Positions 1 to 64,000 of a stretch of 64,000 bases of DNA are shown here, piece by piece. Source of the DNA: Escherichia coli O157:H7 str. 2011EL-2287 (GTDB lineage: Bacteria > Pseudomonadota > Gammaproteobacteria > Enterobacterales > Enterobacteriaceae); assembly GCA_000614405.2 (NCBI GenBank), contig GCA_000614405.2_3612.1; one strand, 5' to 3'. How positions within the stretch are numbered: position 1 is the first letter of the stretch; every line of letters begins with the position of its first letter. The notes under the pieces were generated by a model. It saw only the letters and a program-made list of their open reading frames with translations. It was not told the DNA's origin and searched no databases. The position numbers and the translations under genes are program-made.

Positions 1-13
1 GGGAAGTAAATTT

Positions 14-2077
14 ATGGCATCTGCATACAACCGTTTCGGTGAGCCAAACCCGAAAGCAACTAAGTATAAAAGTGGGGGAAGTGTGAAACGAGACTATCGT
101 GATGAAAAAGAAGTTGAAACTGTAGAGACTGTTTTAGAAAATACTAAAATTGTCCCTGTCCCACAACAAAATATCGGTCTGATGGCTGCACAATATTTTG
201 GTGTGCGATCAGCATTGTCCCAAGAAGACGGTGTGACAGTCACTGCAACATATTTCCCATATTACGACCGCTACGGAAATCTGTCTGGTTTCAAAAAGCG
301 TGACTGGACTATTCCTAAAGAGCAAAGGGGCCATTTCTCCGTTGTTGGCATCGTAAAGGCCAACTCCCAGATGTTTGGTCAAAAGCTGTGTGCATCTTCC
401 AACAACCGTAAGCAGATTAACGTTTGTGAGGGAGAAGGTGATGTTATTGCAGCATGGCAGGCTGCATATCAGATACAAGTAAAAGGGATTCTCACCAACG
501 CTAAAGCCCCGGCAAAGGTGAAGCAGTGGGCTAAAGAGGTCCAGGACGGGATCGACGCAGTTATCAACGGTGGTGATCTGGCAGGAAAACCCTGCCTGCC
601 TTTTGTTGGAATTAACTGTGGATGTGCAAACGCAGTAGATACTTTTGCAAACAATGAGAAGTTTATCCGTAGCTATGGAACAGTTGTGCTGGCAATGGAT
701 AACGATGCAGCTAACGAGGTAGAGAAGCAAAAACACGTCATTAAAGGTGTTGAGGCCACGCACAATATCGCAGCATTTTTGATGGCTGATAACGTTTACC
801 ACGTAGAATACCCTGGTGAAGTAAATGACCCTGACGGTGTAAAAGATATCCGAGACATGCTGAAGGCTAAAAAGCTGGAAGATATTGTCAACATGTTCCG
901 GCACCCTGTTAAATATGTGCCTGATGCTGTGTCGGATTTAGAAGACTTCTCTATCGAGTCTTTGCGGAAAAAGACTTCCAACGGGGTAGATATCAGTGCA
1001 GAGTTCCCAAAACTGCAAAAAATGCTAAAAGGCTTGCACAAAGGGACACTCGTAATGCTTACAGGTCCATCAGGCGGCGGTAAAACAACCGTGGCTAAAA
1101 AACTGGAACACTGTATTGCAAGATACCTAATGGACCCGACATGCCCGAAGGCCGATGACTATGAAGAGGATGATCGTCTATGCATGATCCATCTTGAGGA
1201 GGATCCAGAGGAAGCAATTAACTCCTTGTATGCAAACCAGTTAGGGTTTGATGTTAAAGAGTTTGTTGAAGATCCTAGCCAGTTTTTAACTGATCAAGAA
1301 CATGCAGAGATTCACCAATCATGGGCAAAAGCTGGAAAAATCAAAGTGTTCAAACATTTCGGGTCTATTCCAGTGGACGAGTTGATTACCAAGCTTAAGC
1401 AAATGGTCTGCCTATACCATTGTCGCTATATTGTGCTGGATCACCTGTCTATGGTAATTTCAGGGCTTAATGTTAAAGATGAGCGAAAAGAACTGGACAT
1501 GGCTATGACTCAGCTGGCTGCGTTTTGTAAGCAGTTTAACGTGTTTATCTTGGTGATCGCTCACCTCAAACGTACAGAGATTGTGCCTCCTAAGGACAAG
1601 GATGGTAACCCATTACCTTTCTGGTATCCTGTGCGAAAAGAGAATTTGCGAGGATCGGCTGGGCTTGAACAGTTGAGTTGGGTAGTCATAGGTGTCGAGG
1701 CCGAAGAAATGGTGGATCGTTCTCGTGGGCGTGTCCGTCTGGTAGGTCTTAAAAACCGTCCAGCAAAAACTTTAGGTATTGCTGACACTTTAGTTATGGA
1801 CCCACATACAGGTAAGTTCCATGATGCCAGTAATTGGTACTGGGACAAAGAAATGCAGATGTTTACAGACGGAGAAGGTGGGGAGATTGTTTGGAGACCT
1901 CAGGCCATGTTTGAGGACCAAGAGCATGCAGTTGTAGAAACACCTATGGGCAAGGTTGTAGCCGATAAGGTTGTAACTCCTACTATTAAGCCTGTTGACA
2001 CGCAGGAAGACCTCCAGTACGATGATCCATCCTCTGATCCGGTCCCCGGTTTTGAGGATGATGAAACACCTTTTTAA
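14..2077 (+). CDS. DNA primase-helicase (TOPRIM primase domain fused to DnaB/T7 gp4-like helicase); frame is open to the window edge so the N-terminus may lie upstream
   Basis: 687-aa ORF; primase motifs NVCEGEGD and VLAMDNDAAN; Walker A GPSGGGKTT; acidic C-terminal tail ending EDDETPF; GGAAG SD before ATG at 14. Confidence 0.85.
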   Translation: MASAYNRFGEPNPKATKYKSGGSVKRDYRDEKEVETVETVLENTKIVPVPQQNIGLMAAQYFGVRSALSQEDGVTVTATYFPYYDRYGNLSGFKKRDWTIPKEQRGHFSVVGIVKANSQMFGQKLCASSNNRKQINVCEGEGDVIAAWQAAYQIQVKGILTNAKAPAKVKQWAKEVQDGIDAVINGGDLAGKPCLPFVGINCGCANAVDTFANNEKFIRSYGTVVLAMDNDAANEVEKQKHVIKGVEATHNIAAFLMADNVYHVEYPGEVNDPDGVKDIRDMLKAKKLEDIVNMFRHPVKYVPDAVSDLEDFSIESLRKKTSNGVDISAEFPKLQKMLKGLHKGTLVMLTGPSGGGKTTVAKKLEHCIARYLMDPTCPKADDYEEDDRLCMIHLEEDPEEAINSLYANQLGFDVKEFVEDPSQFLTDQEHAEIHQSWAKAGKIKVFKHFGSIPVDELITKLKQMVCLYHCRYIVLDHLSMVISGLNVKDERKELDMAMTQLAAFCKQFNVFILVIAHLKRTEIVPPKDKDGNPLPFWYPVRKENLRGSAGLEQLSWVVIGVEAEEMVDRSRGRVRLVGLKNRPAKTLGIADTLVMDPHTGKFHDASNWYWDKEMQMFTDGEGGEIVWRPQAMFEDQEHAVVETPMGKVVADKVVTPTIKPVDTQEDLQYDDPSSDPVPGFEDDETPF

Positions 2078-2135
2078 TGTTTAACAAAGAGTGGGAGGGG
2101 TAGTACAACCGCCTCCCCTTTAAGGAGAACTGTAT

Positions 2136-4565
2136 ATGAGCATGTGGTCGTTCGACTTTGAGTCATCCGGTTTGCTGGAAGACCCAGATCTTTATTATCA
2201 CTGCGGCCTGTTTAAAGAGCTGAATAAGAACCGTTTTATGCTGTTCCTTCCTCTAAATGACCGCACACACTACTCCGAGGAGGATATAGAAAAGGCTAAG
2301 AACTTCATTCTGGCAAAGAAAACTCTTTATAAAGATTTTGAAGTTCGCATAGCAGATTTTTCAGAGTTGGAAGGTTGGCTTACAGGAAATTCTGACTGGT
2401 CACCAACAGCTTTGAACTGCCATAACTGCTACAGTTATGACTTTATGCTGATGGAAAGATTATCTGGTATTCATTTTGATATGTTCCGTGATCCTAAATG
2501 TATGGGGACTATCAACGATCACCAGGTTAACCTGTTTGATACGTTGGCGATGAGCCGAATCTTGTGGCCTGATCGCCCTTTACCAAAAGGTTGTCCGGAC
2601 TCTGTATTCAACCCGGTTACTAAGAAAATGCAGCCTGTTGGTCCTCACGGCCTTATGGCATGGGGCTACGCCCTTGGTAACCAGAAAGTTCAAATTGATG
2701 ACTGGCGCGATCTTCCGTTATGGAAGTATGTGGATCGTGTATTTGAGGACGTTATCATCCAGGAGCTGCTCTGGAAAGAGCTGGTAGCGGAATCAAAAGG
2801 TGTATTCTACGGCAAATCTGACATGCAGAACTTTATGTACGATCCTGCCAAAGAGAAGCCGAAAGGGTTCAAGAAGATCACCTGGAAGAACGCATTACGT
2901 CGAGGCATGTTGCAGCACTTCCTGATGGAGCTGCAGGCCCGTCAGGGTGTATACTTCGACATAGATGGAGCTATTGCTTTACGTGACCGTTGCGATGCGT
3001 GGATGAAAGAAATCGCTGATCGTGTTGAACCACAACTGCCTTTAAAAGAGCTGTTAATGTCTCAGCGGCCCAAGTTCCCTGAAAAGCCGTTTAACCAAGA
3101 TGGGACAATCTCTAATAATGGTTGGAAATGGTTAAAAGATAAGCTTGGCTATCCTGTGGACATGAGTGCTTTAGAGTTCAAAGCCCCACCTAAGCGAGCA
3201 TTTACCTCTACAGGAGATGTCAGTAAGATGGGGATAAAATGGTGTGAAGAGATGGGCTGCAAAGACCACGATAAGATGGCTGATTTCTTGAGAGGCTATA
3301 TTAAGGGCACCTCCACACCACAACCTTTACCTAAAGAGCTGATGGATCAGGCAATAAGCGATCTGCAGCAGAAGCGAATGCCTGACTGCAAGATACCTAT
3401 GAAAATCAGCAATCAGGACGATATTAAGCGATACCTGATCAGTGCTGGTTGGCTTCCGACAATGTGGAGAACTAAGGATGTAACTAAAGACAGCAAGAAG
3501 AAAGCTTTACCTGATGCAGATGTTGATGCACGAGTATATGCATATATGGACGAGCTTTTGGAGTCAGAGTATTGTGACCTAATTATCAACTTCTGGAACA
3601 AAACTGATGCTAAGTTCCAGACAACCGTGCACAAGTTCCGAAGCTTTCCTAACTCCGAAAGGATTAAAAAGGAAGTATTCGGGAAAATACGTAGAAAAGC
3701 TAGGGCACTTATTACTTCTCCGCAACTGAAAGATACGTTTGGACACCTGTGTCCGAATCTTGAAAAATTGAACGGAGAGATGGCTAAAGATATCGTCTTA
3801 TGGTTATCATTGCGAAACCGCAGATCGGTCCTTGATCCACTCAAGGAGGATAAGGTTGACACTGGTCTTCTTAATCACCCACGCTTGAAGATTGACCATA
3901 AGCTTCCTGCTAAAAGTTCTGGGCTAACAAACACTTCCAGACAGAAACACAGTATTTGTGCAAACATGCCTAAACCATCTCCTAAAGTGGTTATGGGTAA
4001 AGAGATGCGTAGTCTATGGGGTGTTCCTCCGGGATACTTTGAGATCGGTATTGACGGGTCCAACTTAGAGCAGCTTATCGGAGCTTGGGGTGCCTTTGAG
4101 TTCGACAACGGCTTGTATTATGATGTTGTAAGTAACGGGGACGCACACCAAAACAATGCTGAGGCATATACAAAAGTAGCAGGTAGAGAGGTGTCTCGTA
4201 ACGACGGTAAACCTATCACGTATGGGGTTATGTACGGGGCACAAAAAGATAAAGTTGCAGACATGCTGGATATCTCTCCAGAGTTGGGACAAAGGGTAAT
4301 CGATGCACTCTGGGATGCCAACCCTGGTCTTAAGGGGCGCAAAGAGGATCTGGAGAAATTCTGGGAAGCAACAGGTAAGAAGTTTATCTACTCTTTTGAT
4401 GGTCATGCTATCTGGACCCGATCTAAACACTCTTTACTTAATGCATACCAACAGAATGGTGGTGCATCGCTGTGTGACTTAGTTGGGATACTCATGCACC
4501 ACCAAATGGTGAAGCGTGGGTGGTACGATGAAGGTGTTCGTCGTATTATTTATTACCATAAATAA
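2136..4565 (+). CDS. DNA polymerase, family A, exon 1 (3'-5' exonuclease domain plus polymerase motifs A and B); ORF as read stops 2 codons into an intron, true exon end about 4559
   Basis: Exo I FDFESSG; motif A IGIDGSNLEQL; motif B RNDGKPITYGVMYG; ends ...RRIIYYH exactly at the His of motif C (HDE); SD AAGGAG upstream. Confidence 0.88.
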   Translation: MSMWSFDFESSGLLEDPDLYYHCGLFKELNKNRFMLFLPLNDRTHYSEEDIEKAKNFILAKKTLYKDFEVRIADFSELEGWLTGNSDWSPTALNCHNCYSYDFMLMERLSGIHFDMFRDPKCMGTINDHQVNLFDTLAMSRILWPDRPLPKGCPDSVFNPVTKKMQPVGPHGLMAWGYALGNQKVQIDDWRDLPLWKYVDRVFEDVIIQELLWKELVAESKGVFYGKSDMQNFMYDPAKEKPKGFKKITWKNALRRGMLQHFLMELQARQGVYFDIDGAIALRDRCDAWMKEIADRVEPQLPLKELLMSQRPKFPEKPFNQDGTISNNGWKWLKDKLGYPVDMSALEFKAPPKRAFTSTGDVSKMGIKWCEEMGCKDHDKMADFLRGYIKGTSTPQPLPKELMDQAISDLQQKRMPDCKIPMKISNQDDIKRYLISAGWLPTMWRTKDVTKDSKKKALPDADVDARVYAYMDELLESEYCDLIINFWNKTDAKFQTTVHKFRSFPNSERIKKEVFGKIRRKARALITSPQLKDTFGHLCPNLEKLNGEMAKDIVLWLSLRNRRSVLDPLKEDKVDTGLLNHPRLKIDHKLPAKSSGLTNTSRQKHSICANMPKPSPKVVMGKEMRSLWGVPPGYFEIGIDGSNLEQLIGAWGAFEFDNGLYYDVVSNGDAHQNNAEAYTKVAGREVSRNDGKPITYGVMYGAQKDKVADMLDISPELGQRVIDALWDANPGLKGRKEDLEKFWEATGKKFIYSFDGHAIWTRSKHSLLNAYQQNGGASLCDLVGILMHHQMVKRGWYDEGVRRIIYYHK

Positions 4566-4835
4566 CATTGTGGCTTCATAGAGTAATCTATGTCGAATAA
4601 CCTCTTTAACTGCGGGAAGCCTAAACCTTATGGCAAGGTAATCCGCAACGAAGCGCTCAAAAGAGCGAACGCTCAGAGGCCATTCCGAAAGGAAGTAGAC
4701 CAGCAAGTGCGGTCGAAATGGGAGGATTCCTGTGGTTGCTTATCATAGGAATATGAGATGGTCCGATCCTACGTGAAAACGTATGGCTATGCACGTAATG
4801 GTGCGGGGTAGCTTAACGACCTACCTGAACTATTG
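4560..4835 (+). ncRNA. putative group I self-splicing intron (no homing endonuclease ORF) interrupting the DNA polymerase gene
   Basis: 276-nt gap between pol exons; preceded by U, ends in G; contains AACUGCGGGAAG and AAUCCGCAAC resembling group I P/Q core elements; flanking exons restore YYH-DEY (motif C). Confidence 0.6.
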
Positions 4836-5189
4836 GATGAGTACCAACTTCAGGTCCCTGACACACCTAAGTATAAGACTGTGTACACCTTCGACACAAT
4901 TGAAGAACTGGAAGCATTTAAGGCAGAGCAGGAAGCCAAACTTCATGTGTTCGACGGTCATAAGTACAAAAAGGCACGCAAGGATGAAAACGGAAACGAG
5001 GTGGTTGACAGAGACGGAAACACGGTGTACGATCCTATCCTGAACGATGACGGAAAGCTTGAACTTATCTGGAGCCCTGTGGGCGAGATGGTGGTACATT
5101 GCTTCTGGCAAGCTTCTAAAATGATGGGAGTCCCGTTCCAGATCACAGGTGAATACTTGTGTGGTCGTAACTGGGGTGATTGTCACTAA
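4836..5189 (+). CDS. DNA polymerase, family A, exon 2 (motif C Asp-Glu onward to C-terminus)
   Basis: In-frame continuation DEYQL...; C-terminus GRNWGDCH matches Pol I/T7 gp5 GxNW..H terminal motif. Confidence 0.75.
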   Translation, partial: DEYQLQVPDTPKYKTVYTFDTIEELEAFKAEQEAKLHVFDGHKYKKARKDENGNEVVDRDGNTVYDPILNDDGKLELIWSPVGEMVVHCFWQASKMMGVPFQITGEYLCGRNWGDCH

Positions 5190-5238
5190 TGTAAACTATC
5201 AGCACAGGGAGGTGCTGTTGAGCAAAGAGGAGACTTTT

Positions 5239-5523
5239 ATGGTAGTAGAGCCAACAAAAACATTTACATCCATGACCATTCCTGTTATTATGCAGGTGGA
5301 GTGTGTTCAGGTATCTCAAGTGTGGCCTGGCACCAAAATCCCAACAGGGCCTGATTTCTTTCAGGTTGGGAAAGTGTACAATGTCTGGAAGGCACCAGAT
5401 TGTTACCCTTTCATTAAAGATGACCGTGGGATGCTGTGGTATCTTGGAAATGACTTGACACTGCACCTTGGGAATGCTATTATTGCAGTATTCAGACTTA
5501 ACAAGAAGGAGACCGATCAATGA
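5239..5523 (+). CDS. hypothetical protein
   Basis: ORF with SD AAGAGGAG before ATG 5239. Confidence 0.5.
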   Translation: MVVEPTKTFTSMTIPVIMQVECVQVSQVWPGTKIPTGPDFFQVGKVYNVWKAPDCYPFIKDDRGMLWYLGNDLTLHLGNAIIAVFRLNKKETDQ

Positions 5524-5747
5524 CAACTTTGGTTAAAGCTACTTTTGTAGAAGAAAAGATGACAGACCTGTCCTTCTTTAAAGAAGGAAAGACCTACGAG
5601 GTTTATTACGATAAAAATCGTGCAAACAAGATGATTAAAGACGAGGAAGGGATTGCCTGGTTTATCTCCCATCTGGCAAACGGTGAGTATCATATCTACG
5701 GAACCGCCCTGCTTGCCAAGTTTGTAGCTGTTGAAGAGGGCCTATGA
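5520..5747 (+). CDS. hypothetical protein
   Basis: ORF, ATGA overlap with upstream gene. Confidence 0.5.
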   Translation: MTTLVKATFVEEKMTDLSFFKEGKTYEVYYDKNRANKMIKDEEGIAWFISHLANGEYHIYGTALLAKFVAVEEGL

Positions 5748-5938
5748 AAGTAAAGTATCTGGCTGAGGGTATGAGTAGGTATTTCACCCTTGGTGAAGAA
5801 TATTGGCCCTTTACAAGCAACGGCGATGTCTACGTGAAAGATAATTTCGGCACGCCGTGGTTTCTGCACTCTAATGGGTTGGGATATTCCATTTACTGCG
5901 GTGCAGTGAACAACACAACTCTTGCAGAGTTCGTTTAG
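5744..5938 (+). CDS. hypothetical protein
   Basis: ORF, overlapping start/stop with neighbours. Confidence 0.45.
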   Translation: MKVKYLAEGMSRYFTLGEEYWPFTSNGDVYVKDNFGTPWFLHSNGLGYSIYCGAVNNTTLAEFV

Positions 5939-5948
5939 AGGAGGTAGG

Positions 5949-6320
5949 ATGTTAGTAAAAGGTACCCACACAGTCAAACAACGTATCGAAGTTGAGATCG
6001 ATGACTGCGAGCTGAAGCATATTTTACGGTCATGTTCTAACGTTTTGCTACTCAGTATTCTCCAGGAGCGAGCGGAGAACGAGTTCTTAAATGCATTGGC
6101 AGGCCGTCCTGGTGACTTCTGCGTGCGTAAACGTGAAGGTCATAAGTCATGGTTGTGGGAAATCGATGCCGACTGGGATTACCACAAAAATGAGGGTATA
6201 GATGAGCCTATTCGTGAACTGACGGACAAAGAGATTCAGATGTACAATGAAGTTTGTCATTGGGCAACACGCCAACAAATTTACCTCGACCCTGTGTGGC
6301 TGATTGAAAATAGCCATTGA
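5949..6320 (+). CDS. hypothetical protein
   Basis: ORF with SD AGAGGAGG before ATG 5949. Confidence 0.55.
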   Translation: MLVKGTHTVKQRIEVEIDDCELKHILRSCSNVLLLSILQERAENEFLNALAGRPGDFCVRKREGHKSWLWEIDADWDYHKNEGIDEPIRELTDKEIQMYNEVCHWATRQQIYLDPVWLIENSH

Positions 6321-6396
6321 CAAGAAGTAAGATTAGATATAAGATGCTTCACACAAACAGAGCGTTGATTTTTAAATAACTAAGGAGACTGCCAAG

Positions 6397-6651
6397 ATGA
6401 AAATTACTTTGAAGCCAGAATGCGTTGCAAATGACCGAGCTTTTAAAGATTGCACAGTCGGTGCAATTTATGAAGCAGAGTTTTGTGAGAACCCTCTGGT
6501 AAAAGCCCTTCTGGAAGAAGGGGCCCCTTTATCACAAGAAGAGATCGATGAGCTGGAAAACTCAGCACAGTGCCTTACCTTTAAAGATGATGAAGGAGAC
6601 TCTGTCTGGTGCACTGTTAATGAAGTCGTTTTTGTAAAACCTGAACATTAA
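6397..6651 (+). CDS. hypothetical protein (paralog of 6715-6987)
   Basis: ORF with SD AAGGAG; shares KP..FKDCT...KDDEGD..C motif with next gene. Confidence 0.55.
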   Translation: MKITLKPECVANDRAFKDCTVGAIYEAEFCENPLVKALLEEGAPLSQEEIDELENSAQCLTFKDDEGDSVWCTVNEVVFVKPEH

Positions 6652-6714
6652 TACTTGACAACAGCGATAGGACCTAATACAATGGTCCTATCAAAACGAA
6701 AGGGGACCACAACA

Positions 6715-6987
6715 ATGACCAAACAATACCAACGAATTAAAGCCAAGGTTAAGCCAGACTATCTGGAGAAGGACTCTGCTTTTCGGGACTGCACAGCTGA
6801 CAAAGTTTACACAGGGGCCGTCCTGTTGAACGATGAACTTGAAGTAGATATTCTTGGTAAAGAGGCCACTATTAAGGACGACCAAGGCGATTATGTTTGC
6901 TGCACCACACGGGAGCTAGAAATCTTAGAATACTTCGGTGAAATCTTCACCTCTCTTGATGATTACTTAGATGACGAGGAAGCGTAA
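6715..6987 (+). CDS. hypothetical protein (paralog of 6397-6651); start could be 6655
   Basis: ORF; SD-like AAAGGGGA before ATG 6715; paralog motifs. Confidence 0.5.
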   Translation: MTKQYQRIKAKVKPDYLEKDSAFRDCTADKVYTGAVLLNDELEVDILGKEATIKDDQGDYVCCTTRELEILEYFGEIFTSLDDYLDDEEA

Positions 6988-7376
6988 TGAAAAATATTTG
7001 GGATATTGATATCTTTGAAGCCTCTAAGCTTGACGGTGCTGATGGAGTGATTATGGTGTCTGATGGCAAGGCAACACTAACTTCCGGAGATATCATCTAT
7101 GCCTTGGACGAGCTGGCGCTTCTGAAGTCTACCGGTAACACTCTAGAGGAGCGTCTTCAAGGCTTCGCCTTCAAAGAAGGCACAAATACCGCCATGATGT
7201 GCACCACACGGACAGTTCAGGTGGGTAACGGTGTCTATATGATCATTGCTGTGTGTCCTAAATTCAGCAACGTCAACAAAGATGATACTGACGCTGTCAA
7301 CGATGTGGTTGTTCTCTTCGTTGGTGACGCTATGGCAGATCTGATGAATGCAGGAGAGGCAGCAAATGAAGACTGA
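6987..7376 (+). CDS. hypothetical protein
   Basis: ORF, coupled start. Confidence 0.5.
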   Translation: MKNIWDIDIFEASKLDGADGVIMVSDGKATLTSGDIIYALDELALLKSTGNTLEERLQGFAFKEGTNTAMMCTTRTVQVGNGVYMIIAVCPKFSNVNKDDTDAVNDVVVLFVGDAMADLMNAGEAANED

Positions 7377-7668
7377 AAACATCACCCCCGCAGGGTTCTT
7401 AAAAGTATACCGTGAACTGCTATACACTACAGAGGACAGTATTCTAGAGTATCCAGAGTATCTTTTGCTGTATAAGTATCTGCAGGAGGCTGGTGAAAAT
7501 CTGCCAGTTAGTGCAGAAGGTGGTCCGAACTGGATATACAGCGCATGGAGAAAGGTTGACATTCTCCCAGACCCAGGTAAAGATATGGTAGTTTGGCAGC
7601 TTATCAACAACATCGGGATTCCAATCTTTGATGAAGCTGTTAAAATCTATTTTGAACTTGACGATTAA
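7366..7668 (+). CDS. hypothetical protein
   Basis: ORF with SD GGAGAGG before ATG 7366. Confidence 0.5.
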   Translation: MKTENITPAGFLKVYRELLYTTEDSILEYPEYLLLYKYLQEAGENLPVSAEGGPNWIYSAWRKVDILPDPGKDMVVWQLINNIGIPIFDEAVKIYFELDD

Positions 7669-7685
7669 TATCAGGAGACCTTAAG

Positions 7686-7931
7686 ATGGCTGAAGTAGTT
7701 GCTCGCGCAGGACAGAAAGTACGTTGTGTGGAAGTAGGTTTTGGTGGCAAAGGGTGTCAAAACTTGACTCAAGGTAAGGAATACGCTGTTATTTCTGGTG
7801 GTGGCGACGAGAGTATTGTGTTCGAGGGCCACATCCTGGATGCTGAAAACTTTGAAATCTTTGACGACGATGGAGATCCGATCACCTGCCTGCTGGACGG
7901 GAATTGGGGAACTTTCGAAGTGATTGGCTAA
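7686..7931 (+). CDS. hypothetical protein
   Basis: ORF with SD AGGAGA upstream. Confidence 0.5.
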   Translation: MAEVVARAGQKVRCVEVGFGGKGCQNLTQGKEYAVISGGGDESIVFEGHILDAENFEIFDDDGDPITCLLDGNWGTFEVIG

Positions 7932-8014
7932 CAAATACCTATTGTAATTTACAGAAGGGGATGCTAAAATAGTGTCTCCTTCTATGTTGTTCAAATAAAA
8001 TCGGAGATTCCATA

Positions 8015-8380
8015 ATGGAACAAATGAACGATCAAGCGTCGGTTGCGATGAACGAGCAAGAACAACCTCAAGAATTTTTCTTAGGGTTAAGTAAAGATCA
8101 AGTGTCTCTTCTGCTAGTGCTTTCTTCTTTCATGGGAAGACTTCAGGAGCTCACACAACAGCCAGAGGCTGAACAATTATTCCAAGCTTTGCGTGAAGAA
8201 GAAAAATATCGTCGTTTGGACTATGCCTTAGGTTGGGTAGCTCAACAACGGGATATGCTGATGGCCCTCTCTGGGACCACAAGTTTTGCAATGGGCCTGT
8301 TGGCTCAAGTTCAGGACAAATTAATTCAAGCAGGGTTCGCACACACGGCAAGCACTAACGAAGAACAAGGAGACAAATAA
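8015..8380 (+). CDS. hypothetical protein
   Basis: ORF with SD GGAGA upstream. Confidence 0.5.
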   Translation: MEQMNDQASVAMNEQEQPQEFFLGLSKDQVSLLLVLSSFMGRLQELTQQPEAEQLFQALREEEKYRRLDYALGWVAQQRDMLMALSGTTSFAMGLLAQVQDKLIQAGFAHTASTNEEQGDK

Positions 8381-9606
8381 TGAGCGTTATTCAACAATTC
8401 GCTAACCCAATGAATCCGCGTGAAACTGTTTTACTAGCTCACGGCATGATTAAACGTGTTAGCATCAAGCCTATTAAAGGTGCTGATCCTACAACAGGTA
8501 TTAAAACCACTGTGTGGCAAGGTAAGAAAATTGAATCCAGCCACACCATCTCTTTACTGATTTCTGAACTGGATTCCTCTGATAACCTGCTTCAAGGTGG
8601 TGAAGAAGTCTGGATCAGCATGGGTGATAAGCTGCTTAAACCCGGTCATCAAGACTCTGTCTCTGTTAAGATTGATGACAAGTGGGAAACCGTAACGCCA
8701 GGATGGATCGTAAATATCCCTTTGAAGGCAAACGAGCATAACGGTAAGACCTATTACAAGGGCTCACTGGCTAAGATGGTTAAGCTGGGTGCAGGAGAGG
8801 CTCCAGCAGCGACTCAGCAGCAAAAACAGCAACAAGGTGCACAATCACAAGGCCAGAAGCAGAAACCTCAGCAGAATGCCAATCAGGACGTTTTACGCAT
8901 CTATGGTGATGTGACTCAGATTGTTGGCAACGTGGTTACTGTTAATGACCACAAGATTGGCGAAGGTGCTATGGTTGTAACTGATGAGCAGCTTAAAGAC
9001 CTGGTGGTAGGTGGTCGTGTTGCAGCCATTGTTGACAAAGACACCGGAAACATTATCAGTGGTTTCAAGGCCTATCCTCCTAAGGCAGAGAACGGCACTC
9101 AAGGATCTGGTGGCAAGCGTAAATCCTCTTACGACCCTATCGGTGTGGAAACGGGGCATAGCATCAATGCGTTGCAGATCATCCTGGATCGCGGGTTTAA
9201 GGTAGACGACCCACTGGGCGTGGCTAAAACACTGCACGTAGTCACCATTGAGCTTAAGAAAGAGTATGCTCAAGCCACCAACCGAACTGAAGATGAAGTA
9301 GGTGCCAGTGTCGGTAATGCGGTGTTGAACGCTTGTCGCCGTATTGACAAGAAAACGAAAGTTGATGATTTTGCAGCGGCAATTACTGCAGAAGCAAAAG
9401 ATGTCTTGACTAATCTGGCTGAACCGTTGTACGATTGGATCAAGAACGGTGCTGGGTCAACCGACCATCAAGAACCTCAGGCTGCCAAACAGGAAGCAGC
9501 TCCACAGCAAAACACTGTAGACGCTCCTCCTGTAAATGATGCGGAAGATGACCCAATGGATCAGAATCCAGCACAGTACGCCTTTGATGATGACATCCCT
9601 TTTTAA
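8380..9606 (+). CDS. ssb: single-stranded DNA-binding protein (SSB-like) with Gln-rich linker
   Basis: 408-aa ORF ending AFDDDIPF, the hallmark acidic C-terminal tail of bacterial-type SSB. Confidence 0.7.
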   Translation: MSVIQQFANPMNPRETVLLAHGMIKRVSIKPIKGADPTTGIKTTVWQGKKIESSHTISLLISELDSSDNLLQGGEEVWISMGDKLLKPGHQDSVSVKIDDKWETVTPGWIVNIPLKANEHNGKTYYKGSLAKMVKLGAGEAPAATQQQKQQQGAQSQGQKQKPQQNANQDVLRIYGDVTQIVGNVVTVNDHKIGEGAMVVTDEQLKDLVVGGRVAAIVDKDTGNIISGFKAYPPKAENGTQGSGGKRKSSYDPIGVETGHSINALQIILDRGFKVDDPLGVAKTLHVVTIELKKEYAQATNRTEDEVGASVGNAVLNACRRIDKKTKVDDFAAAITAEAKDVLTNLAEPLYDWIKNGAGSTDHQEPQAAKQEAAPQQNTVDAPPVNDAEDDPMDQNPAQYAFDDDIPF

Positions 9607-9668
9607 CAATTAGTTAACATAGCCCTGCCCGAAAGGGTGGGGCATTTTTGTATAAGGAGATCTGAAAA

Positions 9669-10085
9669 ATGACATTAGAAGATATCATTGTTAAACCTGA
9701 GAACTATGACCAATACAACCTGTCAACTCAATCTGTAGACCTCGGATGCGCCACAGTCAGTGCATGGCTGGTTAACGGAAAAGAGCTTGACGAGTGCCTG
9801 GAAGCACACATGTCGGTGAATAAATTTCTTGATGAAAATACCCACTGGATAGAGGGTGCAGGAGTATATGCTTCATGGTTGGAGAGTATGGGATTCGACT
9901 ACCAATCTGAAGAGGGGTGGTGGAGCTATTTAGCTGTCTGCCCAGAGACGCTGCAATGCTTCATGAAATATTCTGAAGATTTGGAGTACCGGGCGGTGGT
10001 TGATAGTGCCATTGCCCGTTATAGCCGTAAACCTTTTTCCCACGACATTAAAACTGTGGAAGAATTTGTTGAAGTTTTCTGTTGA
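9669..10085 (+). CDS. hypothetical protein
   Basis: ORF with SD AAGGAGA upstream. Confidence 0.5.
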   Translation: MTLEDIIVKPENYDQYNLSTQSVDLGCATVSAWLVNGKELDECLEAHMSVNKFLDENTHWIEGAGVYASWLESMGFDYQSEEGWWSYLAVCPETLQCFMKYSEDLEYRAVVDSAIARYSRKPFSHDIKTVEEFVEVFC

Positions 10086-10181
10086 CACAGGTTGAAAGGT
10101 GTGCAATTATAACTTCATATAACGGGAGGACGCGATGAACGAAGAAAACTGGGATGTATAACTAACAGGAGGCCACTGCCC

Positions 10182-10379
10182 ATGATTTATCGAATCCGTG
10201 TAAGAGAAGACGCACCAGGCTGTTACTTTGACTGGCGTGGGTGGTGGTTTCTCCACCCAATGGATGGACTCACAGATAGAATGCTGGATGCTGCCCTTTA
10301 CACAGATACCGACATAGAATATAATCTCTATCTGAAGGACGGTATAGATAACGGCCTGTTTGAAGCAATTCCTGTGTAA
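10182..10379 (+). CDS. hypothetical protein
   Basis: ORF with SD AGGAGG upstream. Confidence 0.45.
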   Translation: MIYRIRVREDAPGCYFDWRGWWFLHPMDGLTDRMLDAALYTDTDIEYNLYLKDGIDNGLFEAIPV

Positions 10380-10447
10380 GAGACTGTGATAACTATGTTT
10401 TATGATCTTCCTGTAGCGCCACCACCTGTTGAACCCGGAGAACTAAG

Positions 10448-10873
10448 ATGATCTATGAAATGCCAAAACTGATTCGTGACGATGCCCAAAACGCTCACAC
10501 CATTATTATGGGCAAACGCATGGATATTATTTGTCATAAAGATTTCTGGGAAGGAAGTTACTTCACAGAGTATTTTGGTAAACTGGACAATGGTCTGCTG
10601 ATCCAGTTCTACACCGATGCGGAAAACAATATCTGCTGGGAGTTCGAAACTGAAGATATCCATAAACTTTTCACCTTCCTCGGTATTAAGGTTGAGGCCA
10701 AGTTTGAAGAAGGTGAGTGCGACGATTGTGGATTCTACGAGGTAACAGATTTCTACCTCCCGAGCGGTGAGAACCTTTACTATGAAAGCCACTTCGGTAA
10801 CTCCAATATGCCACAGTGCTGGACTGAGTTTTTTGAAATTGCGGAAGAGGAGCTGGCATACCGTGATTATTGA
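10448..10873 (+). CDS. hypothetical protein
   Basis: ORF with SD GGAGA upstream. Confidence 0.5.
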   Translation: MIYEMPKLIRDDAQNAHTIIMGKRMDIICHKDFWEGSYFTEYFGKLDNGLLIQFYTDAENNICWEFETEDIHKLFTFLGIKVEAKFEEGECDDCGFYEVTDFYLPSGENLYYESHFGNSNMPQCWTEFFEIAEEELAYRDY

Positions 10874-11321
10874 TACTGTAGGGGGAGATCTAATCTCTCT
10901 TTTCAAGAAAGGGTCGGGCCACATGATCCACGGTTGTAACTGCTTTCACACAATGGGTGCAGGCATAGCGAAAGACATTGCCCGTGAGTTCCCTCAAGCA
11001 CTGGCAGCCGACAAAGAGACTGCTTATGGTAATCTAGACAAGCTGGGTATGTTTTCTTGTTGGGAGCATTTTGCCAAGAACAGGGCCGTATATGGAATCA
11101 ACCTGTATACCCAGTTCTACCCAGGGCCCAATGCTGAATACTTCTCAATCATGAAAGGTTTTGAGCGAGTCAACGAGGTATTCAAAGGTGTGTCATTGCC
11201 GTTCTACATTCCTAAAATCGGATGCGGTATTGGCGGTCTAAAGTGGGAACATGTAGAAGATGTAATTAATCTTGCAACCACAGATATTGATGTGGTTGTA
11301 GTAGAGTACAAAAAGTGTTGA
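10863..11321 (+). CDS. macro domain protein (ADP-ribose binding/processing), probable GTG start
   Basis: IDTVGGDLISLF...HMIHGCNCFHTMGAGIAKDIAREFP matches macro-domain core; GAGGAG SD 9 nt before GTG 10863. Confidence 0.6.
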   Translation: MIIDTVGGDLISLFKKGSGHMIHGCNCFHTMGAGIAKDIAREFPQALAADKETAYGNLDKLGMFSCWEHFAKNRAVYGINLYTQFYPGPNAEYFSIMKGFERVNEVFKGVSLPFYIPKIGCGIGGLKWEHVEDVINLATTDIDVVVVEYKKC

Positions 11322-11572
11322 CGACCATCTTCTGAGGTGATATAGTCTCCACAACAACTAAGAGAGGAGAGCACTGTGGAGACTAAAATCTTAATTCTTG
11401 CTGTGGTAGATACAACCGAAGGAGCTATATTCGAATCTGCAGGAGGGTATTTCTACCTACCATACGGAAAAAGAACTTCCGAGCCAAGTAAAGATTCAAT
11501 CCGCAAAGTGTTCCCGTGTGCTTTCTGGCTGGAGATTTTGGTATAAGATTGCAGAGGATTTGGGAGAGAATT

Positions 11573-11767
11573 ATGAGAAACAAGAAAGAGCTTTACTCTG
11601 GTGAGTGGATCAACGATCAACAGGTGGGAGAGGTAACCTGCTTCCGATGTTTTACCAGGTACAATCTTAAAACTGCACCAAAAAGTGTTCCAAAGACTGA
11701 TGGTTATTACATAAAAGAACCTTATTGCCCAAAATGTAAATGCCGATTATACTGGAGTAACCTGTAA
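11573..11767 (+). CDS. small zinc-ribbon protein
   Basis: ORF with SD GGGAGAG; two CxxC pairs (CFRC, CPKCKC). Confidence 0.5.
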   Translation: MRNKKELYSGEWINDQQVGEVTCFRCFTRYNLKTAPKSVPKTDGYYIKEPYCPKCKCRLYWSNL

Positions 11768-11830
11768 AAGATTGACATCTGAAAACTGCAGTGTATAATA
11801 TATGCATAAACTAACAGAGAGTGATGTATT

Positions 11831-12022
11831 ATGGTAATTTTTAACCGGGATGGTATCATAGTTAGACAGCACCCGTTCCTTGAATACTATCAAATTGAGC
11901 AATGGTGCTACGGGGATTGCAGTCACTCCTATGGGCAAAGTTGGGGATATCGTACAGTTTTTGAATCCACAGACCTTGACAAAGTAAGACAGAAAGTTTT
12001 AGAACTTATTAACAACAAGTGA
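11831..12022 (+). CDS. hypothetical protein
   Basis: ORF with SD GAGAG upstream. Confidence 0.4.
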   Translation: MVIFNRDGIIVRQHPFLEYYQIEQWCYGDCSHSYGQSWGYRTVFESTDLDKVRQKVLELINNK

Positions 12023-12029
12023 GTATGAT

Positions 12030-12362
12030 ATGGTAACATTAGAAAGACGTAAAGCTATCGCCGCCACACTGGCAGACATCTTTTGGGAGTGCAATTTAAA
12101 AGATACTAGATATTGTGGCGCATCTGTAGATGCATTGTTCCCACGGCCTACTATTGTTGCAATGGGCAACCTGCTCGATGTGGTATATGGAGCATGGGAC
12201 AAGGAAGGTGGATTCTATATCTGGCAACCTGACTACGGGACTTGGAAAGAGGTTAGTGGTTCTTCGGACTTCACTCCTGCAGTGGCTAAAATGGATGGCT
12301 GGAAAATCTATGTCGGTAACGACATGGAACTGAAAGGCGAAATTGTTTACTGGTTACCTTAA
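12030..12362 (+). CDS. hypothetical protein
   Basis: ORF. Confidence 0.5.
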   Translation: MVTLERRKAIAATLADIFWECNLKDTRYCGASVDALFPRPTIVAMGNLLDVVYGAWDKEGGFYIWQPDYGTWKEVSGSSDFTPAVAKMDGWKIYVGNDMELKGEIVYWLP

Positions 12363-12383
12363 GAAAGTCCAGGAGATAAAGTT

Positions 12384-12629
12384 ATGAACAAAGGGTGGAC
12401 ATTTGTAGACGGCGTTAAAAACATGCCTCTAGGAAAGTATATTGTAGCCATGGCAGATGAGAATGGCAATGTGGATTTCGGAGCTTGCGAGGTTGTTCTT
12501 GCAGGATCTGGTAACTATGTGGACAAAACCGGGATAATTAACGGTCAGTTCTACTTTGATCACAACCCTGTTGTAGCGTATATGGCTATGCCAGAGTTCA
12601 AGTTCCCAAAGGAGGGTGCAGATGTTTAA
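12384..12629 (+). CDS. hypothetical protein
   Basis: ORF with SD AGGAGA upstream. Confidence 0.5.
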   Translation: MNKGWTFVDGVKNMPLGKYIVAMADENGNVDFGACEVVLAGSGNYVDKTGIINGQFYFDHNPVVAYMAMPEFKFPKEGADV

Positions 12630-12819
12630 GCTTAAATCTGCATGGAACATCGCTGTGGGGGACGAGATCCGTATCCCAGGTGGAAAGACCATTATGAAGA
12701 TATCTCGTATCGAGTACGAAGGTGATCGTGTATTTCATATCTTTGCAGAGGATGGTCGAGAAATTTATATACAGGCAGGCTCTCACATCTATATTCGTAA
12801 GAAAGGGGACGACAAATGA
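12616..12819 (+). CDS. hypothetical protein
   Basis: ORF with SD AAGGAGGG upstream. Confidence 0.5.
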   Translation: MQMFKLKSAWNIAVGDEIRIPGGKTIMKISRIEYEGDRVFHIFAEDGREIYIQAGSHIYIRKKGDDK

Positions 12820-13145
12820 CAGAGATCATCATTTCAACTGCAGGGTATGTGTTCCTGACAATCATTGCACTGACCATTCTGGTGGTGGTATATGGAATTG
12901 TTATTCTCCCTATTCTTGAGACAATTAGTTTGTGTCGGTGTTGGAGAAAGGCTTACGGTCCACAGCCGTGGAAGGACTGGCCCCACCTGGTGCACATAGC
13001 GTTCTCTTATGCTTATGATCACGCCAGCAGTGCATGCATAACCGGGTATCACGCCCACAACTGGAGCTGGGAAGGGTTGAGGAAATGGAATGTTACAAAG
13101 ACCATACCTCTGCGCATGTACAAACCTAAAAACAAAGACAGCTGA
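12816..13145 (+). CDS. hypothetical membrane protein
   Basis: ORF; hydrophobic N-terminal segment LTIIALTILVVVYGIVILPIL. Confidence 0.5.
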   Translation: MTEIIISTAGYVFLTIIALTILVVVYGIVILPILETISLCRCWRKAYGPQPWKDWPHLVHIAFSYAYDHASSACITGYHAHNWSWEGLRKWNVTKTIPLRMYKPKNKDS

Positions 13146-13740
13146 TACTTGAAAATTCCTGGCATATCAAGTATAAGGGGGATTTCTAAAATGGATTTCC
13201 TCCTTTTGATATTTCACCGGGCCGGATATTTTAAAATTCTTAGAAAATCAGAAAATGGATCGAAAACTAAAATGGATTTTTCAGAGTAGGCGCGACAAGC
13301 TGAATAACTCATCCTATCGTTTGCACCATATTCCAGACCACCATTATAGATTTCCCGCACATGCTTACATCTCGCTACTAGAACTTCCTCCACTTACCCT
13401 TGACCTTTTATAGCAATAATCCAACCACTATCTTGAAGTTGCGGTGCAGCTTTCCAGGTACTCGATCTGTTTTTCGTTTCAAAGATTGAATTTTCTGAAA
13501 ATTTTTCTCGATAAATTTCTCAGTACTCGATCTGTTTTTCGTTTTCTGAATCGGATTTTCTGGAAATCGCTCCGGCTCTTGGCCTAAACTTTTTGGGGAC
13601 GAAATCGATTTTTCGTTTTCAGAAATGGATTTTTAAAATTTCTATATGGGAATATTTTAGTGGATACTATTTTATAGGAAATTGTTACGGAGGGTAATTA
13701 GCGTGCTAATTAAATTTATTAAATGCGAGGAGTTCTCATT
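13146..13740. repeat. ORF-free AT-rich region with iteron-like direct repeats (candidate replication origin or control region)
   Basis: AAAATGGAT(T) motif at least 4 times; 22-bp direct repeat GTACTCGATCTGTTTTTCGTTT twice (about 13459 and 13523); GATTTTCTGGAAA-type repeats; no ORF with SD. Confidence 0.5.
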
Positions 13741-13748
13741 TAGAATTT

Positions 13749-13766
13749 TGAATGATAATCATTCTC
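13749..13766 (+). promoter_or_regulatory. Fur-box-like operator 1
   Basis: TGAATGATAATCATTCTC, about 15/19 match to GATAATGATAATCATTATC consensus. Confidence 0.4.
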
Positions 13767-13865
13767 GTTTGCAGAATAACGGGCAGGCCCGGTGATTGTC
13801 TCCCGGCCCCTACTGCCCCGGCTTGTTATTATAGTAACACACAGGACAAAGAAAGCAAGAAGTTT

Positions 13866-13902
13866 TTGCATAAATTTTTAGACGATAATGATAATCGTTC
13901 TC
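13866..13902 (+). promoter_or_regulatory. sigma70-like promoter (TTGCAT-N18-GATAAT) overlapped by Fur-box-like operator 2
   Basis: GATAATGATAATCGTTCTC is 17/19 to Fur consensus and overlaps the -10 hexamer, the classic Fur-repressed architecture. Confidence 0.45.
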
Positions 13903-14164
13903 ATTTCATGCAGCGCCCATCCCCGGTGGTTGTCTCCCCCGTCACCGGTGCCTGCCGTCCTTTCGATAGGTATATTTTGCCACCTGGCGGGGCCGCTGTC
14001 AACACTTTTCAAAAAAAAAAATTTCTAACCTGATGCGCTGACCGCTGCAACCTGGCGGGGCCAGCCTGGCAGGGCCTAACTGACCAGGTAGGAGAGAATG
14101 AAGGCTTGCAAACCTGGTGGGCCTATGCTATAGGATAGGTAACAATTGAAGAGGAGGTACAAAA

Positions 14165-14341
14165 ATGGAAGGTAATATGATCCCCCTGGAAAATGTAGCT
14201 ATTAATGACGCTGAGGCTATCGCCCTGGTTGAAAAGGCTATGGCGGGAGCGTTGGAACATAAAGAAGAGTACGAAAAAATGATGGTTAACCTGGCAGGGG
14301 CGGCGGCTGGAGAATTCTACCCAAAAAATAATTTTAACTAA
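14165..14341 (+). CDS. hypothetical small protein (58 aa)
   Basis: ORF below track cutoff; strong SD GAAGAGGAGG 7 nt before ATG. Confidence 0.5.
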   Translation: MEGNMIPLENVAINDAEAIALVEKAMAGALEHKEEYEKMMVNLAGAAAGEFYPKNNFN

Positions 14342-14344
14342 TGG

Positions 14345-14373
14345 TTGACAGCTCGGACAGTTCTTGTTATTCT
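14345..14373 (+). promoter_or_regulatory. sigma70-like promoter
   Basis: TTGACA-N17-TATTCT upstream of gene at 14429. Confidence 0.5.
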
Positions 14374-14428
14374 TATCCTCGCAAGGTGAACAACACCACA
14401 CCAATTAACAGAGAGGATAAAAAAAATC

Positions 14429-14626
14429 ATGAACGCCTACGGAATTAAAGTACGTCGCAACACTCGCCAGGTGGTCACCAATCAAGTGATTTGCCGGGTG
14501 GATGTAACCATCAACAACGGGCAAGGCCTTTATAAATTTCGTCGCGGTCATAGCTATACCCTGCAACAGCTTAACCGTTGCGCCCTGACAAAAGGTCAGA
14601 TCAACCACTGGTTTAATAAAAAATAA
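14429..14626 (+). CDS. hypothetical protein
   Basis: ORF with SD GAGAGGA and own promoter. Confidence 0.55.
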   Translation: MNAYGIKVRRNTRQVVTNQVICRVDVTINNGQGLYKFRRGHSYTLQQLNRCALTKGQINHWFNKK

Positions 14627-14628
14627 TG

Positions 14629-14657
14629 TTGACATATGGTCTGACACAAAATACACT
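14629..14657 (+). promoter_or_regulatory. sigma70-like promoter
   Basis: TTGACA-N17-TACACT upstream of gene at 14690. Confidence 0.5.
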
Positions 14658-14689
14658 GAAATCGCAAAAGACACTAAGAGGATAAAATC

Positions 14690-15088
14690 ATGAAAACCAC
14701 TACCTTTAATTTTGATAATGCGGACTTTTCTTTTTCTGATGTCAAGAACTGCCGCCGTGATCGTGGATTTTACAAGGCTTATAATCTGGTGGGCCTGGAC
14801 GATGACAATAATTTGCACGAAGTAGCTGAGATCCGGTATTATGCCGCCGCCAGTGGTAACACTCACTACTGCGTGTTTTGGATTCACGACAACAAGAACA
14901 ATAAGTACGGTTATACTGGCGGCAAGGCGAGCGGTCACGGTTACGATAAAGCTAACGCAGCACTTGAGAGTGCATTAAATGCTATGGGGATCACTGCCGA
15001 CGGCTGGATCTACGAAGAAGAGTTTTTGTCGGCACTTGCTGACCACCTGGGCTATAAAAAGCACATTGTGACATGCGCCCACGAATAA
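14690..15088 (+). CDS. hypothetical protein
   Basis: ORF with SD AAGAGGA. Confidence 0.55.
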   Translation: MKTTTFNFDNADFSFSDVKNCRRDRGFYKAYNLVGLDDDNNLHEVAEIRYYAAASGNTHYCVFWIHDNKNNKYGYTGGKASGHGYDKANAALESALNAMGITADGWIYEEEFLSALADHLGYKKHIVTCAHE

Positions 15089-15094
15089 AAATCA

Positions 15095-15151
15095 TTGACA
15101 CGCTGCAAAATTTAAGTAAACTAGACACAAAAGGCGGGAATGTTTCCCGCC
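15095..15151 (+). promoter_or_regulatory. sigma70-like promoter followed by leader stem-loop GGCGGGAATGTTTCCCGCC
   Basis: TTGACA-N16-TAAACT; 7-bp GC stem in leader; not followed by a U tract. Confidence 0.5.
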
Positions 15152-15170
15152 AGCACAAAGGAAAAAGATC

Positions 15171-15575
15171 ATGAATAAGAACGTACGCCGCATCATGAAC
15201 GAACTGGCAAACGATGAAAAAATTATTGACATGCACTTAGTGAACATTTGCCGCCGTTGTGTAACCTATAACAACCGCGCCGCAAAAGCGCGTGAGATGA
15301 ACGCAAAAGGCACCTTAAAGCCCTTCCAGGTGGTGGTAAAGGCCATTAAAGATGTAGCTAATACGGCAAACCAGGTACAGGGGAACACCAACGAGAGTAC
15401 CAATATTGATCCGGCTTACATCATGAAACGGATCCGGACCTGCAAGAACAAAGAGCAAGTGTATAACGTCATAGACTGGTTGGATTCCATGGGCGACGTG
15501 GTTTATAATAGGTTTTCTGCAGCCATTGAGATCCAGCTAGACAGGTTGGACGGGAAAGTACTAAAAACTTATTGA
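15171..15575 (+). CDS. hypothetical protein
   Basis: ORF with SD AAAGGAAAAAG. Confidence 0.55.
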   Translation: MNKNVRRIMNELANDEKIIDMHLVNICRRCVTYNNRAAKAREMNAKGTLKPFQVVVKAIKDVANTANQVQGNTNESTNIDPAYIMKRIRTCKNKEQVYNVIDWLDSMGDVVYNRFSAAIEIQLDRLDGKVLKTY

Positions 15576-15577
15576 GT

Positions 15578-15622
15578 TTATTTTTAGATGGCCTTGACTC
15601 CAGGGCCATCGATAAAGTAAAC
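15578..15622 (+). repeat. about 45-bp intergenic repeat element, copy 1 (TTATTTTTAGATGGCCTTGACTCCAGGGCCATCxATAAAGTAAA)
   Basis: Near-identical copies at about 16197, 19942 and a divergent one at 16533; each directly follows a stop codon; contains imperfect hairpin and TTGACT hexamer. Confidence 0.6.
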
Positions 15623-15655
15623 TAATCTCAGTTAAGCGAAAAAGGGGGCTTTAAG

Positions 15656-15775
15656 ATGGGCACTACACGCCAATACACAAAGGTAACTATTATCGTCTGC
15701 GTTGTCGGTTACATCCTGGCGCAAATGTTAATGAGTAGCGCTAACAGTTTTGCAAAATTTTTCTTAAATTTTTAA
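15656..15775 (+). CDS. hypothetical small hydrophobic peptide (39 aa)
   Basis: ORF below cutoff; SD AAAGGGGG; hydrophobic core VTIIVCVVGYILAQML. Confidence 0.35.
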   Translation: MGTTRQYTKVTIIVCVVGYILAQMLMSSANSFAKFFLNF

Positions 15776-15854
15776 TTGACAAGCTAACTTAGATCGGTAT
15801 ACTTAAACCCGTAAACGGGAAAACTTCCCAGAACACACAAAAGGAGAAAACACC

Positions 15855-16196
15855 ATGACCACTATGACCGCCGCAGAAAAAGCTATTCAGGTTGCCGCAC
15901 TGAAAAAACAGATCGCAGACCTTGAGAACAAGATCGATACCTTTGAAATCGACGAGGACAAGTACGACGAAAACTATGATGAATGGTTAGACGAGATCTA
16001 CGGAGAAATCATGATCGGAAACATTTCTTTTCTTCCGTCGCGTATCCTCAAGGAGCTAGATCCTATCGCTTACCGCTGCGGATTTAGCGACTACATCGAC
16101 AGCCTGGATATTGAGGACGATGAAGAATACCAGGAATTACAGACAGAGTTAGAAGAAGCAAAAGAAGAGCTTGCGGAGCTGGAAGAAAACGAGTAA
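15855..16196 (+). CDS. hypothetical acidic protein
   Basis: ORF with SD AAGGAGAAAA and upstream TTGACA promoter plus hairpin. Confidence 0.55.
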   Translation: MTTMTAAEKAIQVAALKKQIADLENKIDTFEIDEDKYDENYDEWLDEIYGEIMIGNISFLPSRILKELDPIAYRCGFSDYIDSLDIEDDEEYQELQTELEEAKEELAELEENE

Positions 16197-16244
16197 GATT
16201 ATTTTTAGATGGCCTTGACTCCAGGGCCATCAATAAAGTAAACT
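16197..16244 (+). repeat. about 45-bp intergenic repeat element, copy 2
   Basis: See copy 1. Confidence 0.6.
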
Positions 16245-16285
16245 TTATACTGTTAACACTGAACTAATGCATAGGAGTTAAAACC

Positions 16286-16531
16286 ATGGCAGCACTAATC
16301 ACCAAATATTATGCCCCTACCAACACCAAAAGCGCCCGTATCATGGTAAAAGGCTTCGGACGTAAAAAGGTTTACACCTGGGATTATGCCTTAGACACGG
16401 AAGACAACTACACCAACGCGATGACAGATTTTATTAATGAGCTGAACACGCGGATCTTGACAAATTATAAAATTACCGATATTGCCTATATAGGGGAAGG
16501 CGGGATCTGTTTTGTCGGTATCGTCAAATAA
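16286..16531 (+). CDS. hypothetical protein
   Basis: ORF with SD AGGAG. Confidence 0.55.
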   Translation: MAALITKYYAPTNTKSARIMVKGFGRKKVYTWDYALDTEDNYTNAMTDFINELNTRILTNYKITDIAYIGEGGICFVGIVK

Positions 16532-16532
16532 G

Positions 16533-16580
16533 CTGTTTTTTCGGTGGTCCTGGTAGCAGGGCCATCTATAAAGATAGTTT
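16533..16580 (+). repeat. intergenic repeat element, divergent copy 3
   Basis: GGTGGTCCTGGTAGCAGGGCCATCTATAAAGATAG resembles copies 1, 2 and 4. Confidence 0.4.
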
Positions 16581-16606
16581 ATCAACACAATGAAAGGAGA
16601 AAGTAC

Positions 16607-16960
16607 ATGATCAGCGGGGCAAGTTTTATTATTGGCGCTATTGCTACGGCTTTAATTGTAAACAAGATCCAATCTAAAAACGAAAAAGAGAGCAACGCGC
16701 TCACAGAATACCCATTTTGGGTATTCAACGACAATGAAGACTACATTATCAAGTACAAGAATGAGAAGGGCGACCAGGTAACACCGCGACCGATCCCGGC
16801 TTACAAGATGCAAGAAACACTATACCGCCTAAAGGCTGGAGGCGCAAAAATCGTAGACTTTTGGGGATATGATTGCAAGGATCAGGAGGTTATAAAGCGC
16901 CGTATCCGGGCTATTCAGGCCAATATTGAAGTTAGCAAGGGGGGAATATATGAAGATTAA
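16607..16960 (+). CDS. hypothetical membrane-anchored protein
   Basis: ORF with SD AAAGGAGAAAG; N-terminal hydrophobic segment. Confidence 0.55.
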   Translation: MISGASFIIGAIATALIVNKIQSKNEKESNALTEYPFWVFNDNEDYIIKYKNEKGDQVTPRPIPAYKMQETLYRLKAGGAKIVDFWGYDCKDQEVIKRRIRAIQANIEVSKGGIYED

Positions 16961-17147
16961 TTTTGAGAAGATTGTAAAGCGATCTCATGATTCCGAAGAG
17001 CTGCCGGAACGACGCCAGCGTAACAATAAACTGAATAAGCCGAAAAGATTTGGGAAGATCTGGCGAAATCACTATGATCGCAAATTACCCAGCCTGCTTT
17101 TGGAACGTGAACGACAAGCGGAACGATACCGCCACAAAGACAAATAG
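16950..17147 (+). CDS. hypothetical basic protein
   Basis: ORF with SD AAGGGGGG. Confidence 0.45.
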   Translation: MKINFEKIVKRSHDSEELPERRQRNNKLNKPKRFGKIWRNHYDRKLPSLLLERERQAERYRHKDK

Positions 17148-17155
17148 CAACCAAC

Positions 17156-17182
17156 GCCCCGCCATTGTGCGGGGTTTTTTAT
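17156..17182 (+). terminator. rho-independent terminator
   Basis: GCCCCGC-loop-GCGGGG hairpin followed by TTTTTTAT. Confidence 0.7.
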
Positions 17183-17393
17183 TTCTATCCTACGAATAGC
17201 GCCCCTGGTTGGCCCCACAAACGCCACAAAAGCCCCTACCTATGCAATCCCCTTTATTAACCTGAAAACATCACCCAGGGCCGTTTTATGGTGTTAAAAA
17301 ATATCATTGACAGTGATTTTATTTAAAGCTTGACACCTTGGAATAGTCCGGATATACTAACCACATCAAAGCAAGAAGGAAGGAGTAAACGCC

Positions 17394-17654
17394 ATGCGTA
17401 AATTAAAAAATTTTGATAAAGTTGATGTTGTCCTGAATAATTTTTACTACTGCAATAACAAGGCCATTTGGTGGCGTGATAGTTCCACCGATAAAGTCAA
17501 GGCGCGCTTTCTCCAGGGGCACTGGCAAGGCCGTCCAGTGATTAAAATCATGGGGCAATTGGTAGCGTTTAAAAATTGCCGCCGTGTTGATGACGTTGAA
17601 GAGATTTTAAGCATTTTGCGCCACAATAATTTAAAAAATAGTGTTGACAAGTAA
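17394..17654 (+). CDS. hypothetical protein
   Basis: ORF with SD GAAGGAAGGAG; upstream TTGACA-N17-TATACT promoter. Confidence 0.55.
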   Translation: MRKLKNFDKVDVVLNNFYYCNNKAIWWRDSSTDKVKARFLQGHWQGRPVIKIMGQLVAFKNCRRVDDVEEILSILRHNNLKNSVDK

Positions 17655-17700
17655 ATCTCGATAAGTATACTTAAACACACAGGCGGGAAAACTTCCCGCC
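17644..17700 (+). promoter_or_regulatory. sigma70-like promoter followed by leader stem-loop GGCGGGAAAACTTCCCGCC
   Basis: TTGACA-N16-TATACT; GC hairpin near predicted transcript start. Confidence 0.55.
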
Positions 17701-17728
17701 ACTAACAAAGAAAATAGGAGAAAATATC

Positions 17729-18352
17729 ATGACCACCGTTAACATTACCACAGGTTACAATTTATCTTTCGACGTGCTGACCGATGAACAAAAAGAAAAA
17801 GCTATTGAAATGGTCCGCGAAAGAGAAGAACACAGCGGGGATAACTTTTTTGCAGAAAGTGTAATTGAAGACTATAAAGAACATATCTTTCCAGAGTATG
17901 GCCTTGAAGATACCAAGGTACATTGGTCCGGCTTTTGGTGCCAGGGCGACGGCGCGTCAATCAGTGCGGAAAACGTGGATTTAGAAAAATTCTTGCGTAA
18001 AGTCAAGTCTCTGACTAAATTCCGCTCAATTCGTCACTTGTTCGGCACAATGCACGATGGCGAGCTATCCGCAAGTGTTGAGCGTGATCCATATAGCCGC
18101 TATAGTCACGAAAATACTGTGAGCGGGTACATCGATACTACATGGCTAGACCTGACAGCCAAGCAAGAAAGTAAGGTTGAAGAGCTGGAAGAGTTGATCA
18201 CCGAGAACGTACGGGAACTATCCCGCAAGGTTTACGTAGACCTGGAGCAAGCTTATCTTGAACAATTTACTACCGAAAACCTGATCGGCCTTATCGAGGC
18301 CAATGATTGGCGGTTTGATGTGGATGAATATGGAGAGATGAGTTTTTCATAA
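17729..18352 (+). CDS. hypothetical protein
   Basis: 207-aa ORF with SD ATAGGAGAAAA. Confidence 0.6.
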   Translation: MTTVNITTGYNLSFDVLTDEQKEKAIEMVREREEHSGDNFFAESVIEDYKEHIFPEYGLEDTKVHWSGFWCQGDGASISAENVDLEKFLRKVKSLTKFRSIRHLFGTMHDGELSASVERDPYSRYSHENTVSGYIDTTWLDLTAKQESKVEELEELITENVRELSRKVYVDLEQAYLEQFTTENLIGLIEANDWRFDVDEYGEMSFS

Positions 18353-18442
18353 ATAAAGTGTTGCAATAATCTAAAAACCTGCTATATTAAAACTCAAGGG
18401 GCAAGACGTTTGCCCCCCACACAAAACAAAGAGGAAAACATC

Positions 18443-18823
18443 ATGAAAAACACTACTAAAGCTATTGACACCGTCATGTTTAACCTGGTTACCTTTCGCG
18501 AGGATATGAAAGATCTTCCACGTGAAACAGTGTGCGATCACATTGAAAACTATCGCAAACTAATCAAAGAGTTGCCTTTAAAACGTGATCAGTATGCGGC
18601 TAACGCCATGCTTAATGCCATGATCAAAAAGATGATCCAGTGTGATTTAACTCTGGCCTATGACTATGCGGGTGGTCGTTTTGCAGTATACAATCAGCCC
18701 GTGCCCGGTATGGGCACCACCGAAGAATTGCACGCGTTAAATCTGAAGCAAGATGTATGGGATAACATGCCCCGCGTGGTGGTGTGGGCAGAAAGCGGAA
18801 AGATTTACGGCGATAATTTTTAA
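18443..18823 (+). CDS. hypothetical protein
   Basis: ORF with SD AAGAGGAAAA. Confidence 0.55.
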   Translation: MKNTTKAIDTVMFNLVTFREDMKDLPRETVCDHIENYRKLIKELPLKRDQYAANAMLNAMIKKMIQCDLTLAYDYAGGRFAVYNQPVPGMGTTEELHALNLKQDVWDNMPRVVVWAESGKIYGDNF

Positions 18824-18887
18824 TCAGGTAACAGGCGGCATATTTGCCGCCTTATTGTTAAACAGAGTTGCAAAAGAGGTACATAGA

Positions 18888-19259
18888 ATGGAATTTATTA
18901 TTTTGGCTGTAGTAGTTGCCTTGTTCAACGCCTGGATAGCTGGCAAAATAGGTAGATCCGCTTTTCTATGGTTTGTTATATCTATTTTCCTGGGAGTGGT
19001 TGCAACCATTGTACTAGTTATCCTTGCAATTGTTGACAAGGATAATAATAAGAAGGGTAAAGTATTTTCCGACCTGTATGACGCCCAAACTTTTGTTAAC
19101 GCCTATTATAGTGATCTTCCGGTCTCCTTGCGCTGCAGCCTGGCGCAACAAGTTTTTGATGAGGCTAAAACCAGAGATCAAGCCCATGAGATATGTTTAA
19201 CTGAGGCGGATCGCCTATTTGAGAGGAATAGAAAATATGTGGGCCAGCCGTTTAAATAA
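18888..19259 (+). CDS. hypothetical membrane protein (two predicted TM helices)
   Basis: ORF with SD AAAGAGG; hydrophobic N-terminal half. Confidence 0.55.
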   Translation: MEFIILAVVVALFNAWIAGKIGRSAFLWFVISIFLGVVATIVLVILAIVDKDNNKKGKVFSDLYDAQTFVNAYYSDLPVSLRCSLAQQVFDEAKTRDQAHEICLTEADRLFERNRKYVGQPFK

Positions 19260-19482
19260 TACCACGTTAATTAATCCCTTTAATGAAGATTTGAAGCCAG
19301 CCGCCTGGCGTGATGGATTCAATAACGAACGCTTTATTTTCAGGCCTGATCTTGAGGAATTTTATAACAATGGATCGAACAACGACAGAGATAATTTTTC
19401 TTGTGATGTGCGTGGTGATGGTACTCCTGGGGGACATTGTAAACCACGTCACTACTACCAGGAGGAAAGGGGGAGACGATGA
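19237..19482 (+). CDS. hypothetical protein
   Basis: ORF with SD GAGAGGAA. Confidence 0.45.
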   Translation: MWASRLNNTTLINPFNEDLKPAAWRDGFNNERFIFRPDLEEFYNNGSNNDRDNFSCDVRGDGTPGGHCKPRHYYQEERGRR

Positions 19483-19598
19483 CAACCAAGGATAAGCCCC
19501 GCACCGATAAGGTGCGCCAGGTTATGGTATGGCTTGAGATCATCGCCCTTGAAATATTGTTAGGGGTAGGAATGTACTTTATTGCTATAAGTAACTGA
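19479..19598 (+). CDS. hypothetical small membrane peptide (39 aa)
   Basis: ORF below cutoff; SD GGAGGAAAGGGGGAG; ATGA overlap with upstream stop; hydrophobic C-terminal half. Confidence 0.4.
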   Translation: MTTKDKPRTDKVRQVMVWLEIIALEILLGVGMYFIAISN

Positions 19599-19602
19599 TA
19601 AC

Positions 19603-19630
19603 GCCCCCGATCATGGGGGCTTAACTTTTT
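19603..19630 (+). terminator. rho-independent terminator
   Basis: GCCCCCGA-loop-GGGGGC hairpin followed by T-rich tract. Confidence 0.6.
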
Positions 19631-19737
19631 CAAAAAATTTTTCTTCCAGGGTGTTGCAATCTGGTCCGCAATATGGATAATAACAATCAACGGGGAAACA
19701 TCCCCACCAACACAAAAACCAGAAAGGAGAAACAAAA

Positions 19738-19938
19738 ATGAGCAACAATATCCGCGTTATTAACTTCAAAAAAGAAGAAAAAATTGCCGTGCTGATTGAC
19801 GGTCAAGAAATCTTCAAGGGCGACTATGAAGATCATCAAACGGCGATTAGTATCACTCGCGTGATTGGTTACCATAATTTTTACCCCCAAGGCGCTGAGG
19901 CGGCGGTTAAACGAATCAAAGAGATTGTAGGCCTGTAA
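19738..19938 (+). CDS. hypothetical protein
   Basis: ORF with SD AAAGGAGAAA; upstream TTGCAA-N16-GATAAT promoter and GGGGAAACATCCCC hairpin. Confidence 0.55.
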   Translation: MSNNIRVINFKKEEKIAVLIDGQEIFKGDYEDHQTAISITRVIGYHNFYPQGAEAAVKRIKEIVGL

Positions 19939-19941
19939 AAT

Positions 19942-19988
19942 TTATTTTTAGATGGCCTTGACTCTAGGGCCATCAATAAAGTAAATTT
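19942..19988 (+). repeat. about 45-bp intergenic repeat element, copy 4
   Basis: See copy 1. Confidence 0.6.
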
Positions 19989-20031
19989 AAACCCTGTTAA
20001 AATACCACGCAGTTAACAAGGAGTGATAGAC

Positions 20032-20331
20032 ATGTTTATCCAGGCTAATAATCTTTATTTCTTTGATGGTCAGATCGTAGATGGTGTGGAAGTGGAGATC
20101 ACTGGGTGCCCTGGTGGTCAGGCTATGACTTTTCGGAATAATGCCTTTGATGATTCTCATATCGTTATGAGAATGGAAGTTACAAAGCTGGACGACAAGA
20201 AAACGCTCATTGACTATTCCGTGAAAGATCATCCAGACTACCACATGATCTATGGTGATTTGTGCATTGTTGACCGTGACAAGGTGGGCGGCATTGTGAT
20301 CGCTATTGTGAACGATGTTTTCTCTGTATAG
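20032..20331 (+). CDS. hypothetical protein
   Basis: ORF with SD AAGGAG before ATG 20032 (GTG 20023 alternative). Confidence 0.5.
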   Translation: MFIQANNLYFFDGQIVDGVEVEITGCPGGQAMTFRNNAFDDSHIVMRMEVTKLDDKKTLIDYSVKDHPDYHMIYGDLCIVDRDKVGGIVIAIVNDVFSV

Positions 20332-20389
20332 TTCCGGCAAATGATGCAAAATAAGGCCCCTAGCAGGGCCTGCAGCGATATAATCACAT

Positions 20390-20423
20390 AAAGGCCATGC
20401 GGTTGCATGGCCTTTATTATTTT
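20390..20423 (+). terminator. rho-independent terminator
   Basis: AAAGGCCATGC-GGTT-GCATGGCCTTT hairpin followed by ATTATTTT. Confidence 0.7.
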
Positions 20424-20552
20424 GGCGTTACAACGGCCTCCAAGGCGCTTAAAAATTTTTTAAAGAAGTACTTGCATCAAGCCCTACAATATGGATAATA
20501 GTACGTGTCAGGGGGCGGCCCCCAATCATTAACAGAAACAGGAGTTAAAACT

Positions 20553-20837
20553 ATGGCTATTGTTACCGCTGGCGATGTAGTAGAAATGGAAGCAAAATAC
20601 TTAAAAGCGGGTATGCATATCCTGCGCAACGATCTTGAACTGGTCTTGACAATGGTTGACTATAACCCAGGGCAAGATTATCCAAGTGTTGACTACTTTT
20701 TTGAGTATGTTGATGAAGAGTTGAAAGAGGATGAGGCCTATTGCGGTGAGTTCTGCAACTTCTTTTGTCCTGATGAGGTTGTAAAGGTTATCTATCAACC
20801 TGGCGTAGCTTTCCCGCTGCACGCTATCAATAAATAA
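20553..20837 (+). CDS. hypothetical protein
   Basis: ORF with SD ACAGGAG; upstream TTGCAT-N16-GATAAT promoter and GGGGGCGGCCCCC hairpin. Confidence 0.55.
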   Translation: MAIVTAGDVVEMEAKYLKAGMHILRNDLELVLTMVDYNPGQDYPSVDYFFEYVDEELKEDEAYCGEFCNFFCPDEVVKVIYQPGVAFPLHAINK

Positions 20838-20899
20838 ACCTGGCGGGGCCGAAAAGGCCTCCGCCTGAAATTATGAAAAATAAAAAGAGGCAAACTATC

Positions 20900-21130
20900 A
20901 TGATGGAACAAATTAAACGCGCTGAGGCTATTAATGGCAATGTGATCTATTTTGTCAGCAATAACGAAAAAGGCGTACCATATGCGGCGGTAATAGTACA
21001 GCCTGACGGCGATTATTGGTTTACTGTGTACGGCGCTTACTCTTTTGGGCGTCCAGTGCATGATAAAATTTTGAAAGTAGCGAACCCTACCGGGAAGAAT
21101 ATCACAGCAGAAAAATTTTTTGAAAAATAG
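20900..21130 (+). CDS. hypothetical protein
   Basis: ORF with SD AAAGAGG. Confidence 0.5.
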   Translation: MMEQIKRAEAINGNVIYFVSNNEKGVPYAAVIVQPDGDYWFTVYGAYSFGRPVHDKILKVANPTGKNITAEKFFEK

Positions 21131-21185
21131 TTGACATGGCCTTATAAGACTGTAGAATATAAATCAAAGGGGGCAACAAGCCCCA
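21131..21185 (+). promoter_or_regulatory. sigma70-like promoter followed by leader stem-loop
   Basis: TTGACA-N16-TAGAAT, then GGGGGCAACAAGCCCC hairpin and CACAAAGAGGA leader. Confidence 0.55.
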
Positions 21186-21210
21186 CCAACCACAAAGAGG
21201 ATAAAAAATC

Positions 21211-21390
21211 ATGGCTATTATTGCAAAGACTGAGATCGTAGGCTTAGATTCTATTCTCCTCGCATATGAGGAAGCTATAGAAATGTATGTGGTTTCCTAT
21301 GGTGAATATATCCGTGAATATAAATCTATTGATCTGGCTTTTGAATGTTATATTCGCCAGGTTAATAAAGCGTACGATGATTATCGTTAA
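21211..21390 (+). CDS. hypothetical protein (59 aa)
   Basis: ORF below cutoff; SD AAAGAGGATAAAA; own promoter. Confidence 0.5.
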   Translation: MAIIAKTEIVGLDSILLAYEEAIEMYVVSYGEYIREYKSIDLAFECYIRQVNKAYDDYR

Positions 21391-21480
21391 AATAGCTTGA
21401 CAACAAACAACCATCTAACAAAGCATAATACATAAGGCGGTGGAATGGTCCGCCACCTGGAACAAGAAGAGGAAAACAAG

Positions 21481-21585
21481 ATGAAACAGAAATTAATTGA
21501 TGCGGTGATCCTGGTTATTGCCCTGGGTATTGGCCTGATTGCAACCATGTCTAATATGATCTTGTCTTCCAACGGTATCGGGTGA
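21481..21585 (+). CDS. hypothetical small membrane peptide (34 aa)
   Basis: ORF below cutoff; SD AAGAGGAAAA; hydrophobic. Confidence 0.4.
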   Translation: MKQKLIDAVILVIALGIGLIATMSNMILSSNGIG

Positions 21586-21594
21586 GGTTGGCAA

Positions 21595-21810
21595 ATGATC
21601 ACTAACAAAACAGGCAAAACAGAATTTTTACGCAACTTACAGATCGGCAAGCCTGAGATCTGGTATTGCACTAAAACACCACGTGACGAAATGAAAGACT
21701 TCACCGCCACGCTGCAACGGGTAAAGATATCCATCACGCAGAAAAAGGCCTTATTAGTGGTGGAAGGTGAGATCCCCCAAACCGTTGTTATAGTTGAGCG
21801 TACAGCATAG
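21595..21810 (+). CDS. hypothetical protein
   Basis: ORF with SD GAGG upstream. Confidence 0.5.
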   Translation: MITNKTGKTEFLRNLQIGKPEIWYCTKTPRDEMKDFTATLQRVKISITQKKALLVVEGEIPQTVVIVERTA

Positions 21811-21901
21811 TTTAATTTATACCGATACCCGAAAATTAACCAACAAAGCATAAACAGGCGGTTACCGCCGCCTTAAACGTAGCAGAAAGAGGATAGACAC
21901 A

Positions 21902-22186
21902 ATGAAAAAGATGATCGCAGCGGTTGCCCTGGTTGTTGGACTTAATGCGCCTGTAATGGCTAAAGAGCTGGCAAAAGAGGTTAATCTAACGGATATTCAT
22001 GCCGTCAATCAAATCGGGGTTACTTATCGCTTATGCCTTGCCGCTAAAACTTTCCAGGACGGCACGACAGAGTACTACGGATTCGAGGGTATCCGGTGCG
22101 GTGAGCTTGCTCGCGACCTTAAGGAAGATCCAGACCTGGAAGATCTGCCCATCACCGTAAACGGTAAAGCTTACGTAAACCGTTAA
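21902..22186 (+). CDS. hypothetical secreted or periplasmic protein
   Basis: ORF with SD AAAGAGGA; N-terminal signal-peptide-like MKKMIAAVALVVGLNAPVMA. Confidence 0.55.
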   Translation: MKKMIAAVALVVGLNAPVMAKELAKEVNLTDIHAVNQIGVTYRLCLAAKTFQDGTTEYYGFEGIRCGELARDLKEDPDLEDLPITVNGKAYVNR

Positions 22187-22188
22187 CC

Positions 22189-22323
22189 ATGAGAAAGATA
22201 ATCATCACCTTGGGGATTGTGGCGGGATCGCTGGCGCTCTTTCCCATTATGGTTAGGTATGTGCTGATCAGTATTGTCCTGGTAGTCAGTGATCTATTGG
22301 AAACGGTTGGCACCTTGTTTTAA
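22189..22323 (+). CDS. hypothetical small membrane peptide (44 aa)
   Basis: ORF below cutoff immediately after upstream stop; hydrophobic; weak SD. Confidence 0.3.
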   Translation: MRKIIITLGIVAGSLALFPIMVRYVLISIVLVVSDLLETVGTLF

Positions 22324-22342
22324 AGAGCGATAAAAAAAAAAA

Positions 22343-22534
22343 ATGAATGTCGAACAAGTTAGAAAGGTATTGGCGGTACTGCGTTATCATAATCATAGAA
22401 AGGTCATAGACGATCCTGATTATGTCGATTCAAACCTGGAAGAGGATACACTACAAGCCATAAGTAACATGCAAGAATTGCTAAAGCGCATGACAGAGAA
22501 AAACCGACCGGACTACATAGGCGAAAAAATATAA
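22343..22534 (+). CDS. hypothetical protein
   Basis: ORF. Confidence 0.45.
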   Translation: MNVEQVRKVLAVLRYHNHRKVIDDPDYVDSNLEEDTLQAISNMQELLKRMTEKNRPDYIGEKI

Positions 22535-22549
22535 TATTTATAAACTACA

Positions 22550-22580
22550 AAACAGGGCTTGCAATGGTCCTGTTTTTTGT
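22550..22580 (+). terminator. rho-independent terminator
   Basis: CAGGGC-loop-GTCCTG hairpin followed by TTTTTTGTT. Confidence 0.65.
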
Positions 22581-22744
22581 TATACTTATTCCACGGCAGG
22601 CACCTGGCGACGGGGGAGACAATCACCGGGCCTGCCTGTCATATAAGAACTATAAAAACCGTTGACATCTGCCATGGGGTGGGGTAACATTTATCTTGAA
22701 GGGGCAAAAGTGCCCACACAACACCCAGGAGAGAGGAAAACATT

Positions 22745-23017
22745 ATGTCAAGCTGGATTAATCAAGAAGTCGAATCACGTTTTAATGCTATATGGGATCT
22801 CATCGAAAAAGAGGACGGAACATCAAGCCCCTACCTCAACAATTTGGAATTCCATTTTGTGGAAGCGATGAACGCAGAACATGATCACGAAGGTGGCGCA
22901 GATGAGTTCGCTAAAGGTTATGGCTTTAACAATGCCAACGAAATGATCGAGGCGGTAGTACTCCAGGCTGAGGAAGATTATCAATTAAAAACGCTTGAAT
23001 TCTGCCGCCGTAAGTAA
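22745..23017 (+). CDS. hypothetical protein
   Basis: ORF with SD AGGAGAGAGGAAAA; upstream TTGACA promoter and hairpin. Confidence 0.55.
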   Translation: MSSWINQEVESRFNAIWDLIEKEDGTSSPYLNNLEFHFVEAMNAEHDHEGGADEFAKGYGFNNANEMIEAVVLQAEEDYQLKTLEFCRRK

Positions 23018-23077
23018 TAAGATAATGACACGGGCCAAAAGGCCCACTAATCAGAACCACACAAAGAGAGAAAGAAA

Positions 23078-23296
23078 ATGACAACCCGTAAAATTAAAGT
23101 TGTTTGCATTGAATCGACTGGGGGCGCTTTTGTAGTTGGTCAGGAATATAATGCGGTTTTAATGGGTACGGATTGGAAGGTTAAAGGCCTTAATGGTTAC
23201 GAGTACGGCACTACTTGCGGCTTGCGTGGTCGAATCGGATACGTGAGTTTAGACAATAAAGAAAAATTTGTTTTCGACACCCTTGTGAGTAAATAG
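23078..23296 (+). CDS. hypothetical protein
   Basis: ORF with SD AAAGAGAGAAAG; GGGCCAAAAGGCCC hairpin in leader. Confidence 0.5.
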   Translation: MTTRKIKVVCIESTGGAFVVGQEYNAVLMGTDWKVKGLNGYEYGTTCGLRGRIGYVSLDNKEKFVFDTLVSK

Positions 23297-23373
23297 CATG
23301 AATTGCTAAAAACTGATCTGCGAACTGCTGTATTATCAACTAATCAAAACGAACCACATAAAGAGGAAACATC

Positions 23374-23637
23374 ATGAAACGTCTGGATCAGCTTAAACTA
23401 GTTCAGTACATGGCCTACAAAGTTCTTGAAGTCCAAAAAGGTAGCAAAAAAGAGGTTTGCGAGAAAGCTTATAAGATCTTTACCCGCAAAAAAGATGACT
23501 GGATGCTACGCCAGACCAAAAAGGCTGACATCTTGGGGTACCTGGAAGAAGAGATCCGCCTTGAAGAGCAAGAAGAGATCCGCCGCAGTGAAGCAGATTA
23601 TCAGGCAGCCTGGGAAAACTGGATGAATAACAAATAA
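23374..23637 (+). CDS. hypothetical protein
   Basis: ORF with SD AAAGAGGAAA. Confidence 0.5.
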   Translation: MKRLDQLKLVQYMAYKVLEVQKGSKKEVCEKAYKIFTRKKDDWMLRQTKKADILGYLEEEIRLEEQEEIRRSEADYQAAWENWMNNK

Positions 23638-23782
23638 TACAACAAGTTACATGGTCAGGGGGGCAATAAAGCCCCTTGATCACATAAAAATTATGCTATC
23701 CTTATTGACAAGGATCGGCAGTTTTGCTATATTCTTTTTTAAAGGGAAGTTGTAAGAAAATTAACTAAGAGGTAAAAACACC

Positions 23783-24202
23783 ATGAACATTAAATCTAAT
23801 AATCCGGCATATAGCTTTGATAACGCTTTTTGTCACGGTCCGGCGGCGAAAGGATTCGAAATCGATGGTAAACTAATTATTGTCAATGTTGACGGGGAAG
23901 AGGTTGCAGTATATCCGGTGGCAGACGTAAAAAGCCGTTTACAATGCCGCATTGATGTTACCGCCTATCAGCTTGATCCGGTCCGCATAGTTGCCCTGGT
24001 CCTGGAAGAAGAAATTAAAGCCATGCACCATAGCAACAGGTTTATTGGTGACGCTCAGGATAATATGAAGGTGTGCCGCCATAAAGTTAATGAAGTGCTT
24101 AAAGAGTACGGCTATAAAGATCTTATGATCAAACGTGATGAAAAATTCCGGTACCGTAACGACCTGGCAAATCGGATTTTTGAAATATACGAATCATTAT
24201 AA
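23783..24202 (+). CDS. hypothetical protein
   Basis: ORF with SD AAGAGG; upstream TTGACA-N17-TATATT promoter. Confidence 0.55.
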   Translation: MNIKSNNPAYSFDNAFCHGPAAKGFEIDGKLIIVNVDGEEVAVYPVADVKSRLQCRIDVTAYQLDPVRIVALVLEEEIKAMHHSNRFIGDAQDNMKVCRHKVNEVLKEYGYKDLMIKRDEKFRYRNDLANRIFEIYESL

Positions 24203-24220
24203 TTTTTTAACTGAATTATC

Positions 24221-24246
24221 AAGGGGCTTAGGCCCCTTTCTTTTTG
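24221..24246 (+). terminator. rho-independent terminator ending the plus-strand gene array
   Basis: AGGGGC-TTAG-GCCCCT hairpin followed by TTCTTTTTG. Confidence 0.7.
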
Positions 24247-25156
24247 TCTGATCTTCCCCCTACCATAAACGGCCCTACCTGGCAAGTGGAATAATTGACG
24301 AGCCATCAACCCCACACACTGTACAAATATACATGGAAAATAACTATTGCATAATTTTTCATTGTGTGGTAGCAAGTCCATTTTTACCCGTTTTCTCTCC
24401 CAAAAGTGCACGTAATGCCGCTATTGCACAAATTTTAACCTGATGCACATCTCCAATATCTTGTCAACAACTAAAAATCTTTATAAGTCATACACTTACA
24501 CAGCATCGAAAGCGTGTTCTACGCGAAAAATCGAGTATAACTATAGCCGCCAGATCTCAGAATTCACGTACGCACGCCATTCTATAGCCTGCAAAGTATT
24601 TATTCCAACCACAGAATAACGGAATAGTCAATACCTGCATAAAATAATTATTCGTGTAAACTGCATAACATAAATCAGCTCAGGTGTCAACATTTTTCGT
24701 AAACAGTCCGAAATTATCACGATGAGTTATCATAAACAGAGAAATCTTTAGTCGTCTAATGTTTACTGTACATTACTATATTGACTGGAATCATTAGATG
24801 ACTAATAGAAAGATAAGAAATAATTAACAATACAATTATTTTATCTGTAACAATAAGGCAACTATGCAAACGAATGGCATGGCGCGACGGAGTCGCGACA
24901 TAATATAAAAGCAGTAACCATCACCCCCGTGATAGTTTGTCTGCAATCTATTAATCAGATCATAGTTGCCTTGTATTTAGTTAATCATGACATAACAAGC
25001 AAGGCAACTATAGATCTGCTAATAGTTGCCCTGCTTTTATATTATGTCATAGAAACACCCGAAGGGGTGACCAAAGGTCACCTGGCATAGCCAGTGAAAT
25101 ATTGTAAACAAGTTAATTATTGTCATGCAAACGAATGGCATGGCTTATCATCTCTG

Positions 25157-25350
25157 TGTAAACAGTTTGTTTGTAAACAGTTTATACGTGAACAGTTAAC
25201 TATGTAAACTATTGAGAATGTAAACAGTAAAGGAAGTGAATAGTAAGCGAGTGAATATTAATAGCGTGAATAGTGACAGCGTAAACAGTCAGGCATGTCA
25301 ATTAAGTCTAAAGTGTCAAAGGTGTCATATTATGTCACCATTATGTCAGA
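25157..25350. repeat. array of short degenerate tandem direct repeats (GTAAACAGT / GTGAATAGT units, then TGTCA units)
   Basis: About 9 units of GT(A/G)AA(C/T)AGT at 12-17 bp spacing, then about 6 TGTCA repeats; no coding potential. Confidence 0.6.
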
Positions 25351-25609
25351 CAAGTTTTTCTCCTCTTTGTCAAGTGCTGCATGAAAATTTACAATCTGGT
25401 ATGGTAGCATTTTTGCGGCCCTGTTTACATTCAGTTGTGTATGTATAAGCCTTGTTGTGTGGGCGTTTAGACGTCTAGACGGTTGGAAGTCTACAGGTCA
25501 ATATCTAATCTATTGGTTGCTAACTATATCCCACACAAATAGTAAGAAATATAATTGTTATGTGTGTAAACTGTAACTCATGTTATCAATCCCTGTATGG
25601 ATCGCCAGT

Positions 25610-25637
25610 GGTGCGCATAATGGGTATTATGTTAAAT
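25610..25637 (+). other. dif: dif-like XerC/XerD site-specific recombination site
   Basis: GGTGCGCATAA-TGGGTA-TTATGTTAAAT: both 11-bp arms identical to E. coli dif as recalled, 2 differences in the 6-bp central region. Confidence 0.7.
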
Positions 25638-26765
25638 TGCCCGTAATGATAACAGTTCTCACAATGATAGGTATTCTCATTCACCCCACAAGATAGGTTG
25701 CAAATGTTGTGCCACTGTGTGAACGGCCTCACCTATTAATTTGCCTCACTGCCTCGATATTTGAGAATTATTATAAGAATGAGAAGTATTCCCATTCCGT
25801 CCGCCTGGCAGCACTCCTGTCGGTCAGGTCAAAATCGTGGTAGAATTGGGCCTATTCAGATATTTCTGGCTGACTCTTCAGGTCTGTGTGGGAAAAGCCA
25901 ACCTCTCCGGCGGGGCAGGGGGAGGTCAATTAAAAAATTTACGTGGTGTATGAAGCGCTCTTCAGGTAAGGCAGGTATTATGGGATGAAACCCTCTTCAG
26001 GCAATGATATTTGTGGGTGTGATATTTGCTGGAAAGCCAGATATGACGGGACTCCCGGCGGGGCAGGGGTAGTACAGACAGGGAAAATATGGGGATGTAG
26101 TTGGGTGAATTGATCGGGCAGGTAGAGTATGGAATATGTTACAAGTATGTTAAATATGGAGGTTGAATATCTGTAGGATTTGTGTGTAAAATCAAAGACT
26201 TAAGGGGTGTTGTGGTATTTTCTATAAATAATTCAAGTTTAATAGGCAATATTTGTCTCTATCCGCTTTGTGTGGTAAACAGATTCAGATTAGATTGGTT
26301 TACAAGTGTATACATAATATACAAATTAAAGATACAAGAAACCCCCCTCCCCCCTTCGGCTACCATTCACCTTTTCCTCTGACTGGTACTTAAACACTTA
26401 TTCAGACTCTTCAGGTTATCACCCATATATCATATGGCAGTGACTGGTGTCCTCCGGCCCCTCTTTCGTCACCCGTCCGCTTCGCCATGCTAATGCCATA
26501 GCTAATGGTTCGGTTGTTCACCCTGTTCACTCAGGTGTATCTCTATACCCCTTCAAACCGAAGAGAACAGAAAACCCGAATTACTCGGTAAAAGAAAAGA
26601 GAAGAACTTAATTTTATCAGGATAGGCAAGAATGTCAAGGCATGACTGCTCACTAAACAAGCAAACAGTCATGTGTGGGAGGTAAGTGATTGTGGTGGTA
26701 GGAAATTTAGTTGAAAGATGTGTTATAGGTGCTTCCAGCACTTTAGCCGGGCAGCTAATTGTGTG

Positions 26766-26981
26766 TCAGTCCAGCGGTTCATCCTCTACTTCACTGAAAT
26801 CAATGTTCATGGTCTCTTCCCAACCATCGATCTCAGCACAAGAGTGGAGTTCTTTAGGGTTTACTCCCAAAGCCTCAGCAACAGAGTCTATATTTAACAC
26901 CTCTGGCAGGTATGATTCATCGAATTCAAGGTAAATCAGGCCACGAGTGTTGTCAGCTCCACCAAATATTTCTATCTTCAT
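26766..26981 (-). CDS. hypothetical acidic protein
   Basis: ORF; last gene of the minus-strand transcription unit. Confidence 0.5.
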   Translation of the reverse strand: MKIEIFGGADNTRGLIYLEFDESYLPEVLNIDSVAEALGVNPKELHSCAEIDGWEETMNIDFSEVEDEPLD

Positions 26982-27102
26982 AAAATCTCCTCTGGGAATG
27001 AAAGTGTGAACAGGGTTTTATACGTTCTAATGCACAGGAATTATACACGTTTGCCTCTTCAGGCCATGCTTTAGCATGAGGAACCTGTGTGGGCTCGGTG
27101 CT

Positions 27103-27516
27103 TCATAGTCTACCACCTCTGAACTCTTCGTGCTCAGGCATAATAGAGAACCAGATATCTACGATGTCCTCCCACGTCAGGTCATCAGCCTCAGGATCTG
27201 TCTGGGACGAAGATGAAGAGTCCTCAGAATCTAAGTTTTCCTCTTTAACTGGCTCATCCAAGGGACATATGGTCACTCCTTCGGATGTCTCTTCAGATGC
27301 ATGTGTGTTGATCATGTTCCACCCGTGAGTATTCCGGCAACAGCCGCTATGGAAGTAATGATCATCAGGATCACCACTAAAACTTCGGACAATGTTCTCA
27401 TTGTGTATTCCATATTCTCCAAATGATGTGTGGATATTATCACTGGAGCGGCAATGTGTCAACAGAAACGCCGCGAGGGTTTGGTTAAAATCCGAGCGTA
27501 TGGTGATTTGGGTCAA
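27103..27516 (-). CDS. hypothetical acidic protein (start uncertain; internal ATG at 27315 has better SD)
   Basis: ORF; Ser/Asp/Glu-rich. Confidence 0.4.
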   Translation of the reverse strand: MTQITIRSDFNQTLAAFLLTHCRSSDNIHTSFGEYGIHNENIVRSFSGDPDDHYFHSGCCRNTHGWNMINTHASEETSEGVTICPLDEPVKEENLDSEDSSSSSQTDPEADDLTWEDIVDIWFSIMPEHEEFRGGRL

Positions 27517-27675
27517 AACGGACGTGCGTTCTCGCTACGCTCGAAAAAGAGAGTTGTTTGTAGGAAGCTCTTAAACGCTCTGTAAGGAGATTATCTGTCC
27601 AAGGTATGCAATCGTGCACCAGATAAAGAAAAGGACGCCACAGAGCGTCCTAGGTGTCTTAAATTTGATATTTTG

Positions 27676-27987
27676 CTATACCCATGAGGGCTTATCAAGG
27701 TTGGAGTAGCTAAAAGGTGTCAAAAGGTGACTGTCAAAATCTCTCAAACTATCCAAATCTTTTTCCTCGTCCTGACACCATCTGTGCCTACATTTATTGT
27801 TGTAGTGCATAGAATGCATAGCGTTCTGCAACTTAACAGGCACAATTGATTCAGGAGTAGTTAGTATTGTTGGGTATGCCAGAACCACCTCAAACAGTGG
27901 AAACACATCGAAACTAAAATCTACCTCTGCAGAGGTTGATGGCATGTAGGAGTATTTAGCCGTCTTTGTAGACATAATCCACCTCAC
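27676..27987 (-). CDS. hypothetical protein
   Basis: ORF, coupled to upstream gene. Confidence 0.5.
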   Translation of the reverse strand: MRWIMSTKTAKYSYMPSTSAEVDFSFDVFPLFEVVLAYPTILTTPESIVPVKLQNAMHSMHYNNKCRHRWCQDEEKDLDSLRDFDSHLLTPFSYSNLDKPSWV

Positions 27988-28310
27988 ACAGGTTTGATAA
28001 TACCTTCACCGAATAACTCTTCATATCTAATCTTATCCGGATCCCACTCCTGGATAATTTCGAAGACAATATCCAACCCTGGGATAATCACTTCTCCAGT
28101 GTCAAGTTTGGCAAGAACAAAACCAGAAGGCTGAATGGTTTCCCAGTTGCGACGATTGGAATAGAAGACCTCGAAAATATCACCGACCTTGATCTGTTGA
28201 TCAAGATGTTCAAGGTTCTCTTTCATGTAGACGCAGCGTATTTTTCGTGCAGGCCATAGACCACCTGCATCGCGTTCATTCAATTCTTTTACAGTGATCG
28301 GTATACTCAT
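27984..28310 (-). CDS. hypothetical protein
   Basis: ORF with SD GGAGA. Confidence 0.55.
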   Translation of the reverse strand: MSIPITVKELNERDAGGLWPARKIRCVYMKENLEHLDQQIKVGDIFEVFYSNRRNWETIQPSGFVLAKLDTGEVIIPGLDIVFEIIQEWDPDKIRYEELFGEGIIKPV

Positions 28311-28330
28311 CTCAAATCTCCTTCATAGAT

Positions 28331-28362
28331 AGTAAAAAGAGGGGCCCAAGCCCCTCTCTTTG
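28331..28362 (-). terminator. rho-independent terminator-like hairpin (minus strand)
   Basis: AGAGGGGC-TTGG-GCCCCTCT followed by TTTTTAC on minus strand. Confidence 0.5.
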
Positions 28363-28365
28363 TCA

Positions 28366-28671
28366 TTATTCTACAGAGCGTTTGAACAGAATGTCTGCCT
28401 CGGACATGTGCTCAACCTCTTCTTCGATTTTAGCTCGACGTTTTTCAGCCTCATATCGAATATCGAACTCGGTAGCCACCAGAGATTTGATGAATTTAGG
28501 AGAATACAGATGATCCTGCTTCTCAACAAGAATGATATCCTTGATGGCATCTTTCAGATCTTTAATCTGAAGTTGGAGTTCCACCAGTTCTTCGATTGTT
28601 TTGCGAAGGCGATCACGCTCTGCAGTGTCAGAAGGAAGAGAGGTGAACAGTTCAACTTTAGATTTAGCCAT
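28366..28671 (-). CDS. hypothetical protein
   Basis: ORF with SD AGGAGAC. Confidence 0.55.
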   Translation of the reverse strand: MAKSKVELFTSLPSDTAERDRLRKTIEELVELQLQIKDLKDAIKDIILVEKQDHLYSPKFIKSLVATEFDIRYEAEKRRAKIEEEVEHMSEADILFKRSVE

Positions 28672-28699
28672 AGTAAGAGTCTCCTTATGTTGTTTTAAA

Positions 28700-28951
28700 T
28701 TAACGTTCTACAAAAATACCGTTCAGTTCAATAACCAGGAATTTCTGGTCTTCACTATCGTCTCGTGCCAGCACCTCACAGACGTATCGGTCATCCCCAT
28801 CATCATCGCAGTCAAATACAAGACTGAGGACTTTATCATGATAAACCTTCGCCACTACCGCCTCGTAAGTATTGCCGATTGTGAATCCAAGATAATCTCC
28901 GATGCATTTGACAACAACATGGTCGCCAGCATTCAAGTCAATCTTCGTCAT
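28700..28951 (-). CDS. hypothetical protein (ORF extends to 29017; ATG 28951 has SD AGGAG)
   Basis: ORF. Confidence 0.5.
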   Translation of the reverse strand: MTKIDLNAGDHVVVKCIGDYLGFTIGNTYEAVVAKVYHDKVLSLVFDCDDDGDDRYVCEVLARDDSEDQKFLVIELNGIFVER

Positions 28952-29106
28952 TACTGCGCTCCTTGGGTAATAATACTGTATGTAAAACTTTAACCAGAGA
29001 TGTGAATAACGCCCCAAAACACACCGATAGCGCTAAAACAGACAAGGCCATCATTAAAGCTTCAGTAAAATCTGTCATTCCTCACCTCTTGTTAGTCACT
29101 ATACTA

Positions 29107-29370
29107 TCATTTATCCTTACCGTCAAGAACTTTTTTAAATCTTTCAGGGATATCTCCCGTTCTTAGATAGTTCATGACCTCACAAGGTTCCCACTTGAAT
29201 TTCTTACAAAGCAGGGCGGCTGATATTGTCTCATTGCGAAAAGAAAGGATATTAATATCCCATTCTGAGAACCCCAACTTCCGAAGGGTAGCTACAGAAA
29301 TCCTCACCGCAACCCAGCAGCAAAAACATGCAACAAACGCCACTGCTATAACCCACATCAGGATGTTCAT
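29107..29370 (-). CDS. hypothetical membrane protein
   Basis: ORF; N-terminal TM segment ILMWVIAVAFVACFCCWVAV. Confidence 0.5.
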   Translation of the reverse strand: MNILMWVIAVAFVACFCCWVAVRISVATLRKLGFSEWDINILSFRNETISAALLCKKFKWEPCEVMNYLRTGDIPERFKKVLDGKDK

Positions 29371-29459
29371 ACAAGCACCTCACTGAAATACAAGACACAG
29401 TGTTAAGGTTACTGACCAGCAAATAATTAACAGTGCCGTTGCAACCTTGGCAAGATTTA

Positions 29460-29747
29460 TCATAGTGCCTCTAAGATTTCATATCCTTCGGGTCGGAATA
29501 CAAGCCACTCCGTGGCTCCGTTTGGTCGATACGCTTTATACAGAACAACCTGATCTCGGCACATGCACATAGCTACATAGTTTTCATCCACACCTGCAGC
29601 CTGCATTGCAGCTTCTTCTCCGGCAACTGCTTTGCTTACAACCTCCTTGGTAGGCAGGTGTGCGATCAGCTCGTCACCATCATTAATTCCAAAATGGCTG
29701 AGCTCTCCATTGGTATCTTTAATCTTAATCTTAACCAGATCTTTCAT
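29460..29747 (-). CDS. hypothetical small acidic protein
   Basis: ORF in tightly coupled operon. Confidence 0.5.
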   Translation of the reverse strand: MKDLVKIKIKDTNGELSHFGINDGDELIAHLPTKEVVSKAVAGEEAAMQAAGVDENYVAMCMCRDQVVLYKAYRPNGATEWLVFRPEGYEILEAL

Positions 29748-30076
29748 TAGTCTTCCTCCAGGTTCAAAGGCCCTAAGATTTCATATGCCAGATTAGAAGT
29801 TACCAGAGGGTCTTCTGCATCTTTAGTATTATACCACCCGTGAATAACCAGAGTCCCACTCTGTTTCATATCCAACTGGAACTGTTCTGCAGTTTCCTCA
29901 TCCATCTCTAAGATCTCCATGAGGTATTTGATGTTAGGAAGGTATGCAGCTGTTACAGTTCCCTCCACCAAACCTTCGGGCCAACCTACATCTGGATGAC
30001 AAGTAGGAACCAGGTTGGTCAGCTTAATGGTGTACGCTTTTTCTGCACGAGCCTTCAGTAACGGGTCAATCTTCAT
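29747..30076 (-). CDS. hypothetical small acidic protein
   Basis: ORF; start/stop overlap with neighbours. Confidence 0.5.
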   Translation of the reverse strand: MKIDPLLKARAEKAYTIKLTNLVPTCHPDVGWPEGLVEGTVTAAYLPNIKYLMEILEMDEETAEQFQLDMKQSGTLVIHGWYNTKDAEDPLVTSNLAYEILGPLNLEED

Positions 30077-30426
30077 TATTCGTCCTCCTCTTCGGTGCCT
30101 GCTTCCAGTAATAAGTTAAGAATATCTTCTGCACAAGGCTCATAGAACTCTTGGCCTTCATTATCGATGATTTTGTAGTCATCTCCACGAATAATCAGAG
30201 GATCACTCTCAAAATTATCGAGACCTTTAACAACGACAACACGATCGATTGCCATCATTGTAAGAACTTTATCAACATCTTCCTCTGCTACACCATACTG
30301 CAGCAGAATGTCTTTGGTAGGAGGAACAGCATCCACCACAACACCGTTACCAAAACCTTCCGGCAATTTAGATAAAATATCTTCCGGAACCGCATTCACA
30401 TCAAAACCGGTAATTTCTACTTTCAT
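30076..30426 (-). CDS. hypothetical small acidic protein
   Basis: ORF; start/stop overlap. Confidence 0.5.
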   Translation of the reverse strand: MKVEITGFDVNAVPEDILSKLPEGFGNGVVVDAVPPTKDILLQYGVAEEDVDKVLTMMAIDRVVVVKGLDNFESDPLIIRGDDYKIIDNEGQEFYEPCAEDILNLLLEAGTEEEDE

Positions 30427-30687
30427 TTACAGCACCTCTTCGTCGACTACTTCATAAAAATGGCTTGGGATTGCAATAGCGTTCTCACCTTCACCTACAA
30501 ACACAGTTCCGTCAAGAATCAACATCATAAGAATTTCTGGAATATCCTCTTCCGGAACGTTGCCAAAACCTTTAATCAGCGTGTAGGTTGGAAGATTTAC
30601 CTCTAAGATGTCACCATCTTTAGAACGGAAATCTACACCGTCCTGAATCTCTGCCGTTTCAAGGTTTTTCAATTTAATCTTCATCAA
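30427..30687 (-). CDS. hypothetical small acidic protein (MKIKL family)
   Basis: ORF with SD CAGGAGAC; minus-strand TTGACA-N17-AATAAT promoter upstream. Confidence 0.55.
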   Translation of the reverse strand: MMKIKLKNLETAEIQDGVDFRSKDGDILEVNLPTYTLIKGFGNVPEEDIPEILMMLILDGTVFVGEGENAIAIPSHFYEVVDEEVL

Positions 30688-30763
30688 TCGGTCTCCTGTC
30701 TTGTTAAGATGAAGGTATTATTTCACACAGGGTTGGCGTTGTCAACACCTGTGTGCAAGAAAA

Positions 30764-31159
30764 TTACTGAAACAGTGCGGATAAATTACCTTCTGGTGGA
30801 AACTTATCTGCCAAAAACGGTGTTAGCACAGTAGCCTTCTGAAGATCTGGGGTCCACTCGTTGTTCAGAACATCCCAGTAGTACGCAATGTTGCTGTGTG
30901 GGTGCCGCATTACGAACTTTTTCCCTTCGTAGTCATCTGAAACCTCTACAGAAGAAATAACAACAGAATCTTCAAGGGTTTCTTCATAGAAAGATCCACC
31001 TTCAAATTTCCAACGAGATGCAAGAGCCCCTGCCTTGAACGCTGCAGATAACGGACTGTCGGCAAGAACATACATTTCTTGCACTCTGTCGCTGCGATCT
31101 TTGCTTCTTACGTTGTATACAGTATCTGAGCTATACTCAACACGGTATAGTCTTACCAT
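30764..31159 (-). CDS. hypothetical protein (paralog of 32970-33368)
   Basis: ORF; shares H(P)..YW....W(T)P motif with 32970-33368. Confidence 0.55.
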   Translation of the reverse strand: MVRLYRVEYSSDTVYNVRSKDRSDRVQEMYVLADSPLSAAFKAGALASRWKFEGGSFYEETLEDSVVISSVEVSDDYEGKKFVMRHPHSNIAYYWDVLNNEWTPDLQKATVLTPFLADKFPPEGNLSALFQ

Positions 31160-31491
31160 TACCGCACCTCCTCAATAACTTCCACATCTGAACCTACCAC
31201 AAATGCAAAAGGACAGGTTTCATGAAAGACATCCGGATCGCCGCCAAGCTTGCTAACAATTTCTCCACCACTAATAAACACAAGCTCACCGATATTCATC
31301 AGATTGCTGAAATAGTATCCATAATGATTAAAGAATGCAGCAGGGTCAGGTAAACTAGTAGCCTCAAGTTCTACATCGTTTGAGATTACTTTCTTATCAT
31401 AACCTCTCGCCTTCTGAGATGCAAGATCTGCAGAATCTTCAGGCGACCGGAGATGCACAGGAATTGTTTCACCAATAAATCGTACTTTCAT
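31159..31491 (-). CDS. hypothetical small acidic protein (MKV family; ORF extends to 31518)
   Basis: ORF; SD GGGTGAG before ATG 31491. Confidence 0.5.
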   Translation of the reverse strand: MKVRFIGETIPVHLRSPEDSADLASQKARGYDKKVISNDVELEATSLPDPAAFFNHYGYYFSNLMNIGELVFISGGEIVSKLGGDPDVFHETCPFAFVVGSDVEVIEEVR

Positions 31492-31495
31492 ATTC

Positions 31496-31759
31496 TCACC
31501 CAACAACCATAGCTTCAAAAGGAGTCATGAACGAATAAACGGCATCATCATCTGCTTCAGGGAATGCTCCCAAAGACTTCATGTCTGAGCCCTTGACAAA
31601 TACAAGGTTTTGATCAAAAGCTTCTTGGGGATCAATCCGATACATATCTCGTAGAATATCGCTTACCTCCTCATCAAGAGGTGAGTATGCTGTGCACGTT
31701 TTTCCGATCAAGCTTTGAGAATCAGGGTATCCACCTGAAGTTTTAAAATAAACAATCAT
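31496..31759 (-). CDS. hypothetical small acidic protein (paralog family, KGSDMKSLGA motif)
   Basis: ORF. Confidence 0.5.
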   Translation of the reverse strand: MIVYFKTSGGYPDSQSLIGKTCTAYSPLDEEVSDILRDMYRIDPQEAFDQNLVFVKGSDMKSLGAFPEADDDAVYSFMTPFEAMVVG

Positions 31760-31854
31760 ATAGTATCACCTCTGGCAAGAGATGGGGATTCCTTTCCCAC
31801 AAATAATTACAAACTTTTCTTTTTATTGAGAGAAGTATGCTAATCCAAGCAGGA

Positions 31855-32124
31855 TTACTCTTCTACAATCTCATACACATCAGGAGTTACAATCAACTCT
31901 TCTCCGTTACCCGGTGCAACAAACACCACCAAGCCTTCAGGTGTGTGCTTTTTAGCCATCTCGATAACATCTTCCCGCAGAGCTGGCTCCATCAGATCAA
32001 AACCTTCACCCAGGGCATCACGAACCACCTTCATATAGTCCACTGGTTGTGCTTCAACAATCATGCCTTCAACCAGTCCACAGTTTTTGTCTGCCAGCTC
32101 AGTTTTGAATAATTTAATTTTCAT
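31855..32124 (-). CDS. hypothetical small acidic protein (MKIKL family)
   Basis: ORF with SD GAGGAGAC. Confidence 0.55.
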   Translation of the reverse strand: MKIKLFKTELADKNCGLVEGMIVEAQPVDYMKVVRDALGEGFDLMEPALREDVIEMAKKHTPEGLVVFVAPGNGEELIVTPDVYEIVEE

Positions 32125-32150
32125 TTAGAGGTCTCCTCAATTATTTGATA

Positions 32151-32252
32151 TTAATAGCCGTAACCTAACACATTAACTACAATTGCGATTGCAAACATAA
32201 TTTCAAAGCATGCAATCTCTACATTTGGGACTAATTTCTTAATCACACCCAT
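32151..32252 (-). CDS. hypothetical small hydrophobic peptide (33 aa)
   Basis: ORF below cutoff; SD GAGGTG 7 nt upstream. Confidence 0.3.
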   Translation of the reverse strand: MGVIKKLVPNVEIACFEIMFAIAIVVNVLGYGY

Positions 32253-32261
32253 TGTAGCACC

Positions 32262-32579
32262 TCATTCTCCAAAGTCAATCTTTACTTTGCCTTTCCCCTT
32301 ACCTTTCTTTCCACCACATTTAGCCAGCTGACGTGCTGCAACATCTACCATACGGTCAGTTGCCTCGTAAGCATCACTGCCTTTAGCTTTGGCAATAACT
32401 TCTTTTCCAGAATTGTCAAAAATGAACGCCATAACTTCCTGGTGATCATTTTCAACTTTTACACTCACACGTGCATAGTTGGCAGAGGGGTGCAAACGCT
32501 CCAGCTTAGACATTTTGTGGGAAATGAAAGACACCATACCTTCAGTGATTTCTACGTTGCCAGTGATTTCAATTTGCAT
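32262..32579 (-). CDS. hpf: ribosome hibernation promoting factor homolog (HPF/YfiA/RaiA family)
   Basis: MQIEITGNVEITEGMVSFISHKMSKLERL...VSVKVE...DAYEATDRMVDVAARQLAK aligns along its length with E. coli HPF (MQLNITGNNVEITEALREFV...KLARQLTK); SD AAGGAAC. Confidence 0.75.
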   Translation of the reverse strand: MQIEITGNVEITEGMVSFISHKMSKLERLHPSANYARVSVKVENDHQEVMAFIFDNSGKEVIAKAKGSDAYEATDRMVDVAARQLAKCGGKKGKGKGKVKIDFGE

Positions 32580-32626
32580 AACGTGTTCCTTTTAAAGAAG
32601 AGGGAATAACTCTCTCTTTGAAAACA

Positions 32627-32655
32627 ATAATACTATAGCTGAAGCGTTGTGTCAA
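32627..32655 (-). promoter_or_regulatory. sigma70-like promoter for the HPF homolog (minus strand)
   Basis: TTGACA-N17-TATTAT on minus strand about 50 nt upstream of the hpf start. Confidence 0.5.
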
Positions 32656-32661
32656 CAGTTT

Positions 32662-32952
32662 TTACAGATTGTTGTCGATAGTATTTAAAATATCCACAGC
32701 AAGATCTGCCATTTTTCGAACATACTCTGCAAACTCAACAGAATCCTTGATCAAAGAATTTACAGGGTCGTACCCTAGAGCGTTCAAAATGGCTGCAGCA
32801 TCTACAACCTTTTCATCATTTGCAAAGATCTCTCCGTCAAACTTATAGGTCCATTTTGAGTCAATCTTGGCAGGGCATGGCTGGTCCATGCTTGTTACAC
32901 CATCGTCTTTAACCTCTCCTGCGTTATCAATATTCAGAACTAAATCCATCAT
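32662..32952 (-). CDS. hypothetical protein
   Basis: ORF. Confidence 0.5.
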   Translation of the reverse strand: MMDLVLNIDNAGEVKDDGVTSMDQPCPAKIDSKWTYKFDGEIFANDEKVVDAAAILNALGYDPVNSLIKDSVEFAEYVRKMADLAVDILNTIDNNL

Positions 32953-32969
32953 AGTGGCACCTCACTGTT

Positions 32970-33368
32970 TCAGTTTAGCTTTTCTTCAACAACCCCATAG
33001 CTCGGGGCAGAGTCAAGAGCTTTTTGGTTTAAAAGTGGTGTAGCAGAATCTGCAAACGGTGTCCAAGTTTTTGTTCTGGCATTCCAGTAATGCTTCACTC
33101 TGGAATCTGGATGCACTATAACAAAAACTTTTTCACTTGTCAACACATTAATTTCTTCTACACCCTTGCTGATAATTTCTCCGTCATAGCCCCCAGTCTG
33201 GTATCCTTCGTACCAGGTTCTTGCATAGGCATAGCCAGCCTGCCAGCATGCAGCCTCCTCCGAGGTGGAGACTACGTAGAAGTCTTTCTCAAATTCTGGA
33301 ATACGCCCTTGCTTTACGCTCCAAGCTCCGCGAATTTTCATTGTAACTTTAAACAGTTTATTTTTCAC
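32970..33368 (-). CDS. hypothetical protein (paralog of 30764-31159)
   Basis: ORF; VIVHPDSRVKHYWNARTKTWTP versus VMRHPHSNIAYYWDVLNNEWTP. Confidence 0.55.
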   Translation of the reverse strand: MKNKLFKVTMKIRGAWSVKQGRIPEFEKDFYVVSTSEEAACWQAGYAYARTWYEGYQTGGYDGEIISKGVEEINVLTSEKVFVIVHPDSRVKHYWNARTKTWTPFADSATPLLNQKALDSAPSYGVVEEKLN

Positions 33369-33380
33369 AACGGTTACCCA

Positions 33381-33635
33381 TCACAGCTCTACAATATCTG
33401 CATCTGACCCTACCCCAAAGGCATAATAGGACTCTTCCCCGAAATAATATTCAGGTGCACCAGCGGTGATCAGGTCTGATCCCAAGATAAACACCACGTT
33501 GTGGCCTACATAACTGTGATGTTGCCGCACAGGATCATCCCACGGCAACCCTTCAAAGTATACCGCAGGAACGACCTTTCCATTCAGGAAGGATTGTCCC
33601 AAGTAGACGTTAGAATCAAGAATTTTAACCTTCAT
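33381..33635 (-). CDS. hypothetical small acidic protein (MKVK family)
   Basis: ORF; MKVKILDSNVYLGQ...SDLITAGA. Confidence 0.55.
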   Translation of the reverse strand: MKVKILDSNVYLGQSFLNGKVVPAVYFEGLPWDDPVRQHHSYVGHNVVFILGSDLITAGAPEYYFGEESYYAFGVGSDADIVEL

Positions 33636-33852
33636 GATCGTCCTCCACTACCTCTACATCCTCACCTAGGGCAAAGTTGTAGGTCCACTGACTGTCAAAG
33701 CATTCCTGAGATGCACCAGCGGCAATAAGATCTGCTCCTTTTATTTTTAAAAGGTCAGGGTAATCTTCGTTAGGGACAGCAGTAAACACTTTTCCTACTA
33801 AAGGCTCCTGACCAATATAGAAGCTTGAATCTAAAACTTTAACTTTCATCAA
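33625..33852 (-). CDS. hypothetical small acidic protein (MKVK family)
   Basis: ORF; MMKVKVLDSSFYIGQ...ADLIAAGA. Confidence 0.55.
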   Translation of the reverse strand: MMKVKVLDSSFYIGQEPLVGKVFTAVPNEDYPDLLKIKGADLIAAGASQECFDSQWTYNFALGEDVEVVEDDHEG

Positions 33853-34136
33853 CGGTCTCCATCAGGTGGTTGTGGGACGTAAACACTGTTACGAATATCG
33901 TCCGCAGTATAGTAATAAGTGTCTCCAACCCTATCTCTGGCTGCAATGTACTCTGCTATACCAATAAGTGCCATTGATTTGGTGGCGTATCTTCCCCACT
34001 CGTTAGCTCCCCAGTAGAATTTAGACCAATAGGGAATAAGACCGAACAAATATACCTTTTGACGAACTTCCCAGTAAGTGCCTTTCCCGACAAGTTTAAA
34101 CTCAACTTCACCACTGTTAATCTTTTTCATTATCAA
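33849..34136 (-). CDS. hypothetical protein
   Basis: ORF, ATGA-type coupling. Confidence 0.5.
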   Translation of the reverse strand: MIMKKINSGEVEFKLVGKGTYWEVRQKVYLFGLIPYWSKFYWGANEWGRYATKSMALIGIAEYIAARDRVGDTYYYTADDIRNSVYVPQPPDGDR

Positions 34137-34429
34137 TCTCCCTCTACCGTGGTCGGATTGTCAGTAATAAATTGAGCATTAGCTGGAGGTACGCCTGACA
34201 TTTTCCACACGACCATAAGTTTGTAACCAGGCACTCTATTAAGCGCAGATCGAGTAGAGTTTGTGCACGTATACTTTCGCTTTCCAAACCCGTTCTCCAT
34301 CATAATCCAGTACCCAGTATCTTTGTCACCAGGTATTGGTAGACCACCTTCATCAACCCACTGAATGGACCACGGCACGATGGCTACAGCTTTATATTTA
34401 AACTTTTTAAACCACTCAAAAAGTTTCAT
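34133..34429 (-). CDS. hypothetical protein
   Basis: ORF. Confidence 0.5.
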   Translation of the reverse strand: MKLFEWFKKFKYKAVAIVPWSIQWVDEGGLPIPGDKDTGYWIMMENGFGKRKYTCTNSTRSALNRVPGYKLMVVWKMSGVPPANAQFITDNPTTVEGD

Positions 34430-34524
34430 AATTCAGCCTCGCATAGACATAATCACTATAAACAGGCAAACAATGAATCCGAATGCCACGCCACCCATAA
34501 ACGTTAATATTGATGCAATCATAG

Positions 34525-34710
34525 TCAATCAGCCTCGCTTGGCAACTCTTCCACCTTAACATGCCGAAAAGTGTTACCGTAATGGTTGATCCATGACATC
34601 AGCTCACTTTCTTGCTCTTCCTCTGGAATGAACTCTCGAATACTGACAAGTTTTAAGAAAACCCAATCACAATCTGCACCCATTCTACCAGACAGACAAT
34701 AGTGCTTCAT
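34525..34710 (-). CDS. hypothetical protein
   Basis: ORF. Confidence 0.4.
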   Translation of the reverse strand: MKHYCLSGRMGADCDWVFLKLVSIREFIPEEEQESELMSWINHYGNTFRHVKVEELPSEAD

Positions 34711-34729
34711 AAAAACCCTCCATCCTGGT

Positions 34730-34930
34730 TTAGAATACTGCCTCTTTTAATGATCCAAGGCGCAGCAGGTGTGAAATCTGATCCACATTCATGGTAGATT
34801 CAATCTCCTCTCCTTTGAAAGGTTCTCGGCAAAACAGTACTACATTCGGGTTTTCGCTACGCACTATATAATACAGATCGTTCAAATCATTCTCATAGTA
34901 GGTATTAAATTTAAGAATTTTGTCACTCAT
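34730..34930 (-). CDS. hypothetical protein
   Basis: ORF. Confidence 0.45.
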   Translation of the reverse strand: MSDKILKFNTYYENDLNDLYYIVRSENPNVVLFCREPFKGEEIESTMNVDQISHLLRLGSLKEAVF

Positions 34931-35184
34931 TTTCTACTCCTCTTCTTAGATTTTTGGGGAGAAACGCTTTCTGCAATACGAGACAAACGTTCTTCTGAAG
35001 CCTTGCCTATTCCAGGTTTTTTGAGTGGATTATCTTTATGACCACAATCCAATTGGATATCGGATACCTCTCCAACCTTGTAAGTCAATTCTAGCAAAAG
35101 GTTGTCGTCCTTGTCAAATGTTCTTACGATAAATTTTTTATCGTTCTCCTGAACTTCATATCTGGTACCTGCAGTATACAGCAT
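34927..35184 (-). CDS. hypothetical protein
   Basis: ORF. Confidence 0.45.
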   Translation of the reverse strand: MLYTAGTRYEVQENDKKFIVRTFDKDDNLLLELTYKVGEVSDIQLDCGHKDNPLKKPGIGKASEERLSRIAESVSPQKSKKRSRK

Positions 35185-35199
35185 GGTGCGATATCCAGA

Positions 35200-35547
35200 T
35201 CATTGAGCCTCCTTCTGCTGCAACAGCATTAACTCTTTGTTAGAGATCTTTACTGCTGTTTTTATTGTTCCATCTTTACGGAACCACGACCAGAACTCTA
35301 CAGTGTCTCCACTATCAAGCAAAGCATGCCCATGGTAGAAGTCTTTGTCCTTGGACAGTTTCTCATCTATGTCTGCATCGACACATTCGTGATCCATAGC
35401 ATTTTGCCTGAATGCATCGGTTATGCCAATGCACGCCTTGCTCTCAAGACTGGCATATCCGATATCTTTTAATTCAGTTTCCCAAACCCAGAACCCTATA
35501 AAAGCCACAACAGCTACCCACATTAATATCGATTTAATCTTTGACAT
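35200..35547 (-). CDS. hypothetical membrane-anchored protein
   Basis: ORF; N-terminal TM segment ILMWVAVVAFIGFWVW. Confidence 0.5.
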   Translation of the reverse strand: MSKIKSILMWVAVVAFIGFWVWETELKDIGYASLESKACIGITDAFRQNAMDHECVDADIDEKLSKDKDFYHGHALLDSGDTVEFWSWFRKDGTIKTAVKISNKELMLLQQKEAQ

Positions 35548-35607
35548 TCTCTCTACCTCTTTCTTAATTTGTTTAATTATGGCACATCCTTTGTGCCTTG
35601 TTGCACA

Positions 35608-36069
35608 CTACTTAGACAACAGTTCAAAATAGTGCAAAATTAACAGAAGTTGAATTACGCCTAGCACAACGGCAAGTATGTTAATCTTAGAATCAAAAAA
35701 CTTCTTAACTTTTACCCTAAAAGGCTCCTTGATGTCCTTTACGATCCTATTTATAGATGATTTCATATCCCTGATTACCATCCTAAACATTAGAGACGGA
35801 TCTTCCTTCTCTGTAACAGAATCGAAAACATACTCTCTTCGGTCATAAGGACCTCCAGATCTGCGTATTAACCTCTCCACAGAGACCTCGTACGACACAC
35901 CTGTAACGTAATCATCTATGATAAGTAGTGACGGGTCTTTATCGTCCAAGGGTATTAAAGTTATCTTTCCAGATTTTGTTAAAATTTCTCCTTTTTCAAG
36001 CAAGGTGTACCAATGCTCTCTACCAAGATTGTTGAGGCACGTTTTTACATATTTAACAAACATCGTCAC
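35608..36069 (-). CDS. hypothetical protein
   Basis: ORF. Confidence 0.5.
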   Translation of the reverse strand: MTMFVKYVKTCLNNLGREHWYTLLEKGEILTKSGKITLIPLDDKDPSLLIIDDYVTGVSYEVSVERLIRRSGGPYDRREYVFDSVTEKEDPSLMFRMVIRDMKSSINRIVKDIKEPFRVKVKKFFDSKINILAVVLGVIQLLLILHYFELLSK

Positions 36070-36269
36070 CCCTCATCGCACGTCTGATATAACCACTCTA
36101 TGAAATCTTGATACCATTCGCCCTCTGAGCGCTCCGTAGGCCAATAATCTTCACCCTCTCGTGCATTAAAATCTGAGTATTCAACTTTCCACTCCTTTAC
36201 CAGCTCGTGGAGAAGGTTTTCAGCCTGCTCTAAAGATTTATTTTTTGCCATTGCTGTCTCCTTTTTCAA
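36066..36269 (-). CDS. hypothetical protein
   Basis: ORF with SD AGGAGAC. Confidence 0.45.
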   Translation of the reverse strand: MKKETAMAKNKSLEQAENLLHELVKEWKVEYSDFNAREGEDYWPTERSEGEWYQDFIEWLYQTCDEG

Positions 36270-36470
36270 GATAGTTATACATCAGAACTGCACCACCTAA
36301 AATGGCTACCAGTAACAATACCCCAGATAGCATCTCAATAAACATGGCTTGAAACACTGGAAGGTCTCCCTAAATTAACGCACCATTTTAAATACATGCT
36401 CTTTTCCCATAAAGGTGCCTGGCTAAGATCTGCGTAGAACGCAATCTCTTTAAGAACAGTATAAACAGTT

Positions 36471-36707
36471 TTAGGTGCGGTCTCCATCCCTACTCTCCTT
36501 TTTCTCCTTACGGATATTCTTGTAGTAATCAACTAGGCACATTATTACAATGAAGATAACAATAGGCCAAAAAGGTGCAGCAGTGATGATGGTGATAAAA
36601 TCATCAAACTTCACCTTTCGTCTAGCTACGATGCATACACCTGTCAAGAATACCGCTGTTATAACGGCTATTACCAGGTAACCTATTAGCACAGCATTTA
36701 TACTCAT
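36471..36707 (-). CDS. hypothetical membrane protein
   Basis: ORF; two hydrophobic segments. Confidence 0.5.
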   Translation of the reverse strand: MSINAVLIGYLVIAVITAVFLTGVCIVARRKVKFDDFITIITAAPFWPIVIFIVIMCLVDYYKNIRKEKKESRDGDRT

Positions 36708-36738
36708 TAGTCCTCCCTTTTGTAGGTTAAATTATATA

Positions 36739-37272
36739 CTACAGATGGTTGCTTATGGTGTCAAGAAAATTATCTCGTTCTTTCTCGGAGTTTTCACGGG
36801 TGTAGCTGAAAAACATATCTAGAATAACCTTATTGATATATTCCAGCTCCTCTGTGTTCAGGTACTTAGCAGGATCTACAATGACATCCCAAATATCATA
36901 CAGACCACACTCATGATATCCATAACGCCACTCAATTGTCAAGCTGAGCGGCAAATCTTTACCGTCACAAACAACCTTCCATCTACATATGTTGGTATCT
37001 GGGCGTATCTGTGCACGGTATACCTGTACAAAATCCAATTTGAATTTGAGGTATTCGTCATGCAATTTAAGCACAAAGCTCTCGATTTGTGGAGACACTT
37101 TTGCAGCAAACTGTGCGTATTTGTATTTGCACTGGATGATCTTTCTGCGTTTTGCAGTTAAATTTTTTGCCGCCAGTTGTTCTTCAGTGTATCTCCACCT
37201 ACGATCAACAAACGCAACAGGGTCTTTGTCCCCATAGAGGTCTTCCCAGTTAATCAGAAGCATACCTGTCAC
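36739..37272 (-). CDS. hypothetical protein
   Basis: 177-aa ORF. Confidence 0.5.
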   Translation of the reverse strand: MTGMLLINWEDLYGDKDPVAFVDRRWRYTEEQLAAKNLTAKRRKIIQCKYKYAQFAAKVSPQIESFVLKLHDEYLKFKLDFVQVYRAQIRPDTNICRWKVVCDGKDLPLSLTIEWRYGYHECGLYDIWDVIVDPAKYLNTEELEYINKVILDMFFSYTRENSEKERDNFLDTISNHL

Positions 37273-37502
37273 TCCTCCACAACTTCAAGGCCTTTACCGC
37301 CTCGCTCTGGCAGATTACTTAAAGATAGGTAATACATATAATCAGGAGAGATCCTGCCAGACTCTGCACCTGCAGATAGTAAATCTTTTCCCTTAACCAT
37401 GACAACATTATCGTTTGCAGATAGTCGTTTTGCTTCCACAATTTTACCAACGCAGTCAACCAAGGAAGGGTACCCTAAATCTGTAAGAAATTTAACTTTC
37501 AT
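37269..37502 (-). CDS. hypothetical small acidic protein (MKVK family)
   Basis: ORF; MKVKFL...GKDLLSAGA...EVVEE. Confidence 0.55.
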   Translation of the reverse strand: MKVKFLTDLGYPSLVDCVGKIVEAKRLSANDNVVMVKGKDLLSAGAESGRISPDYMYYLSLSNLPERGGKGLEVVEE

Positions 37503-37541
37503 GCTACCTCCTACTTCTACCGTCCCTGGTAAGATAAATTA

Positions 37542-37940
37542 TTACTGAACAAAGCGCGGAGCTGGGAAGGATAACTCTTCTAAAGAGAAGATTTCATTCC
37601 CCACAATCCATGTTGCAGGATCATCTGGGTTGACTGGATAGATAATCATCACCTCGTCAGTGTTACATACCCGCTTTTTACCTGTGGAGTCATCAGCAAC
37701 CAGCATGCGCGGTTCTTCAGAAATGCACAGGTAGCCTCCTCGGCCCACTGTTCCTTCCACAGGGTCTTGCCCTTTGATCACGATGATTATCTTCTCTCCT
37801 GAGGCGATATTACCTTGCACACTCACCGTTTGACCAACCTTGGATGTGCCAATCTTAGTGACTTCGAACATTACATCCCGAATTACTGTTGCATAATCGC
37901 CAGACACTTTCTTACCTTCTTTAGTGATCTCAATCTTCAT
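37542..37940 (-). CDS. hypothetical protein
   Basis: ORF. Confidence 0.5.
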   Translation of the reverse strand: MKIEITKEGKKVSGDYATVIRDVMFEVTKIGTSKVGQTVSVQGNIASGEKIIIVIKGQDPVEGTVGRGGYLCISEEPRMLVADDSTGKKRVCNTDEVMIIYPVNPDDPATWIVGNEIFSLEELSFPAPRFVQ

Positions 37941-38209
37941 ACACTGGGCTCCTTAAATGAATCTATGTAATCAATTAAATCCCAAGCATCCCTATGACCT
38001 GTCAGAGGGTATACTTCTCCAAGAGGGATCATAGCAATAAGTCTATCAAAAACCCAATCTGGACGCAACATTTTATGGTGATACTCCCACTCACCTTCTA
38101 CAGACTTTTTCTGAGTGATCAGGATCTCTGTGTAGTGTTTCGCCTGTCTTGAGTAGATTGAGAATGACTTGTACATAAATGGCCCCCTCTTGTTGAAAAC
38201 AAAATACAC
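37937..38209 (-). CDS. hypothetical protein
   Basis: ORF. Confidence 0.5.
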   Translation of the reverse strand: MYFVFNKRGPFMYKSFSIYSRQAKHYTEILITQKKSVEGEWEYHHKMLRPDWVFDRLIAMIPLGEVYPLTGHRDAWDLIDYIDSFKEPSV

Positions 38210-38211
38210 TA

Positions 38212-38526
38212 CTACCAGGTCACTGTCAAGTAGGCAACCGTGTTATTTTTCTCTGGAGAGATGCCAACAACATCTACCTGTAGACCTCCTGCCCTCAAAT
38301 CCCCAACAATATGCGGGAAGTAATCTGAGAGATGCGAGGGTAGATTTATCGAAAATCCGCATCCCAGAAAGCCTGCTAACGCTTTATTTTGTATCTCCCC
38401 TACAATCGCATCATAAATGGAGTTAAGCTCGTCAGGGAGCGTTACAGGACGTTTTAGCGCTAACTGGTGTAATTTGTCCTTAGCACTCATTTTCATTTCA
38501 GGTCTACCTCTGGTGGTGCCAACCAC
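38212..38526 (-). CDS. hypothetical protein
   Basis: ORF overlapping the end of the upstream methyltransferase gene. Confidence 0.45.
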   Translation of the reverse strand: MVGTTRGRPEMKMSAKDKLHQLALKRPVTLPDELNSIYDAIVGEIQNKALAGFLGCGFSINLPSHLSDYFPHIVGDLRAGGLQVDVVGISPEKNNTVAYLTVTW

Positions 38527-39026
38527 ATAAATGGCGGCAAGCCTAAACGGTTTTTCTTATCCCACACAAAATATGCATATGCTTGCCCGTCAGTTCTGCC
38601 ATTTGATTGAAATGACGGACGCTTAGATATTGTGATCACAGTGGTAGGTGCATTATCAAGCCACCATTCAAATCTGGCTTTGCTTTCCAGAAAATTAAGA
38701 CGTAAAAGCATAATAACTACGTCAGCATCTTTCAACGCCTTGTCTACAAACTCACGAGCCAAGCTGTATGGTGGGTTGGTGATAATACAGTCAACATGGT
38801 TGTATTCTGTATTCAGATAGTCAACACCTTCTTGGATTTCTCCCCATGCAGATCCTAACGGCATACGGGAGTAGAACACACCTGAGGCACTATTCCTGCA
38901 AGGCTCTAAGTAGGTCCAGTCTTCTGGGAACGGAATAAGGTCATACAGCCCTTCTGCACACCACTCCGGTGTCACATACTCATCGTAGGCGTTACGTTGT
39001 TCATCAGGTTTTCTAGCACAAGTCAT
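38493..39026 (-). CDS. DNA methyltransferase (N6-adenine or N4-cytosine class)
   Basis: Catalytic motif IV ITNPPY. Confidence 0.7.
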   Translation of the reverse strand: MTCARKPDEQRNAYDEYVTPEWCAEGLYDLIPFPEDWTYLEPCRNSASGVFYSRMPLGSAWGEIQEGVDYLNTEYNHVDCIITNPPYSLAREFVDKALKDADVVIMLLRLNFLESKARFEWWLDNAPTTVITISKRPSFQSNGRTDGQAYAYFVWDKKNRLGLPPFMWLAPPEVDLK

Positions 39027-39047
39027 GCAAATCTCCAGATCATAAAA

Positions 39048-39067
39048 GCCCTCCGAAGAGGGCTTTA
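39048..39067 (-). terminator. terminator-like hairpin after the ClpP-like gene (minus strand)
   Basis: AAGCCCTC-TTCG-GAGGGCTT followed by TTATGATC on minus strand. Confidence 0.4.
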
Positions 39068-39077
39068 GAATTAATGT

Positions 39078-40127
39078 TTAAACTTCTTCGACAATTCCTG
39101 CACCCAGGATTTTTTCATTGAGCTCTTTTGCTGTTTTAATAATATTATCTACCAGACGCTTGCGAGTCTTATCTTTCACCTTAACCTCTTCACCGCCGTT
39201 CAGAGTAGTCTTCAATTGAGACAGAATATCCTGAAGTTCAACGACAGAGAATCTCTGCAGATCTTCTGAAGTAATCTCACCCAGGGCAATTCGGACGGTC
39301 TCGCCACTTTCCATCTGCAGATTCAGGAACACAGTGTGAACATCACCTTTCGAACCACCCGCTTTTGCAGATTCAACAGCATGAACTAACTCATCTAAAG
39401 ATGTGCACTGGTGAATCTCCGGAAGACCTGCTTCACCTAACACGCCTTCTTCATCACCTTTTGCCAGAAGCTTTTTCGGTTTTTGTCCGTTCTGGATGCG
39501 TTGTATGTTGCCTTCATCCAGAATAATAGCTCCAGTGCGTGCTGCCAGCTCTTCTCCGTCCAACCACACTTCGCCACCAGCTGTGATGGATGCGATCTCA
39601 TCTTCTGTCAGCACCCCACCGTAGTATTTTTCGATTAAGCGTTCGAAACGTTTTTTCCAGTAGCTGACCTGAGTATTCATGTTCACACCGTTACCATAAG
39701 TGCCACCTTGGTAGTAGTGGAACATAAACTCTGTGTCCGGAGCCACAGTGCGTTCTTTGCAACCCAGCCATAAGATTGTTCCCGCAGAGCAGCACATCCC
39801 TTCAGCATGTGCAACAACGCTTGCCTGAGACTCGCGGAATGCCTGCAGATAAGCCATTGCAATGTGCACGCAACCCCCAGGACTATTGATGATCACCCGA
39901 ATGCTTTCTTCCGGCTGAGCCATACGGATCGTCTGCAGACGAGACATATGATCTTGTAAGTCTTCCAAATCGTCGATATAAAGAACGTGGTCAACAACTG
40001 GTGTTGGGTAGCTGTATGTTTCCATAATACCACCCGGCATACCGAACATTTTATTACTCATAGGTTCGAAACCGTTCTGTTTTTCTTTCATGCCGTGTAC
40101 CATGGTGCTACGAGGTGTTAAATTCAT
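39078..40127 (-). CDS. ClpP-family serine protease homolog with about 150-aa C-terminal extension
   Basis: INSPGGCVH motif and ClpP-like Ser (CCSAGT) context; 349 aa. Confidence 0.65.
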   Translation of the reverse strand: MNLTPRSTMVHGMKEKQNGFEPMSNKMFGMPGGIMETYSYPTPVVDHVLYIDDLEDLQDHMSRLQTIRMAQPEESIRVIINSPGGCVHIAMAYLQAFRESQASVVAHAEGMCCSAGTILWLGCKERTVAPDTEFMFHYYQGGTYGNGVNMNTQVSYWKKRFERLIEKYYGGVLTEDEIASITAGGEVWLDGEELAARTGAIILDEGNIQRIQNGQKPKKLLAKGDEEGVLGEAGLPEIHQCTSLDELVHAVESAKAGGSKGDVHTVFLNLQMESGETVRIALGEITSEDLQRFSVVELQDILSQLKTTLNGGEEVKVKDKTRKRLVDNIIKTAKELNEKILGAGIVEEV

Positions 40128-40187
40128 GAGAAATCCTTAATATTGGAAGTTGAAAGCTATTTATTTAAACCTGATTCACATTTACCT

Positions 40188-40499
40188 TTATTTAGCAATC
40201 ACTATAGAGTACTTACGATTGTCAGAAGCATCGCAGCTCAATGATTGCCAGTCTACCACATACCACGTATCATTGTCAACAATCACTTTATCGCCTGTTC
40301 TGTAGCAGGTGCTGCTTTCAATAATCCGAGACTCGATAAAGAATCTGTGTCGGCGCTCACGTAGCAACGCTAAGTTGATTATATTGCCACCACTGTCCTT
40401 GATCCATACATTCTTGGATCCTTTATATGCCAGAATTGTCTCGCCGTTATAGACAAACAGGCAGTATATTTTATTTAGTTTCTCTTGTATTGTGGCCAT
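40188..40499 (-). CDS. hypothetical protein
   Basis: ORF. Confidence 0.5.
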   Translation of the reverse strand: MATIQEKLNKIYCLFVYNGETILAYKGSKNVWIKDSGGNIINLALLRERRHRFFIESRIIESSTCYRTGDKVIVDNDTWYVVDWQSLSCDASDNRKYSIVIAK

Positions 40500-40602
40500 A
40501 CTATCTCCTTCTCCTTGTCTTGTCCGATAATAATATCTAAAGCTTACCTGTTTGTCAACAACTGTTTTAGATATTTAAGGGTGGAATAACCACCCTTCTG
40601 TA

Positions 40603-41391
40603 TTACTCGGAAACAGGGGTCCAAATATGATTTGCACGATCCTCTATAAGATTGAGAGCAATCTGACGACCCAACCCGGAACGAACGACATCGTCTGGAC
40701 TATCAAAGCTGATCATTCCAACCTCGGGATCTGGATGACGAGTAAAGAAATCCGTCACCCATGCAAGGCCAGATTTACCAGGGATGTCACGTTGACTATT
40801 ATCGCCCATAATTACAAGGGTGGCCTGATCAGAGATCCTTGTAATAATTGACAACATTTCTTCAGGGTTAGTTTGCTGTGCCTCGTCAATCAGGACAAAG
40901 CATCGCTCATCGAAACTACGACCACGAATGCTTTCAACTTCACAAATCTCGATACGGCTGTTCTGACCATCTCCCAGCATTGCGGCAAAAGCACCTTTGC
41001 CAACACGACGACAAATAGTGTCCATCATGCTTCGAAGATAGGGCCACAGTTTTTGCATTGCATTCCCTGGTTTAAATCCTGAAGTCTTTCCTGTCTGAAC
41101 GTAAGGACGTGCAACAATGATCTTATCAATCTCGTTCTTACGCAGAAGATCACCTGCATATGCAGATGCCATGAATGTCTTACCGGATCCAAACACACCG
41201 TTTACAATAATAATCTTACGTGACCCTAGATAATCAAGATACTTTTGCTGCTTCTTATTCATTGGTCGGAGAGCTGGAGCAGTGTGCTCTCTTTCGTCAG
41301 CAAATTTCTCAGCAGCCTTACGCAGGCGATCAGATTTGCGAGCCTCTCTAGCTTCATCACGCATGCGTTTTGTTTCTTTAGCTCGACCCAT
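40603..41391 (-). CDS. phoH: PhoH-like ATPase
   Basis: Walker A GVFGSGKTFMA; Walker B-like VLIDEAQ; 262 aa. Confidence 0.75.
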   Translation of the reverse strand: MGRAKETKRMRDEAREARKSDRLRKAAEKFADEREHTAPALRPMNKKQQKYLDYLGSRKIIIVNGVFGSGKTFMASAYAGDLLRKNEIDKIIVARPYVQTGKTSGFKPGNAMQKLWPYLRSMMDTICRRVGKGAFAAMLGDGQNSRIEICEVESIRGRSFDERCFVLIDEAQQTNPEEMLSIITRISDQATLVIMGDNSQRDIPGKSGLAWVTDFFTRHPDPEVGMISFDSPDDVVRSGLGRQIALNLIEDRANHIWTPVSE

Positions 41392-41429
41392 GTTGGGACT
41401 CCTTTCAGATTGAGATGTGCCAAGTACTT

Positions 41430-41780
41430 TTACTGCAACAGTTTTTCAATAGCCGCTTCCATGCTGCTTGCAACAGCCTGAACTCGGATATTCATCTCTT
41501 CTTGGTGGATCAGCTCCTTAAGCTCTTTAATGGTAAATTCTTTAGAGAAACCTTCCACCATAATCTTGTGTAAGGCTTCTTGCGTGTCTACTTGCAAGAA
41601 CTTTTCCAGTTTGTTGGCAGAGGCTTCTAAATCAGCCCGAATGCGAGGGTCATCTGTGCGATTCAGCATTAGGCGTAAGCCATCAAGATTAGTAGAAATA
41701 GCGTCTGCATGTTGAGTAACTAACCGTGGCAAAATGAGATCTACAAACTTATTAGCCAAATCGATACGTTCTTGTGTCAC
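41430..41780 (-). CDS. hypothetical protein
   Basis: ORF. Confidence 0.5.
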   Translation of the reverse strand: MTQERIDLANKFVDLILPRLVTQHADAISTNLDGLRLMLNRTDDPRIRADLEASANKLEKFLQVDTQEALHKIMVEGFSKEFTIKELKELIHQEEMNIRVQAVASSMEAAIEKLLQ

Positions 41781-41954
41781 TGTTGCACCCCCTCTTCATC
41801 CTCATGATGTTTCTTTTCACGCTTGTGTTTTTTCTTGAGCTCAAGCGCAATTTCTTTTTTGTACGCCTTCTTCAAGGCTTTTTTAGCCATTTGGCACCTC
41901 CTCTGCTTTCATTTTACGATAATTATACCTATCTAAACAAAGCTTTGTCAACAG

Positions 41955-42428
41955 CTAGTCTACCTGGACCCAACCGCCTGATACTTTTTTAAACATTCTT
42001 TGGTTATCACTGCCTCGGAACGGTTTCTTGGTTGGTAAATCTTTTACATACTTACCGTCAATGATGATATCAGCCAGTTTAAGAACATCACTAGAGATAT
42101 GGTCAAATGTGAACCCAGTATATACAAGAATAGTTTTCTTGTCACCAAATTTTTCCTTAATTTTCTCCATCAGGCTAATAATATCTGGCTCATTATAGTA
42201 TGCTAAGGGTTCTCCACCCAGCAGAGAGATACCGCACACAGACGGGTTATCTAAATCTGACAAGATTTTTTGCAAGTCTTCTTCAGTAAACTCTCTTCCC
42301 TTATCTTTTGACCAAAATGCCTGATTAAAGCAACCAGGGCAAGCGTGTGGGCACCCAGATACCCACAAGGCAGTTCTAATACCTGGCCCTTCGGTGTAAG
42401 ATATTTCTGTGTATCCGGCAATATTCAT
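41955..42428 (-). CDS. nrdG: anaerobic ribonucleotide reductase activating protein (radical SAM)
   Basis: CPHACPGC radical-SAM cysteine motif; 157 aa; adjacent to nrdD. Confidence 0.8.
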   Translation of the reverse strand: MNIAGYTEISYTEGPGIRTALWVSGCPHACPGCFNQAFWSKDKGREFTEEDLQKILSDLDNPSVCGISLLGGEPLAYYNEPDIISLMEKIKEKFGDKKTILVYTGFTFDHISSDVLKLADIIIDGKYVKDLPTKKPFRGSDNQRMFKKVSGGWVQVD

Positions 42429-42541
42429 AGATACTCCGCATCACATTTAGGGCAATGCCAAATAAAATCGTCCAGTGCCTTGCACCAACGAAGATTGCAA
42501 CGACAACCACACTTGCAAATTTTATAAATACCTGTAGACAT
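42425..42541 (-). CDS. small cysteine-rich protein (38 aa, 8 Cys) translationally coupled to nrdG
   Basis: ORF below cutoff; strong SD AGGAGG 6 nt before ATG; stop overlaps nrdG start (ATGA); CKCGCRC...C...CPKC. Confidence 0.5.
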   Translation of the reverse strand: MSTGIYKICKCGCRCNLRWCKALDDFIWHCPKCDAEYL

Positions 42542-42604
42542 ACTGTACCTCCTAGCTCACTGTGTGTCAATAATATGCCACATCCTTGTGGCTTTTGTCA
42601 AGTA

Positions 42605-43867
42605 TCAGCAACCACAACTTCCGTAGTGCTTAACCCGTTCTATAACTTCCGCTTGCTTACCTTTATTGTAAGGACGGGAGTTTGGACTAGACAGGTACCC
42701 GGATACACGTCTGATCACACTGATCGTTCCCTCTTCATGGTTTCCACACTCTGGGCATACGAATCCCTTAGCTGTTGCACTGAACTCACCAGAGAAACCA
42801 CACTTAAGACATTTATCCACAGGCTGGTTGATACCAAAATACATAATGTGTTTATATCCAAAATCAACAAGAGCTTCCAAAGCATCTAAGTTGTTTTTCA
42901 GATTTGGTGTCTCTACGTATCCGATGTTGCCACCAGAGGAGATCATAGCAAAACCTTCCTCATACGCCCACTTATCAAAAGGAGAGCTATTGATCCATAC
43001 TGGCTGATGGAAACTGTTGGTGAGATATTCATGCTCGTGCTTCAACACTTCAGGATATTCACGATCCAGACAGGTTGCAGCTTTATAGCATAGACTCTCA
43101 GAAGGGGTGCCGTACAAGCTAAACGCTAGTCTACTTTCCTTCTTGTATCGCTCACAAGCATCTCTCATGTGCTGAAGTATTCCAAGAGCTAAAGCCTTGT
43201 CACCCTCCCTGCCCAAAATCTGACAGGTTTCATACACACCAATATACCCAATACTGATGGAAGCGTACCCGTCATAGAAGAGTTTATCAATACTCTCTTC
43301 AGGATCCAGGCGAGCAAGAGCGCCTTCACACCACATGATAGGGTTCTGCCCTGCCTTTGTTCCTTTTAGACGGTTAACCCTTACAAGGTGAGCCTCGTAT
43401 GCAAGATCCAGGTATTCGTCAAGAACTGCAAAGAAATCAACACCTTCCGTTTTAGCTTTTGCCGCAATCATTGGCAGGTTAAGGCTAACAACGCCTAAGT
43501 TAAATCTGCCAAGGTATTTCTCCTCGCCTGTTTCCAAGTCATTATATTTGCTAAGAAAACTCCGGCAACCCATGCTCGTTACTTTACCATCTGTCGAGCC
43601 TGTCACTTTACGATTTAGTGGAACAGAAACAAAGTCAGGATAAATCCGCTCTGCAGAGCATTCCAGAGCTAATCGTTTCAAATCATAGTTAGGATCTCCA
43701 GGGTTCATGTTGACACCCTCTTCTAGGAAGAACAGCACTTTAGGGAACACAGGTGTGATACGTTCTTCACCAAGACCCATTTTGTGGACTTTCAAGTAAT
43801 TTTTGGTAATCATTCTACCAAAGACCGAGGTATCCAGTCCTAAACTTAATGTGATAAAAGGGGTTTG
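42605..43867 (-). CDS. nrdD: anaerobic ribonucleoside-triphosphate reductase, exon 2 (C-terminal part with glycyl-radical and Zn-ribbon motifs)
   Basis: Frame open upstream of first ATG (43813) back to 43867, encoding QTPFITLSLGLDTS; glycyl radical motif RRVSGYL; CxxC...CxxC ribbon. Confidence 0.8.
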   Translation of the reverse strand, partial: QTPFITLSLGLDTSVFGRMITKNYLKVHKMGLGEERITPVFPKVLFFLEEGVNMNPGDPNYDLKRLALECSAERIYPDFVSVPLNRKVTGSTDGKVTSMGCRSFLSKYNDLETGEEKYLGRFNLGVVSLNLPMIAAKAKTEGVDFFAVLDEYLDLAYEAHLVRVNRLKGTKAGQNPIMWCEGALARLDPEESIDKLFYDGYASISIGYIGVYETCQILGREGDKALALGILQHMRDACERYKKESRLAFSLYGTPSESLCYKAATCLDREYPEVLKHEHEYLTNSFHQPVWINSSPFDKWAYEEGFAMISSGGNIGYVETPNLKNNLDALEALVDFGYKHIMYFGINQPVDKCLKCGFSGEFSATAKGFVCPECGNHEEGTISVIRRVSGYLSSPNSRPYNKGKQAEVIERVKHYGSCGC

Positions 43868-44124
43868 CGGTCCCCACCCTTATGTTTCCACAAGGCCAGA
43901 CTATCTCTTGCCTGAAATCACACCGTGTGATTCTTAATCAGACCTCTGCGTTTCGGAATCTTCCATAATCCCTACACCAAAAGGTTAGTCGTTACAACCG
44001 CCTCACTCCTTGTGAAGCTAGTCACGGGATTGGCATAGCTTGAGCCTTAGCGTTCCCCGTTAGCCAGCGATCAGCTGACCCCTCATACTGAGGTTAGCAG
44101 AGTTTTAAAACGGCCAGTTTGTTA
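43868..44124 (-). ncRNA. putative group I intron interrupting nrdD
   Basis: 257-nt gap between nrdD halves; follows U of GGU, ends in G; minus-strand segments resemble group I core elements (AAGAGAUAGUCUGG, AACGACUAACC). Confidence 0.55.
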
Positions 44125-44985
44125 ACCGTTGACAGAAGTTAACGTATTGATTTGATAGAGCAAAGTCTGCATGCTGTCAAATACGTCTTTATCTGTCATT
44201 TGCATTGCAACAGTCTCAGCATCTGGCAACCAATGTTCTTGGCAAAATTTAAGGTTCTTCTCATAGGTCGCTTCAGCATACTGTGCCAGATAATGATCAA
44301 TATGGCTCATAGTCTGACCCCCATATTGAGCACTAGCTACTGCACTAGAGATTTGGCTAAGGATTGTTGTTGCAACCCCTATTGACTTCGGCTTACTGAC
44401 ATGGGCGTTACCAATGTTGAATCCGTTTTCCAACATATCTGGATAATTTACCAAACAACAGTTTGTTAACGGACTGATCAAGTAGTCAAGATCATGCACA
44501 TGGATGAAGCCTTTATTGTGCTCTTCTGAGACACGGTCTGGCAGGATCTGTGTTGATGCAAGGTGTTTGCTAAGGATGCCTGCAAGCAGGTCACGATGAG
44601 TGTGTACATGATTGGTAGGCTTATTTGCGTTTTCTTTTGTAAATTCATCACAAGTGCGATCCAAGAAGCCACTAATATCTGCAAGCAGTTTTCCACCTGC
44701 CTCTCTGTTATTATCTCTTGTCTGCCTATACTGGATGTATTCTCTGGCTGCACATTTTAAACCCATATCCATAAGAGCGTCTTCAACAAGGATATGGATA
44801 TTTTTTACAGAGATCGTGCACTGGTCGATTGGTAGATTGTTAGCAACAACTTCATTAACCGCGCAGGCGATCCGGTAAGCTTCTTCTTCAGTATGTCCAG
44901 ACTCAAGTAAGGCGGACTCTGCCGCCTTGATCACCTTAATTCCGTTATAGAACTCTTCTCTACCGTCCCGTTTTACAACTTTCAC
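44122..44985 (-). CDS. nrdD: anaerobic ribonucleoside-triphosphate reductase, exon 1 (N-terminal part; ORF as read includes intron-encoded stop, exon end about 44125)
   Basis: 287-aa ORF ending ...YQINTLTSVNG, a conserved NrdD motif that continues as QTPF in exon 2. Confidence 0.8.
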   Translation of the reverse strand: MKVVKRDGREEFYNGIKVIKAAESALLESGHTEEEAYRIACAVNEVVANNLPIDQCTISVKNIHILVEDALMDMGLKCAAREYIQYRQTRDNNREAGGKLLADISGFLDRTCDEFTKENANKPTNHVHTHRDLLAGILSKHLASTQILPDRVSEEHNKGFIHVHDLDYLISPLTNCCLVNYPDMLENGFNIGNAHVSKPKSIGVATTILSQISSAVASAQYGGQTMSHIDHYLAQYAEATYEKNLKFCQEHWLPDAETVAMQMTDKDVFDSMQTLLYQINTLTSVNG

Positions 44986-45260
44986 TTTTTCTCTCCAAAA
45001 CCATTCTTAACAAAAGAGATGAAATCGTCAGCACCGCCTATATGGACACTGTCAAGATCGCTCTCTAAGAAGATCTGCGGCAACGTTCTAGGGACGATTG
45101 GACTACACTTCTCAATAAGCTCTTCTTTTGTATAGCCCTCGCCAAGTGTCTTATATACAAAAGGCAGATCTTTGCTGACTGCAAATTCTTTTGCTCTTAC
45201 ACAATGTGGGCAGTTATCTTTACCGTAAATGATAAAGAAAAAAGATTTTTCACAGCTCAT
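44982..45260 (-). CDS. glutaredoxin/NrdH-like redoxin
   Basis: CPHC active-site motif; 92 aa; adjacent to nrd genes. Confidence 0.7.
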   Translation of the reverse strand: MSCEKSFFFIIYGKDNCPHCVRAKEFAVSKDLPFVYKTLGEGYTKEELIEKCSPIVPRTLPQIFLESDLDSVHIGGADDFISFVKNGFGEKK

Positions 45261-45263
45261 ATA

Positions 45264-46352
45264 TTAAAACTCCCAAATTTCTTCTTCAGCGTCGTTAACA
45301 GTTGTGTTGACGCGGTAGTCGGTGTTCGACATTTCCTGGTTAGCCGTCTGTTGCAATGAAGGTTTCATCCACACCTGCATAAACGGTAGCGGGTCCTTTG
45401 TTGGCGGCACAAAGTCTTTGTCAATGCCGTAGTAATCATAAATCGGTGAGCAGTTATAGTCAACCCATTCTTTAAGCAACGGTGAGTTAAGACCTATAAT
45501 CGCTCTTCCTTCGCTGAAAATATAGTCACTCCAACCGTACTCTTTGGTTCGTACTTCATCAAGAATCTCTTTTAACTCCCCTTTTATCTCAAGGAAGCTT
45601 TTCTCCCATGCTGGATCATTAAGCAGGATATCAATGATGGCAAAATCACCTTTCGAGTGTAGCATTTCGTCAAGCATGATTTTTTGAACAAGCTGCGCCA
45701 CCTGAACAAAAATACCCTGTTCAGCTACTGCGAAAGTGCATGCAAAACTTGCAATAAACTCAATACTTTCCAGGGCTAAAAGTGCAAAAAGCGCTCTAAG
45801 AATGCATTTCCGCACAATATCTTCTTCAACACTAGAAGGATCCAGTCGGTATTTTGCACCAATAACCTCAAGCTCTTGCATGTATTTGACAATAACGCCA
45901 GATCTGCTCAGAACGTTTTGGTTTTCCTGAATCTCTTCTATAATCTCACGGGCATTGGGGAGGCATTGTCTAACAATCTCTGAGTAAGTTAGTGCGTGAA
46001 GAACTTCAATCTCTGACTGTTTCATCAATAGAGTGAAAAGCTCACTATTAGTGATGAATGGTGAAAAGAGGCAGATGATTGATCTTGCCGCAACGCTATC
46101 AGCTTCCCATTGCCACATCAAGGTCTGCACCATCACATCATAAGTTGACTTGGAGCATGTTACAAAATCTGAAATAGATTGCGACAAATCCACTTCATCC
46201 TCTGCCCAGTCTTGTTCTTTTTGTTTTTTGTACAGTTCGAACAGTTGTGGATATTTTTTGTTGATAGAGTCGTACATACCCATTTGCTGTCCCAGAAACA
46301 GTGGATAGTCACCAGTTTTATGAGCGGTGTTCTCAGCATTAAATACAGCCAT
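45264..46352 (-). CDS. nrdB: ribonucleoside-diphosphate reductase beta subunit
   Basis: 362-aa ORF adjacent to nrdA; acidic C-terminal tail ending EEIWEF. Confidence 0.8.
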   Translation of the reverse strand: MAVFNAENTAHKTGDYPLFLGQQMGMYDSINKKYPQLFELYKKQKEQDWAEDEVDLSQSISDFVTCSKSTYDVMVQTLMWQWEADSVAARSIICLFSPFITNSELFTLLMKQSEIEVLHALTYSEIVRQCLPNAREIIEEIQENQNVLSRSGVIVKYMQELEVIGAKYRLDPSSVEEDIVRKCILRALFALLALESIEFIASFACTFAVAEQGIFVQVAQLVQKIMLDEMLHSKGDFAIIDILLNDPAWEKSFLEIKGELKEILDEVRTKEYGWSDYIFSEGRAIIGLNSPLLKEWVDYNCSPIYDYYGIDKDFVPPTKDPLPFMQVWMKPSLQQTANQEMSNTDYRVNTTVNDAEEEIWEF

Positions 46353-46391
46353 TATTCTAACCTCTAAAATGGGGCCGAAGCCCCTTTAAAA

Positions 46392-48707
46392 TTATAGTGC
46401 ACAGCTTTCGCAATACGGATCTTCAACTGAACTATCTGCAATCAAAGGATAGTTCTTTCTGGTTTCATCTTCAGCCTGTTTCTTGGCATGAAGTTCCTCT
46501 GCCAAGGAGTCACCAGCACCAACCCTAGAGTTTAAATAATACCATGTCTTCATCCCGAATTTAGTGGCACGGATAAGGTACCCTAGCTGCTCCTTCATTG
46601 AAATTTTACCATCTTTCAACTTGGTGTAGTCTATGTATAAATCCGCGCTGATTGCCTGACCTGTGAATTTTTGAATCACAGCATACATATCGATCATGTC
46701 GTTAGTATCAACGTCCCAAGCCGAGGTGTAATACTCTTTCAACTCATCATAGTCAGGAACGATAAACAGCACCTGCCCTTGTGGCGATTTTTTAAAGATA
46801 ATGTGCTCACGGACAGGATAAACCCCATTAGTGGTGTTTGTTGCCAGCGAAGAGCTTTCATTAGGCATATATGCTTCAAGAACGCTATTACGTAGCCCAC
46901 CATTTTCAATGATTTCTTTACGTAACCCTTCCCAATCCTGTTTAAGAGAAGGATCTTTCACCACACTATCGACCTCTTTGTTATAAGTGTCGATTGGTAA
47001 CCAACCTTCTGGATATTTTGTTTTATACATCCACTCGCAGACACCACGCTCTTTTGCCAACCGTAAACTTGCCTTATGCAAGCTGTAGCTGTGAAGTTCT
47101 GCAAGATCGTGAACAAGCTGTTTACTTTCAGGGGATCCGTAAGTAACCTTGTGGCTGGCAATAAAATGTGCAACATTGGTAAGGCCAACCCCGATGGATC
47201 TGCGTTTTTTAACAGTGCTCTCCATATTTTCATACGGATATGTCATGATTTCCATAACATTGTCAATCATAAGCACCGTGTAATATGCAACATCCTCATA
47301 CTCCTCTGGGGTAACCCTTCCAGCTACAAGGGATGACAGGAAGCACAATGCAACTTCGCCATCATCAACATCGTGCTTGAAGATATTACGCATATCTGAA
47401 TAGCCTTTTGTCGGGAGGGCTATTTCTGCACACAGGTTACTTGAATAGATCACATCTTTAAAAGGTGTATGTCTATTCATCTCGTCTGTCCAGTATACGA
47501 ACAGCCTTCCAACCTCAGTACGCTGCGTGAGCAGTTCAACAGCAAGATCTCTAGCTCGGATCCATGTTTTAGGAATACTGTCATCTTTAGCGATACGATC
47601 AACCTCTGCATCAAACTCCTCCATAGACATGGTGAAGATACCTTCATGCAGTTGAGGCGCGTGCTTATAAGAAACAAGCATCCAATCTAAATTCTTAGCC
47701 ACACGGTTGATAAACGACCTATTAATACCTATAGAGTAGTCCATGGTGTTGATTCTTTTTGAAGCAACAGTCATAGGGTTTCTCAAACGGATTAGCTCAT
47801 CAATCTGCGGGTCTAGTGCAAGGAATGATACTGTTGCAGAACCGCCACGTGATTGTTGTCTGTTCTCCTTAACCCCAGCATCAATACCTCGATAATATGG
47901 AATCTTACCCATGTGTTTAATAGTGTTACCACGAACACCATCGCCTGCAGATCTTGATGATAAATAGTAGCCGATACCTGCTTGGTTAACCGTCATTGTG
48001 TACGCAACTTCACGTGCCACACCAATAGATTTTGCTGTATCATCAGCTTTTATTACACAACAAGATGCATACCCTGTCTTACCTGTGCGCAGCCCGTTTA
48101 AGTACGGTGTCGGGGCATTGATCTTTAAGTCGGATAGATAAGTGTATAATTTTACAACATCGTTGATACGACGTTCTTTCGGCATATTCTTCATGACAGC
48201 CATTGCTATTCCCATAAACATCATCTGGGGAGATTCAAACAAGGTGTCTTTAAGAGTATCCTTGATCCCGTATTTGTCGCGAAACTGTTTAAGGACTGCA
48301 TAGCCATAACCGAGATCTTTACTGTGGTCAATAACAGCGTCTAAAGTGTTTAGCTCGGTAAAGCTATAGCCCATATCCTCCCAATACCCTTTCTCAACCA
48401 TGGTATTGTAAAATGATGGTAAGGAAGGGATCTTTGTAAACCCCCCAAAAGCCTCTTTATAAATCTGACCAATAAGAACACGACCAGCCATACGGGAATG
48501 TGCTTCGTCTTTACGGCTAACACAGGAGTCTATGATAGCTTGGTTAACTTCTTTGGTTGTACATCCATCATACAGTCGTTTGTATGCATCCAGTGCAATG
48601 TGTGACCAATTGCCGTTACCGTCGTCACCGAAAATAGCGGCCTTATTTAAACGTTCTGGATCGAATGCCACTTCACATCCGTTGCTTTTAATTACCTTGG
48701 TGATCAA
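46392..48707 (-). CDS. nrdA: ribonucleoside-diphosphate reductase alpha subunit
   Basis: 771-aa ORF (E. coli NrdA is about 760 aa); C-terminal Cys pair (YCESCAL). Confidence 0.85.
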   Translation of the reverse strand: MITKVIKSNGCEVAFDPERLNKAAIFGDDGNGNWSHIALDAYKRLYDGCTTKEVNQAIIDSCVSRKDEAHSRMAGRVLIGQIYKEAFGGFTKIPSLPSFYNTMVEKGYWEDMGYSFTELNTLDAVIDHSKDLGYGYAVLKQFRDKYGIKDTLKDTLFESPQMMFMGIAMAVMKNMPKERRINDVVKLYTYLSDLKINAPTPYLNGLRTGKTGYASCCVIKADDTAKSIGVAREVAYTMTVNQAGIGYYLSSRSAGDGVRGNTIKHMGKIPYYRGIDAGVKENRQQSRGGSATVSFLALDPQIDELIRLRNPMTVASKRINTMDYSIGINRSFINRVAKNLDWMLVSYKHAPQLHEGIFTMSMEEFDAEVDRIAKDDSIPKTWIRARDLAVELLTQRTEVGRLFVYWTDEMNRHTPFKDVIYSSNLCAEIALPTKGYSDMRNIFKHDVDDGEVALCFLSSLVAGRVTPEEYEDVAYYTVLMIDNVMEIMTYPYENMESTVKKRRSIGVGLTNVAHFIASHKVTYGSPESKQLVHDLAELHSYSLHKASLRLAKERGVCEWMYKTKYPEGWLPIDTYNKEVDSVVKDPSLKQDWEGLRKEIIENGGLRNSVLEAYMPNESSSLATNTTNGVYPVREHIIFKKSPQGQVLFIVPDYDELKEYYTSAWDVDTNDMIDMYAVIQKFTGQAISADLYIDYTKLKDGKISMKEQLGYLIRATKFGMKTWYYLNSRVGAGDSLAEELHAKKQAEDETRKNYPLIADSSVEDPYCESCAL

Positions 48708-48934
48708 TTTGCTTCCTCCACTTCACTAACGTATTTATCAAGGCAGGTATCAGTATCTTGCTGGATAAAAGTATCCTCTTCTACAGAGATATTTATAATT
48801 TTACCTGTATACTCGTCATAATAAACATCATCATACATTTTAATATCGTTTGTCAGGCCGTTGAACCAAAGCCAACCAACATATTCTGCCCGACTTGCAA
48901 AACCAAGATCCTTCCACTTGGAGTTATGGCTCAT
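48704..48934 (-). CDS. hypothetical protein (ORF extends to 49012; ATG 48934 has SD AAGGTGGTG)
   Basis: ORF. Confidence 0.45.
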   Translation of the reverse strand: MSHNSKWKDLGFASRAEYVGWLWFNGLTNDIKMYDDVYYDEYTGKIINISVEEDTFIQQDTDTCLDKYVSEVEEAN

Positions 48935-48944
48935 CTTCACCACC

Positions 48945-49445
48945 TTAGCTTTCAATACCGAATAATTTTTCCAGGCGATGCAGATCTTCAAAATTGAAAG
49001 GTTCATCAACAATATGAATATCTTCAGCCTTTTCAGATTGTTTTGTATACTTTCTTACATTAACACGATCCTCTACGGGGATATCATACGGGAGATCTTG
49101 AACAAGCATTGCCTCACCAGGTGCTTTATCCACATCTAAAATATCTACACCGTTATACATTTGCGGGTATCTAAAGTCTGCACGCATAACACCAGCAAAT
49201 ACATCTGCCTTTCGATAATGTGTTGGCTTATTTTTGCATCGAACGTTTTTTCCACGAAGAACATCAATACTTTTTAAATCAAACCCTACGGCAAAGAGTG
49301 CAGCTCGGAGACCGTTTCGTGTGCGAACGTTAAACCCGGGAACGGTAGATAGGAAATCTAAAGTAACTGAAATAAATGTCTTTTTAGGAATCATAACATT
49401 ACTCATATCTGTCTCCATTTCTGGCTCACTAACAAAGTGAGCCAT
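48945..49445 (-). CDS. hypothetical protein
   Basis: 166-aa ORF. Confidence 0.55.
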   Translation of the reverse strand: MAHFVSEPEMETDMSNVMIPKKTFISVTLDFLSTVPGFNVRTRNGLRAALFAVGFDLKSIDVLRGKNVRCKNKPTHYRKADVFAGVMRADFRYPQMYNGVDILDVDKAPGEAMLVQDLPYDIPVEDRVNVRKYTKQSEKAEDIHIVDEPFNFEDLHRLEKLFGIES

Positions 49446-49504
49446 TATTATAGATTATCTAATACTATTAGTCAACACAAAAATTACCTATCGCTGTGAT
49501 AGGA

Positions 49505-50488
49505 TTAACCTTTCACGAAGTGGTTATTAAGCAGTTGTCTGTGCTGAACCCACCCACAAAAGTTGGCAGACCAGAATTTACCATCACGATCTTGATGGGT
49601 TACACCTTCCTGCCAAGTACTGATGTCTTGTGTGATTTCACATGAAGACAGGTAGTAGTTTAAACGTTCCATTGCGTTATCGTGATCCATAGGTGTTGCC
49701 TGGTGCTCGTAAGGGCTTGCATGAATACGATCCCCACCAATCAATTTTTTAGCCACACTGTCTGCCTTTTCAAACGTGCTGTCAATATTTCGATAAGATA
49801 CTTGTGCACAGCAACTAGCACTGATAGACAGAGCTTCTTTAGTATCGAGGATGCAGAGCTTTCCTTCTGTGTCACGTACAGCGTAGTTAAACTCTCCGTC
49901 CAAATAAACGTGCTCTACATATGGGGTGTGCCATTGACCCGGTTTAAGGATCTCAGGGGTGCTATTCACAAGAGCTTCCCACATGCAATTAGCCAACATC
50001 TGAATCGTAGGATCCGCATCGTGCCAGCAACGGAGGTGGAAAAAATTATTCCACTCGGTGCTTGTTACAACTGTTTTCATGCGTTGAAAAGGCTCCACTA
50101 AGCGGTTACATACTTGCTTATGGTAACCAGCAAGGGCGAACTTCTCTGCATGCCAAGCGGCGTTTTTTGCAGCTTCTTTCCAAAATTCTTCAGGAGTTAA
50201 CTCCATGTCAGTGTACTCTACACGGATCTTTTGATCGTGTTCTCCACCATCTTCCATCCCTCGCTTATTTACACCGAAGCGAACTGGCATTGCCGGATTC
50301 TCCACAATCTGTTGCAGCATCTTGCCGACAGGCACTGCACGGGAAGACATGGCGTTTCGGCTGAACACTCGATGTGTCATAAGCTCTGAGTGAATAATTC
50401 GAGGATACTCTAGCTCAAAAGTGGTGATACGCTTACCTTTCTCGGAAATGCTGTCAGCAATGATCTTTGCAGTGCACAGTTTTAGCAT
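49505..50488 (-). CDS. thyX: ThyX-family protein (flavin-dependent thymidylate synthase-like)
   Basis: THRVFSRNAMSSRA matches ThyX signature RHRxxSxNxxSxR; 327 aa is longer than canonical ThyX. Confidence 0.6.
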   Translation of the reverse strand: MLKLCTAKIIADSISEKGKRITTFELEYPRIIHSELMTHRVFSRNAMSSRAVPVGKMLQQIVENPAMPVRFGVNKRGMEDGGEHDQKIRVEYTDMELTPEEFWKEAAKNAAWHAEKFALAGYHKQVCNRLVEPFQRMKTVVTSTEWNNFFHLRCWHDADPTIQMLANCMWEALVNSTPEILKPGQWHTPYVEHVYLDGEFNYAVRDTEGKLCILDTKEALSISASCCAQVSYRNIDSTFEKADSVAKKLIGGDRIHASPYEHQATPMDHDNAMERLNYYLSSCEITQDISTWQEGVTHQDRDGKFWSANFCGWVQHRQLLNNHFVKG

Positions 50489-50688
50489 TATTTAGCTCTC
50501 CTTGTTTTAATTTTGGAAATTTCGTCTGGGTTTATGTTAGCCTTAAATGCAAGGTATCTGTTGAACATATCGGAGCACATGTCTTGGGTGATCCTGGAGG
50601 CATACACCAGCTTGCCACCCAGATCATATACCTCCAGCCAGTCACCGTATCTGACTACAGGATCGCCACCTTTAGAACATCTGCCCAT
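50488..50688 (-). CDS. hypothetical protein
   Basis: ORF. Confidence 0.45.
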   Translation of the reverse strand: MGRCSKGGDPVVRYGDWLEVYDLGGKLVYASRITQDMCSDMFNRYLAFKANINPDEISKIKTRRAK

Positions 50689-50689
50689 T

Positions 50690-51283
50690 TCAAATACCTT
50701 CTAAAAACTTTCCTATTTTATACCAGCTATTAGTGGTATAGTCAACACTGACCTTTAACTCCTCGAATTGCTCATAAGGTGTGTCTTTTAGGATTTTAAT
50801 AACTTCAGGTCGTGAAGCGAATTGGTTCAGGTATTCATGCCTGTCGTCAATTATAACATCTACAGCCACATTACCTTTGAAATGTGTGGCGTAGAAGCCG
50901 TGACCCTGGGTGTGATCATCCAGATCCATAAAATCACTGGTCCAACGCTTTAAGAACCTTGATTTAGATGCAAGGTGACCTTTCTTGCATACCGAGATAA
51001 ATGCGAGCTTGTGACCGCGAGCCACCAAATCTTTCATAACCTCAATAGCCCCCTCTTCAGGCTTAAGGAAGTCGTAGAGGAACGGATCACTCCAGAAATC
51101 AAAAGGTCCTATGATGTTTTCTTTGGGGCGATCAGGCCAATACTTTGACAGATCGTAATACATCAGCCCATTAGAAGGTTTAACGACTGTCTTACTGGCT
51201 GGACCATACAAACGCTCCAACCACTCCCACCATGCTGTTCCTGAATCTACCAGTGTCAAATCTACATCAATTCCGATTAACAT
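50690..51283 (-). CDS. HAD-superfamily phosphatase (putative 5' nucleotidase)
   Basis: N-terminal HAD motif I IGIDVDLTLVD. Confidence 0.55.
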   Translation of the reverse strand: MLIGIDVDLTLVDSGTAWWEWLERLYGPASKTVVKPSNGLMYYDLSKYWPDRPKENIIGPFDFWSDPFLYDFLKPEEGAIEVMKDLVARGHKLAFISVCKKGHLASKSRFLKRWTSDFMDLDDHTQGHGFYATHFKGNVAVDVIIDDRHEYLNQFASRPEVIKILKDTPYEQFEELKVSVDYTTNSWYKIGKFLEGI

Positions 51284-51891
51284 TCTTCTTGGGCCTCTTT
51301 AGCATCAATATACTTGCACACAATCTCCGATGCACATTCCCAAGGTGCACCTTCAGGATTTACAACATCGAACTCAATCCCTTTTATTCCGTTCTTTTCC
51401 AGACTTAGATAGGTTCTGGAATCATTTCCCCAGTCATATCCGACACGGTGAATACGGAACAACAACAGATCTCCACCTGTGCTGTATGCGTACTCACTAA
51501 GGCATGCCAGCTCCTCTTTGAATCCACCATCGGAGTAAACAACAACCCCTTTACCTTTAGGGAAATCTTTCTTCAAGGATGTGACTGCGGCCTTACCGAA
51601 AGCATCTTCACCAAAGATAGGTTTAATCAGATTTTCACTACAATGGATCATCCACTCTCGCGGAGAAACATGCTTACCGTCTATCATTAAGAAAGGGCAA
51701 GGCTCTTCTTTGTAGTGGCGGTCATAAAGTGCATTCCAGAGTTGAGGAGTTACACCAGCTGCCTTAATTGCCACGCTGAAGAGCATCTCCTTAACCTCAC
51801 GATGGTGTGAGTTAGGAATAGCTTCCAACAAGAGATCTGCAATGTGATCCTTACCACTGCTGGGTGGGGCGTTAAGAACAATAATATCCAT
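51277..51891 (-). CDS. putative deoxynucleoside monophosphate kinase (P-loop kinase)
   Basis: N-terminal P-loop LNAPPSSGKD; nucleotide-metabolism neighbourhood. Confidence 0.5.
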   Translation of the reverse strand: MDIIVLNAPPSSGKDHIADLLLEAIPNSHHREVKEMLFSVAIKAAGVTPQLWNALYDRHYKEEPCPFLMIDGKHVSPREWMIHCSENLIKPIFGEDAFGKAAVTSLKKDFPKGKGVVVYSDGGFKEELACLSEYAYSTGGDLLLFRIHRVGYDWGNDSRTYLSLEKNGIKGIEFDVVNPEGAPWECASEIVCKYIDAKEAQEEC

Positions 51892-52094
51892 TAAAAACCT
51901 CCGTGGTATTCTTCAACTGCATCAATAATACTTTTACACTTATCTACCAGCTCGTTAGCCACTACAGCATCGTCTTCCCAAACAGCCTCCTCAATCTGAT
52001 CAAGCAATGATCGCATCTTACTCATCATTTCTGGGATAAAGTTTTCTGAAAAGCTGTCTGGAATTGTTAACTCTAGTGTCATTTCGGTCTCCAA
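51891..52094 (-). CDS. hypothetical protein
   Basis: ORF. Confidence 0.45.
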   Translation of the reverse strand: METEMTLELTIPDSFSENFIPEMMSKMRSLLDQIEEAVWEDDAVVANELVDKCKSIIDAVEEYHGGF

Positions 52095-52109
52095 TCATAC
52101 TATGCGTTA

Positions 52110-52568
52110 TTAGAAGTTTGTTTTTACACGTCCCTTCTCATCAACCTCGTTGTTAGCTAAAAGCGTTACAAAGTCTGTGAAACGAACATGAAGAACCCTT
52201 TTCTTATCAAGGTATCCTAAAGCCACCCCTGAGAAATTTAGCATCAAAGGGGCTAAAGAAGCTCTGGCACTGAAATGCTGTTGTTCTACCCTTCCAACAC
52301 CCTTAGTGTAGGATGGGTTAAGATTGTAAGTTCTGAATCCCAGTTTTGTTGGAGCTTTAGAATTAAAAACGACTTTATAGCGTTTCTTACTCAACTTATG
52401 CTCCAGGATAAGCATTCCCTTATCACCTTTGATAAGTTGAAAATCTGTAAAGTGCTCTTTTAAGACGAAAGGTAGTGCCAGTCCCATCGCCTGTCCTCTT
52501 TGTACCGCTGTCTCACCAAAAGCTTTTGCATCAGTAAGTTCTTTGGTCAAGTCTATGCTTTTGATCAT
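52110..52568 (-). CDS. hypothetical protein
   Basis: ORF. Confidence 0.5.
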   Translation of the reverse strand: MIKSIDLTKELTDAKAFGETAVQRGQAMGLALPFVLKEHFTDFQLIKGDKGMLILEHKLSKKRYKVVFNSKAPTKLGFRTYNLNPSYTKGVGRVEQQHFSARASLAPLMLNFSGVALGYLDKKRVLHVRFTDFVTLLANNEVDEKGRVKTNF

Positions 52569-53379
52569 ACCTGGTCTCCAAAATGTATTGTAGTTCTTTC
52601 TTACCTATACTCTTCATTCCAGCAGTCTTACCTGCTTCTTCTTGAAAAGAAGAATAGCATTCAGCAAACACTCTGTCAACACCGTTAACTAAAGATTTTA
52701 TGAAATATGTTGATTCTTCAGATTTTGGGTCATCATCCCCCAATACTTTTCCAGCATTATACCCAACACGTCTTACACAGAAGTCGTAGTCATCTGGTGT
52801 GCTAAAAGAAAATAACTTATTCTCTCCAATCTCTACAGGATCCCTATTGCACGCCTTTTTCTCCCAAATTTGGAAAACACATGGCACGTCATAAGGTTTG
52901 CCATTAAGTAAAAACGAATTCTTAGGGCACCTTTCGCTGTAGACAAGGTGCATCGACATGTCCAGTTTGTTTGCAAAAAATATTTTTTCAAATGTCCGTG
53001 GCAAGATGAAGGCTATAGCCCCTCCAAGCTCTAGCAATGATGCACAATGGTTAAAGAATTTGCAAGCTAAGGATGAATTCTTGCCAAATGGTGGGTTACC
53101 TATGAAGACATCTGCCTTGGGATGCACCTCCAAGAAGTTTGCCTGAATGCACGGTGTTGGTCCTTCAAATTCAGGATCTGGTACTAAATCGTACGACAGT
53201 ATCTCTGAAAATAGTTTTGAAAAAGAACCCCTTCCAGCAGAAGGCTCAACGTATGCACAATTCCCATACTTATCTTTTACTTTACCAACAAGATATTCTG
53301 CATACTCAGGGTTTGTGTAGTATTTGTCGTTGGACTCTTTCTTGCTCAAAGTGCCTCCAAAAGGAAAAGGGAGGCGCAA
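52531..53379 (-). CDS. DNA N6-adenine methyltransferase
   Basis: SAM motif VEPSAGRGSF and catalytic motif IGNPPFG. Confidence 0.7.
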   Translation of the reverse strand: MRLPFPFGGTLSKKESNDKYYTNPEYAEYLVGKVKDKYGNCAYVEPSAGRGSFSKLFSEILSYDLVPDPEFEGPTPCIQANFLEVHPKADVFIGNPPFGKNSSLACKFFNHCASLLELGGAIAFILPRTFEKIFFANKLDMSMHLVYSERCPKNSFLLNGKPYDVPCVFQIWEKKACNRDPVEIGENKLFSFSTPDDYDFCVRRVGYNAGKVLGDDDPKSEESTYFIKSLVNGVDRVFAECYSSFQEEAGKTAGMKSIGKKELQYILETRYDQKHRLDQRTY

Positions 53380-53394
53380 GCCTCCCTATAATTG

Positions 53395-54378
53395 TTAGAT
53401 TATCTGAATCAGGGTATTTTTCATTTCTTCTCTGGTGCGGATGTTGTTACGGTCACGAACAACAGATCCACAACCTTCGCAGCGGTATGTTTTAAATGCA
53501 CTCAGTTGAGTATACGCCAAAGCTTCTTCCTCGTGAAGGTGTTCTCCACCACAGCGTGGGCAACGAACTTTTGGCTCCTCATCCTGGTAGTACAATGACA
53601 TGTTGGGGTGCTGCTTAGCAAACGGGCGAGCCAGCAAATACAGGCCTTCCAGAGATAGGATATCGCCAACATTGTACTCCCGCATCTGTTTAAACGCCTC
53701 AAGATCACCGTGAACACACTTGATCCACATTTCAAATGTGTGGTCAATCAGTTTCTGTCGGGCAAGTTGGAAGTATTTGCATGCATACTCCAAAGTGTTT
53801 GCATTCAAACGGAATGCCTTCTTGATCATTTTAAGGGTGTCAACCTCTTTGTAGGGGCTTGTTGGAGGCAATCCGTGAAATGCAAATCGTTGGTTGGCCC
53901 ACCCACAGTCAAAACCTGAATTGTGGGCTACTGCGACATCACATTTATCCAGATAATACCACAAATCCTGAATCAATTCGAGATCATTGTGAATATCCTC
54001 ATCCCACATTTTGTAATCAGGAAGAGCGCAGTCAACCACACTAGGACTGTCTAACCACTTACCTGCGAAAGTTAGCATGTAGGGCATAATTTCAATACCG
54101 CAGGTTTGAATGTTGGTCTTATAGTGCCCAAAGAACCAGCCGTTTGTTGGAGATGTCTCTGTATCATACACCCAAACTTTAGCACCTTTGTGCTCTTCAA
54201 GGAAGCGCTCCGTTGCTTCTCCTACAATCTCTGACATATTCTCTTGTGCACGTTTAAGCTGTAGTCGGATCCAGCTCTCACGTGACTCACGGCCTAAAAA
54301 TTCACGAGCAATTTGTCTATTAGTGTATCCCTGTTGCTTTAGTGTTAAAATTTGCTCAAGAGTTAACTTTGTCATCAT
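53395..54378 (-). CDS. DEDD-family 3'-5' exonuclease with N-terminal HTH and C-terminal zinc ribbon
   Basis: Exo motifs VYDTETS and AHNSGFD; CPRCGG...CEGCG. Confidence 0.65.
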   Translation of the reverse strand: MMTKLTLEQILTLKQQGYTNRQIAREFLGRESRESWIRLQLKRAQENMSEIVGEATERFLEEHKGAKVWVYDTETSPTNGWFFGHYKTNIQTCGIEIMPYMLTFAGKWLDSPSVVDCALPDYKMWDEDIHNDLELIQDLWYYLDKCDVAVAHNSGFDCGWANQRFAFHGLPPTSPYKEVDTLKMIKKAFRLNANTLEYACKYFQLARQKLIDHTFEMWIKCVHGDLEAFKQMREYNVGDILSLEGLYLLARPFAKQHPNMSLYYQDEEPKVRCPRCGGEHLHEEEALAYTQLSAFKTYRCEGCGSVVRDRNNIRTREEMKNTLIQII

Positions 54379-54390
54379 CGTTAAGATTCC

Positions 54391-54612
54391 TTAGTAAAAC
54401 TGAAGAATGTCTTTTAAAGCGAAGTCACGATATTCGCCCTTGTCTACATCGAAGGCACGCATCAACCACTGCTCTTCTTTATGATACTCTGTAGAGCCAA
54501 ACCATAAATTAGGCTCAGTAACGCAGCGATCTGCAACAACACCTTTCCAGTTACGGTATTTCATCCTGATCAGAACTGAATCGCAAGGATTGAATACCTT
54601 TTTCATCCCCAT
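54391..54612 (-). CDS. hypothetical protein
   Basis: ORF. Confidence 0.45.
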   Translation of the reverse strand: MGMKKVFNPCDSVLIRMKYRNWKGVVADRCVTEPNLWFGSTEYHKEEQWLMRAFDVDKGEYRDFALKDILQFY

Positions 54613-55156
54613 AGAAATCTCTCTCCTCAGTTTTCTTTATAAACTCCTGCATGTAGAACTCAATAGCCTCATGCTTGGTGCACTCCGGATTAATGACAAG
54701 ATTGAGATCTGATTCTGCTCGTGCAATGATCGTAGCTTTAGAGCATCTCCTCAAGAACTTTGTCATATCATCTCTGTAGTTTTTGTGGAGCGGGAAGTCG
54801 CTGTAGTCTTTCTCCAAATAGTCAGCCATCCGGCGCAACGCCTCTGATAAACTGCAATCTGTATACTCGTTACAGTATTTCATCCAGTATTTAAGCACAT
54901 ACCCCTCAAAGGTATTAGTGCATTGGGACAAAACACCCCTGCAACGACCAGTCAGATGGTCATGATCCAAACAAGGCTTACGAAGTGGCTCGCACAAGAT
55001 AGGATCAAGACCATCCTGCTCCTCTGACAATTCTTTTCGAAAGTTGGCTATGTCCTTAGAATCTTTTAACCACCCGTTATGAACGGGGGCTTTGACAGCT
55101 TTCTTTCTTATTTTACGCTTTGCGATAATCCCTCCAGATGCGCCCTGCCTATCCAA
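54551..55156 (-). CDS. HNH-motif nuclease-like protein
   Basis: CEPLRKPCLDHDHLTGRCRGVLSQCTN resembles HNH core. Confidence 0.5.
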   Translation of the reverse strand: MDRQGASGGIIAKRKIRKKAVKAPVHNGWLKDSKDIANFRKELSEEQDGLDPILCEPLRKPCLDHDHLTGRCRGVLSQCTNTFEGYVLKYWMKYCNEYTDCSLSEALRRMADYLEKDYSDFPLHKNYRDDMTKFLRRCSKATIIARAESDLNLVINPECTKHEAIEFYMQEFIKKTEERDFYGDEKGIQSLRFSSDQDEIP

Positions 55157-55737
55157 TAAGCATCTGCGAGATCGGCCTTACCTTGTACCAAATTGATCCC
55201 ATCTAGGAACCCAGGTTCAGATACTTCGCAGGCCTTAACCATCAACTTTTTATCCATCGTAACAGGTTTCTTCACAGTATGCTCTTTACCTGTCTTTTTG
55301 TCAAGCTTTTTCTTCTCCTCGAAAGCAAGTTCCTCAGGAAGATGACCACGAGCAAACTTTTTGGCAGTTGTTGGTGTCACTGTGTGGACCTTAAACAGGC
55401 CGTCATTTTCACAATCAGCTAAGGCATCCCAAAGCATAACTTCAAGACCGTAAAACAACCCAGCCAGTTCACGTGTGGCATCCCCGCGTGATCCAAAGGA
55501 AAGCCCTTCCATAACTACAGTGTCAACGCCGTGCGTGTGGATATAATATCTGACCTGTTTGCAGATCCAGTCAATACGCTCAGCAGCTGTTGCAAAAGAA
55601 ACCGTCCCTGGTTTCTTCTCTTTTGCAGATGAGCTTTGAGTTCGTAACACAACCTTATGAACAGGCTTTCCATCGTCCCATACAACGCAAGCTGTGTGTG
55701 TCAACGACTGGTCTATGGATAATAGACGCTCTCTCAT
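55108..55737 (-). CDS. RuvC-like Holliday junction resolvase
   Basis: LSIDQSLTHTACVV (RuvC motif I-like), VVMEG, ADLADAYWIGRAH (catalytic Asp/His region). Confidence 0.6.
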   Translation of the reverse strand: MRERLLSIDQSLTHTACVVWDDGKPVHKVVLRTQSSSAKEKKPGTVSFATAAERIDWICKQVRYYIHTHGVDTVVMEGLSFGSRGDATRELAGLFYGLEVMLWDALADCENDGLFKVHTVTPTTAKKFARGHLPEELAFEEKKKLDKKTGKEHTVKKPVTMDKKLMVKACEVSEPGFLDGINLVQGKADLADAYWIGRAHLEGLSQSVK

Positions 55738-56069
55738 GCTTCCTCATCCTCCTCTCCTTCATCAGGAGCATAAGCCTTATCTTTGAACAGGACGAGAGAG
55801 CAAAGCTTAACATCTGTTTCCACACTGGTGAACATGCATAACCGCTCTCCCTCAATCAGCTCACAATCCTCTTTTAAAACAGCAGACCATACACGGTCAT
55901 CTGCGTAATCATCCGTGTACAGGATATATGAAATGGTGTCATCTTCATACAACCGCCACATACCTGTGGCAACAATAAATGTATTTTTTGTTTTAATGGT
56001 CCCTGTTGTATGATCATCCTCAAAAACAGCTTCCATAATTGCATTATCTACAGAATTTTTAGTCATCAA
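55734..56069 (-). CDS. hypothetical protein
   Basis: ORF. Confidence 0.5.
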   Translation of the reverse strand: MMTKNSVDNAIMEAVFEDDHTTGTIKTKNTFIVATGMWRLYEDDTISYILYTDDYADDRVWSAVLKEDCELIEGERLCMFTSVETDVKLCSLVLFKDKAYAPDEGEEDEEA

Positions 56070-57205
56070 ATTGCTCCAACATTTCTAAGAACGTTAACAA
56101 GTTTTGTTTGATCATTGAATGTTCGCTTCATATACAAACAGTCAAAAATTATACTCATCCATTGACCTACGGAGATTCTACGATCAATACCATTGAAGTC
56201 AGTATACTTAACAACACCTTTCGGGAACCACTTCTTGTACTGATCAATAATAGCCACCCACATCTCCTTTGGAGTGCTGCACTGAGACAGTAGGTAGAAT
56301 GCTGAGGCATCTCCGAACTTACCCTTACCGATAAGTCCTTGATACGGCTTGATGTTGTCAGCAGAGTCACCACACAGCATTTGGTATCCGAAGAACAGCA
56401 TTCCGTAACCACCAACCTCTCCATTAGGCTTCATGAAGATGTTCCCCATACCGTTATCGATCAGCATAGGGGTTTCCCTTACAAAATCTCCCTTATCGTT
56501 TCGCATGGGATCGAACACAAGCCCCGGTAGTGTTCTTTGGTCCTTATCAATAGAGATAATAAACTTGTTGAACTTACCTGTTTTTTGGTAGTGGTTCCAA
56601 CCTTCAAATTGCTGGATAGCTAACCAGTCATCAGCCTCGATACCGTTGATCACTTGAGCATTATACTGCTTTTGGAGATACTGTCTTGCATCTCCAAGCA
56701 GCAGTGGTCGAAGAGTATTGTTACGGTTGGCTTTGTATCTTTCCGGCATTGGAAGATCTAGTCTGAAGTTACCTGTGCCTCCCAACACCCCGACACATCG
56801 CTCTTCCGGAATACCAAGATAGTTAAGAACTGCATTTGCCTTACATTTTATTGTGTGCAAGCAGTTCTCTACAGGGTCAGGTGTTTGGATATCCAAGACA
56901 TCAAAATCTTCACGTGTCCACGGAATAAACTCCTTACCAGACTTTTTACATGCGGCTTCACGGTTGGTATTCTCAGCTTTTAGCCAACCACCAACGGTGT
57001 TCTTCTGCCGCCCCCAGAACTCTGTTCGTGTTTTAAACATCTTCTTACGTCCGGAGGCTTTGTGTGTTACCTCAATTGTCCTTTTTTCACAACTTGCTGC
57101 AGCTTGATATGCAACCTGATCGAAGTCATAATAAACTATAGCGTCAGGTTCAAGAAGATCAGCCAGACAATCTATGGACTCAATAAGTGGATATTCTCTA
57201 CTCAA
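56066..57205 (-). CDS. 5'-3' exonuclease / flap endonuclease (T4 RNase H / T5 D15 family)
   Basis: GIEADDWLA and LCGDSADNI motifs typical of FEN-family nucleases. Confidence 0.75.
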   Translation of the reverse strand: MSREYPLIESIDCLADLLEPDAIVYYDFDQVAYQAAASCEKRTIEVTHKASGRKKMFKTRTEFWGRQKNTVGGWLKAENTNREAACKKSGKEFIPWTREDFDVLDIQTPDPVENCLHTIKCKANAVLNYLGIPEERCVGVLGGTGNFRLDLPMPERYKANRNNTLRPLLLGDARQYLQKQYNAQVINGIEADDWLAIQQFEGWNHYQKTGKFNKFIISIDKDQRTLPGLVFDPMRNDKGDFVRETPMLIDNGMGNIFMKPNGEVGGYGMLFFGYQMLCGDSADNIKPYQGLIGKGKFGDASAFYLLSQCSTPKEMWVAIIDQYKKWFPKGVVKYTDFNGIDRRISVGQWMSIIFDCLYMKRTFNDQTKLVNVLRNVGAI

Positions 57206-57506
57206 AGACCCTCCTGTTAGTTATTCTGCAAGATGGTTGGATGCTGTAATGGAATGCATCATCACTCTCTGCAATAAGTGACTCAACATCCCAATACTTT
57301 TCAAAAAGGAACGGATTAGACCCCCAGTGGTGGGTTATTTTCATCAAGGAGTCTGGTATCATATAACCACAGAGCTTAATTACATCGCCAGGTTGAATTG
57401 TGTTTTCATGAAGGTTGCTTGCCTTCTTCAGAATCATACCTTTATGATTCTCGTTTGCATACAACTGGACAATATCTTTATCTTCAACAATAAAAATTTT
57501 AAGCAT
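57198..57506 (-). CDS. hypothetical protein
   Basis: ORF. Confidence 0.5.
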   Translation of the reverse strand: MLKIFIVEDKDIVQLYANENHKGMILKKASNLHENTIQPGDVIKLCGYMIPDSLMKITHHWGSNPFLFEKYWDVESLIAESDDAFHYSIQPSCRITNRRVFE

Positions 57507-57565
57507 ACCTAGTTCTCCTAGTTTATAGATATCTGACCGATAATATCAGATTAATAACACTTTTG

Positions 57566-57859
57566 TCAAGACTTTTTAGTCTTTCTTGGAGAGCTTTTTG
57601 TTGATCTTTTCCTTTTGTGGTAGATTCCAAGTGCAGCGTTTTCTTGGGCGCACGTTTTAACAGTTCTCAGACAAGAGCTTTCAGCTTTAGGCAGGTTTAA
57701 CTCCCACCAACCAAGCCAGTAAAGTTCTGATTCAGACAACTGCTCAGATTCAGCCTTCCGATACAAGGCTTGCATACCCCTGATGATATCGTCCAGAGGT
57801 GTATCGAATACAAAAGCTGTCTTATCGAATTTCTCTTTTACAGATCTCTTAGCCATCAA
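57566..57859 (-). CDS. hypothetical basic protein
   Basis: ORF. Confidence 0.5.
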   Translation of the reverse strand: MMAKRSVKEKFDKTAFVFDTPLDDIIRGMQALYRKAESEQLSESELYWLGWWELNLPKAESSCLRTVKTCAQENAALGIYHKRKRSTKSSPRKTKKS

Positions 57860-58313
57860 GGTAACCCTCTATCCACGAAAAGTCAGTCTTCCATTCTGGA
57901 ACTTTACTAAGCTCACGCCACTCTGCAAAGCAGTCTCGGTAATACGCCTCTGCCATACCTTTGGTGATCTTATTCACCTTAGCCAACTGATTAACTGCCT
58001 GAGCATACTTTCCACGGATATTTGCTAACCCAGGATGCACCGATGTGTGACAATCTGGGCACAACGCTATCAGTCCGACAAGCCGGATCACTCCCTCTTC
58101 GAAAGTGTAAAGTTCATGACACTCCACTGGATGTTTGCTGCCTTTACCGCCGCACACCTCGCAAGTGTAGTTTGCCTCTCTGTAGCACTTCTTACGGATC
58201 TTATCCCACTCACTCTTCTTCACAGCGTTTCGGAGGTTATTATACCAAGCTGTTTCTGGGATCAGTTGCACAATAAGCCTGCGTTCAGACCTCATTAAAC
58301 GTCCGTCTTCCAC
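57849..58313 (-). CDS. HNH endonuclease
   Basis: CEVCGG...H..ECHEL...ALCPDCH HNH zinc-finger nuclease motif. Confidence 0.65.
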   Translation of the reverse strand: MEDGRLMRSERRLIVQLIPETAWYNNLRNAVKKSEWDKIRKKCYREANYTCEVCGGKGSKHPVECHELYTFEEGVIRLVGLIALCPDCHTSVHPGLANIRGKYAQAVNQLAKVNKITKGMAEAYYRDCFAEWRELSKVPEWKTDFSWIEGYLDG

Positions 58314-58322
58314 GTATCCCCC

Positions 58323-58544
58323 TTATTCAAAGAAATGGGTGCGAGGGCAGGAACCTGCCTCGCCTTGTTTCACAAGCTCGTAGAGCTCACCTTGGCTTGT
58401 CTCATAAAGGCAAATACGTTTACCATTGTCCCGATACACATCGACAAGATACGCTGTTTCACCCGCAAACACGACACCACAGGCCAGACATGCTGCCATG
58501 AACAAAATTGCCAACAGAAAATCTTTCATGGTTAAACACTCCAT
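58323..58544 (-). CDS. small secreted or lipoprotein-like protein downstream of the endolysin
   Basis: Signal-peptide-like N-terminus MKDFLLAILFMAACLAC with Cys after hydrophobic core. Confidence 0.5.
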   Translation of the reverse strand: MECLTMKDFLLAILFMAACLACGVVFAGETAYLVDVYRDNGKRICLYETSQGELYELVKQGEAGSCPRTHFFE

Positions 58545-58592
58545 AACATTTTATGAGGTAACAATACCACGTCCGTGTGGTTATGTCAATGA

Positions 58593-59063
58593 TCAATCCA
58601 GGACAACACCGCCTGCCTTTTTAAACACCTCGATCAACTTCTCGATCTTCTGTTCATGCTGACCATATCCAGCGCCGGGTAACGAAGCCCAGCGGGAACG
58701 GCATTTGCGGATAGCTTCGTGGATACGCCCTTCGTCAATGTCGGCGAGAGCCTTGCACTCACGGATCAGTTGCAACGCAATCTTGTCCTGACTGGCAGGG
58801 CCAAAATCTGGTAATCCTAACTGTTTCATGTAGTGTTTAGCAAACTTCTCCAAAACCTGGTAACGCCCAGCAGCGGAGGAGGTAAGTTTAGCATTTAGCT
58901 TAACGTAAACACCCGGATGCTTGCTGTAATCGCTGAACAGCTTGCCGCCGACTATGACATCGTACCCCCGATCCTTGGTAGGTTGTCTACCATTATCTGT
59001 TCCTTCCGAATATGCGATCATATCCAAGAAAGCTTTTCGTTGAACATTTTTATCAAGTTTCAT
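58593..59063 (-). CDS. endolysin, lambda R-like lytic transglycosylase
   Basis: QRKAFLDMIAYSEGTDNGRQPTKDRGYDVIVGG...GRYQ...WASLPGAGYGQHE closely matches phage lambda R as recalled. Confidence 0.85.
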   Translation of the reverse strand: MKLDKNVQRKAFLDMIAYSEGTDNGRQPTKDRGYDVIVGGKLFSDYSKHPGVYVKLNAKLTSSAAGRYQVLEKFAKHYMKQLGLPDFGPASQDKIALQLIRECKALADIDEGRIHEAIRKCRSRWASLPGAGYGQHEQKIEKLIEVFKKAGGVVLD

Positions 59064-59187
59064 TTTTCATACTCTCCAGTTTACTCATAACTAACCCGAT
59101 CAACAACACTGCATAGTGTGGTTATGTAGGTGCCAATTGAAAAACCATCATTCAATTGGCTACCGTTACCTACTAAACCATCCTACA

Positions 59188-60471
59188 TCATTCCAGAACC
59201 TCCCAAGTGTCTGGGTTAACATTTCGGACGCAGATACCGACAGGGAATTGGTAGTTGTTGTCTTCTGTCCTTGCTTGATATTTGAAGGTGACAAACTTGC
59301 CGATCATTTCCTGCATCCTGTCATAGCTACGCTCCTCGTGCGTGCCTTTCATCTTCATTTTAACAACAACACCTTCCTTGTCAACACAGATAAGAACACC
59401 TTCATCATTCTTATCTTTCTCAACGTCAATAACTTTCACCTCTGCGTCGTTGAACTTTTTCCATTTCAATGCTTCAGATGTTCGCTGACCATACTCATAT
59501 TTACCACAGAAGTTACGCATAATGGTACCTTCATATCCCTCAGACATAAATATACCAACAGACTCTTCGCACCGATCAACTGTGTATGCAATCTCTGCAT
59601 CAACAACCTTAATATGATCAAGCATCAAAGAAGCAATAGCACCATTTGCCTCCATAAGATCCTTACAGCGTCCAGACTCTGTTTCAGGATCCCACCACAC
59701 CTTATCGCTAGGAATATCGAAAATATGATACTCTAAGTCGTAGCTGCAGTACCCTCCGTAACGCAAATCATCACGAACAGGCTCAACATCAACAGGAATG
59801 TCCATCTTGTTGAAGTTTTTGTATGTTGCTAAACCTGCTTTAATCGCAGCCTGACGGCGTTTTTTATCTGCCTTGTAGTCTTTATCGATCTCGGCCTGAA
59901 TTTCTTCCTGTGTGCGCCACCGTTTAGCAAGAGACACTATTTTCTGCAGAGGCAGACCATGAATATAGAGCTCTCCGTCGAGCTGTTTAATCCCGGTGGT
60001 TAGGTGGAAAGAGCGAAGTTGCTCCAGAAGCTTCCCTTGAATAGGGTAGGACTTATTACCACGGGAAATAAATTTAGGCTCACCATTCTGGAAAACAACA
60101 AGTAGACGAAGGCCATCTAACTTACGCAAGATCCAGCAAGGTAATTTAAGTGCCTTGCCACGCTTCAGGTAGTCATGCACCAACATGGGTAAAAGATCAA
60201 CACCTTGCTCACAATCTTCCATACTCTCCACGTACCCGAGTCGGACCTGTTTTTCCCACTTACTGATCGCTTCCAGCTCGGCCTGTTGCTCAGCTGTAGT
60301 TTCATTAGCGCGACCCACGTTCTTAGGTGTGCAGATCGTCTCTTTGTATTGCAGTTTACCATCAAGCTTGCCAAACTCTACGATAACCTTATCACCATCC
60401 GTGAATACTTTCCACTGTTGGTAGCTGCCATCTTTGTTCAGTGCGTACAGTGTTGTTTTGATCTGATGCAT
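59188..60471 (-). CDS. ATP-dependent DNA ligase
   Basis: Nucleotidyltransferase motif I KLDGLR, motif IV EGTIMR, motif V KWKKF; 427 aa. Confidence 0.7.
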   Translation of the reverse strand: MHQIKTTLYALNKDGSYQQWKVFTDGDKVIVEFGKLDGKLQYKETICTPKNVGRANETTAEQQAELEAISKWEKQVRLGYVESMEDCEQGVDLLPMLVHDYLKRGKALKLPCWILRKLDGLRLLVVFQNGEPKFISRGNKSYPIQGKLLEQLRSFHLTTGIKQLDGELYIHGLPLQKIVSLAKRWRTQEEIQAEIDKDYKADKKRRQAAIKAGLATYKNFNKMDIPVDVEPVRDDLRYGGYCSYDLEYHIFDIPSDKVWWDPETESGRCKDLMEANGAIASLMLDHIKVVDAEIAYTVDRCEESVGIFMSEGYEGTIMRNFCGKYEYGQRTSEALKWKKFNDAEVKVIDVEKDKNDEGVLICVDKEGVVVKMKMKGTHEERSYDRMQEMIGKFVTFKYQARTEDNNYQFPVGICVRNVNPDTWEVLE

Positions 60472-60740
60472 TACTCGGCCTCTTCCTTAAAAATGTTAAA
60501 CATCTCTTCTTTACTCATTACCAGCCAGTCCCCCATAAAATCAACAAGCCAATCACCCTGGTACAAGACTAGGTTACCAAACGGCTCTACAAGCTCACAC
60601 ATGCGACGAAGATCTCTGGTCCGAACAGGTGACGATGTAAACACACCTGTATCAATCCACCGTTGCAGATCAGATACTGATGAAGAGCTTCCGTCAAACT
60701 GGTGTGCTTCTACAGGTTTAGCAAGATTAAATAATGGCAT
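60471..60740 (-). CDS. hypothetical protein
   Basis: ORF. Confidence 0.5.
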   Translation of the reverse strand: MPLFNLAKPVEAHQFDGSSSSVSDLQRWIDTGVFTSSPVRTRDLRRMCELVEPFGNLVLYQGDWLVDFMGDWLVMSKEEMFNIFKEEAE

Positions 60741-61035
60741 TGCAGTCCTCCTTATCTAATAGGTCTTTTATCGGGTAAACAAGCAGGTGTGGATCGTAAT
60801 AATTTATAGTTTTATTCTGCCACACTATGAACTTAATTACAACTAAATTTACCACATCTTTATCTCCATGTAGTCCAACACACAGATTTGTCCATATTTT
60901 GTGGTTGAATACTTTGCTGTCGATGTAGATTTTAGTGTCAAACTTATCCTCTATCCTGCCTATGAGTTTAACCAACTCTTTCATCTGATCCCCAAACACA
61001 GCATCGTTTTCAAGATCTCTAGAGTGCTTGTACAT
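60727..61035 (-). CDS. hypothetical protein
   Basis: ORF. Confidence 0.5.
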   Translation of the reverse strand: MYKHSRDLENDAVFGDQMKELVKLIGRIEDKFDTKIYIDSKVFNHKIWTNLCVGLHGDKDVVNLVVIKFIVWQNKTINYYDPHLLVYPIKDLLDKEDCNAII

Positions 61036-61097
61036 AACTAACTACCTCACTGCATACTTTCCATAATAAGTAAAGCCGGGTAATCCCGGCTATGTTG

Positions 61098-61811
61098 TTA
61101 AATATACTCTGTTACATCCTTGAAGCTCGAAGGCTTCATGATCTTACCTTTACTGTCAAGGAATATGATAACTTTATTACCGTTGTAGAATTCTTCCTTG
61201 GCAACAAAACCTTCATATCGACCATCAAAGCGTCGTTCAAGATCTTTAATCTCCAACTCGATTAGTTGTTCAGCAGGCATATCTGCACTGGCACCGTGTG
61301 AATACCGTAGATGGTTGACCCGTGCAAACTTGCTGTCATTCGATTTGAGAACCTTACGCATCATCCCGCACACATCGCCGCGAAGCTGGAACAGTAAAGC
61401 TGTTGACAACTCCGCTAAGCGGTAAGCTGACGCTCTTTGCTTAGATGTGTTTTTAGCAGCGATCAGTGTATCATAGAACTCACCGATCTTGAACTTAAGA
61501 CCTCGTGGATTATCAAACAGGTTTGACCACTTTTCGTGATTGTCATTAACAAGATAAGCGGCATAACTTGTGACAACGTGAAGATCGCAGGCCTCTTTTA
61601 GCAGGTGATCTCCACCATCACCTTTCTCCAGCTCTTCCAAAACTTCATTGAACTCTTCCTCAATGAAGCTAAGCTGTAATTCGAACGGTGTGTATGATTT
61701 TTTCACTTTAGCTGCCACACGGTTCCAGTTTTCCACCCAGTTGGCAGACCAAAGGTAGTTTTCAGGTTGGGACAGTTTTTCCAGGTTGTCAATTAATTTG
61801 GTATTCAGCAT
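61098..61811 (-). CDS. hypothetical protein (possible MazG-like NTP pyrophosphohydrolase)
   Basis: Glu-rich SFIEEEFNEVLEELEKGD segment weakly resembling MazG/HisE metal-binding helix. Confidence 0.4.
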   Translation of the reverse strand: MLNTKLIDNLEKLSQPENYLWSANWVENWNRVAAKVKKSYTPFELQLSFIEEEFNEVLEELEKGDGGDHLLKEACDLHVVTSYAAYLVNDNHEKWSNLFDNPRGLKFKIGEFYDTLIAAKNTSKQRASAYRLAELSTALLFQLRGDVCGMMRKVLKSNDSKFARVNHLRYSHGASADMPAEQLIELEIKDLERRFDGRYEGFVAKEEFYNGNKVIIFLDSKGKIMKPSSFKDVTEYI

Positions 61812-61824
61812 TAAAGGTCTCCTT

Positions 61825-62586
61825 TTAAAGTTCCATAAAGTTTTCTACGGTCTCAATGAATGTTTTATCAGAGAAAGCGTCAACCGCCCCGTTAAACCAA
61901 ACTGGGATGCCGCGATCCTCATACTGGTAAATATCACTACGTGAAATGCCATTCTCCTCTAGATGCTGTGAGTCGTATTTGTTAACGATCAGCAGTTTGG
62001 TTCCCTTATTGCAGGCAGGGAATAGTTCCCAGTTAAAATTGATAACTGTGTTGGAACAACCTACAAGGATAACCATATCATTGCTAGTGAGAGAAGTCAA
62101 CAGGTCATACATGTCTGTATACTTCGGAGCTACTTCTCCGAAGAACACCACATTAGGCTTAACCCAGATATACTTTCCTGCATCTACCTCAGAGTATCCA
62201 ATGTCCCTAATGACGTTACTTCCTTCATCGTCCTCATAGACTATTTCTGGCAAATACCCGTGGACATGTAGAATATCTTCATGTTTTACACCAGCACGCT
62301 CCAGCAAATCATCTACATTGGTGGTAAGATTGATCACACGGCCAGGCCAGCGGGAATACCACTCAGCGATCCGGAGATGCGCAAGGTTAGGATCAACACT
62401 GCCCAGAGCTACACGGCGTGCATTGTAAAAGTCATGCACCTTATAGTAGTTCTTGGCAAAGGTGTGGATGTTGCACACCTCATCGATGCTGAAATTCTCC
62501 CACATTGCAGTGCTACCAGATCGGAAAGTGGGAATACCAGATTCAGCGCTCAAACCAGCACCGGAGATAATAATCAGTCGTCGCAT
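61825..62586 (-). CDS. Sir2 (sirtuin) family NAD-dependent protein
   Basis: GAGLSAESGIPTFRS, TTNVDDL and HG motifs of the sirtuin Rossmann fold; no obvious zinc-ribbon Cys pairs. Confidence 0.75.
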   Translation of the reverse strand: MRRLIIISGAGLSAESGIPTFRSGSTAMWENFSIDEVCNIHTFAKNYYKVHDFYNARRVALGSVDPNLAHLRIAEWYSRWPGRVINLTTNVDDLLERAGVKHEDILHVHGYLPEIVYEDDEGSNVIRDIGYSEVDAGKYIWVKPNVVFFGEVAPKYTDMYDLLTSLTSNDMVILVGCSNTVINFNWELFPACNKGTKLLIVNKYDSQHLEENGISRSDIYQYEDRGIPVWFNGAVDAFSDKTFIETVENFMEL

Positions 62587-62594
62587 AAGTGTCC

Positions 62595-62975
62595 TCAGTA
62601 GATGTTTTGTTTAATCTCTATTCCAAACTTTTTAAACGAGTCAGCTGCAAGCATGAATTTACGAGCCGCTGATGGATTAGAAGTATGCACGAAAATCTTC
62701 ACGTTGTCAACTACAGGAGGCTTACCAAATACAAATTTTTCCTCTAACATGCAGAAACAGTCGTACCCTTCGAAGACTTCTCCTAAATCGCTGTCAAAAT
62801 GCCACTCAGAAACGCGCCTGTAGAGCTTTCTATTATCGTTAATAAAATCCATGAACTCAGAAGAGTTCTTCAGCCAAAGAGCATCTTGGATTCCGTAATT
62901 TGACGGATCTCTCAAGTCATCCAGCCACACAATCAACTTCTTCATTGCATATAGTCCTCGTTGTGAAAATAGCAA
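62595..62975 (-). CDS. hypothetical protein
   Basis: ORF. Confidence 0.5.
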   Translation of the reverse strand: MLFSQRGLYAMKKLIVWLDDLRDPSNYGIQDALWLKNSSEFMDFINDNRKLYRRVSEWHFDSDLGEVFEGYDCFCMLEEKFVFGKPPVVDNVKIFVHTSNPSAARKFMLAADSFKKFGIEIKQNIY

Positions 62976-63877
62976 TCAAGTATCTCACGGCGTTCCTGCT
63001 CCAGGAGGCAGTTCCACACATCTTCTGTGTAATTGCTACGAATGAAGTTTACCATTCCGTAAAACTCTTCGTCAATACGTTTAAAGATATCATCATCCCA
63101 AATCTTCCAAGCTTTACCCCTCATTACGGCCTTCCGTGCCAAATAGTATGGAGACTTGATCTTCAGCTGCAGGTCATAAGGGTAGTAAGGCTTACGGATC
63201 ATATACCCTTCGCCCATTGTTTCTGCAGCTAATTCTTTTGCATAGCTGAACGGGATTTCACGCACAGTGTGAGGACGTTTTGCACCAAGGTATTTGGCAA
63301 TCCCATCTAAAGCTGCTTCTGGTAGCATTATTCCAGAATCATTATATCTGCAACCTATCAAATATGCGCCATGGTCTTCTTGAACAATATGCGGATCTGA
63401 AGGGTGACAAATTTCAAACATGAATGTCATGTTTTCATTGCCCATAACCTTCTTGATAAGATCTAAATTACCACATTGCTCTTGGATGGTTTCCTTTGCA
63501 AGGTTACAATATGGAGAATCAAGAGACCCGGTTGTTGAGAACAATAGGTCACCTTTATGAGATGATACCACACCAAGGAATCCGTTCTTTTTCTCTACCG
63601 CCGTCACAAGCTTATTGTCAGGCAGGTTGGTGGAGTTTTCTCCCAAGTTAAACACTTTTGTGAAGGGCCATGCCACAACATTCCCTTCATTACCTACAAC
63701 AATGCCTCGGCACTCCAGCAAACGAGGAGACAAATGCCATAAATTGTTGTAAAATACTTTTCTGGCATATTTATAGATCTTTAATCCAAGATCTGGGTAA
63801 TATCTGCTGGTTACAAGACCTTTGTCAACTAGGTCGTCTGCATTAAAATACTTCATCATGCGTTCCTCATTTGTCAT
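62942..63877 (-). CDS. RNA ligase-like nucleotidyltransferase (Rnl family)
   Basis: Motif I EKKNGF, motif IV EGYMIRK, motif V LKIKSPYY. Confidence 0.55.
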   Translation of the reverse strand: MTNEERMMKYFNADDLVDKGLVTSRYYPDLGLKIYKYARKVFYNNLWHLSPRLLECRGIVVGNEGNVVAWPFTKVFNLGENSTNLPDNKLVTAVEKKNGFLGVVSSHKGDLLFSTTGSLDSPYCNLAKETIQEQCGNLDLIKKVMGNENMTFMFEICHPSDPHIVQEDHGAYLIGCRYNDSGIMLPEAALDGIAKYLGAKRPHTVREIPFSYAKELAAETMGEGYMIRKPYYPYDLQLKIKSPYYLARKAVMRGKAWKIWDDDIFKRIDEEFYGMVNFIRSNYTEDVWNCLLEQERREILDCYFHNEDYMQ

Positions 63878-63920
63878 TTTGTCAGTCTATCCTGCCACAC
63901 AAATAACCTGGTGTCAACAC

Positions 63921-63949
63921 TTGAAATTAACAAAACAGTTGGGTATACT
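63921..63949 (+). promoter_or_regulatory. sigma70-like promoter (divergent from minus-strand operon)
   Basis: TTGAAA-N17-TATACT upstream of ATG 63978. Confidence 0.4.
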
Positions 63950-63977
63950 ATCGTTGAAATTAAAACGGAGGATTACT

Positions 63978-64000
63978 ATGTCTAAAATGCTATATATCGT
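63978..64000 (+). CDS. hypothetical protein, 5' fragment (continues beyond window)
   Basis: ATG preceded by SD ACGGAGGA; truncated by window end. Confidence 0.4.

Follow-up and report, generated by a model that had tools for sequence, protein, structure and literature searches.

Phage Mu Com is a zinc-ribbon translational activator whose gene lies upstream of mom and overlaps it. We analysed a short reading frame with a similar arrangement, here called the mini-ORF, in a 64,000-nt stretch of DNA (the window) from an Escherichia coli O157:H7 assembly. Like com, the mini-ORF encodes a small protein, for which a zinc ribbon is predicted, and overlaps the start of the next gene. Unlike com, it has a downstream gene that differs by context, and it survives uncoupled in the Vequintavirus A51.2.

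Stand-alone zinc-ribbon microproteins are a second point of reference. Members of the mini-protein family are similar to them in size (36-54 aa). With Rpb9/TFIIS-type ribbons, Thermus ZifS (PDB 8yoz) and the haloarchaeal CPxCG-type zinc finger protein of PDB 8q5b, the mini-protein shares two Cys knuckles about 18 residues apart and, by prediction, a three-stranded antiparallel sheet. However, it has seven invariant Cys rather than four, its first knuckle is CxC in the window allele, it has no significant sequence or profile similarity to any of them, and it is limited to E. coli phages. A further zinc ribbon is encoded in the same operon, 100 nt upstream of the mini-ORF. This is the C-terminal Zn(Cys)4 ribbon of NrdD, which has a like CxxCG ... 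CPxCG pattern, although the hairpin is four residues shorter.

The mini-ORF between nrdD and nrdG

The window derives from an rV5-like E. coli myophage (Vequintavirus). Its nrd region matches 122 phage records at 93-99% identity, and the matches that we inspected are rV5-like Escherichia myophages (Vequintavirus), barring 19 labelled "Campylobacter phage". Those 19 records match the nrd region at an identity of at least 90%.

The features of the locus are collected in Table 1. The initial annotation had described an ORF with a strong Shine-Dalgarno sequence and a stop codon overlapping the nrdG start, and all of these elements are seen on the minus strand. Its placement between nrdD and nrdG also stands, given the Pfam matches on either side. 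Farther upstream of nrdD lie a glutaredoxin gene and nrdB/nrdA. The mini-ORF begins with ATG at 42541-42539, ends with TGA at 42427-42425 and translates as MSTGIYKICKCGCRCNLRWCKALDDFIWHCPKCDAEYL. Across it, the minus strand reads GCTAGGAGGTACAGT-ATG-TCT…GAG-TAT-CTA-TGA-ATATTGCC. Eight Cys had been counted at first, but the peptide contains seven (positions 9, 11, 13, 15, 20, 30 and 33) and one His. Among the window's 144 non-overlapping ORFs (35 aa or longer), none is as Cys-rich: the mini-ORF has 18.4% Cys and the runner-up 10.8%.

Table 1. Positions and supporting evidence for the mini-ORF and adjoining features of the window
Feature	Coordinates	Strand	Evidence
38-aa, 7-Cys mini-protein CDS (PHROG 20137), including TGA	42425..42541	minus	ORF, translation, PHROG match, purifying selection
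Shine-Dalgarno AGGAGG	42548..42553	minus	direct reading; 6-nt spacer (TACAGT) to mini-ORF ATG
ATGA junction, mini-ORF TGA over nrdG ATG (42428-42426)	42425..42428	minus	sequence reading
nrdG (class III RNR activase, radical SAM; 157 aa), downstream of mini-ORF	41955..42428	minus	Pfam Fer4_12 9.4e-43, Radical_SAM 7.6e-10
nrdD 3' exon, upstream of mini-ORF	42605..43877	minus	Pfam NRDD 6.8e-106, Gly_radical 4.6e-23; ORF call spans 42605-43813, end at 43877 inferred via intron match
Hairpin GCCACA-AGGA-UGUGGC in 63-nt nrdD/mini-ORF spacer	42577..42592	minus	consensus scan only

The ATGA overlap is a routine, generic junction type in this genome. It occurs at 13 of the 102 same-strand junctions in the window, and overlaps of any type occur at 29. 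The spacer between nrdD and the mini-ORF gave no sign of a structured RNA leader, since its fold was no better than that of shuffled sequences (z -0.47), the hairpin notwithstanding. This hairpin is retained in rV5-type relatives and lost where a homing-endonuclease-like gene parts nrdD from the mini-ORF. It is overlapped by a sigma70-like TTGACA-18-CATATT match (42601 to 42572, from a consensus scan only). Sigma70-like sites, likewise consensus matches only, lie on either side of the mini-ORF.

The ORF had been called unannotated, which holds for the ORF track of the initial annotation and for nothing wider, because many related genomes in GenBank and RefSeq already list it as a CDS. In AlexBoehm, bov10K2 and FFH2 it is a "hypothetical protein", and in RefSeq a "ribonucleotide reductase". 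The identical peptide has several NCBI accessions, among them hypothetical protein AGM12497.1 / AHN83696.1, and was seen on 201 contigs. Clustering at 90% groups it with others into 46 members, and each of the 15 listed is 38 aa long. It matches PHROG 20137, labelled 'ribonucleotide reductase', over the full profile (E 1.8e-31; residues 1-38 on profile positions 1-38 of 38). Source names for the peptide range from hypothetical protein through RNR to HTH regulator.

Searches of Pfam, NCBIfam and PDB sequences returned no match between the mini-protein and any RNR component. The PHROG 20137 label looks borrowed from adjacent genes; no RNR subunit is similar to the peptide. Databases also call it "ribonucleotide reductase" or "(putative) anaerobic ribonucleoside-triphosphate reductase", names that seem to have been assigned by neighbourhood alone and that our analysis corrects. 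The mini-ORF is catalogued but uncharacterised. The paper on the genome of rV5 (PMC3606486) says nothing of it. For the CRISPRi-ART fitness screens the phage was SUSP1 (138 CDS), and the text of that paper contains neither rV5 nor Vequintavirus. Our literature search found no transcriptome or Ribo-seq study of any Vequintavirus.

Selection, family breadth and predicted fold

A chance ORF, or a decayed and functionless remnant such as a homing-endonuclease zinc finger, might look like this one. The mini-ORF is very short and has no family annotation except a PHROG. The nrdD-nrdG junction is a landing site of homing-endonuclease-like genes: typing phage 14 and A51.2 carry T5orf172-type genes there, and T-even phages carry seg/mob genes. 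Occasional copies are damaged, as in Alma (a C-terminal frameshift) and P0014 (a fusion or truncation). We weighed this explanation against a codon alignment of 12 distinct alleles, which were drawn from genomes of Vequintavirus, from a pair of divergent relatives of 136 kb and from four copies in podophages. Pairwise pN/pS across the 12 alleles was 0.05-0.22, and variable columns numbered 10, 4 and 23 at codon positions 1, 2 and 3, a strong third-position bias. The window type differs from that of podophage ACG-C91 by 10 synonymous and 4 non-synonymous changes (pS 0.58, pN 0.05), and comparison with L007 gave a pS of 0.82 and a pN of 0.06. All seven Cys codons toggle between TGT and TGC and nothing else, and the Cys are invariant in every allele despite synonymous divergence of up to about 0.8.

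Other observations also count against a remnant. A Shine-Dalgarno sequence (AGGAGG, AAGGAG, TAGGAG or GAGGA) is kept ahead of the mini-ORF in all contexts where it is found, and the mini-ORF is maintained in two unrelated phage lineages. By tblastn, at least 80% of its length is covered in 121 phage records. Purifying selection on the mini-protein is strong. Judged from these comparisons, a chance ORF is effectively excluded, and we regard a functionless origin of either kind as scarcely credible. The mini-ORF is a real, strongly conserved gene of a tiny Cys-rich, probably zinc-binding protein.

The core, [VI]CK(x)CGCxCNLRWCKxLDDxIWxCPxCxxEYL, is fixed. The N-terminus is variable, with 36-, 38- and 41-aa forms and 53-54-aa forms that carry a Lys/Glu-rich extension. 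Several alleles replace His29 with Tyr, so His29 is not a conserved ligand.

The family is narrow. A word-indexed search of 5.8 billion proteins placed 14 clusters in it, and an exhaustive HMMER profile search of 1.84 billion representatives returned its members together with one spurious 248-aa tandem-repeat protein that shares LRWC. Scanning bacterial and archaeal genomes, one per species for 185,579 species, recovered zero copies of the mini-protein. The IMG/VR and metagenome scan added only Vequintavirus-like contigs (five extra ones from metagenomes), ACG-C91 itself and one chance match. We rejected this last match, a metagenomic alignment at "48% identity", as it runs out of frame within a high-GC bacterial gene. 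The Pfam scan of the mini-protein (E up to 1) gave no family at all, NCBIfam gave nothing below E 0.5, and PADLOC, which covers anti-phage defence families, gave no match. Taken together, these searches indicate an orphan family whose members occur only in E. coli phages, namely the rV5-like myophages and a small number of Vectrevirus podophages.

The initial annotation had suggested a metal-binding mini-protein, and this suggestion gains indirect support from the seven invariant Cys, two zinc-knuckle motifs and a ribbon-like AlphaFold2 model. The first knuckle is CxCG (C-K-C-G) in the window allele, one residue shorter than the CxxCG (C-K-[DH]-C-G) of the 41- and 53-54-aa relatives. The second, C30-P-x-C33 (CPxC), is invariant, so the sequence contains both knuckles of a zinc ribbon. 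AlphaFold2 predicted, with only moderate confidence (mean pLDDT 70), a three-stranded sheet (strands 16-20, 25-30 and 35-37); the alignment behind this model is shallow, with 13 sequences and an Neff of about 1.2. In Foldseek comparisons with the PDB, the best matches of this model were Rpb9 zinc ribbons, ZifS and a Nudix hydrolase zinc ribbon (TM 0.69-0.75, rmsd 1.1-1.4 A over 32-34 residues, E at least 0.34); none of these matches is statistically significant (E > 0.3), which is expected of a peptide of only 38 residues. Its viral structural neighbours are small uncharacterised zinc-ribbon proteins. A PDB profile search matched at the level of motifs only, to a haloarchaeal 'small CPxCG-related zinc finger protein' (E 0.12) and to the eL43 knuckle IWHCPKC. 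The model suggests that the mini-protein is zinc-ribbon-like, and probably a stand-alone zinc-ribbon microprotein.

We considered other Cys-rich folds and rejected them. Rubredoxins have about 50 aa, a CxxCG ... CPxCG pattern and an aromatic core. For the mini-protein, there was no Pfam family and no rubredoxin in the PDB profile search, and the sole rubredoxin-like fold match ranked 33rd (TM 0.48). An SmtA/BmtA metallothionein had been suggested by the SmtA pattern CxCxxCxCN ... CxxxC. The hhalign probability for this relationship was 1.2%, there was no Pfam hit, and SmtA was absent from the PDB sequence and fold lists. Derivation from, or mimicry of, the C-terminal zinc ribbon of NrdD was also set aside, because the resemblance is generic knuckle similarity (hhalign probability 10.8%).

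In the predicted fold, Cys9/Cys11 and Cys30/Cys33 would hold one Zn(II) on the three-stranded sheet. The invariant Cys 13, 15 and 20 may then form either a second metal site or a binding or contact surface. A bolder proposal is that a second metal centre, which might be redox-active or of the iron-sulfur type, is built from these three Cys and perhaps also from the invariant Asp24/Asp25. In that case the peptide would represent a new kind of phage factor for tuning the supply of deoxynucleotides, through class III RNR activation (phage or host NrdDG) or by neutralising a host regulator or a dNTP-depleting defence enzyme. If true, this would account for the siting of the mini-ORF next to genes of nucleotide metabolism in two phage groups that are unrelated, but we consider it decidedly unlikely.

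Changing contexts of the mini-ORF

A 36-aa copy of the mini-protein, 80% identical in amino acids, is encoded by the Vectrevirus podophage ACG-C91 and by metagenomic Vectrevirus contigs. It lies between a DUF3310 (T7-gp1.7-like) nucleotide kinase gene and a DNA ligase gene, at a locus without nrdDG. The kinase stop falls one base before the ATG of the mini-ORF, and the stop of the mini-ORF overlaps the ligase start as ATGA.

The same kinase/ligase junction is empty in LL11, carries an unrelated 57-aa ORF in vB_EcoP_B, and in K1E holds a different 38-aa 4-Cys zinc ribbon, MTCPNCGSEETEHVVMSDTYHFYFCHSCDTTIEEEEAV. The K1E protein has the slot, the size and the stop/start overlap with ligase in common with the mini-protein. 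Its architecture, CxxCG-x17-CxxC, also places 18 residues between the inner Cys, as in the mini-protein. However, it lacks the three extra Cys and has an acidic tail. Homology between these two slot-mates was rejected, as hhalign aligned one knuckle only, with a probability of 36%.

At the right-hand junction, the starts of nrdG and ligase share ATGAATAT, and both proteins begin MNI…. This shared stretch is consistent with microhomology-mediated transfer. With junctions that are empty or hold other small genes in close relatives, the comparison indicates that the mini-ORF has moved horizontally between myophage and podophage lineages. On this evidence it looks like a portable accessory gene, not a part of a reductase.

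The context also varies among nrdDG-bearing phages. In practically every Vequintavirus genome, and also in the divergent L007 and L016, the mini-ORF is found between nrdD and nrdG. Of the other phages with nrdDG that we examined, the nearest are phi92 and the Phapecoctavirus phiWec181; in both, the stop of nrdD directly overlaps the start of nrdG (TTGA), with no ORF between. The phi92 annotation cites gp142 and gp143 of PVP-SE1, consecutive gene numbers, as its nrdD and nrdG homologues.

A51.2 presents a further arrangement. Here, a T5orf172-type gene separates nrdD from the mini-ORF, which is 95% identical, has its own AAGGAGG and ends in TAA, uncoupled from nrdG. It is followed by 150 nt and then by a 78-aa ORF (PHROG 3249), and it is this gene that is coupled to nrdG. 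The nrdG of A51.2 is only 52% identical to that of the window. Two nrdG allele classes, at about 52% identity to each other, circulate in Vequintavirus.

These contexts bear on a Com-like explanation, in which a zinc-ribbon protein, or its translation alone, controls the gene that overlaps its stop. In both unrelated contexts, the stop of the mini-ORF overlaps the start of the next gene, and its invariant C-terminal codons GCG-GAG place GGAG 5 nt ahead of the downstream ATG. An ancestral direct coupling of nrdD to nrdG would also have been replaced by coupling through a mini-ORF with a strong Shine-Dalgarno sequence. Yet pure coupling does not explain amino-acid-level selection over the whole Cys core, and the downstream mRNAs (nrdG and ligase) have just ATGAATAT in common. 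The mini-ORF of A51.2 is intact although the next gene lies at a distance and is not nrdG. The Pfam scan matched no family, hence not the Com zinc-ribbon family, and the structure of the leader RNA is not unusual. We therefore hold a Com-like device to be very unlikely.

Relation to NrdD and NrdG and a proposed role

The initial annotation had proposed that the mini-protein acts with the anaerobic reductase or its activase. As a class III RNR accessory factor, it would bind NrdG or NrdD, of phage or host, and supply, protect or regulate a metal site or an activation step. Such a role would fit the siting between nrdD and nrdG in Vequintavirus, L007 and L016, and the apparent translational coupling to nrdG in the window. 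The seven Cys resemble metal sites, and NrdD itself has a C-terminal zinc ribbon that aligns with the mini-protein, if weakly. E. coli possesses its own NrdDG, which podophages could exploit. Because the host supplies both proteins, a podophage without nrdDG is still compatible with an NrdDG-directed role.

If the mini-protein were an RNR component, it should follow nrdDG. By tblastn, it was found in about 121 Vequintavirus records and one podophage, out of 2,145 phage records with an nrdG homologue, and in none of the roughly 2,000 other nrdG-bearing phage records. It should also change along with its partner. A51.2 keeps 95% identity in the mini-ORF despite a different nrdG allele and the loss of coupling, and in L007 and L016 the core of the mini-protein is 87.5% identical, compared with 52-56% for NrdG. 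These genome comparisons speak against an RNR component: there is no consistent co-occurrence across nrdDG lineages, no exclusivity to nrdDG and no co-evolution with NrdG.

Further points go against an accessory factor of RNR. In Vectrevirus the mini-ORF is coupled to DNA ligase, and the ATGA overlap with nrdG is of the routine kind. No RNR component was matched in the Pfam, NCBIfam and PDB sequence searches. By established redox chemistry, a Cys4 centre of the rubredoxin type would presumably also be much too oxidising for the reduction of a radical-SAM [4Fe-4S] cluster. The proposed partnership is not supported, given the absence of the mini-ORF at the phi92/Phapecoctavirus junction, the uncoupled copy in A51.2 and the ligase-coupled copy in Vectrevirus. 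From these genome comparisons, the link of the mini-protein to NrdD/NrdG appears weak, and we judge a role as an RNR accessory factor to be unlikely.

The reading we favour is that of a self-contained, horizontally mobile zinc-ribbon microprotein that is expressed with its host operon and acts as a host-modulating or counter-defence accessory factor. As a whole package, we consider this somewhat probable. The mini-gene would be transcribed with the early/middle nucleotide-metabolism and replication operon that hosts the insertion. Terminating ribosomes would hand over to the next gene, nrdG here and DNA ligase in the podophages. The mini-protein may be a small binding module whose target, a host protein or else a nucleic acid, is present whenever E. 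coli is infected. It would then serve as a host-modulating or counter-defence factor and not as a dedicated subunit or cofactor of NrdD/NrdG. Its position between nrdD and nrdG would reflect insertion into a tightly coupled junction, with no functional partnership.

Most of the uncertainty in this package lies in the host-directed step, which we infer from the variable junction and horizontal transfer only. Variable junctions are the usual home of host-takeover and counter-defence genes. We found no similarity between the mini-protein and known anti-defence or host-takeover proteins. Two observations count against a host-directed factor: the neighbours in both contexts are nucleotide or DNA-metabolism enzymes, and within Vequintavirus the mini-ORF is almost always at the nrdD-nrdG position. 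A role of the mini-protein in dNTP supply is conceivable.

If the favoured reading is right, the locus does not hold an overlooked reductase subunit but a cleanly defined, uncharacterised phage microprotein. What is unusual about it is the set of seven invariant Cys and the cassette-like mobility, and nothing else. Because it sits in such variable junctions, the mini-protein is a cheap candidate for experimental study.

The nrdD gene upstream showed variation of its own. The NrdD C-terminus of rV5-type phages reads …YGSC[GS]C, unlike that of phi92. This Cys-rich tail (…YGSCGC) does not strictly co-occur with the mini-ORF, and we rejected a tie of the two, as L007 has the ORF and an NrdD that ends in KHFH. 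In the window, nrdD is split by a 257-nt insertion at 43878-44134, whose match to an Rfam group I intron is sub-threshold, at 29.4 bits (E 1e-4) where the gathering score is 50. Intron-less relatives are shorter by exactly 257 nt, and other relatives have HNH or GIY-YIG genes at this position.

Mobile genes and insertions at nrdD

T5orf172-type genes with repeated CxxC modules separate nrdD from the mini-ORF, a 38-aa frame with 7 Cys, in some genomes. These junction genes are probably homing endonucleases. Since they have inserted here, the nrdD-nrdG junction is a landing site for mobile genes. The junction of T-even phages likewise hosts mobile genes (segD, segH and genes annotated 'homing endonuclease').

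When the insertion that splits nrdD was compared to Rfam, a group I intron match was obtained below threshold (29.4 bits against a gathering score of 50; E 1e-4). The nrdD region is shorter by exactly 257 nt in JES2013, Pr121LW and typing phage 4, and HNH or GIY-YIG endonuclease genes occupy the place of the insertion in FFH2 and SophiaRose. BASEL records annotate nrdD as a joined CDS.

Coordinates of features in the window and in related phage loci
Feature	Sequence	Position	Strand	Remark
sigma70 consensus TTGACA-18 nt-TATAAT	window	41922-41951	-	12/12 perfect; directly downstream of nrdG
NrdD C-terminus	window	42605-42625	-	Cys-rich tail
nrdD exons	window	about 44135-44985 and 42605-43877	-	flank 257-nt insertion
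nrdD insertion	window	43878-44134	-	257 nt, ORF-less
T5orf172-type gene	L005 (O157 typing phage 14)	279-1439		between nrdD and mini-ORF
T5orf172-type gene	L012 (phage A51.2)	36-647		between nrdD and mini-ORF
nrdG, compared alleles	L012; window	1201-1674; 41955-42428		
4-Cys zinc ribbon	L017 (K1E)	799-915		in kinase/ligase slot
57-aa ORF (PHROG 15259)	L018 (vB_EcoP_B)	799-972		in kinase/ligase slot
Empty kinase/ligase junction	L019 (LL11)	about 797-799		

Divergent nrdG alleles and damaged mini-ORFs

Within Vequintavirus and close relatives, nrdG exists as two highly divergent alleles with about 52% amino acid identity. These were compared between A51.2 and the window, and also in L007 and L016, two divergent relatives that carry the mini-ORF. 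Despite their divergent nrdG, L007 and L016 encode NrdD proteins 82-87% identical to that of the window; this comparison covers those two loci, as the A51.2 sequence used stops short of nrdD. The pattern suggests that recombination has exchanged the activase gene. In A51.2, a 78-aa ORF (PHROG 3249) is coupled to the divergent allele.

Damaged mini-ORF alleles are rare. In phage Alma (P0003) a frameshift past CPECDA yields a 61-aa product, and in an ENA contig (P0014) the first 20 mini-peptide residues are fused to the C-terminus of a 78-aa A51.2-type ORF. Therefore, loss of the mini-ORF is tolerated at least occasionally.

NrdD ends in …KHYGSC[GS]C in rV5-type phages, in KHF or KHL in phi92 and Phapecoctavirus, in …GDCCSIY in L016 and in KHFH in L007. 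Across these phages, the Cys-rich tail and the mini-ORF do not strictly go together.

The Vectrevirus slot and neighboring observations

Vectrevirus podophages have a variable cassette slot between their nucleotide kinase and DNA ligase genes, for which four states were found: empty, the 7-Cys peptide, an unrelated 4-Cys zinc ribbon or the PHROG 15259 ORF. The stop of every occupant overlaps the ligase start.

The sigma70 site in the window is followed by a 37-aa ORF (PHROG 7670), a 116-aa ORF (PHROG 7650) and a phoH-like gene.

Nineteen GenBank 'Campylobacter phage' records (MG0656xx) match the nrd region at no less than 90% identity (C2: 95.6%), and 17 of them give Campylobacter jejuni as host. 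Several of them encode the mini-peptide at 95-100% identity. Mislabelled or contaminated isolates are the probable source of these matches.

Follow-up and report, generated by a model that had tools for sequence, protein, structure and literature searches.

The anaerobic ribonucleotide reductase gene nrdD, on the minus strand of the window (the whole stretch of 64,000 nucleotides analysed here), is interrupted between the codons for Gly287 and Gln288 by what is almost certainly a compact group I self-splicing intron, IA2-like (of the T4 and Twort type) and without any homing endonuclease gene (HEG). The intron is real and of a well-known kind, its novelty being low. The result matters chiefly for annotation: instead of two ORFs, nrdD should be entered here as a single spliced gene that starts with GTG and comprises 707 codons. 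In many Vequintavirus genomes on deposit, the gene is given as two or three 'nrdD' fragments. The exons and the structural elements of the predicted intron RNA are listed in Table 1.

Table 1. Positions of the nrdD exons and of the predicted intron elements in the window; nt, intron nucleotide number.
Feature	Position	Strand	Details
nrdD exon 1	44985-44125	(-)	287 codons; GTG start; ends in AAC GGU (N286 G287)
Group I intron (predicted)	44124-43868	(-)	257 nt; no homing endonuclease gene; begins with UAA, in frame with exon 1
nrdD exon 2	43867-42605	(-)	420 codons + stop; begins with CAA ACC CCU UUU (QTPF)
P1	44109..44130	(-)	exon AACGGU (44130-44125) with guide GCCGUU (nt 11-16, 44114-44109); loop UAACAAACUG
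P3 5' strand CUCUGC	44097..44102	(-)	nt 23-28; partner 43949-43944
Two peripheral hairpins (hp1, hp2), P3.1-type optional elements, between P3 and J3/4	44062..44093	(-)	hp1 nt 32-44; hp2 nt 45-63
P4-P5-P4' (ACGGGG AAC ... CAAU CCCGU)	44024..44060	(-)	nt 65-101
P6 hairpin GCUUCAC/GUGAGGC	44000..44018	(-)	nt 107-125
P7 5' strand GACUA	43986..43990	(-)	nt 135-139; partner UAGUC 43903-43899, nt 222-226
P7.1 + P7.2	43955..43985	(-)	nt 140-149 and 153-170; followed by J GAAAC (43954-43950)
P3 3' strand GCAGAG	43944..43949	(-)	nt 176-181
P8 (GUCUGA/UCAGGC) with distal P8a (AAUCACA/UGUGAUU)	43910..43943	(-)	nt 182-215; site of the HNH gene in relatives
J8/7 AAGAGA + P7 3' strand UAGUC	43899..43909	(-)	
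P9 hairpin CCUUGUG-GAAA-CAUAAGG	43878..43895	(-)	nt 230-247; GAAA loop
3' tail GUGGGGACC + terminal G (omega G, 43868)	43868..43877	(-)	10 nt

The first-pass annotation had described nrdD as two minus-strand ORFs separated by about 257 nt (43868-44124), the first ending in YQINTLTSVNG, which proved exact to the base: the upstream ORF (44985..44122, minus strand) encodes 287 aa with that C-terminus and has TAA directly after it, and the frame of exon 2 shows, upstream of the exon, an in-frame TAA and then GWGP-QTPFITLSLGLDTS... (translation ...*GWGPQTPFITLSLGLDTS). The same annotation had noted that the gap follows a U, ends in G and holds no ORF. All three observations hold in the sequence, where the preceding base is U (GGU|UAAC), the last base is G at 43868 (GACCG|CAAACC), and the 257 nt contain no ORF beyond one of 10 codons (ATG..TAA). 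In-silico deletion of 44124..43868 joins GGT to CAA and yields an ORF of 707 aa, with the predicted spliced junction ...GTCAACGGT|CAAACCCC... and the predicted junction peptide ...TSVNGQTPFITL... The joined NrdD displays ATP-cone, NRDD and Gly_radical domains, NRDD being covered in one stretch (Pfam positions 1-562/562). An alignment of the joined protein with T4 NrdD, proposed as a check in the first-pass annotation, gave an unbroken match (1h78; E 2e-167, gap-free across the junction), and a second solved NrdD, 9d3x, also aligns without a gap at the junction; further, the contiguous, uninterrupted NrdD of phage naam is 97.7% identical to the joined protein.

The GTG at 44983-44985, which overlaps the stop codon of the upstream glutaredoxin gene (GTGA), is most likely the nrdD start, since it gives a full ATP-cone (Pfam, residues 1-91). 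Records of the BASEL collection begin the gene 71 codons further downstream, with an internal ATG, and most of the ATP-cone is thereby lost. Beyond the other end of the gene, the spacer between nrdD and nrdG constitutes another hot spot: in the window (42429-42604) it spans only 176 nt, with a 38-codon ORF annotated in relatives, in SophiaRose (L003 4063-5223) it holds a T5orf172/MUG113-type nuclease gene, and in naam (L005 4043-4975) a 933-nt ORF.

Sister genomes place the intron boundaries by direct comparison. Over the 2.7-kb nrdD region, more than 100 genomes of rV5-like coliphages (Vequintavirus) share 94-97% identity with the window, and the in-silico spliced junction (150 + 150 nt) was searched against a phage collection. 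It was covered in one place in 90 records, with about 76 uninterrupted at 93-98% identity (naam, PDX, APCEc02 and rV5_ev158 carry such intron-less alleles); in 14 records the junction is split by exactly the 257-nt element, 98-99% identical to the window copy, and 28 further records carry at the identical junction a 797-nt version with an HNH_3 homing endonuclease gene inside P8. By this presence/absence polymorphism, the boundaries are established without recourse to RNA models. The claim that removal of 43868-44124 restores an NG-QTPF junction in a protein of 707 aa is thus borne out by about 76 contiguous sister alleles and the unbroken Pfam NRDD match. From the DNA alone, the insert could equally be placed one base over, as deletion of 44125..43869 yields GGG|CAA, the intron-less allele; 44124-43868 is the placement that agrees with the rules for group I introns, which ask for a U at -1 and a G at the end. 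Five of five intron-less alleles read AACGGG|CAAAC and every intron-bearing allele read has AACGGT|...|CA, so that among the alleles checked the U at -1 (GGT instead of GGG) always accompanies the intron. The element is also more conserved (98-99%) than the surrounding 2.7 kb (about 95-96%), and the stem substitutions among its near-identical 257-nt copies are all changes from Watson-Crick to G.U pairs (4/4). As a separate observation on these records, 19 GenBank sequences of the MG0656xx series, entered under the name 'Campylobacter phage', share at least 90% identity across nrdD with the E. coli Vequintavirus genomes (C2, 95.0%), which suggests mislabelled hosts or contaminating coliphages.

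The insert also has the sequence and structural features expected of a group I intron, namely a 5' splice site marked by a U.G pair, an omega G, a covarying P3-P9 core, and a host gene restored by its removal. Helix positions were mapped by script. At the 5' splice site, P1 contains the wobble U(-1).G11, and, as judged by eye, the guide tracks the presumed exon strand in other introns: GGAGGU/GCCUCC in L027 and UGGGU/GCCCA in L047, two contigs whose splice sites were inferred from P1 only, and UGAGU/GCUCA in T4. J3/4 is AA and lies ahead of P4/P5, and P7 is presumed to be the guanosine-binding helix, in a pseudoknot with P3. A short P10 is possible, in which exon C+1 and A+2 would pair with G10 and U9 (2 bp only); P9.0, like P10, is a putative element of this RNA. 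The presence of P7.1 and P7.2, after the P7 5' strand and ahead of the P3 3' strand, is reportedly the criterion by which Michel and Westhof (in 1990) defined subgroup IA; in the window intron and its relatives both helices (8 and 9 of the structure) covary, with 97% and 93% pairing. The predicted fold has a minimum free energy (MFE) of -98 kcal/mol, with a z-score of -3.96.

For the assessment of covariation, a covariance model (R1) was built from the window intron and its proposed structure and used to search 100 sources; the model was preferred because MAFFT misaligned the variable stems of diverged relatives, and the MAFFT alignment was left unused for pair counts. The search returned 64 matches at E<0.01, and pairs were counted on the R1 alignment of 55 distinct sequences, which is fitted to the model and therefore leans towards the proposed structure. 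Standard pairs occupy 93.0% of cells, against 59.5% +/- 0.8 in shuffles, and when the 3' partners were slid by 1-3 columns only 39-45% of cells were paired; this large margin over the slid controls supports the structure despite the model-fitted alignment. Changes on both sides were found in 54 of the 58 pairs, with a covariation score of 0.367 vs 0.083. What the first-pass annotation had called core-like segments is accordingly a full group I core architecture. Covariation supports every helix, and it includes the long-range P3, compensatory in 6/6 pairs, and P6, in 7/7; the pairs of P7 are conserved across relatives (G-C, A-U, C-G, U-A, A-U). A test of cognate against non-cognate strands, partly circular as the strands were taken from MFE folds, serves as supporting evidence only. 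The two extra hairpins hp1 and hp2 (helices 2 and 3) are 93% and 96% paired, and the first hp1 column is occupied in 45 of the 55 distinct relatives. As P3.1 is a pairing already listed as optional in group I introns (PMC3873408), hp1 and hp2, which lie outside the minimal core, constitute peripheral variation, not a new architecture.

The Rfam model RF00028 (Intron_gpI) was run in permissive mode, because a scan of the window at the gathering threshold recovered only the intron in the DNA polymerase gene. It scores the nrdD intron at 29.4 bits, below the gathering score of 50 bits, which is an operational cut-off and no biological criterion; the match extends from end to end in the correct orientation (43878-44134), with the right boundaries, at an E-value of 1.4e-5 in a 600-nt search and of 0.0015 over the whole window. 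The Infernal check proposed in the first-pass annotation therefore fell short of the curated threshold, and taken alone it would not have confirmed the intron. The sensitivity of Rfam for this family is patchy: RF00028 gives no match at E<0.01 to the compact introns of L014, L047, L021 and L062, and L027 (53 bits) and L009 (60 bits) pass the threshold. A sub-threshold score is consequently not evidence against intron identity, and the nrdD intron illustrates that the gathering threshold misses real compact phage introns. As to the cause of the low score, the idea that hp1 and hp2 alone are responsible was only partly supported, as L027 passes with both hairpins present, and L021 and L062, which have neither, are missed.

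The other group I intron of the window, at 4550-4785 (plus strand) in a family A DNA polymerase gene, scores 64.7 bits with RF00028; the polymerase ORF upstream of it (2136-4565) ends in ...IIYYHK and has a sub-threshold Pfam match to DNA_pol_A (27.9 bits vs a cut-off of 34.3). Since model R1 gives no match to it, the polymerase intron belongs to a different intron subfamily. The view that two HEG-less introns in one replicon would be notable did not hold, as relatives have up to two introns in nrdD in addition to those in terL and the DNA polymerase gene (PMC3606486, PMC7344957).

After transcription, the RNA would fold into the group I core, with exon AACGGU paired to the guide GCCGUU in P1. 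A free guanosine bound in P7 would then attack after exon U(-1), and the freed 3'-OH of exon 1 would attack after the terminal G, ligating GGU to CAA. The ligated mRNA would give the 707-aa NrdD, and unspliced RNA would terminate translation at UAA, the first codon of the intron. The element represents the endonuclease-less form of a mobile intron, a HEG-less copy that could spread by recombination or co-conversion in mixed infections, perhaps aided by the endonuclease of HEG-bearing relatives. The sequences show where the boundaries lie, the polymorphism, the architecture, the covariation and the kinship with the T4 intron; the splicing chemistry, splicing in vivo and this route of spread are inferred.

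A decayed relic, in which the HEG has been lost, splicing is no longer efficient and nrdD is effectively a pseudogene, with anaerobic dNTPs supplied by the host or by NrdAB (class I), appears very unlikely. The lack of a HEG would fit a late phase of the homing cycle, and the sub-threshold Rfam score and the weak P10 point the same way; furthermore, nrdD is dispensable in some Vequintavirinae, and some members of Certrevirus lack nrdDG (PMC7344957). However, both exons are intact, with the high identity to the uninterrupted homologue given above, all core helices are preserved, every stem substitution among copies keeps pairing, and the intron is more conserved than its surroundings. Less probable still is the proposal that nrdD is a gene in pieces, whose two NrdD polypeptides associate without splicing, like the NrdA of Aeromonas phage Aeh1 that is split by mobE, a precedent cited in PMC3653736 and PMC7344957. 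A stop codon does close exon 1, and two nrdD ORFs are given in many automated annotations, but there is no in-frame ATG, GTG or TTG from the stop of the intron to Met306 (43813), so that an independent second piece would lose the conserved QTPFITLSLGLDTSVFGR; moreover, no evident Shine-Dalgarno sequence precedes the Met306 ATG, and what separates the exons is a ribozyme fold with covarying helices instead of a free-standing endonuclease gene. Translational bypass or an intein can be dismissed for practical purposes: the Gly codon followed by a stop superficially resembles the take-off site of the T4 gene 60 hop, but the gap is 257 nt vs about 50 and the codon before CAA is CCG, with no GGU landing codon, and an intein needs a continuous ORF, which is not present.

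The group I intron reading is also consistent with public annotation. In the GenBank records of the BASEL phages AlexBoehm and MaxBurger, nrdD is annotated as a join of two pieces, of exactly the length that these boundaries give, and the nrdD intron was therefore already recognised; the authors of that collection state that they used comparative genomics to define intron boundaries (PMC8594841). The only introns that the rV5 paper describes are those of the terminase gene (PMC3606486), and a survey of phage ribonucleotide reductases (RNR) finds that, of the RNR genes, nrdD is split most often, rV5 and FV3 being absent from its main text (PMC3653736). For Certrevirus CB7, RT-PCR shows splicing of introns with HNH genes in terL, in the DNA polymerase gene and in nrdA/nrdB, a set that did not include nrdD (PMC7344957); neither a description of the nrdD intron nor a splicing experiment for it was found in the searchable literature.

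The HEG-bearing introns at the same junction (Vequintavirus phages MaxBurger, FFH2, FV3, slur16 and others) are 85% identical to the window intron over their first 141 nt and share J8/7-P7'-P9 with it; they differ in their length of 797 nt and in having larger P7.1 and P7.2. Model R1 matches the MaxBurger intron at 109 bits. In the latter, whose 3' end reads ...ACAG, P8 (GCUCUA...UAGAGU) encloses the HNH_3 gene, which begins at an internal AUG and closes with a stop codon overlapping J8/7. Its P3, CUCUCC/GGAGAG, is compensatory relative to the window pair G27-C177, and hp2 (A-U to G-C), P6 (at two pairs) and P9 (from U-A to C-G) show other compensatory differences between the two introns. A candidate P3 3' strand in MaxBurger, GGCAGAG (intron nt 145-151), was rejected, the true partner being GGAGAG at nt 214-219, after the large P7.1/P7.2. 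The annotated start of the MaxBurger HEG (L002 2674-3234) falls inside P7.2, and the internal AUG lies 9 codons downstream, just past P3'/P8. The Shine-Dalgarno-like GGAGAGG before this AUG is the P3 3' strand itself, so intron folding may control translation of the endonuclease. The P8a hairpin of the window intron and the 5' part of the coding sequence of MaxBurger's HEG match at 17 of 20 positions (pairwise E 0.024), which hints that the HEG-less form could be a deletion derivative of the HEG-bearing one, a signal too weak for a claim.

Further signs of mobility come from L044, a 137-kb rV5-like contig whose intron is identical to that of the window at 251 of 257 positions (97.7%). Its protein identity to the window is only 78% in exon 1, with 97% in exon 2, and a near-identical intron beside a diverged exon 1 points to probable horizontal movement. 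In the window itself, the last 60 nt of exon 1 are of the MaxBurger/naam type and the first 60 nt of exon 2 of the AlexBoehm type. Such exon patterns, in L044 and in the window, are what co-conversion during intron transfer produces, and this mechanism may have generated them. The nrdD locus thus offers a natural series at one site (intron-less, HEG-bearing and HEG-less) that is useful for the study of the homing cycle. Relatives also have a second nrdD intron site, VTSMG|CRSFL (residues 387/388, corresponding to about 43567/43568), at which the window has no intron. L044 carries there (2285-2535) a 251-nt HEG-less intron that closely resembles T4 sunY and scores 70.5 bits with RF00028, and phage 241Ecol014PP (L004 3034-3795) a 762-nt intron with an annotated HNH homing endonuclease, for which the Pfam match to HNH_3 is weak and sub-threshold.

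More widely, at least 120 IMG/VR contigs contain the P4-P5-P4' motif ACGGGGAAC...AATCCCGTG, and 22 compact HEG-less introns were recovered among the motif-bearing contigs. MFE folds of diverged relatives, done independently, display the same helix order with unrelated helix sequences, P3 being for example AUAUACCUU/AAGGUAUAU, CACGGUG/CGCCGUG or CCGGGUG/CGCCCGG. We consider it a tentative and rather doubtful proposition that the window intron represents a large, mostly unannotated subfamily that is compact, HEG-less and IA2-like, with two extra hairpins between P3 and J3/4; if true, phage and virome group I introns could be substantially under-counted by the Rfam model, which often misses introns of this kind, and a dedicated model would recover them. 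In five of the IMG/VR contigs (L014, L016, L063, L121 and L123), the compact introns apparently lie about 14 nt past an ATG (ATGAAATTTGGYGT|GAAT...), near the gene start.

Compact IA2 cores with P7.1-P7.2 are found in Staphylococcus phage Twort and Bacillus phage SPO1, in different host genes, and SPO1-like introns carry an HNH endonuclease (I-HmuI type) in P8. The T4 nrdD (sunY) intron, a member of subgroup IA2 that carries I-TevII, interrupts the same host gene in the same conserved stretch of NrdD. A comparison of insertion positions, suggested in the first-pass annotation, revealed related RNA cores at different sites: the T4 intron splits the Tyr180 codon (GAGT|TAACG...CATTG|ATGAAG; ...AFQAYE-Y-EVNTLFSSNG|QTPF), and the window site corresponds to T4 G190|Q191. 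The window intron is therefore not at the T4 nrdD site, which lies 32 nt upstream. The relationship between the two ribozymes rests on the match of model R1 to T4 sunY (34.5 bits, E 3e-9), not on a global pairwise alignment. Their cores are colinear, including the UAAC start of the P1 loop, P4-P6, P7 GACUA/UAGUC, P7.1, P7.2 and J GAAAC, and they differ slightly in P3 (UCUGCC/GGCAGA in T4 vs CUCUGC/GCAGAG in the window) and J8/7 (AAGAUA vs AAGAGA). The T4 intron lacks hp1 and hp2, its P3 5' strand abutting J3/4, and its core reaches 105 bits with RF00028 vs the 29.4 bits of the window intron. It spans 1033 nt and has a GIY-YIG endonuclease ORF after P9 (intron nt 236-1012), whereas the window intron has none. 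With its different site and no I-TevII downstream of P9, the window intron is not an orthologue of the T4 sunY intron. Taken together, these comparisons indicate that related ribozymes have independently invaded the NrdD stretch ...YEVNTLxSxNGQTPF... at two sites separated by 32 nt.

Follow-up and report, generated by a model that had tools for sequence, protein, structure and literature searches.

Two nucleotidyltransferase-type ligases are encoded 2.5 kb apart in the 64,000-nucleotide stretch of DNA analysed here (the window). The window belongs to a Vequintavirus (rV5-like E. coli myophage), and 97.8%-identical phages in GenBank already name both ligase genes. An earlier note on this DNA had described a 427-aa DNA ligase and a 311-aa RNA ligase, the latter possibly an RNA-repair enzyme by analogy with T4. 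Both genes are real, with Pfam/PHROG matches and intact catalytic motifs, and gene context lends support to the proposed repair role. In the reading we favour, with a probability of roughly 78%, the 311-aa protein does the sealing in a phage RNA 'heal-and-seal' cassette, which would mend broken RNAs, tRNAs for example, and the 427-aa protein is a separate, ordinary DNA ligase (Table 1). The cassette carries annotation in GenBank relatives and is already known, by prediction, because Iyer, Burroughs, Anantharaman and Aravind described this exact gene neighbourhood for phage V5 (2022, Viruses 14:1977, PMC9503650); they predicted a sirtuin-centred, NAD+-utilising RNA-repair neighbourhood, type 2, with Escherichia phage V5 and Proteus phage Mydo as prototypes. 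Our search of the literature for biochemical or genetic tests of rV5-type cassette genes found none. Three points are new: the conserved core consists of ligase, kinase and phosphoesterase, with cREC and sirtuin as lineage-specific extras; the 311-aa ligase falls outside T4 Rnl1 in the strict sense; and it keeps the Asn of a Trl1-like KxNG motif and a Trl1-type His, making 2'-phosphate end chemistry possible.

Table 1. Features of the ligase locus, in window coordinates.
Feature	Coordinates	Strand	Basis or remark
ATP-dependent DNA ligase, 427 aa	59188..60471	-	Pfam, PHROG, motifs
89-aa protein, function unassigned	60471..60740	-	phrog_14585 3.8e-63
102-aa protein, function unassigned	60727..61035	-	phrog_7684 8.1e-50
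G+C-rich hairpin, gap between MazG-like and next gene	61074..61091	.	terminator-like scan
MazG-like nucleotide pyrophosphohydrolase, 237 aa	61098..61811	-	phrog_671 5.4e-22
Sirtuin (Sir2), class III type, 253 aa	61825..62586	-	Pfam SIR2 1.4e-26; phrog_2162 1.2e-108
cREC (cyclic-phosphate-processing receiver-like) protein, 116 aa	62595..62945	-	PF20274
ATP-dependent RNA ligase, 311 aa, Rnl1/Trl1 (PF09511) superfamily	62942..63877	-	Pfam, motifs
Divergent intergenic region	63878..63978	.	between ligase and kinase genes
Sigma-70-like TTGAAA-17-TATACT site, toward kinase gene	63921-63949		consensus match only
P-loop polynucleotide-kinase-like gene (MSKMLYI...), first 22 bases, cut by window end	63979..64000	+	full copy in OR062943

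The 311-aa protein matches the Pfam family RNA_lig_T4_1, and T4 Rnl1 was the only match of its family profile in the PDB. The alignment confirmed that K96, the catalytic lysine on which the earlier note had made its proposal depend, is intact, within a motif I that reads K96-K-N98-G99; it is followed by E155 (motif III), H163, E223-G224 (motif IV) and K239/K241 (motif V). The Rnl1-type N-terminal subdomain (T4 R54, K75, F77) is present as well, with R57, K74, F76, K96, G99 and E155 aligning with T4 R54, K75, F77, K99, G102 and E159, and E223, G224, K239 and K241 with T4 E227, G228, K240 and K242. Nearly all of these positions are invariant among 73 viral sequences, F76 being kept in ~70%; in 36 cellular homologues the K74 position is mostly Arg and the F76 position is Tyr once. 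Where T4 has its motif Ia lysine (K119), the family has an invariant Thr. In sequence comparison by hhalign, T4 Rnl1 (E 1e-13) is nearer to the family than Trl1 is (E 3e-06). C-domains serve to define the RNA ligase clades (PMC6379707), and the T4-type C-terminal domain (T4 residues 255-374, tRNA specificity) is absent from the phage protein, which scores 38.2 bits against the NCBIfam T4 RnlA equivalog TIGR02308, below the cutoff of 242. The missing domain and the sub-cutoff score rule out Rnl1 sensu stricto.

An adjacent polynucleotide kinase or phosphatase, which the earlier note had suggested looking for, was found in both forms: a kinase gene starts at the window end, divergently from the ligase, and a phosphoesterase gene lies just past it. 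In the 97.8%-identical phage OR062943 the two are complete and consecutive, encoding a 136-aa kinase and a 184-aa calcineurin-type phosphoesterase. The kinase is a P-loop protein of the AAA_33 type with a modest match to phrog_505 'polynucleotide kinase' (4.7e-10), its best family name being just 'ATPase'; the Walker A motif and D35 are kept and no conserved lid arginine is evident. The phosphoesterase retains the full binuclear metal-site motifs, its nearest solved relative being an uncharacterised Aquifex protein, and binuclear phosphoesterases are proven healers of RNA 2',3'-cyclic-phosphate ends (PMC2190708, PMC3675462). The promoter-like site upstream of the kinase gene is one of 17 such consensus sites in the region scanned, against 11.4 +/- 3.2 by chance.

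The constancy of these partners is apparent from a census of 80 viral loci with an RNA ligase homologue, in which neighbours were counted within 10 kb. Kinase and phosphoesterase occur in ~80% of the loci each (64 and 62 of 80), mostly directly adjacent; of the 62 loci with the phosphoesterase gene, 52 have it within 1 kb of the ligase and 61 on the ligase strand, and it is found in 48 of the 56 loci that are flanked on each side by 3 kb or more. cREC (10/80), Sir2 (11/80) and MazG (13-14/80) are far less frequent. The kinase is not only linked to the ligase but fused to it in both orders, as Kin-Rnl in 11 viral loci and as Rnl-Kin in P0185, P0195 and P0208; MPE-Rnl (P0259) and Kin-MPE-Rnl (P0248) fusions join the 2',3'-end phosphoesterase to the ligase too. 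The triple fusion recurs in ~28 Leptolyngbyaceae chromosomes, in one of them (L097) 1.6 kb from RtcB. In ~36 of 60 loci a cluster of tRNA genes falls inside the 10-kb range, and the rV5-like phage type has one 4 kb past the kinase. A DNA ligase is also nearby in many loci, which makes a DNA-end role for kinase and phosphoesterase conceivable.

The sequence analysis shows the identities of the genes, their invariant catalytic residues, the fold, and the conserved adjacency and fusions; what we infer concerns the substrate, the end chemistry and the biological trigger of the cassette. In the healing step, the P-loop kinase would phosphorylate the 5'-OH, and the binuclear metallophosphoesterase, joined by cREC in the rV5-like lineage, would open or remove the cyclic phosphate. 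In the sealing step, the ligase would adenylylate itself at K96, transfer AMP to the 5'-phosphate and close the break. The Zn-less sirtuin and the MazG-like protein of the same operon would be lineage-specific accessories tied to NAD+/ADP-ribose chemistry. Retron Eco2 acts by nicking the acceptor stems of tRNAs, and Vequintavirinae are still susceptible to it; the cassette therefore does not protect in general against defences that target tRNA.

A possible but on balance unlikely refinement of this T4-type explanation, rather than a replacement for it, is that the ligase uses fungal/plant (Trl1)-type end chemistry. Like Trl1-LIG and unlike T4, which has KEDG, it carries a KxNG motif I, the Asn of which is invariant; hhalign pairs N98 with Trl1 Asn150 and H163 with Trl1 His227, at positions where T4 has Asp and Ile, and the two Trl1 residues are ligands of a sulfate that mimics the 2'-PO4. 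A helical C-terminal module of ~65 aa appears to superpose on Trl1-LIG, and its first helix, after motif V, carries the invariant K249 and R253 at +8/+12 from that motif, the Trl1 residues R334 and R337 being at +9/+12. The region aligns poorly, and because confidence in the alignment past motif V is low, these pairs are not matched residue by residue. T4 Rnl1 fails to join 2'-P ends; in Trl1 it is the arginines that make the enzyme specific for them. The Trl1-type Asn and His kept in the phage ligase suggest that 2'-phosphate end chemistry may be open to it. cREC or the metallophosphoesterase would then convert the cyclic phosphate to 3'-OH,2'-PO4, and the ligase would require or tolerate the 2'-phosphate. 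Removal of the junction 2'-phosphate at the expense of NAD+ would fall to the sirtuin or to host KptA/Tpt1, and cREC, MazG-like or Macro proteins would remove the ADP-ribose by-products. What Iyer et al. (2022) proposed for the sirtuin is thereby extended to the ligase itself. Consistent with this, the operon holds both cREC and a Zn-less sirtuin, a Macro gene is present in the window, and genes linked to NAD+/ADP-ribose are found within 10 kb in at least 45 of the 80 loci (NAMPT 41, Macro 18, Sir2 11, cREC 10); in the literature, a metallophosphoesterase mutant can give 2'-NMP as the sole product from cyclic phosphate. The ligase sequence is nevertheless nearer to T4 Rnl1 than to Trl1, and the four-residue signature is equally invariant where kinase and phosphoesterase are the sole partners, including the cyanobacterial fusions, to which no 2'-phosphotransferase candidate was found linked. 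A phosphoesterase capable of phosphomonoesterase activity would normally erase the 2'-phosphate, and the NAMPT clusters of large phages may replenish NAD+ apart from RNA repair.

The accessory genes invite a further alternative, which we regard as doubtful, namely that cREC, sirtuin and MazG have no part in RNA repair but make up a module that counters NAD+-depleting or nucleotide-signalling immunity and happens to adjoin the ligase. The 116-aa protein exceeds the Pfam gathering score of cREC, with a receiver fold and a conserved acidic pocket; its invariant residues are D9 D10, D51 D53, H87-T-S-N-P91 and K96. In the sirtuin the Zn-ribbon cysteines are missing, while the catalytic HG motif and the FYxxRR motif are retained; it matches SIRT5/CobB at 1e-20, with query residues 113-139 in place of SIRT5 127-178. 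The MazG-like protein has no Pfam match. The rarity of the three genes in the census relative to kinase and phosphoesterase would suit such a module, as would the NAMPT/PRPP-synthetase NAD+ salvage genes and Macro domains that are frequent neighbours, and cREC is predicted to act on cyclic ADP-ribose derivatives also. Against it, the start codon of cREC overlaps the stop codon of the ligase (ATGA), cREC lies between ligase and kinase in related Vequintavirinae-like loci, and it has been reported to share operons with RNA ligases of several families. The G+C-rich hairpin behind the MazG-like gene, whose T tract is weak and which comes from a terminator-like scan that gave 7 sites against 4.1 by chance, may mark the end of a ligase-cREC-Sir2-MazG transcription unit. 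Beyond it, the gene for the 102-aa protein accompanies the cluster in Vequintavirinae-like phages, and that for the 89-aa protein is directly upstream of the DNA ligase, its stop overlapping the ligase start; each occurs in 10 of the 80 loci.

The 427-aa protein is, as far as its sequence tells, the phage's ordinary ATP-dependent DNA ligase, probably serving replication and repair independently of the RNA cassette. DNA_ligase_A_M (36.3 bits) and DNA_ligase_OB_2 (31.9 bits) both exceed their Pfam cutoffs, the PHROG match is phrog_114 (1.5e-83), and motif I (K117, KLDGLR), which aligns with RKRNGVR of the ASFV ligase, is followed by motifs III (LDGELY, 164), IIIa (YHIFDI, 248), IV (EGTIMR, 314) and V (KWKKF, 336) and then an OB domain. 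It is very improbable that kinase, phosphoesterase and even the 311-aa ligase heal 3'-phosphate/5'-OH nicks for this enzyme while DNA is being replicated, recombined or repaired after damage by the host. T4 Pnkp is active on DNA too, the phosphoesterase has a faint match to PdeM, the ligase-associated DNA-damage endonuclease (20.6 bits, cutoff 150), and 33 of the 56 full-flank loci have a DNA ligase homologue inside 10 kb; of the 40 loci that hold one, 37 have it no more than 3 kb away. The fusions of kinase and phosphoesterase are, however, always with an Rnl-type ligase and never with a DNA ligase; the neighbouring cREC, RtcB, tRNA genes and tmRNA indicate RNA, and the hairpin lies between the putative ligase-cREC-Sir2-MazG unit and that of the DNA ligase. 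That the 311-aa protein is chiefly a tail-fibre attachment catalyst is hardly credible: T4 gp63 has both activities and PHROG and GenBank names bear the inherited label 'RNA ligase and tail fiber protein attachment catalyst', but the gene sits among nucleic-acid-metabolism rather than tail genes, its product is without the T4-type C-terminal domain, and its catalytic residues are invariant in phages and bacteria, including the tail-less chromosomal cyanobacterial fusions.

Compared with known systems, the locus is identical in lineage and gene set to the type 2 neighbourhood of phages V5 and Mydo, and all six of its genes (T4-like tRNA ligase, cREC, sirtuin, nucleotide kinase, MazG pyrophosphatase and calcineurin-like phosphoesterase) lie within 5 kb. 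The difference is one of emphasis: Iyer et al. called the phosphoesterase 'occasional' and the ligase 'T4-like' (PMC9503650), whereas in our census kinase and phosphoesterase are the constant partners and sirtuin and cREC the minority. Like the T4 Pnkp and Rnl1 pair that counters the PrrC anticodon nuclease, the phage set combines a 5'-kinase, a 3'-end phosphoesterase and an Rnl1-superfamily ligase, whose adenylyltransferase domain aligns over T4 residues 51-249. Unlike T4, it places kinase and phosphatase in separate genes, uses a binuclear metallophosphoesterase instead of a DxDxT/HAD phosphatase, has a short helical module in place of the 120-aa C-domain, differs in motifs I and Ia, and adds cREC and a sirtuin. 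The LIG domain of the fungal/plant tRNA ligase Trl1 (Rnl6 clade; PDB 6n0t, 6n67, 8rbj, 9qw7) is only weakly similar in sequence, and the phage ligase has no 2H cyclic phosphodiesterase domain, reads K-x3-R for RxxR and lacks the motif Ia lysine (Lys169). The 427-aa protein shares motifs I-V and the OB domain with the ASFV (6imj) and Chlorella virus ligases; its N-terminal region resembles that of the ASFV enzyme, with which it aligns from the end of the N-terminal domain through the adenylation domain, and a Lys-rich insert of ~78 residues between motifs III and IIIa is all that sets it apart from the ligases of large DNA viruses. The three chemistries of the phage cassette are also those of the bacterial Pnkp of the Pnkp/Hen1 system (Clostridium thermocellum), and the cyanobacterial fusions keep its domain order of AAA_33 kinase, calcineurin-type phosphoesterase and ligase in one polypeptide.

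The region aligns over its full length with Escherichia phage 241Ecol014PP (97.8% identity), and 122 phage records match it at 90-98% identity, most of them from Vequintavirus (rV5-like myophages). Records of these relatives already name an ATP-dependent DNA ligase, an RNA ligase, a cyclic-phosphate-processing-domain protein, an NAD-dependent deacetylase and a nucleotide pyrophosphohydrolase. The two minus-strand ligase genes of the earlier note were recovered in the ORF listing, and all six motif strings quoted for their products were present. The 427-aa protein matched phrog_114 (1.5e-83) and exceeded the cutoffs of both Pfam DNA_ligase_A_M and DNA_ligase_OB_2. Its alignment with the African swine fever virus ligase extends from the end of the viral N-terminal domain through the adenylation domain and places the viral motif I lysine on K117 (KLDGLR); motifs III, IIIa, IV and V are at positions 164, 248, 314 and 336. 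These matches suggest the phage's ordinary DNA ligase, and nothing points elsewhere. A Lys/Arg-rich insertion of ~78 residues lies between motifs III and IIIa, outside the Pfam ligase model.

Coordinates of features in the window and in related loci (L-numbers) fetched for comparison
Feature	Source	Position	Strand	Remark
Macro-domain ORF	window	~10863-11321	+	Pfam Macro 25.9 bits vs cutoff 22
Counterpart of L001 HNH site	window	58545-58592		49 bp only
DNA ligase	window	59188-60471	-	427 aa
Lys/Arg-rich insertion	window	59713-59961		DNA ligase residues ~170-247
Hairpin	window	61074-61091		after MazG-like gene; terminator scan
MazG-like gene	window	61098-61811	-	
Sirtuin, class-III-like	window	61825-62586	-	without zinc-ribbon segment
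cREC	window	62595-62945	-	
RNA ligase	window	62942-63877	-	311 aa
Divergent gene start (MSKMLYIV...)	window	last 22 bases, from 63979	+	cut by window end
HNH endonuclease gene	L001	7563-8324		762 bp
tRNA-like gene (atcc)	L001	18297-18395		ARAGORN
tRNA-like gene (atcc)	L002	270-367		ARAGORN
NAMPT and PRPP-synthetase-like genes	L016	12756-15812		
tmRNA gene	L051	16168-16570		
'Ribosome hibernation factor'	L082	30366-30683		
Kin-MPE-Rnl fusion	L097	6726-8864		
RtcB ligase	L097	10466-11647		1.6 kb from fusion

The 311-aa protein matched Pfam RNA_lig_T4_1 (1.6e-14) and phrog_562 (1.8e-65). Its relatives number 1,683 by word-indexed search. At E<=1e-3 an exhaustive search gave 8,608 representative clusters, 488 of them with E<=1e-30; the close clusters (~500) come from phages, cyanobacteria and Cardiobacteriaceae. 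A PDB search with the single sequence (phmmer) gave no match and a family profile was required, the sole match of a 32-member profile among solved structures being T4 RNA ligase 1 (Rnl1; 2.2e-13, T4 residues 51-249). The essential T4 residues R54, K75, F77, K99, G102, E159, E227, G228, K240 and K242 are all aligned in the family, and nearly all of their counterparts show no variation among 73 viral sequences; most of 36 cellular sequences have Arg opposite K75. AlphaFold gives a confident model (pLDDT 89.7). The earlier note gave absence of the catalytic lysine as one result that would refute its reading; the residue is retained and aligned with T4 K99, and with the other essential residues conserved this objection therefore falls away.

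Beyond the sirtuin, the order is the MazG-like gene, the hairpin, two small conserved genes of unknown function and then the DNA ligase. Neither promoter-like sites (17 versus 11.4 +/- 3.2) nor terminator-like sites (7 versus 4.1 +/- 2.4) rose above the shuffled background, so operon boundaries are tentative. The kinase and phosphatase that the earlier note proposed to look for lie on the other side of the ligase. In a near-identical phage the product of the divergent gene is a P-loop kinase (Kin) of AAA_33 type, 136 aa long and related to polynucleotide kinases. The gene is followed by one for a 184-aa calcineurin-type metallophosphoesterase (MPE) and, 3 kb further, by a cluster of tRNA genes; the window itself contains no tRNA genes. 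The kinase keeps its Walker A motif and Asp35 and the phosphoesterase its entire binuclear metal site, and enzymes of this binuclear class are known to heal RNA 2',3'-cyclic phosphate ends. In close relatives the tRNA cluster, just past the window end, includes a tRNA-like gene of 98-99 nt whose anticodon has four bases (atcc), perhaps a pseudo-tRNA or a decoder of an unusual kind.

In the sirtuin, the cysteine-free residues 113-139 stand in for SIRT5 127-178, and the class-III FYxxRR motif, which binds anionic acyl groups in SIRT5 and CobB, is retained. Judged from its sequence, the loss of the zinc ribbon combined with the kept motif suggests that the enzyme may act on a substrate other than acetyl-lysine. 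The Macro-domain ORF, ~50 kb from the repair cluster, is 41% identical to Macro genes adjoining the ligase module of other phages and may act on ADP-ribose derivatives. Many related loci have homologues of NAMPT or PRPP synthetase, but a search of the window found none. Elsewhere, the closest GenBank relative (L001) carries an HNH endonuclease gene between a 73-aa ORF and the endolysin; its absence from the window looks like a mobile homing-endonuclease polymorphism. A 'ribosome hibernation factor' is annotated in phage WalterGehring (L082; BASEL collection, same genus), within a long run of small early genes matching the middle of the window.

The gene neighbourhood was compared across 80 viral loci, each containing a homologue of the ligase at 37-89% identity. 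A kinase is found near the ligase in 64/80 by single-pass count (a figure of 80/80 was discarded, as the iterated HMM had drifted via Kin-Rnl fusion proteins), and a phosphoesterase in 62, within 1 kb in 52 and on the same strand in 61. The DNA ligase is present in 26-40 loci, the count varying with search sensitivity, the MazG-like gene in 13-14, the sirtuin in 11 and cREC in 10. On these counts the conserved core is therefore ligase, kinase and phosphoesterase, and cREC, sirtuin and MazG are additions in ~145-kb Vequintavirinae-like phages. There the genes all run in one direction as a single cluster; the lineage of the window has the kinase-phosphoesterase pair inverted. Neighbours linked to NAD+ or ADP-ribose are NAMPT (41 loci), PRPP-synthetase-like (35) and Macro (18), and Macro and sirtuin never occur in one locus. 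About half of the related viral loci (L016, L020, L029 and 38 others) have NAMPT and PRPP-synthetase-like genes <=10 kb from the ligase module.

Gene fusions also tie the three core activities together. The kinase is fused to the ligase (Kin-Rnl) in 11 viral loci, metagenomic proteins show Rnl-Kin, MPE-Rnl and Kin-MPE-Rnl arrangements, and Leptolyngbyaceae chromosomes (L087-L118) encode one Kin-MPE-Rnl polypeptide of 703-780 aa with a ligase of the 311-aa type. The census splits a widely conserved kinase-phosphoesterase-ligase core, a single protein in cyanobacteria, from lineage-specific NAD+-linked additions. In Leptolyngbya sp. PCC 7375 (L097) the fusion gene adjoins a nucleotidyltransferase/DUF29 pair and has an RtcB ligase gene nearby; no Hen1 partner was seen near the cyanobacterial fusion. 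In one group of viral contigs (L041, L049-L053 and L055) the phages also encode tmRNA, 5-8 kb downstream of the Kin-Rnl fusions, a further translation-rescue element near the repair module.

The best-supported reading, to which we assign a probability of about 0.78, is a heal-and-seal RNA repair cassette; the RNA-repair role that the earlier note proposed for the 311-aa protein is supported by gene context. The kinase would phosphorylate the 5'-OH, the phosphoesterase, in the window's lineage together with cREC, would deal with the cyclic phosphate, and the ligase would seal via K96-AMP. Some evidence favours a T4-type end chemistry with a 2'-OH, namely the overall sequence similarity of the ligase and its phosphoesterase partner. 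Some favours the chemistry of the fungal and plant tRNA ligase Trl1, in which the sirtuin or host KptA would later take off a 2'-phosphate at the expense of NAD+: the KxNG/His/basic signature and Trl1-like C-module of the ligase, and the cREC, sirtuin and NAD+-linked neighbours. That the rV5-type ligase is a prokaryotic counterpart of the Trl1 domain, recognising a terminal 2'-phosphate, with the junction 2'-phosphate then removed by the zinc-less sirtuin or host KptA/Tpt1 using NAD+, seems to us rather unlikely. No substrate is known for E. coli KptA, and what bacterial Tpt1 homologues act on in nature is a long-standing puzzle; if the Trl1 counterpart were real, it would offer a source of that substrate and indicate a phage or bacterial origin of eukaryotic tRNA ligase. 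DNA-end processing and an unrelated NAD+ counter-defence role of the accessory genes are weaker rivals of RNA repair, as is tail-fibre attachment, a label for the 311-aa ligase that was rejected on gene context.

The DNA ligase and the RNA-repair cassette, whose function is separate from it, are already known from GenBank annotation and a published computational prediction: Iyer et al. 2022 (PMC9503650, section 3.7.3) present this very neighbourhood, 'prototyped by Escherichia phage V5', and propose that the sirtuin acts like KptA; cREC was defined in the 2021 jumbo-phage paper of Iyer et al. In the literature searched, nothing direct was found on experiments with rV5-type ligases, Rnl6 in phages or Vequintavirinae versus anticodon nucleases. 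The present analysis adds the division into core and accessory genes, the trifunctional fusions and the features in which the ligase resembles Trl1. Antiphage defences that cut tRNA are a growing class, and for Vequintavirus phages used in therapy the cassette is a candidate countermeasure. Vequintavirinae are still restricted by retron Eco2, a system that nicks the acceptor stems of tRNAs, so protection by the cassette, if any, is not universal.

The 311-aa ligase is no T4 Rnl1 in the strict sense. It scores 38 bits with the NCBIfam T4 RnlA equivalog, whose cutoff is 242, K119 of T4 is an invariant Thr in its family, and only ~65 residues follow motif V, compared with 120 in T4 Rnl1. In overall sequence the family is nonetheless nearer to T4 (hhalign E 1e-13) than to Trl1 (3e-06). 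K249 and R253 (+8 and +12 from motif V) do not vary in any sequence compared and are candidate equivalents of Trl1 R334 and R337; a residue-level match is not claimed because past motif V hhalign does not align the family reliably with either Trl1 or T4, and two plausible registers are in conflict. The motif I KxNG is common to Trl1 and the 311-aa ligase, and hhalign pairs Trl1 Asn150 and His227 with N98 and H163, where T4 Rnl1 has Asp and Ile. Together with R334 and R337, Asn150 and His227 of Trl1 hold a sulfate presumed to mimic the 2'-phosphate, and 2'-phosphate ends are not joined by T4 Rnl1. With such Trl1-like residues, whether a prokaryotic ligase uses 2'-phosphate ends becomes testable with one purified protein.
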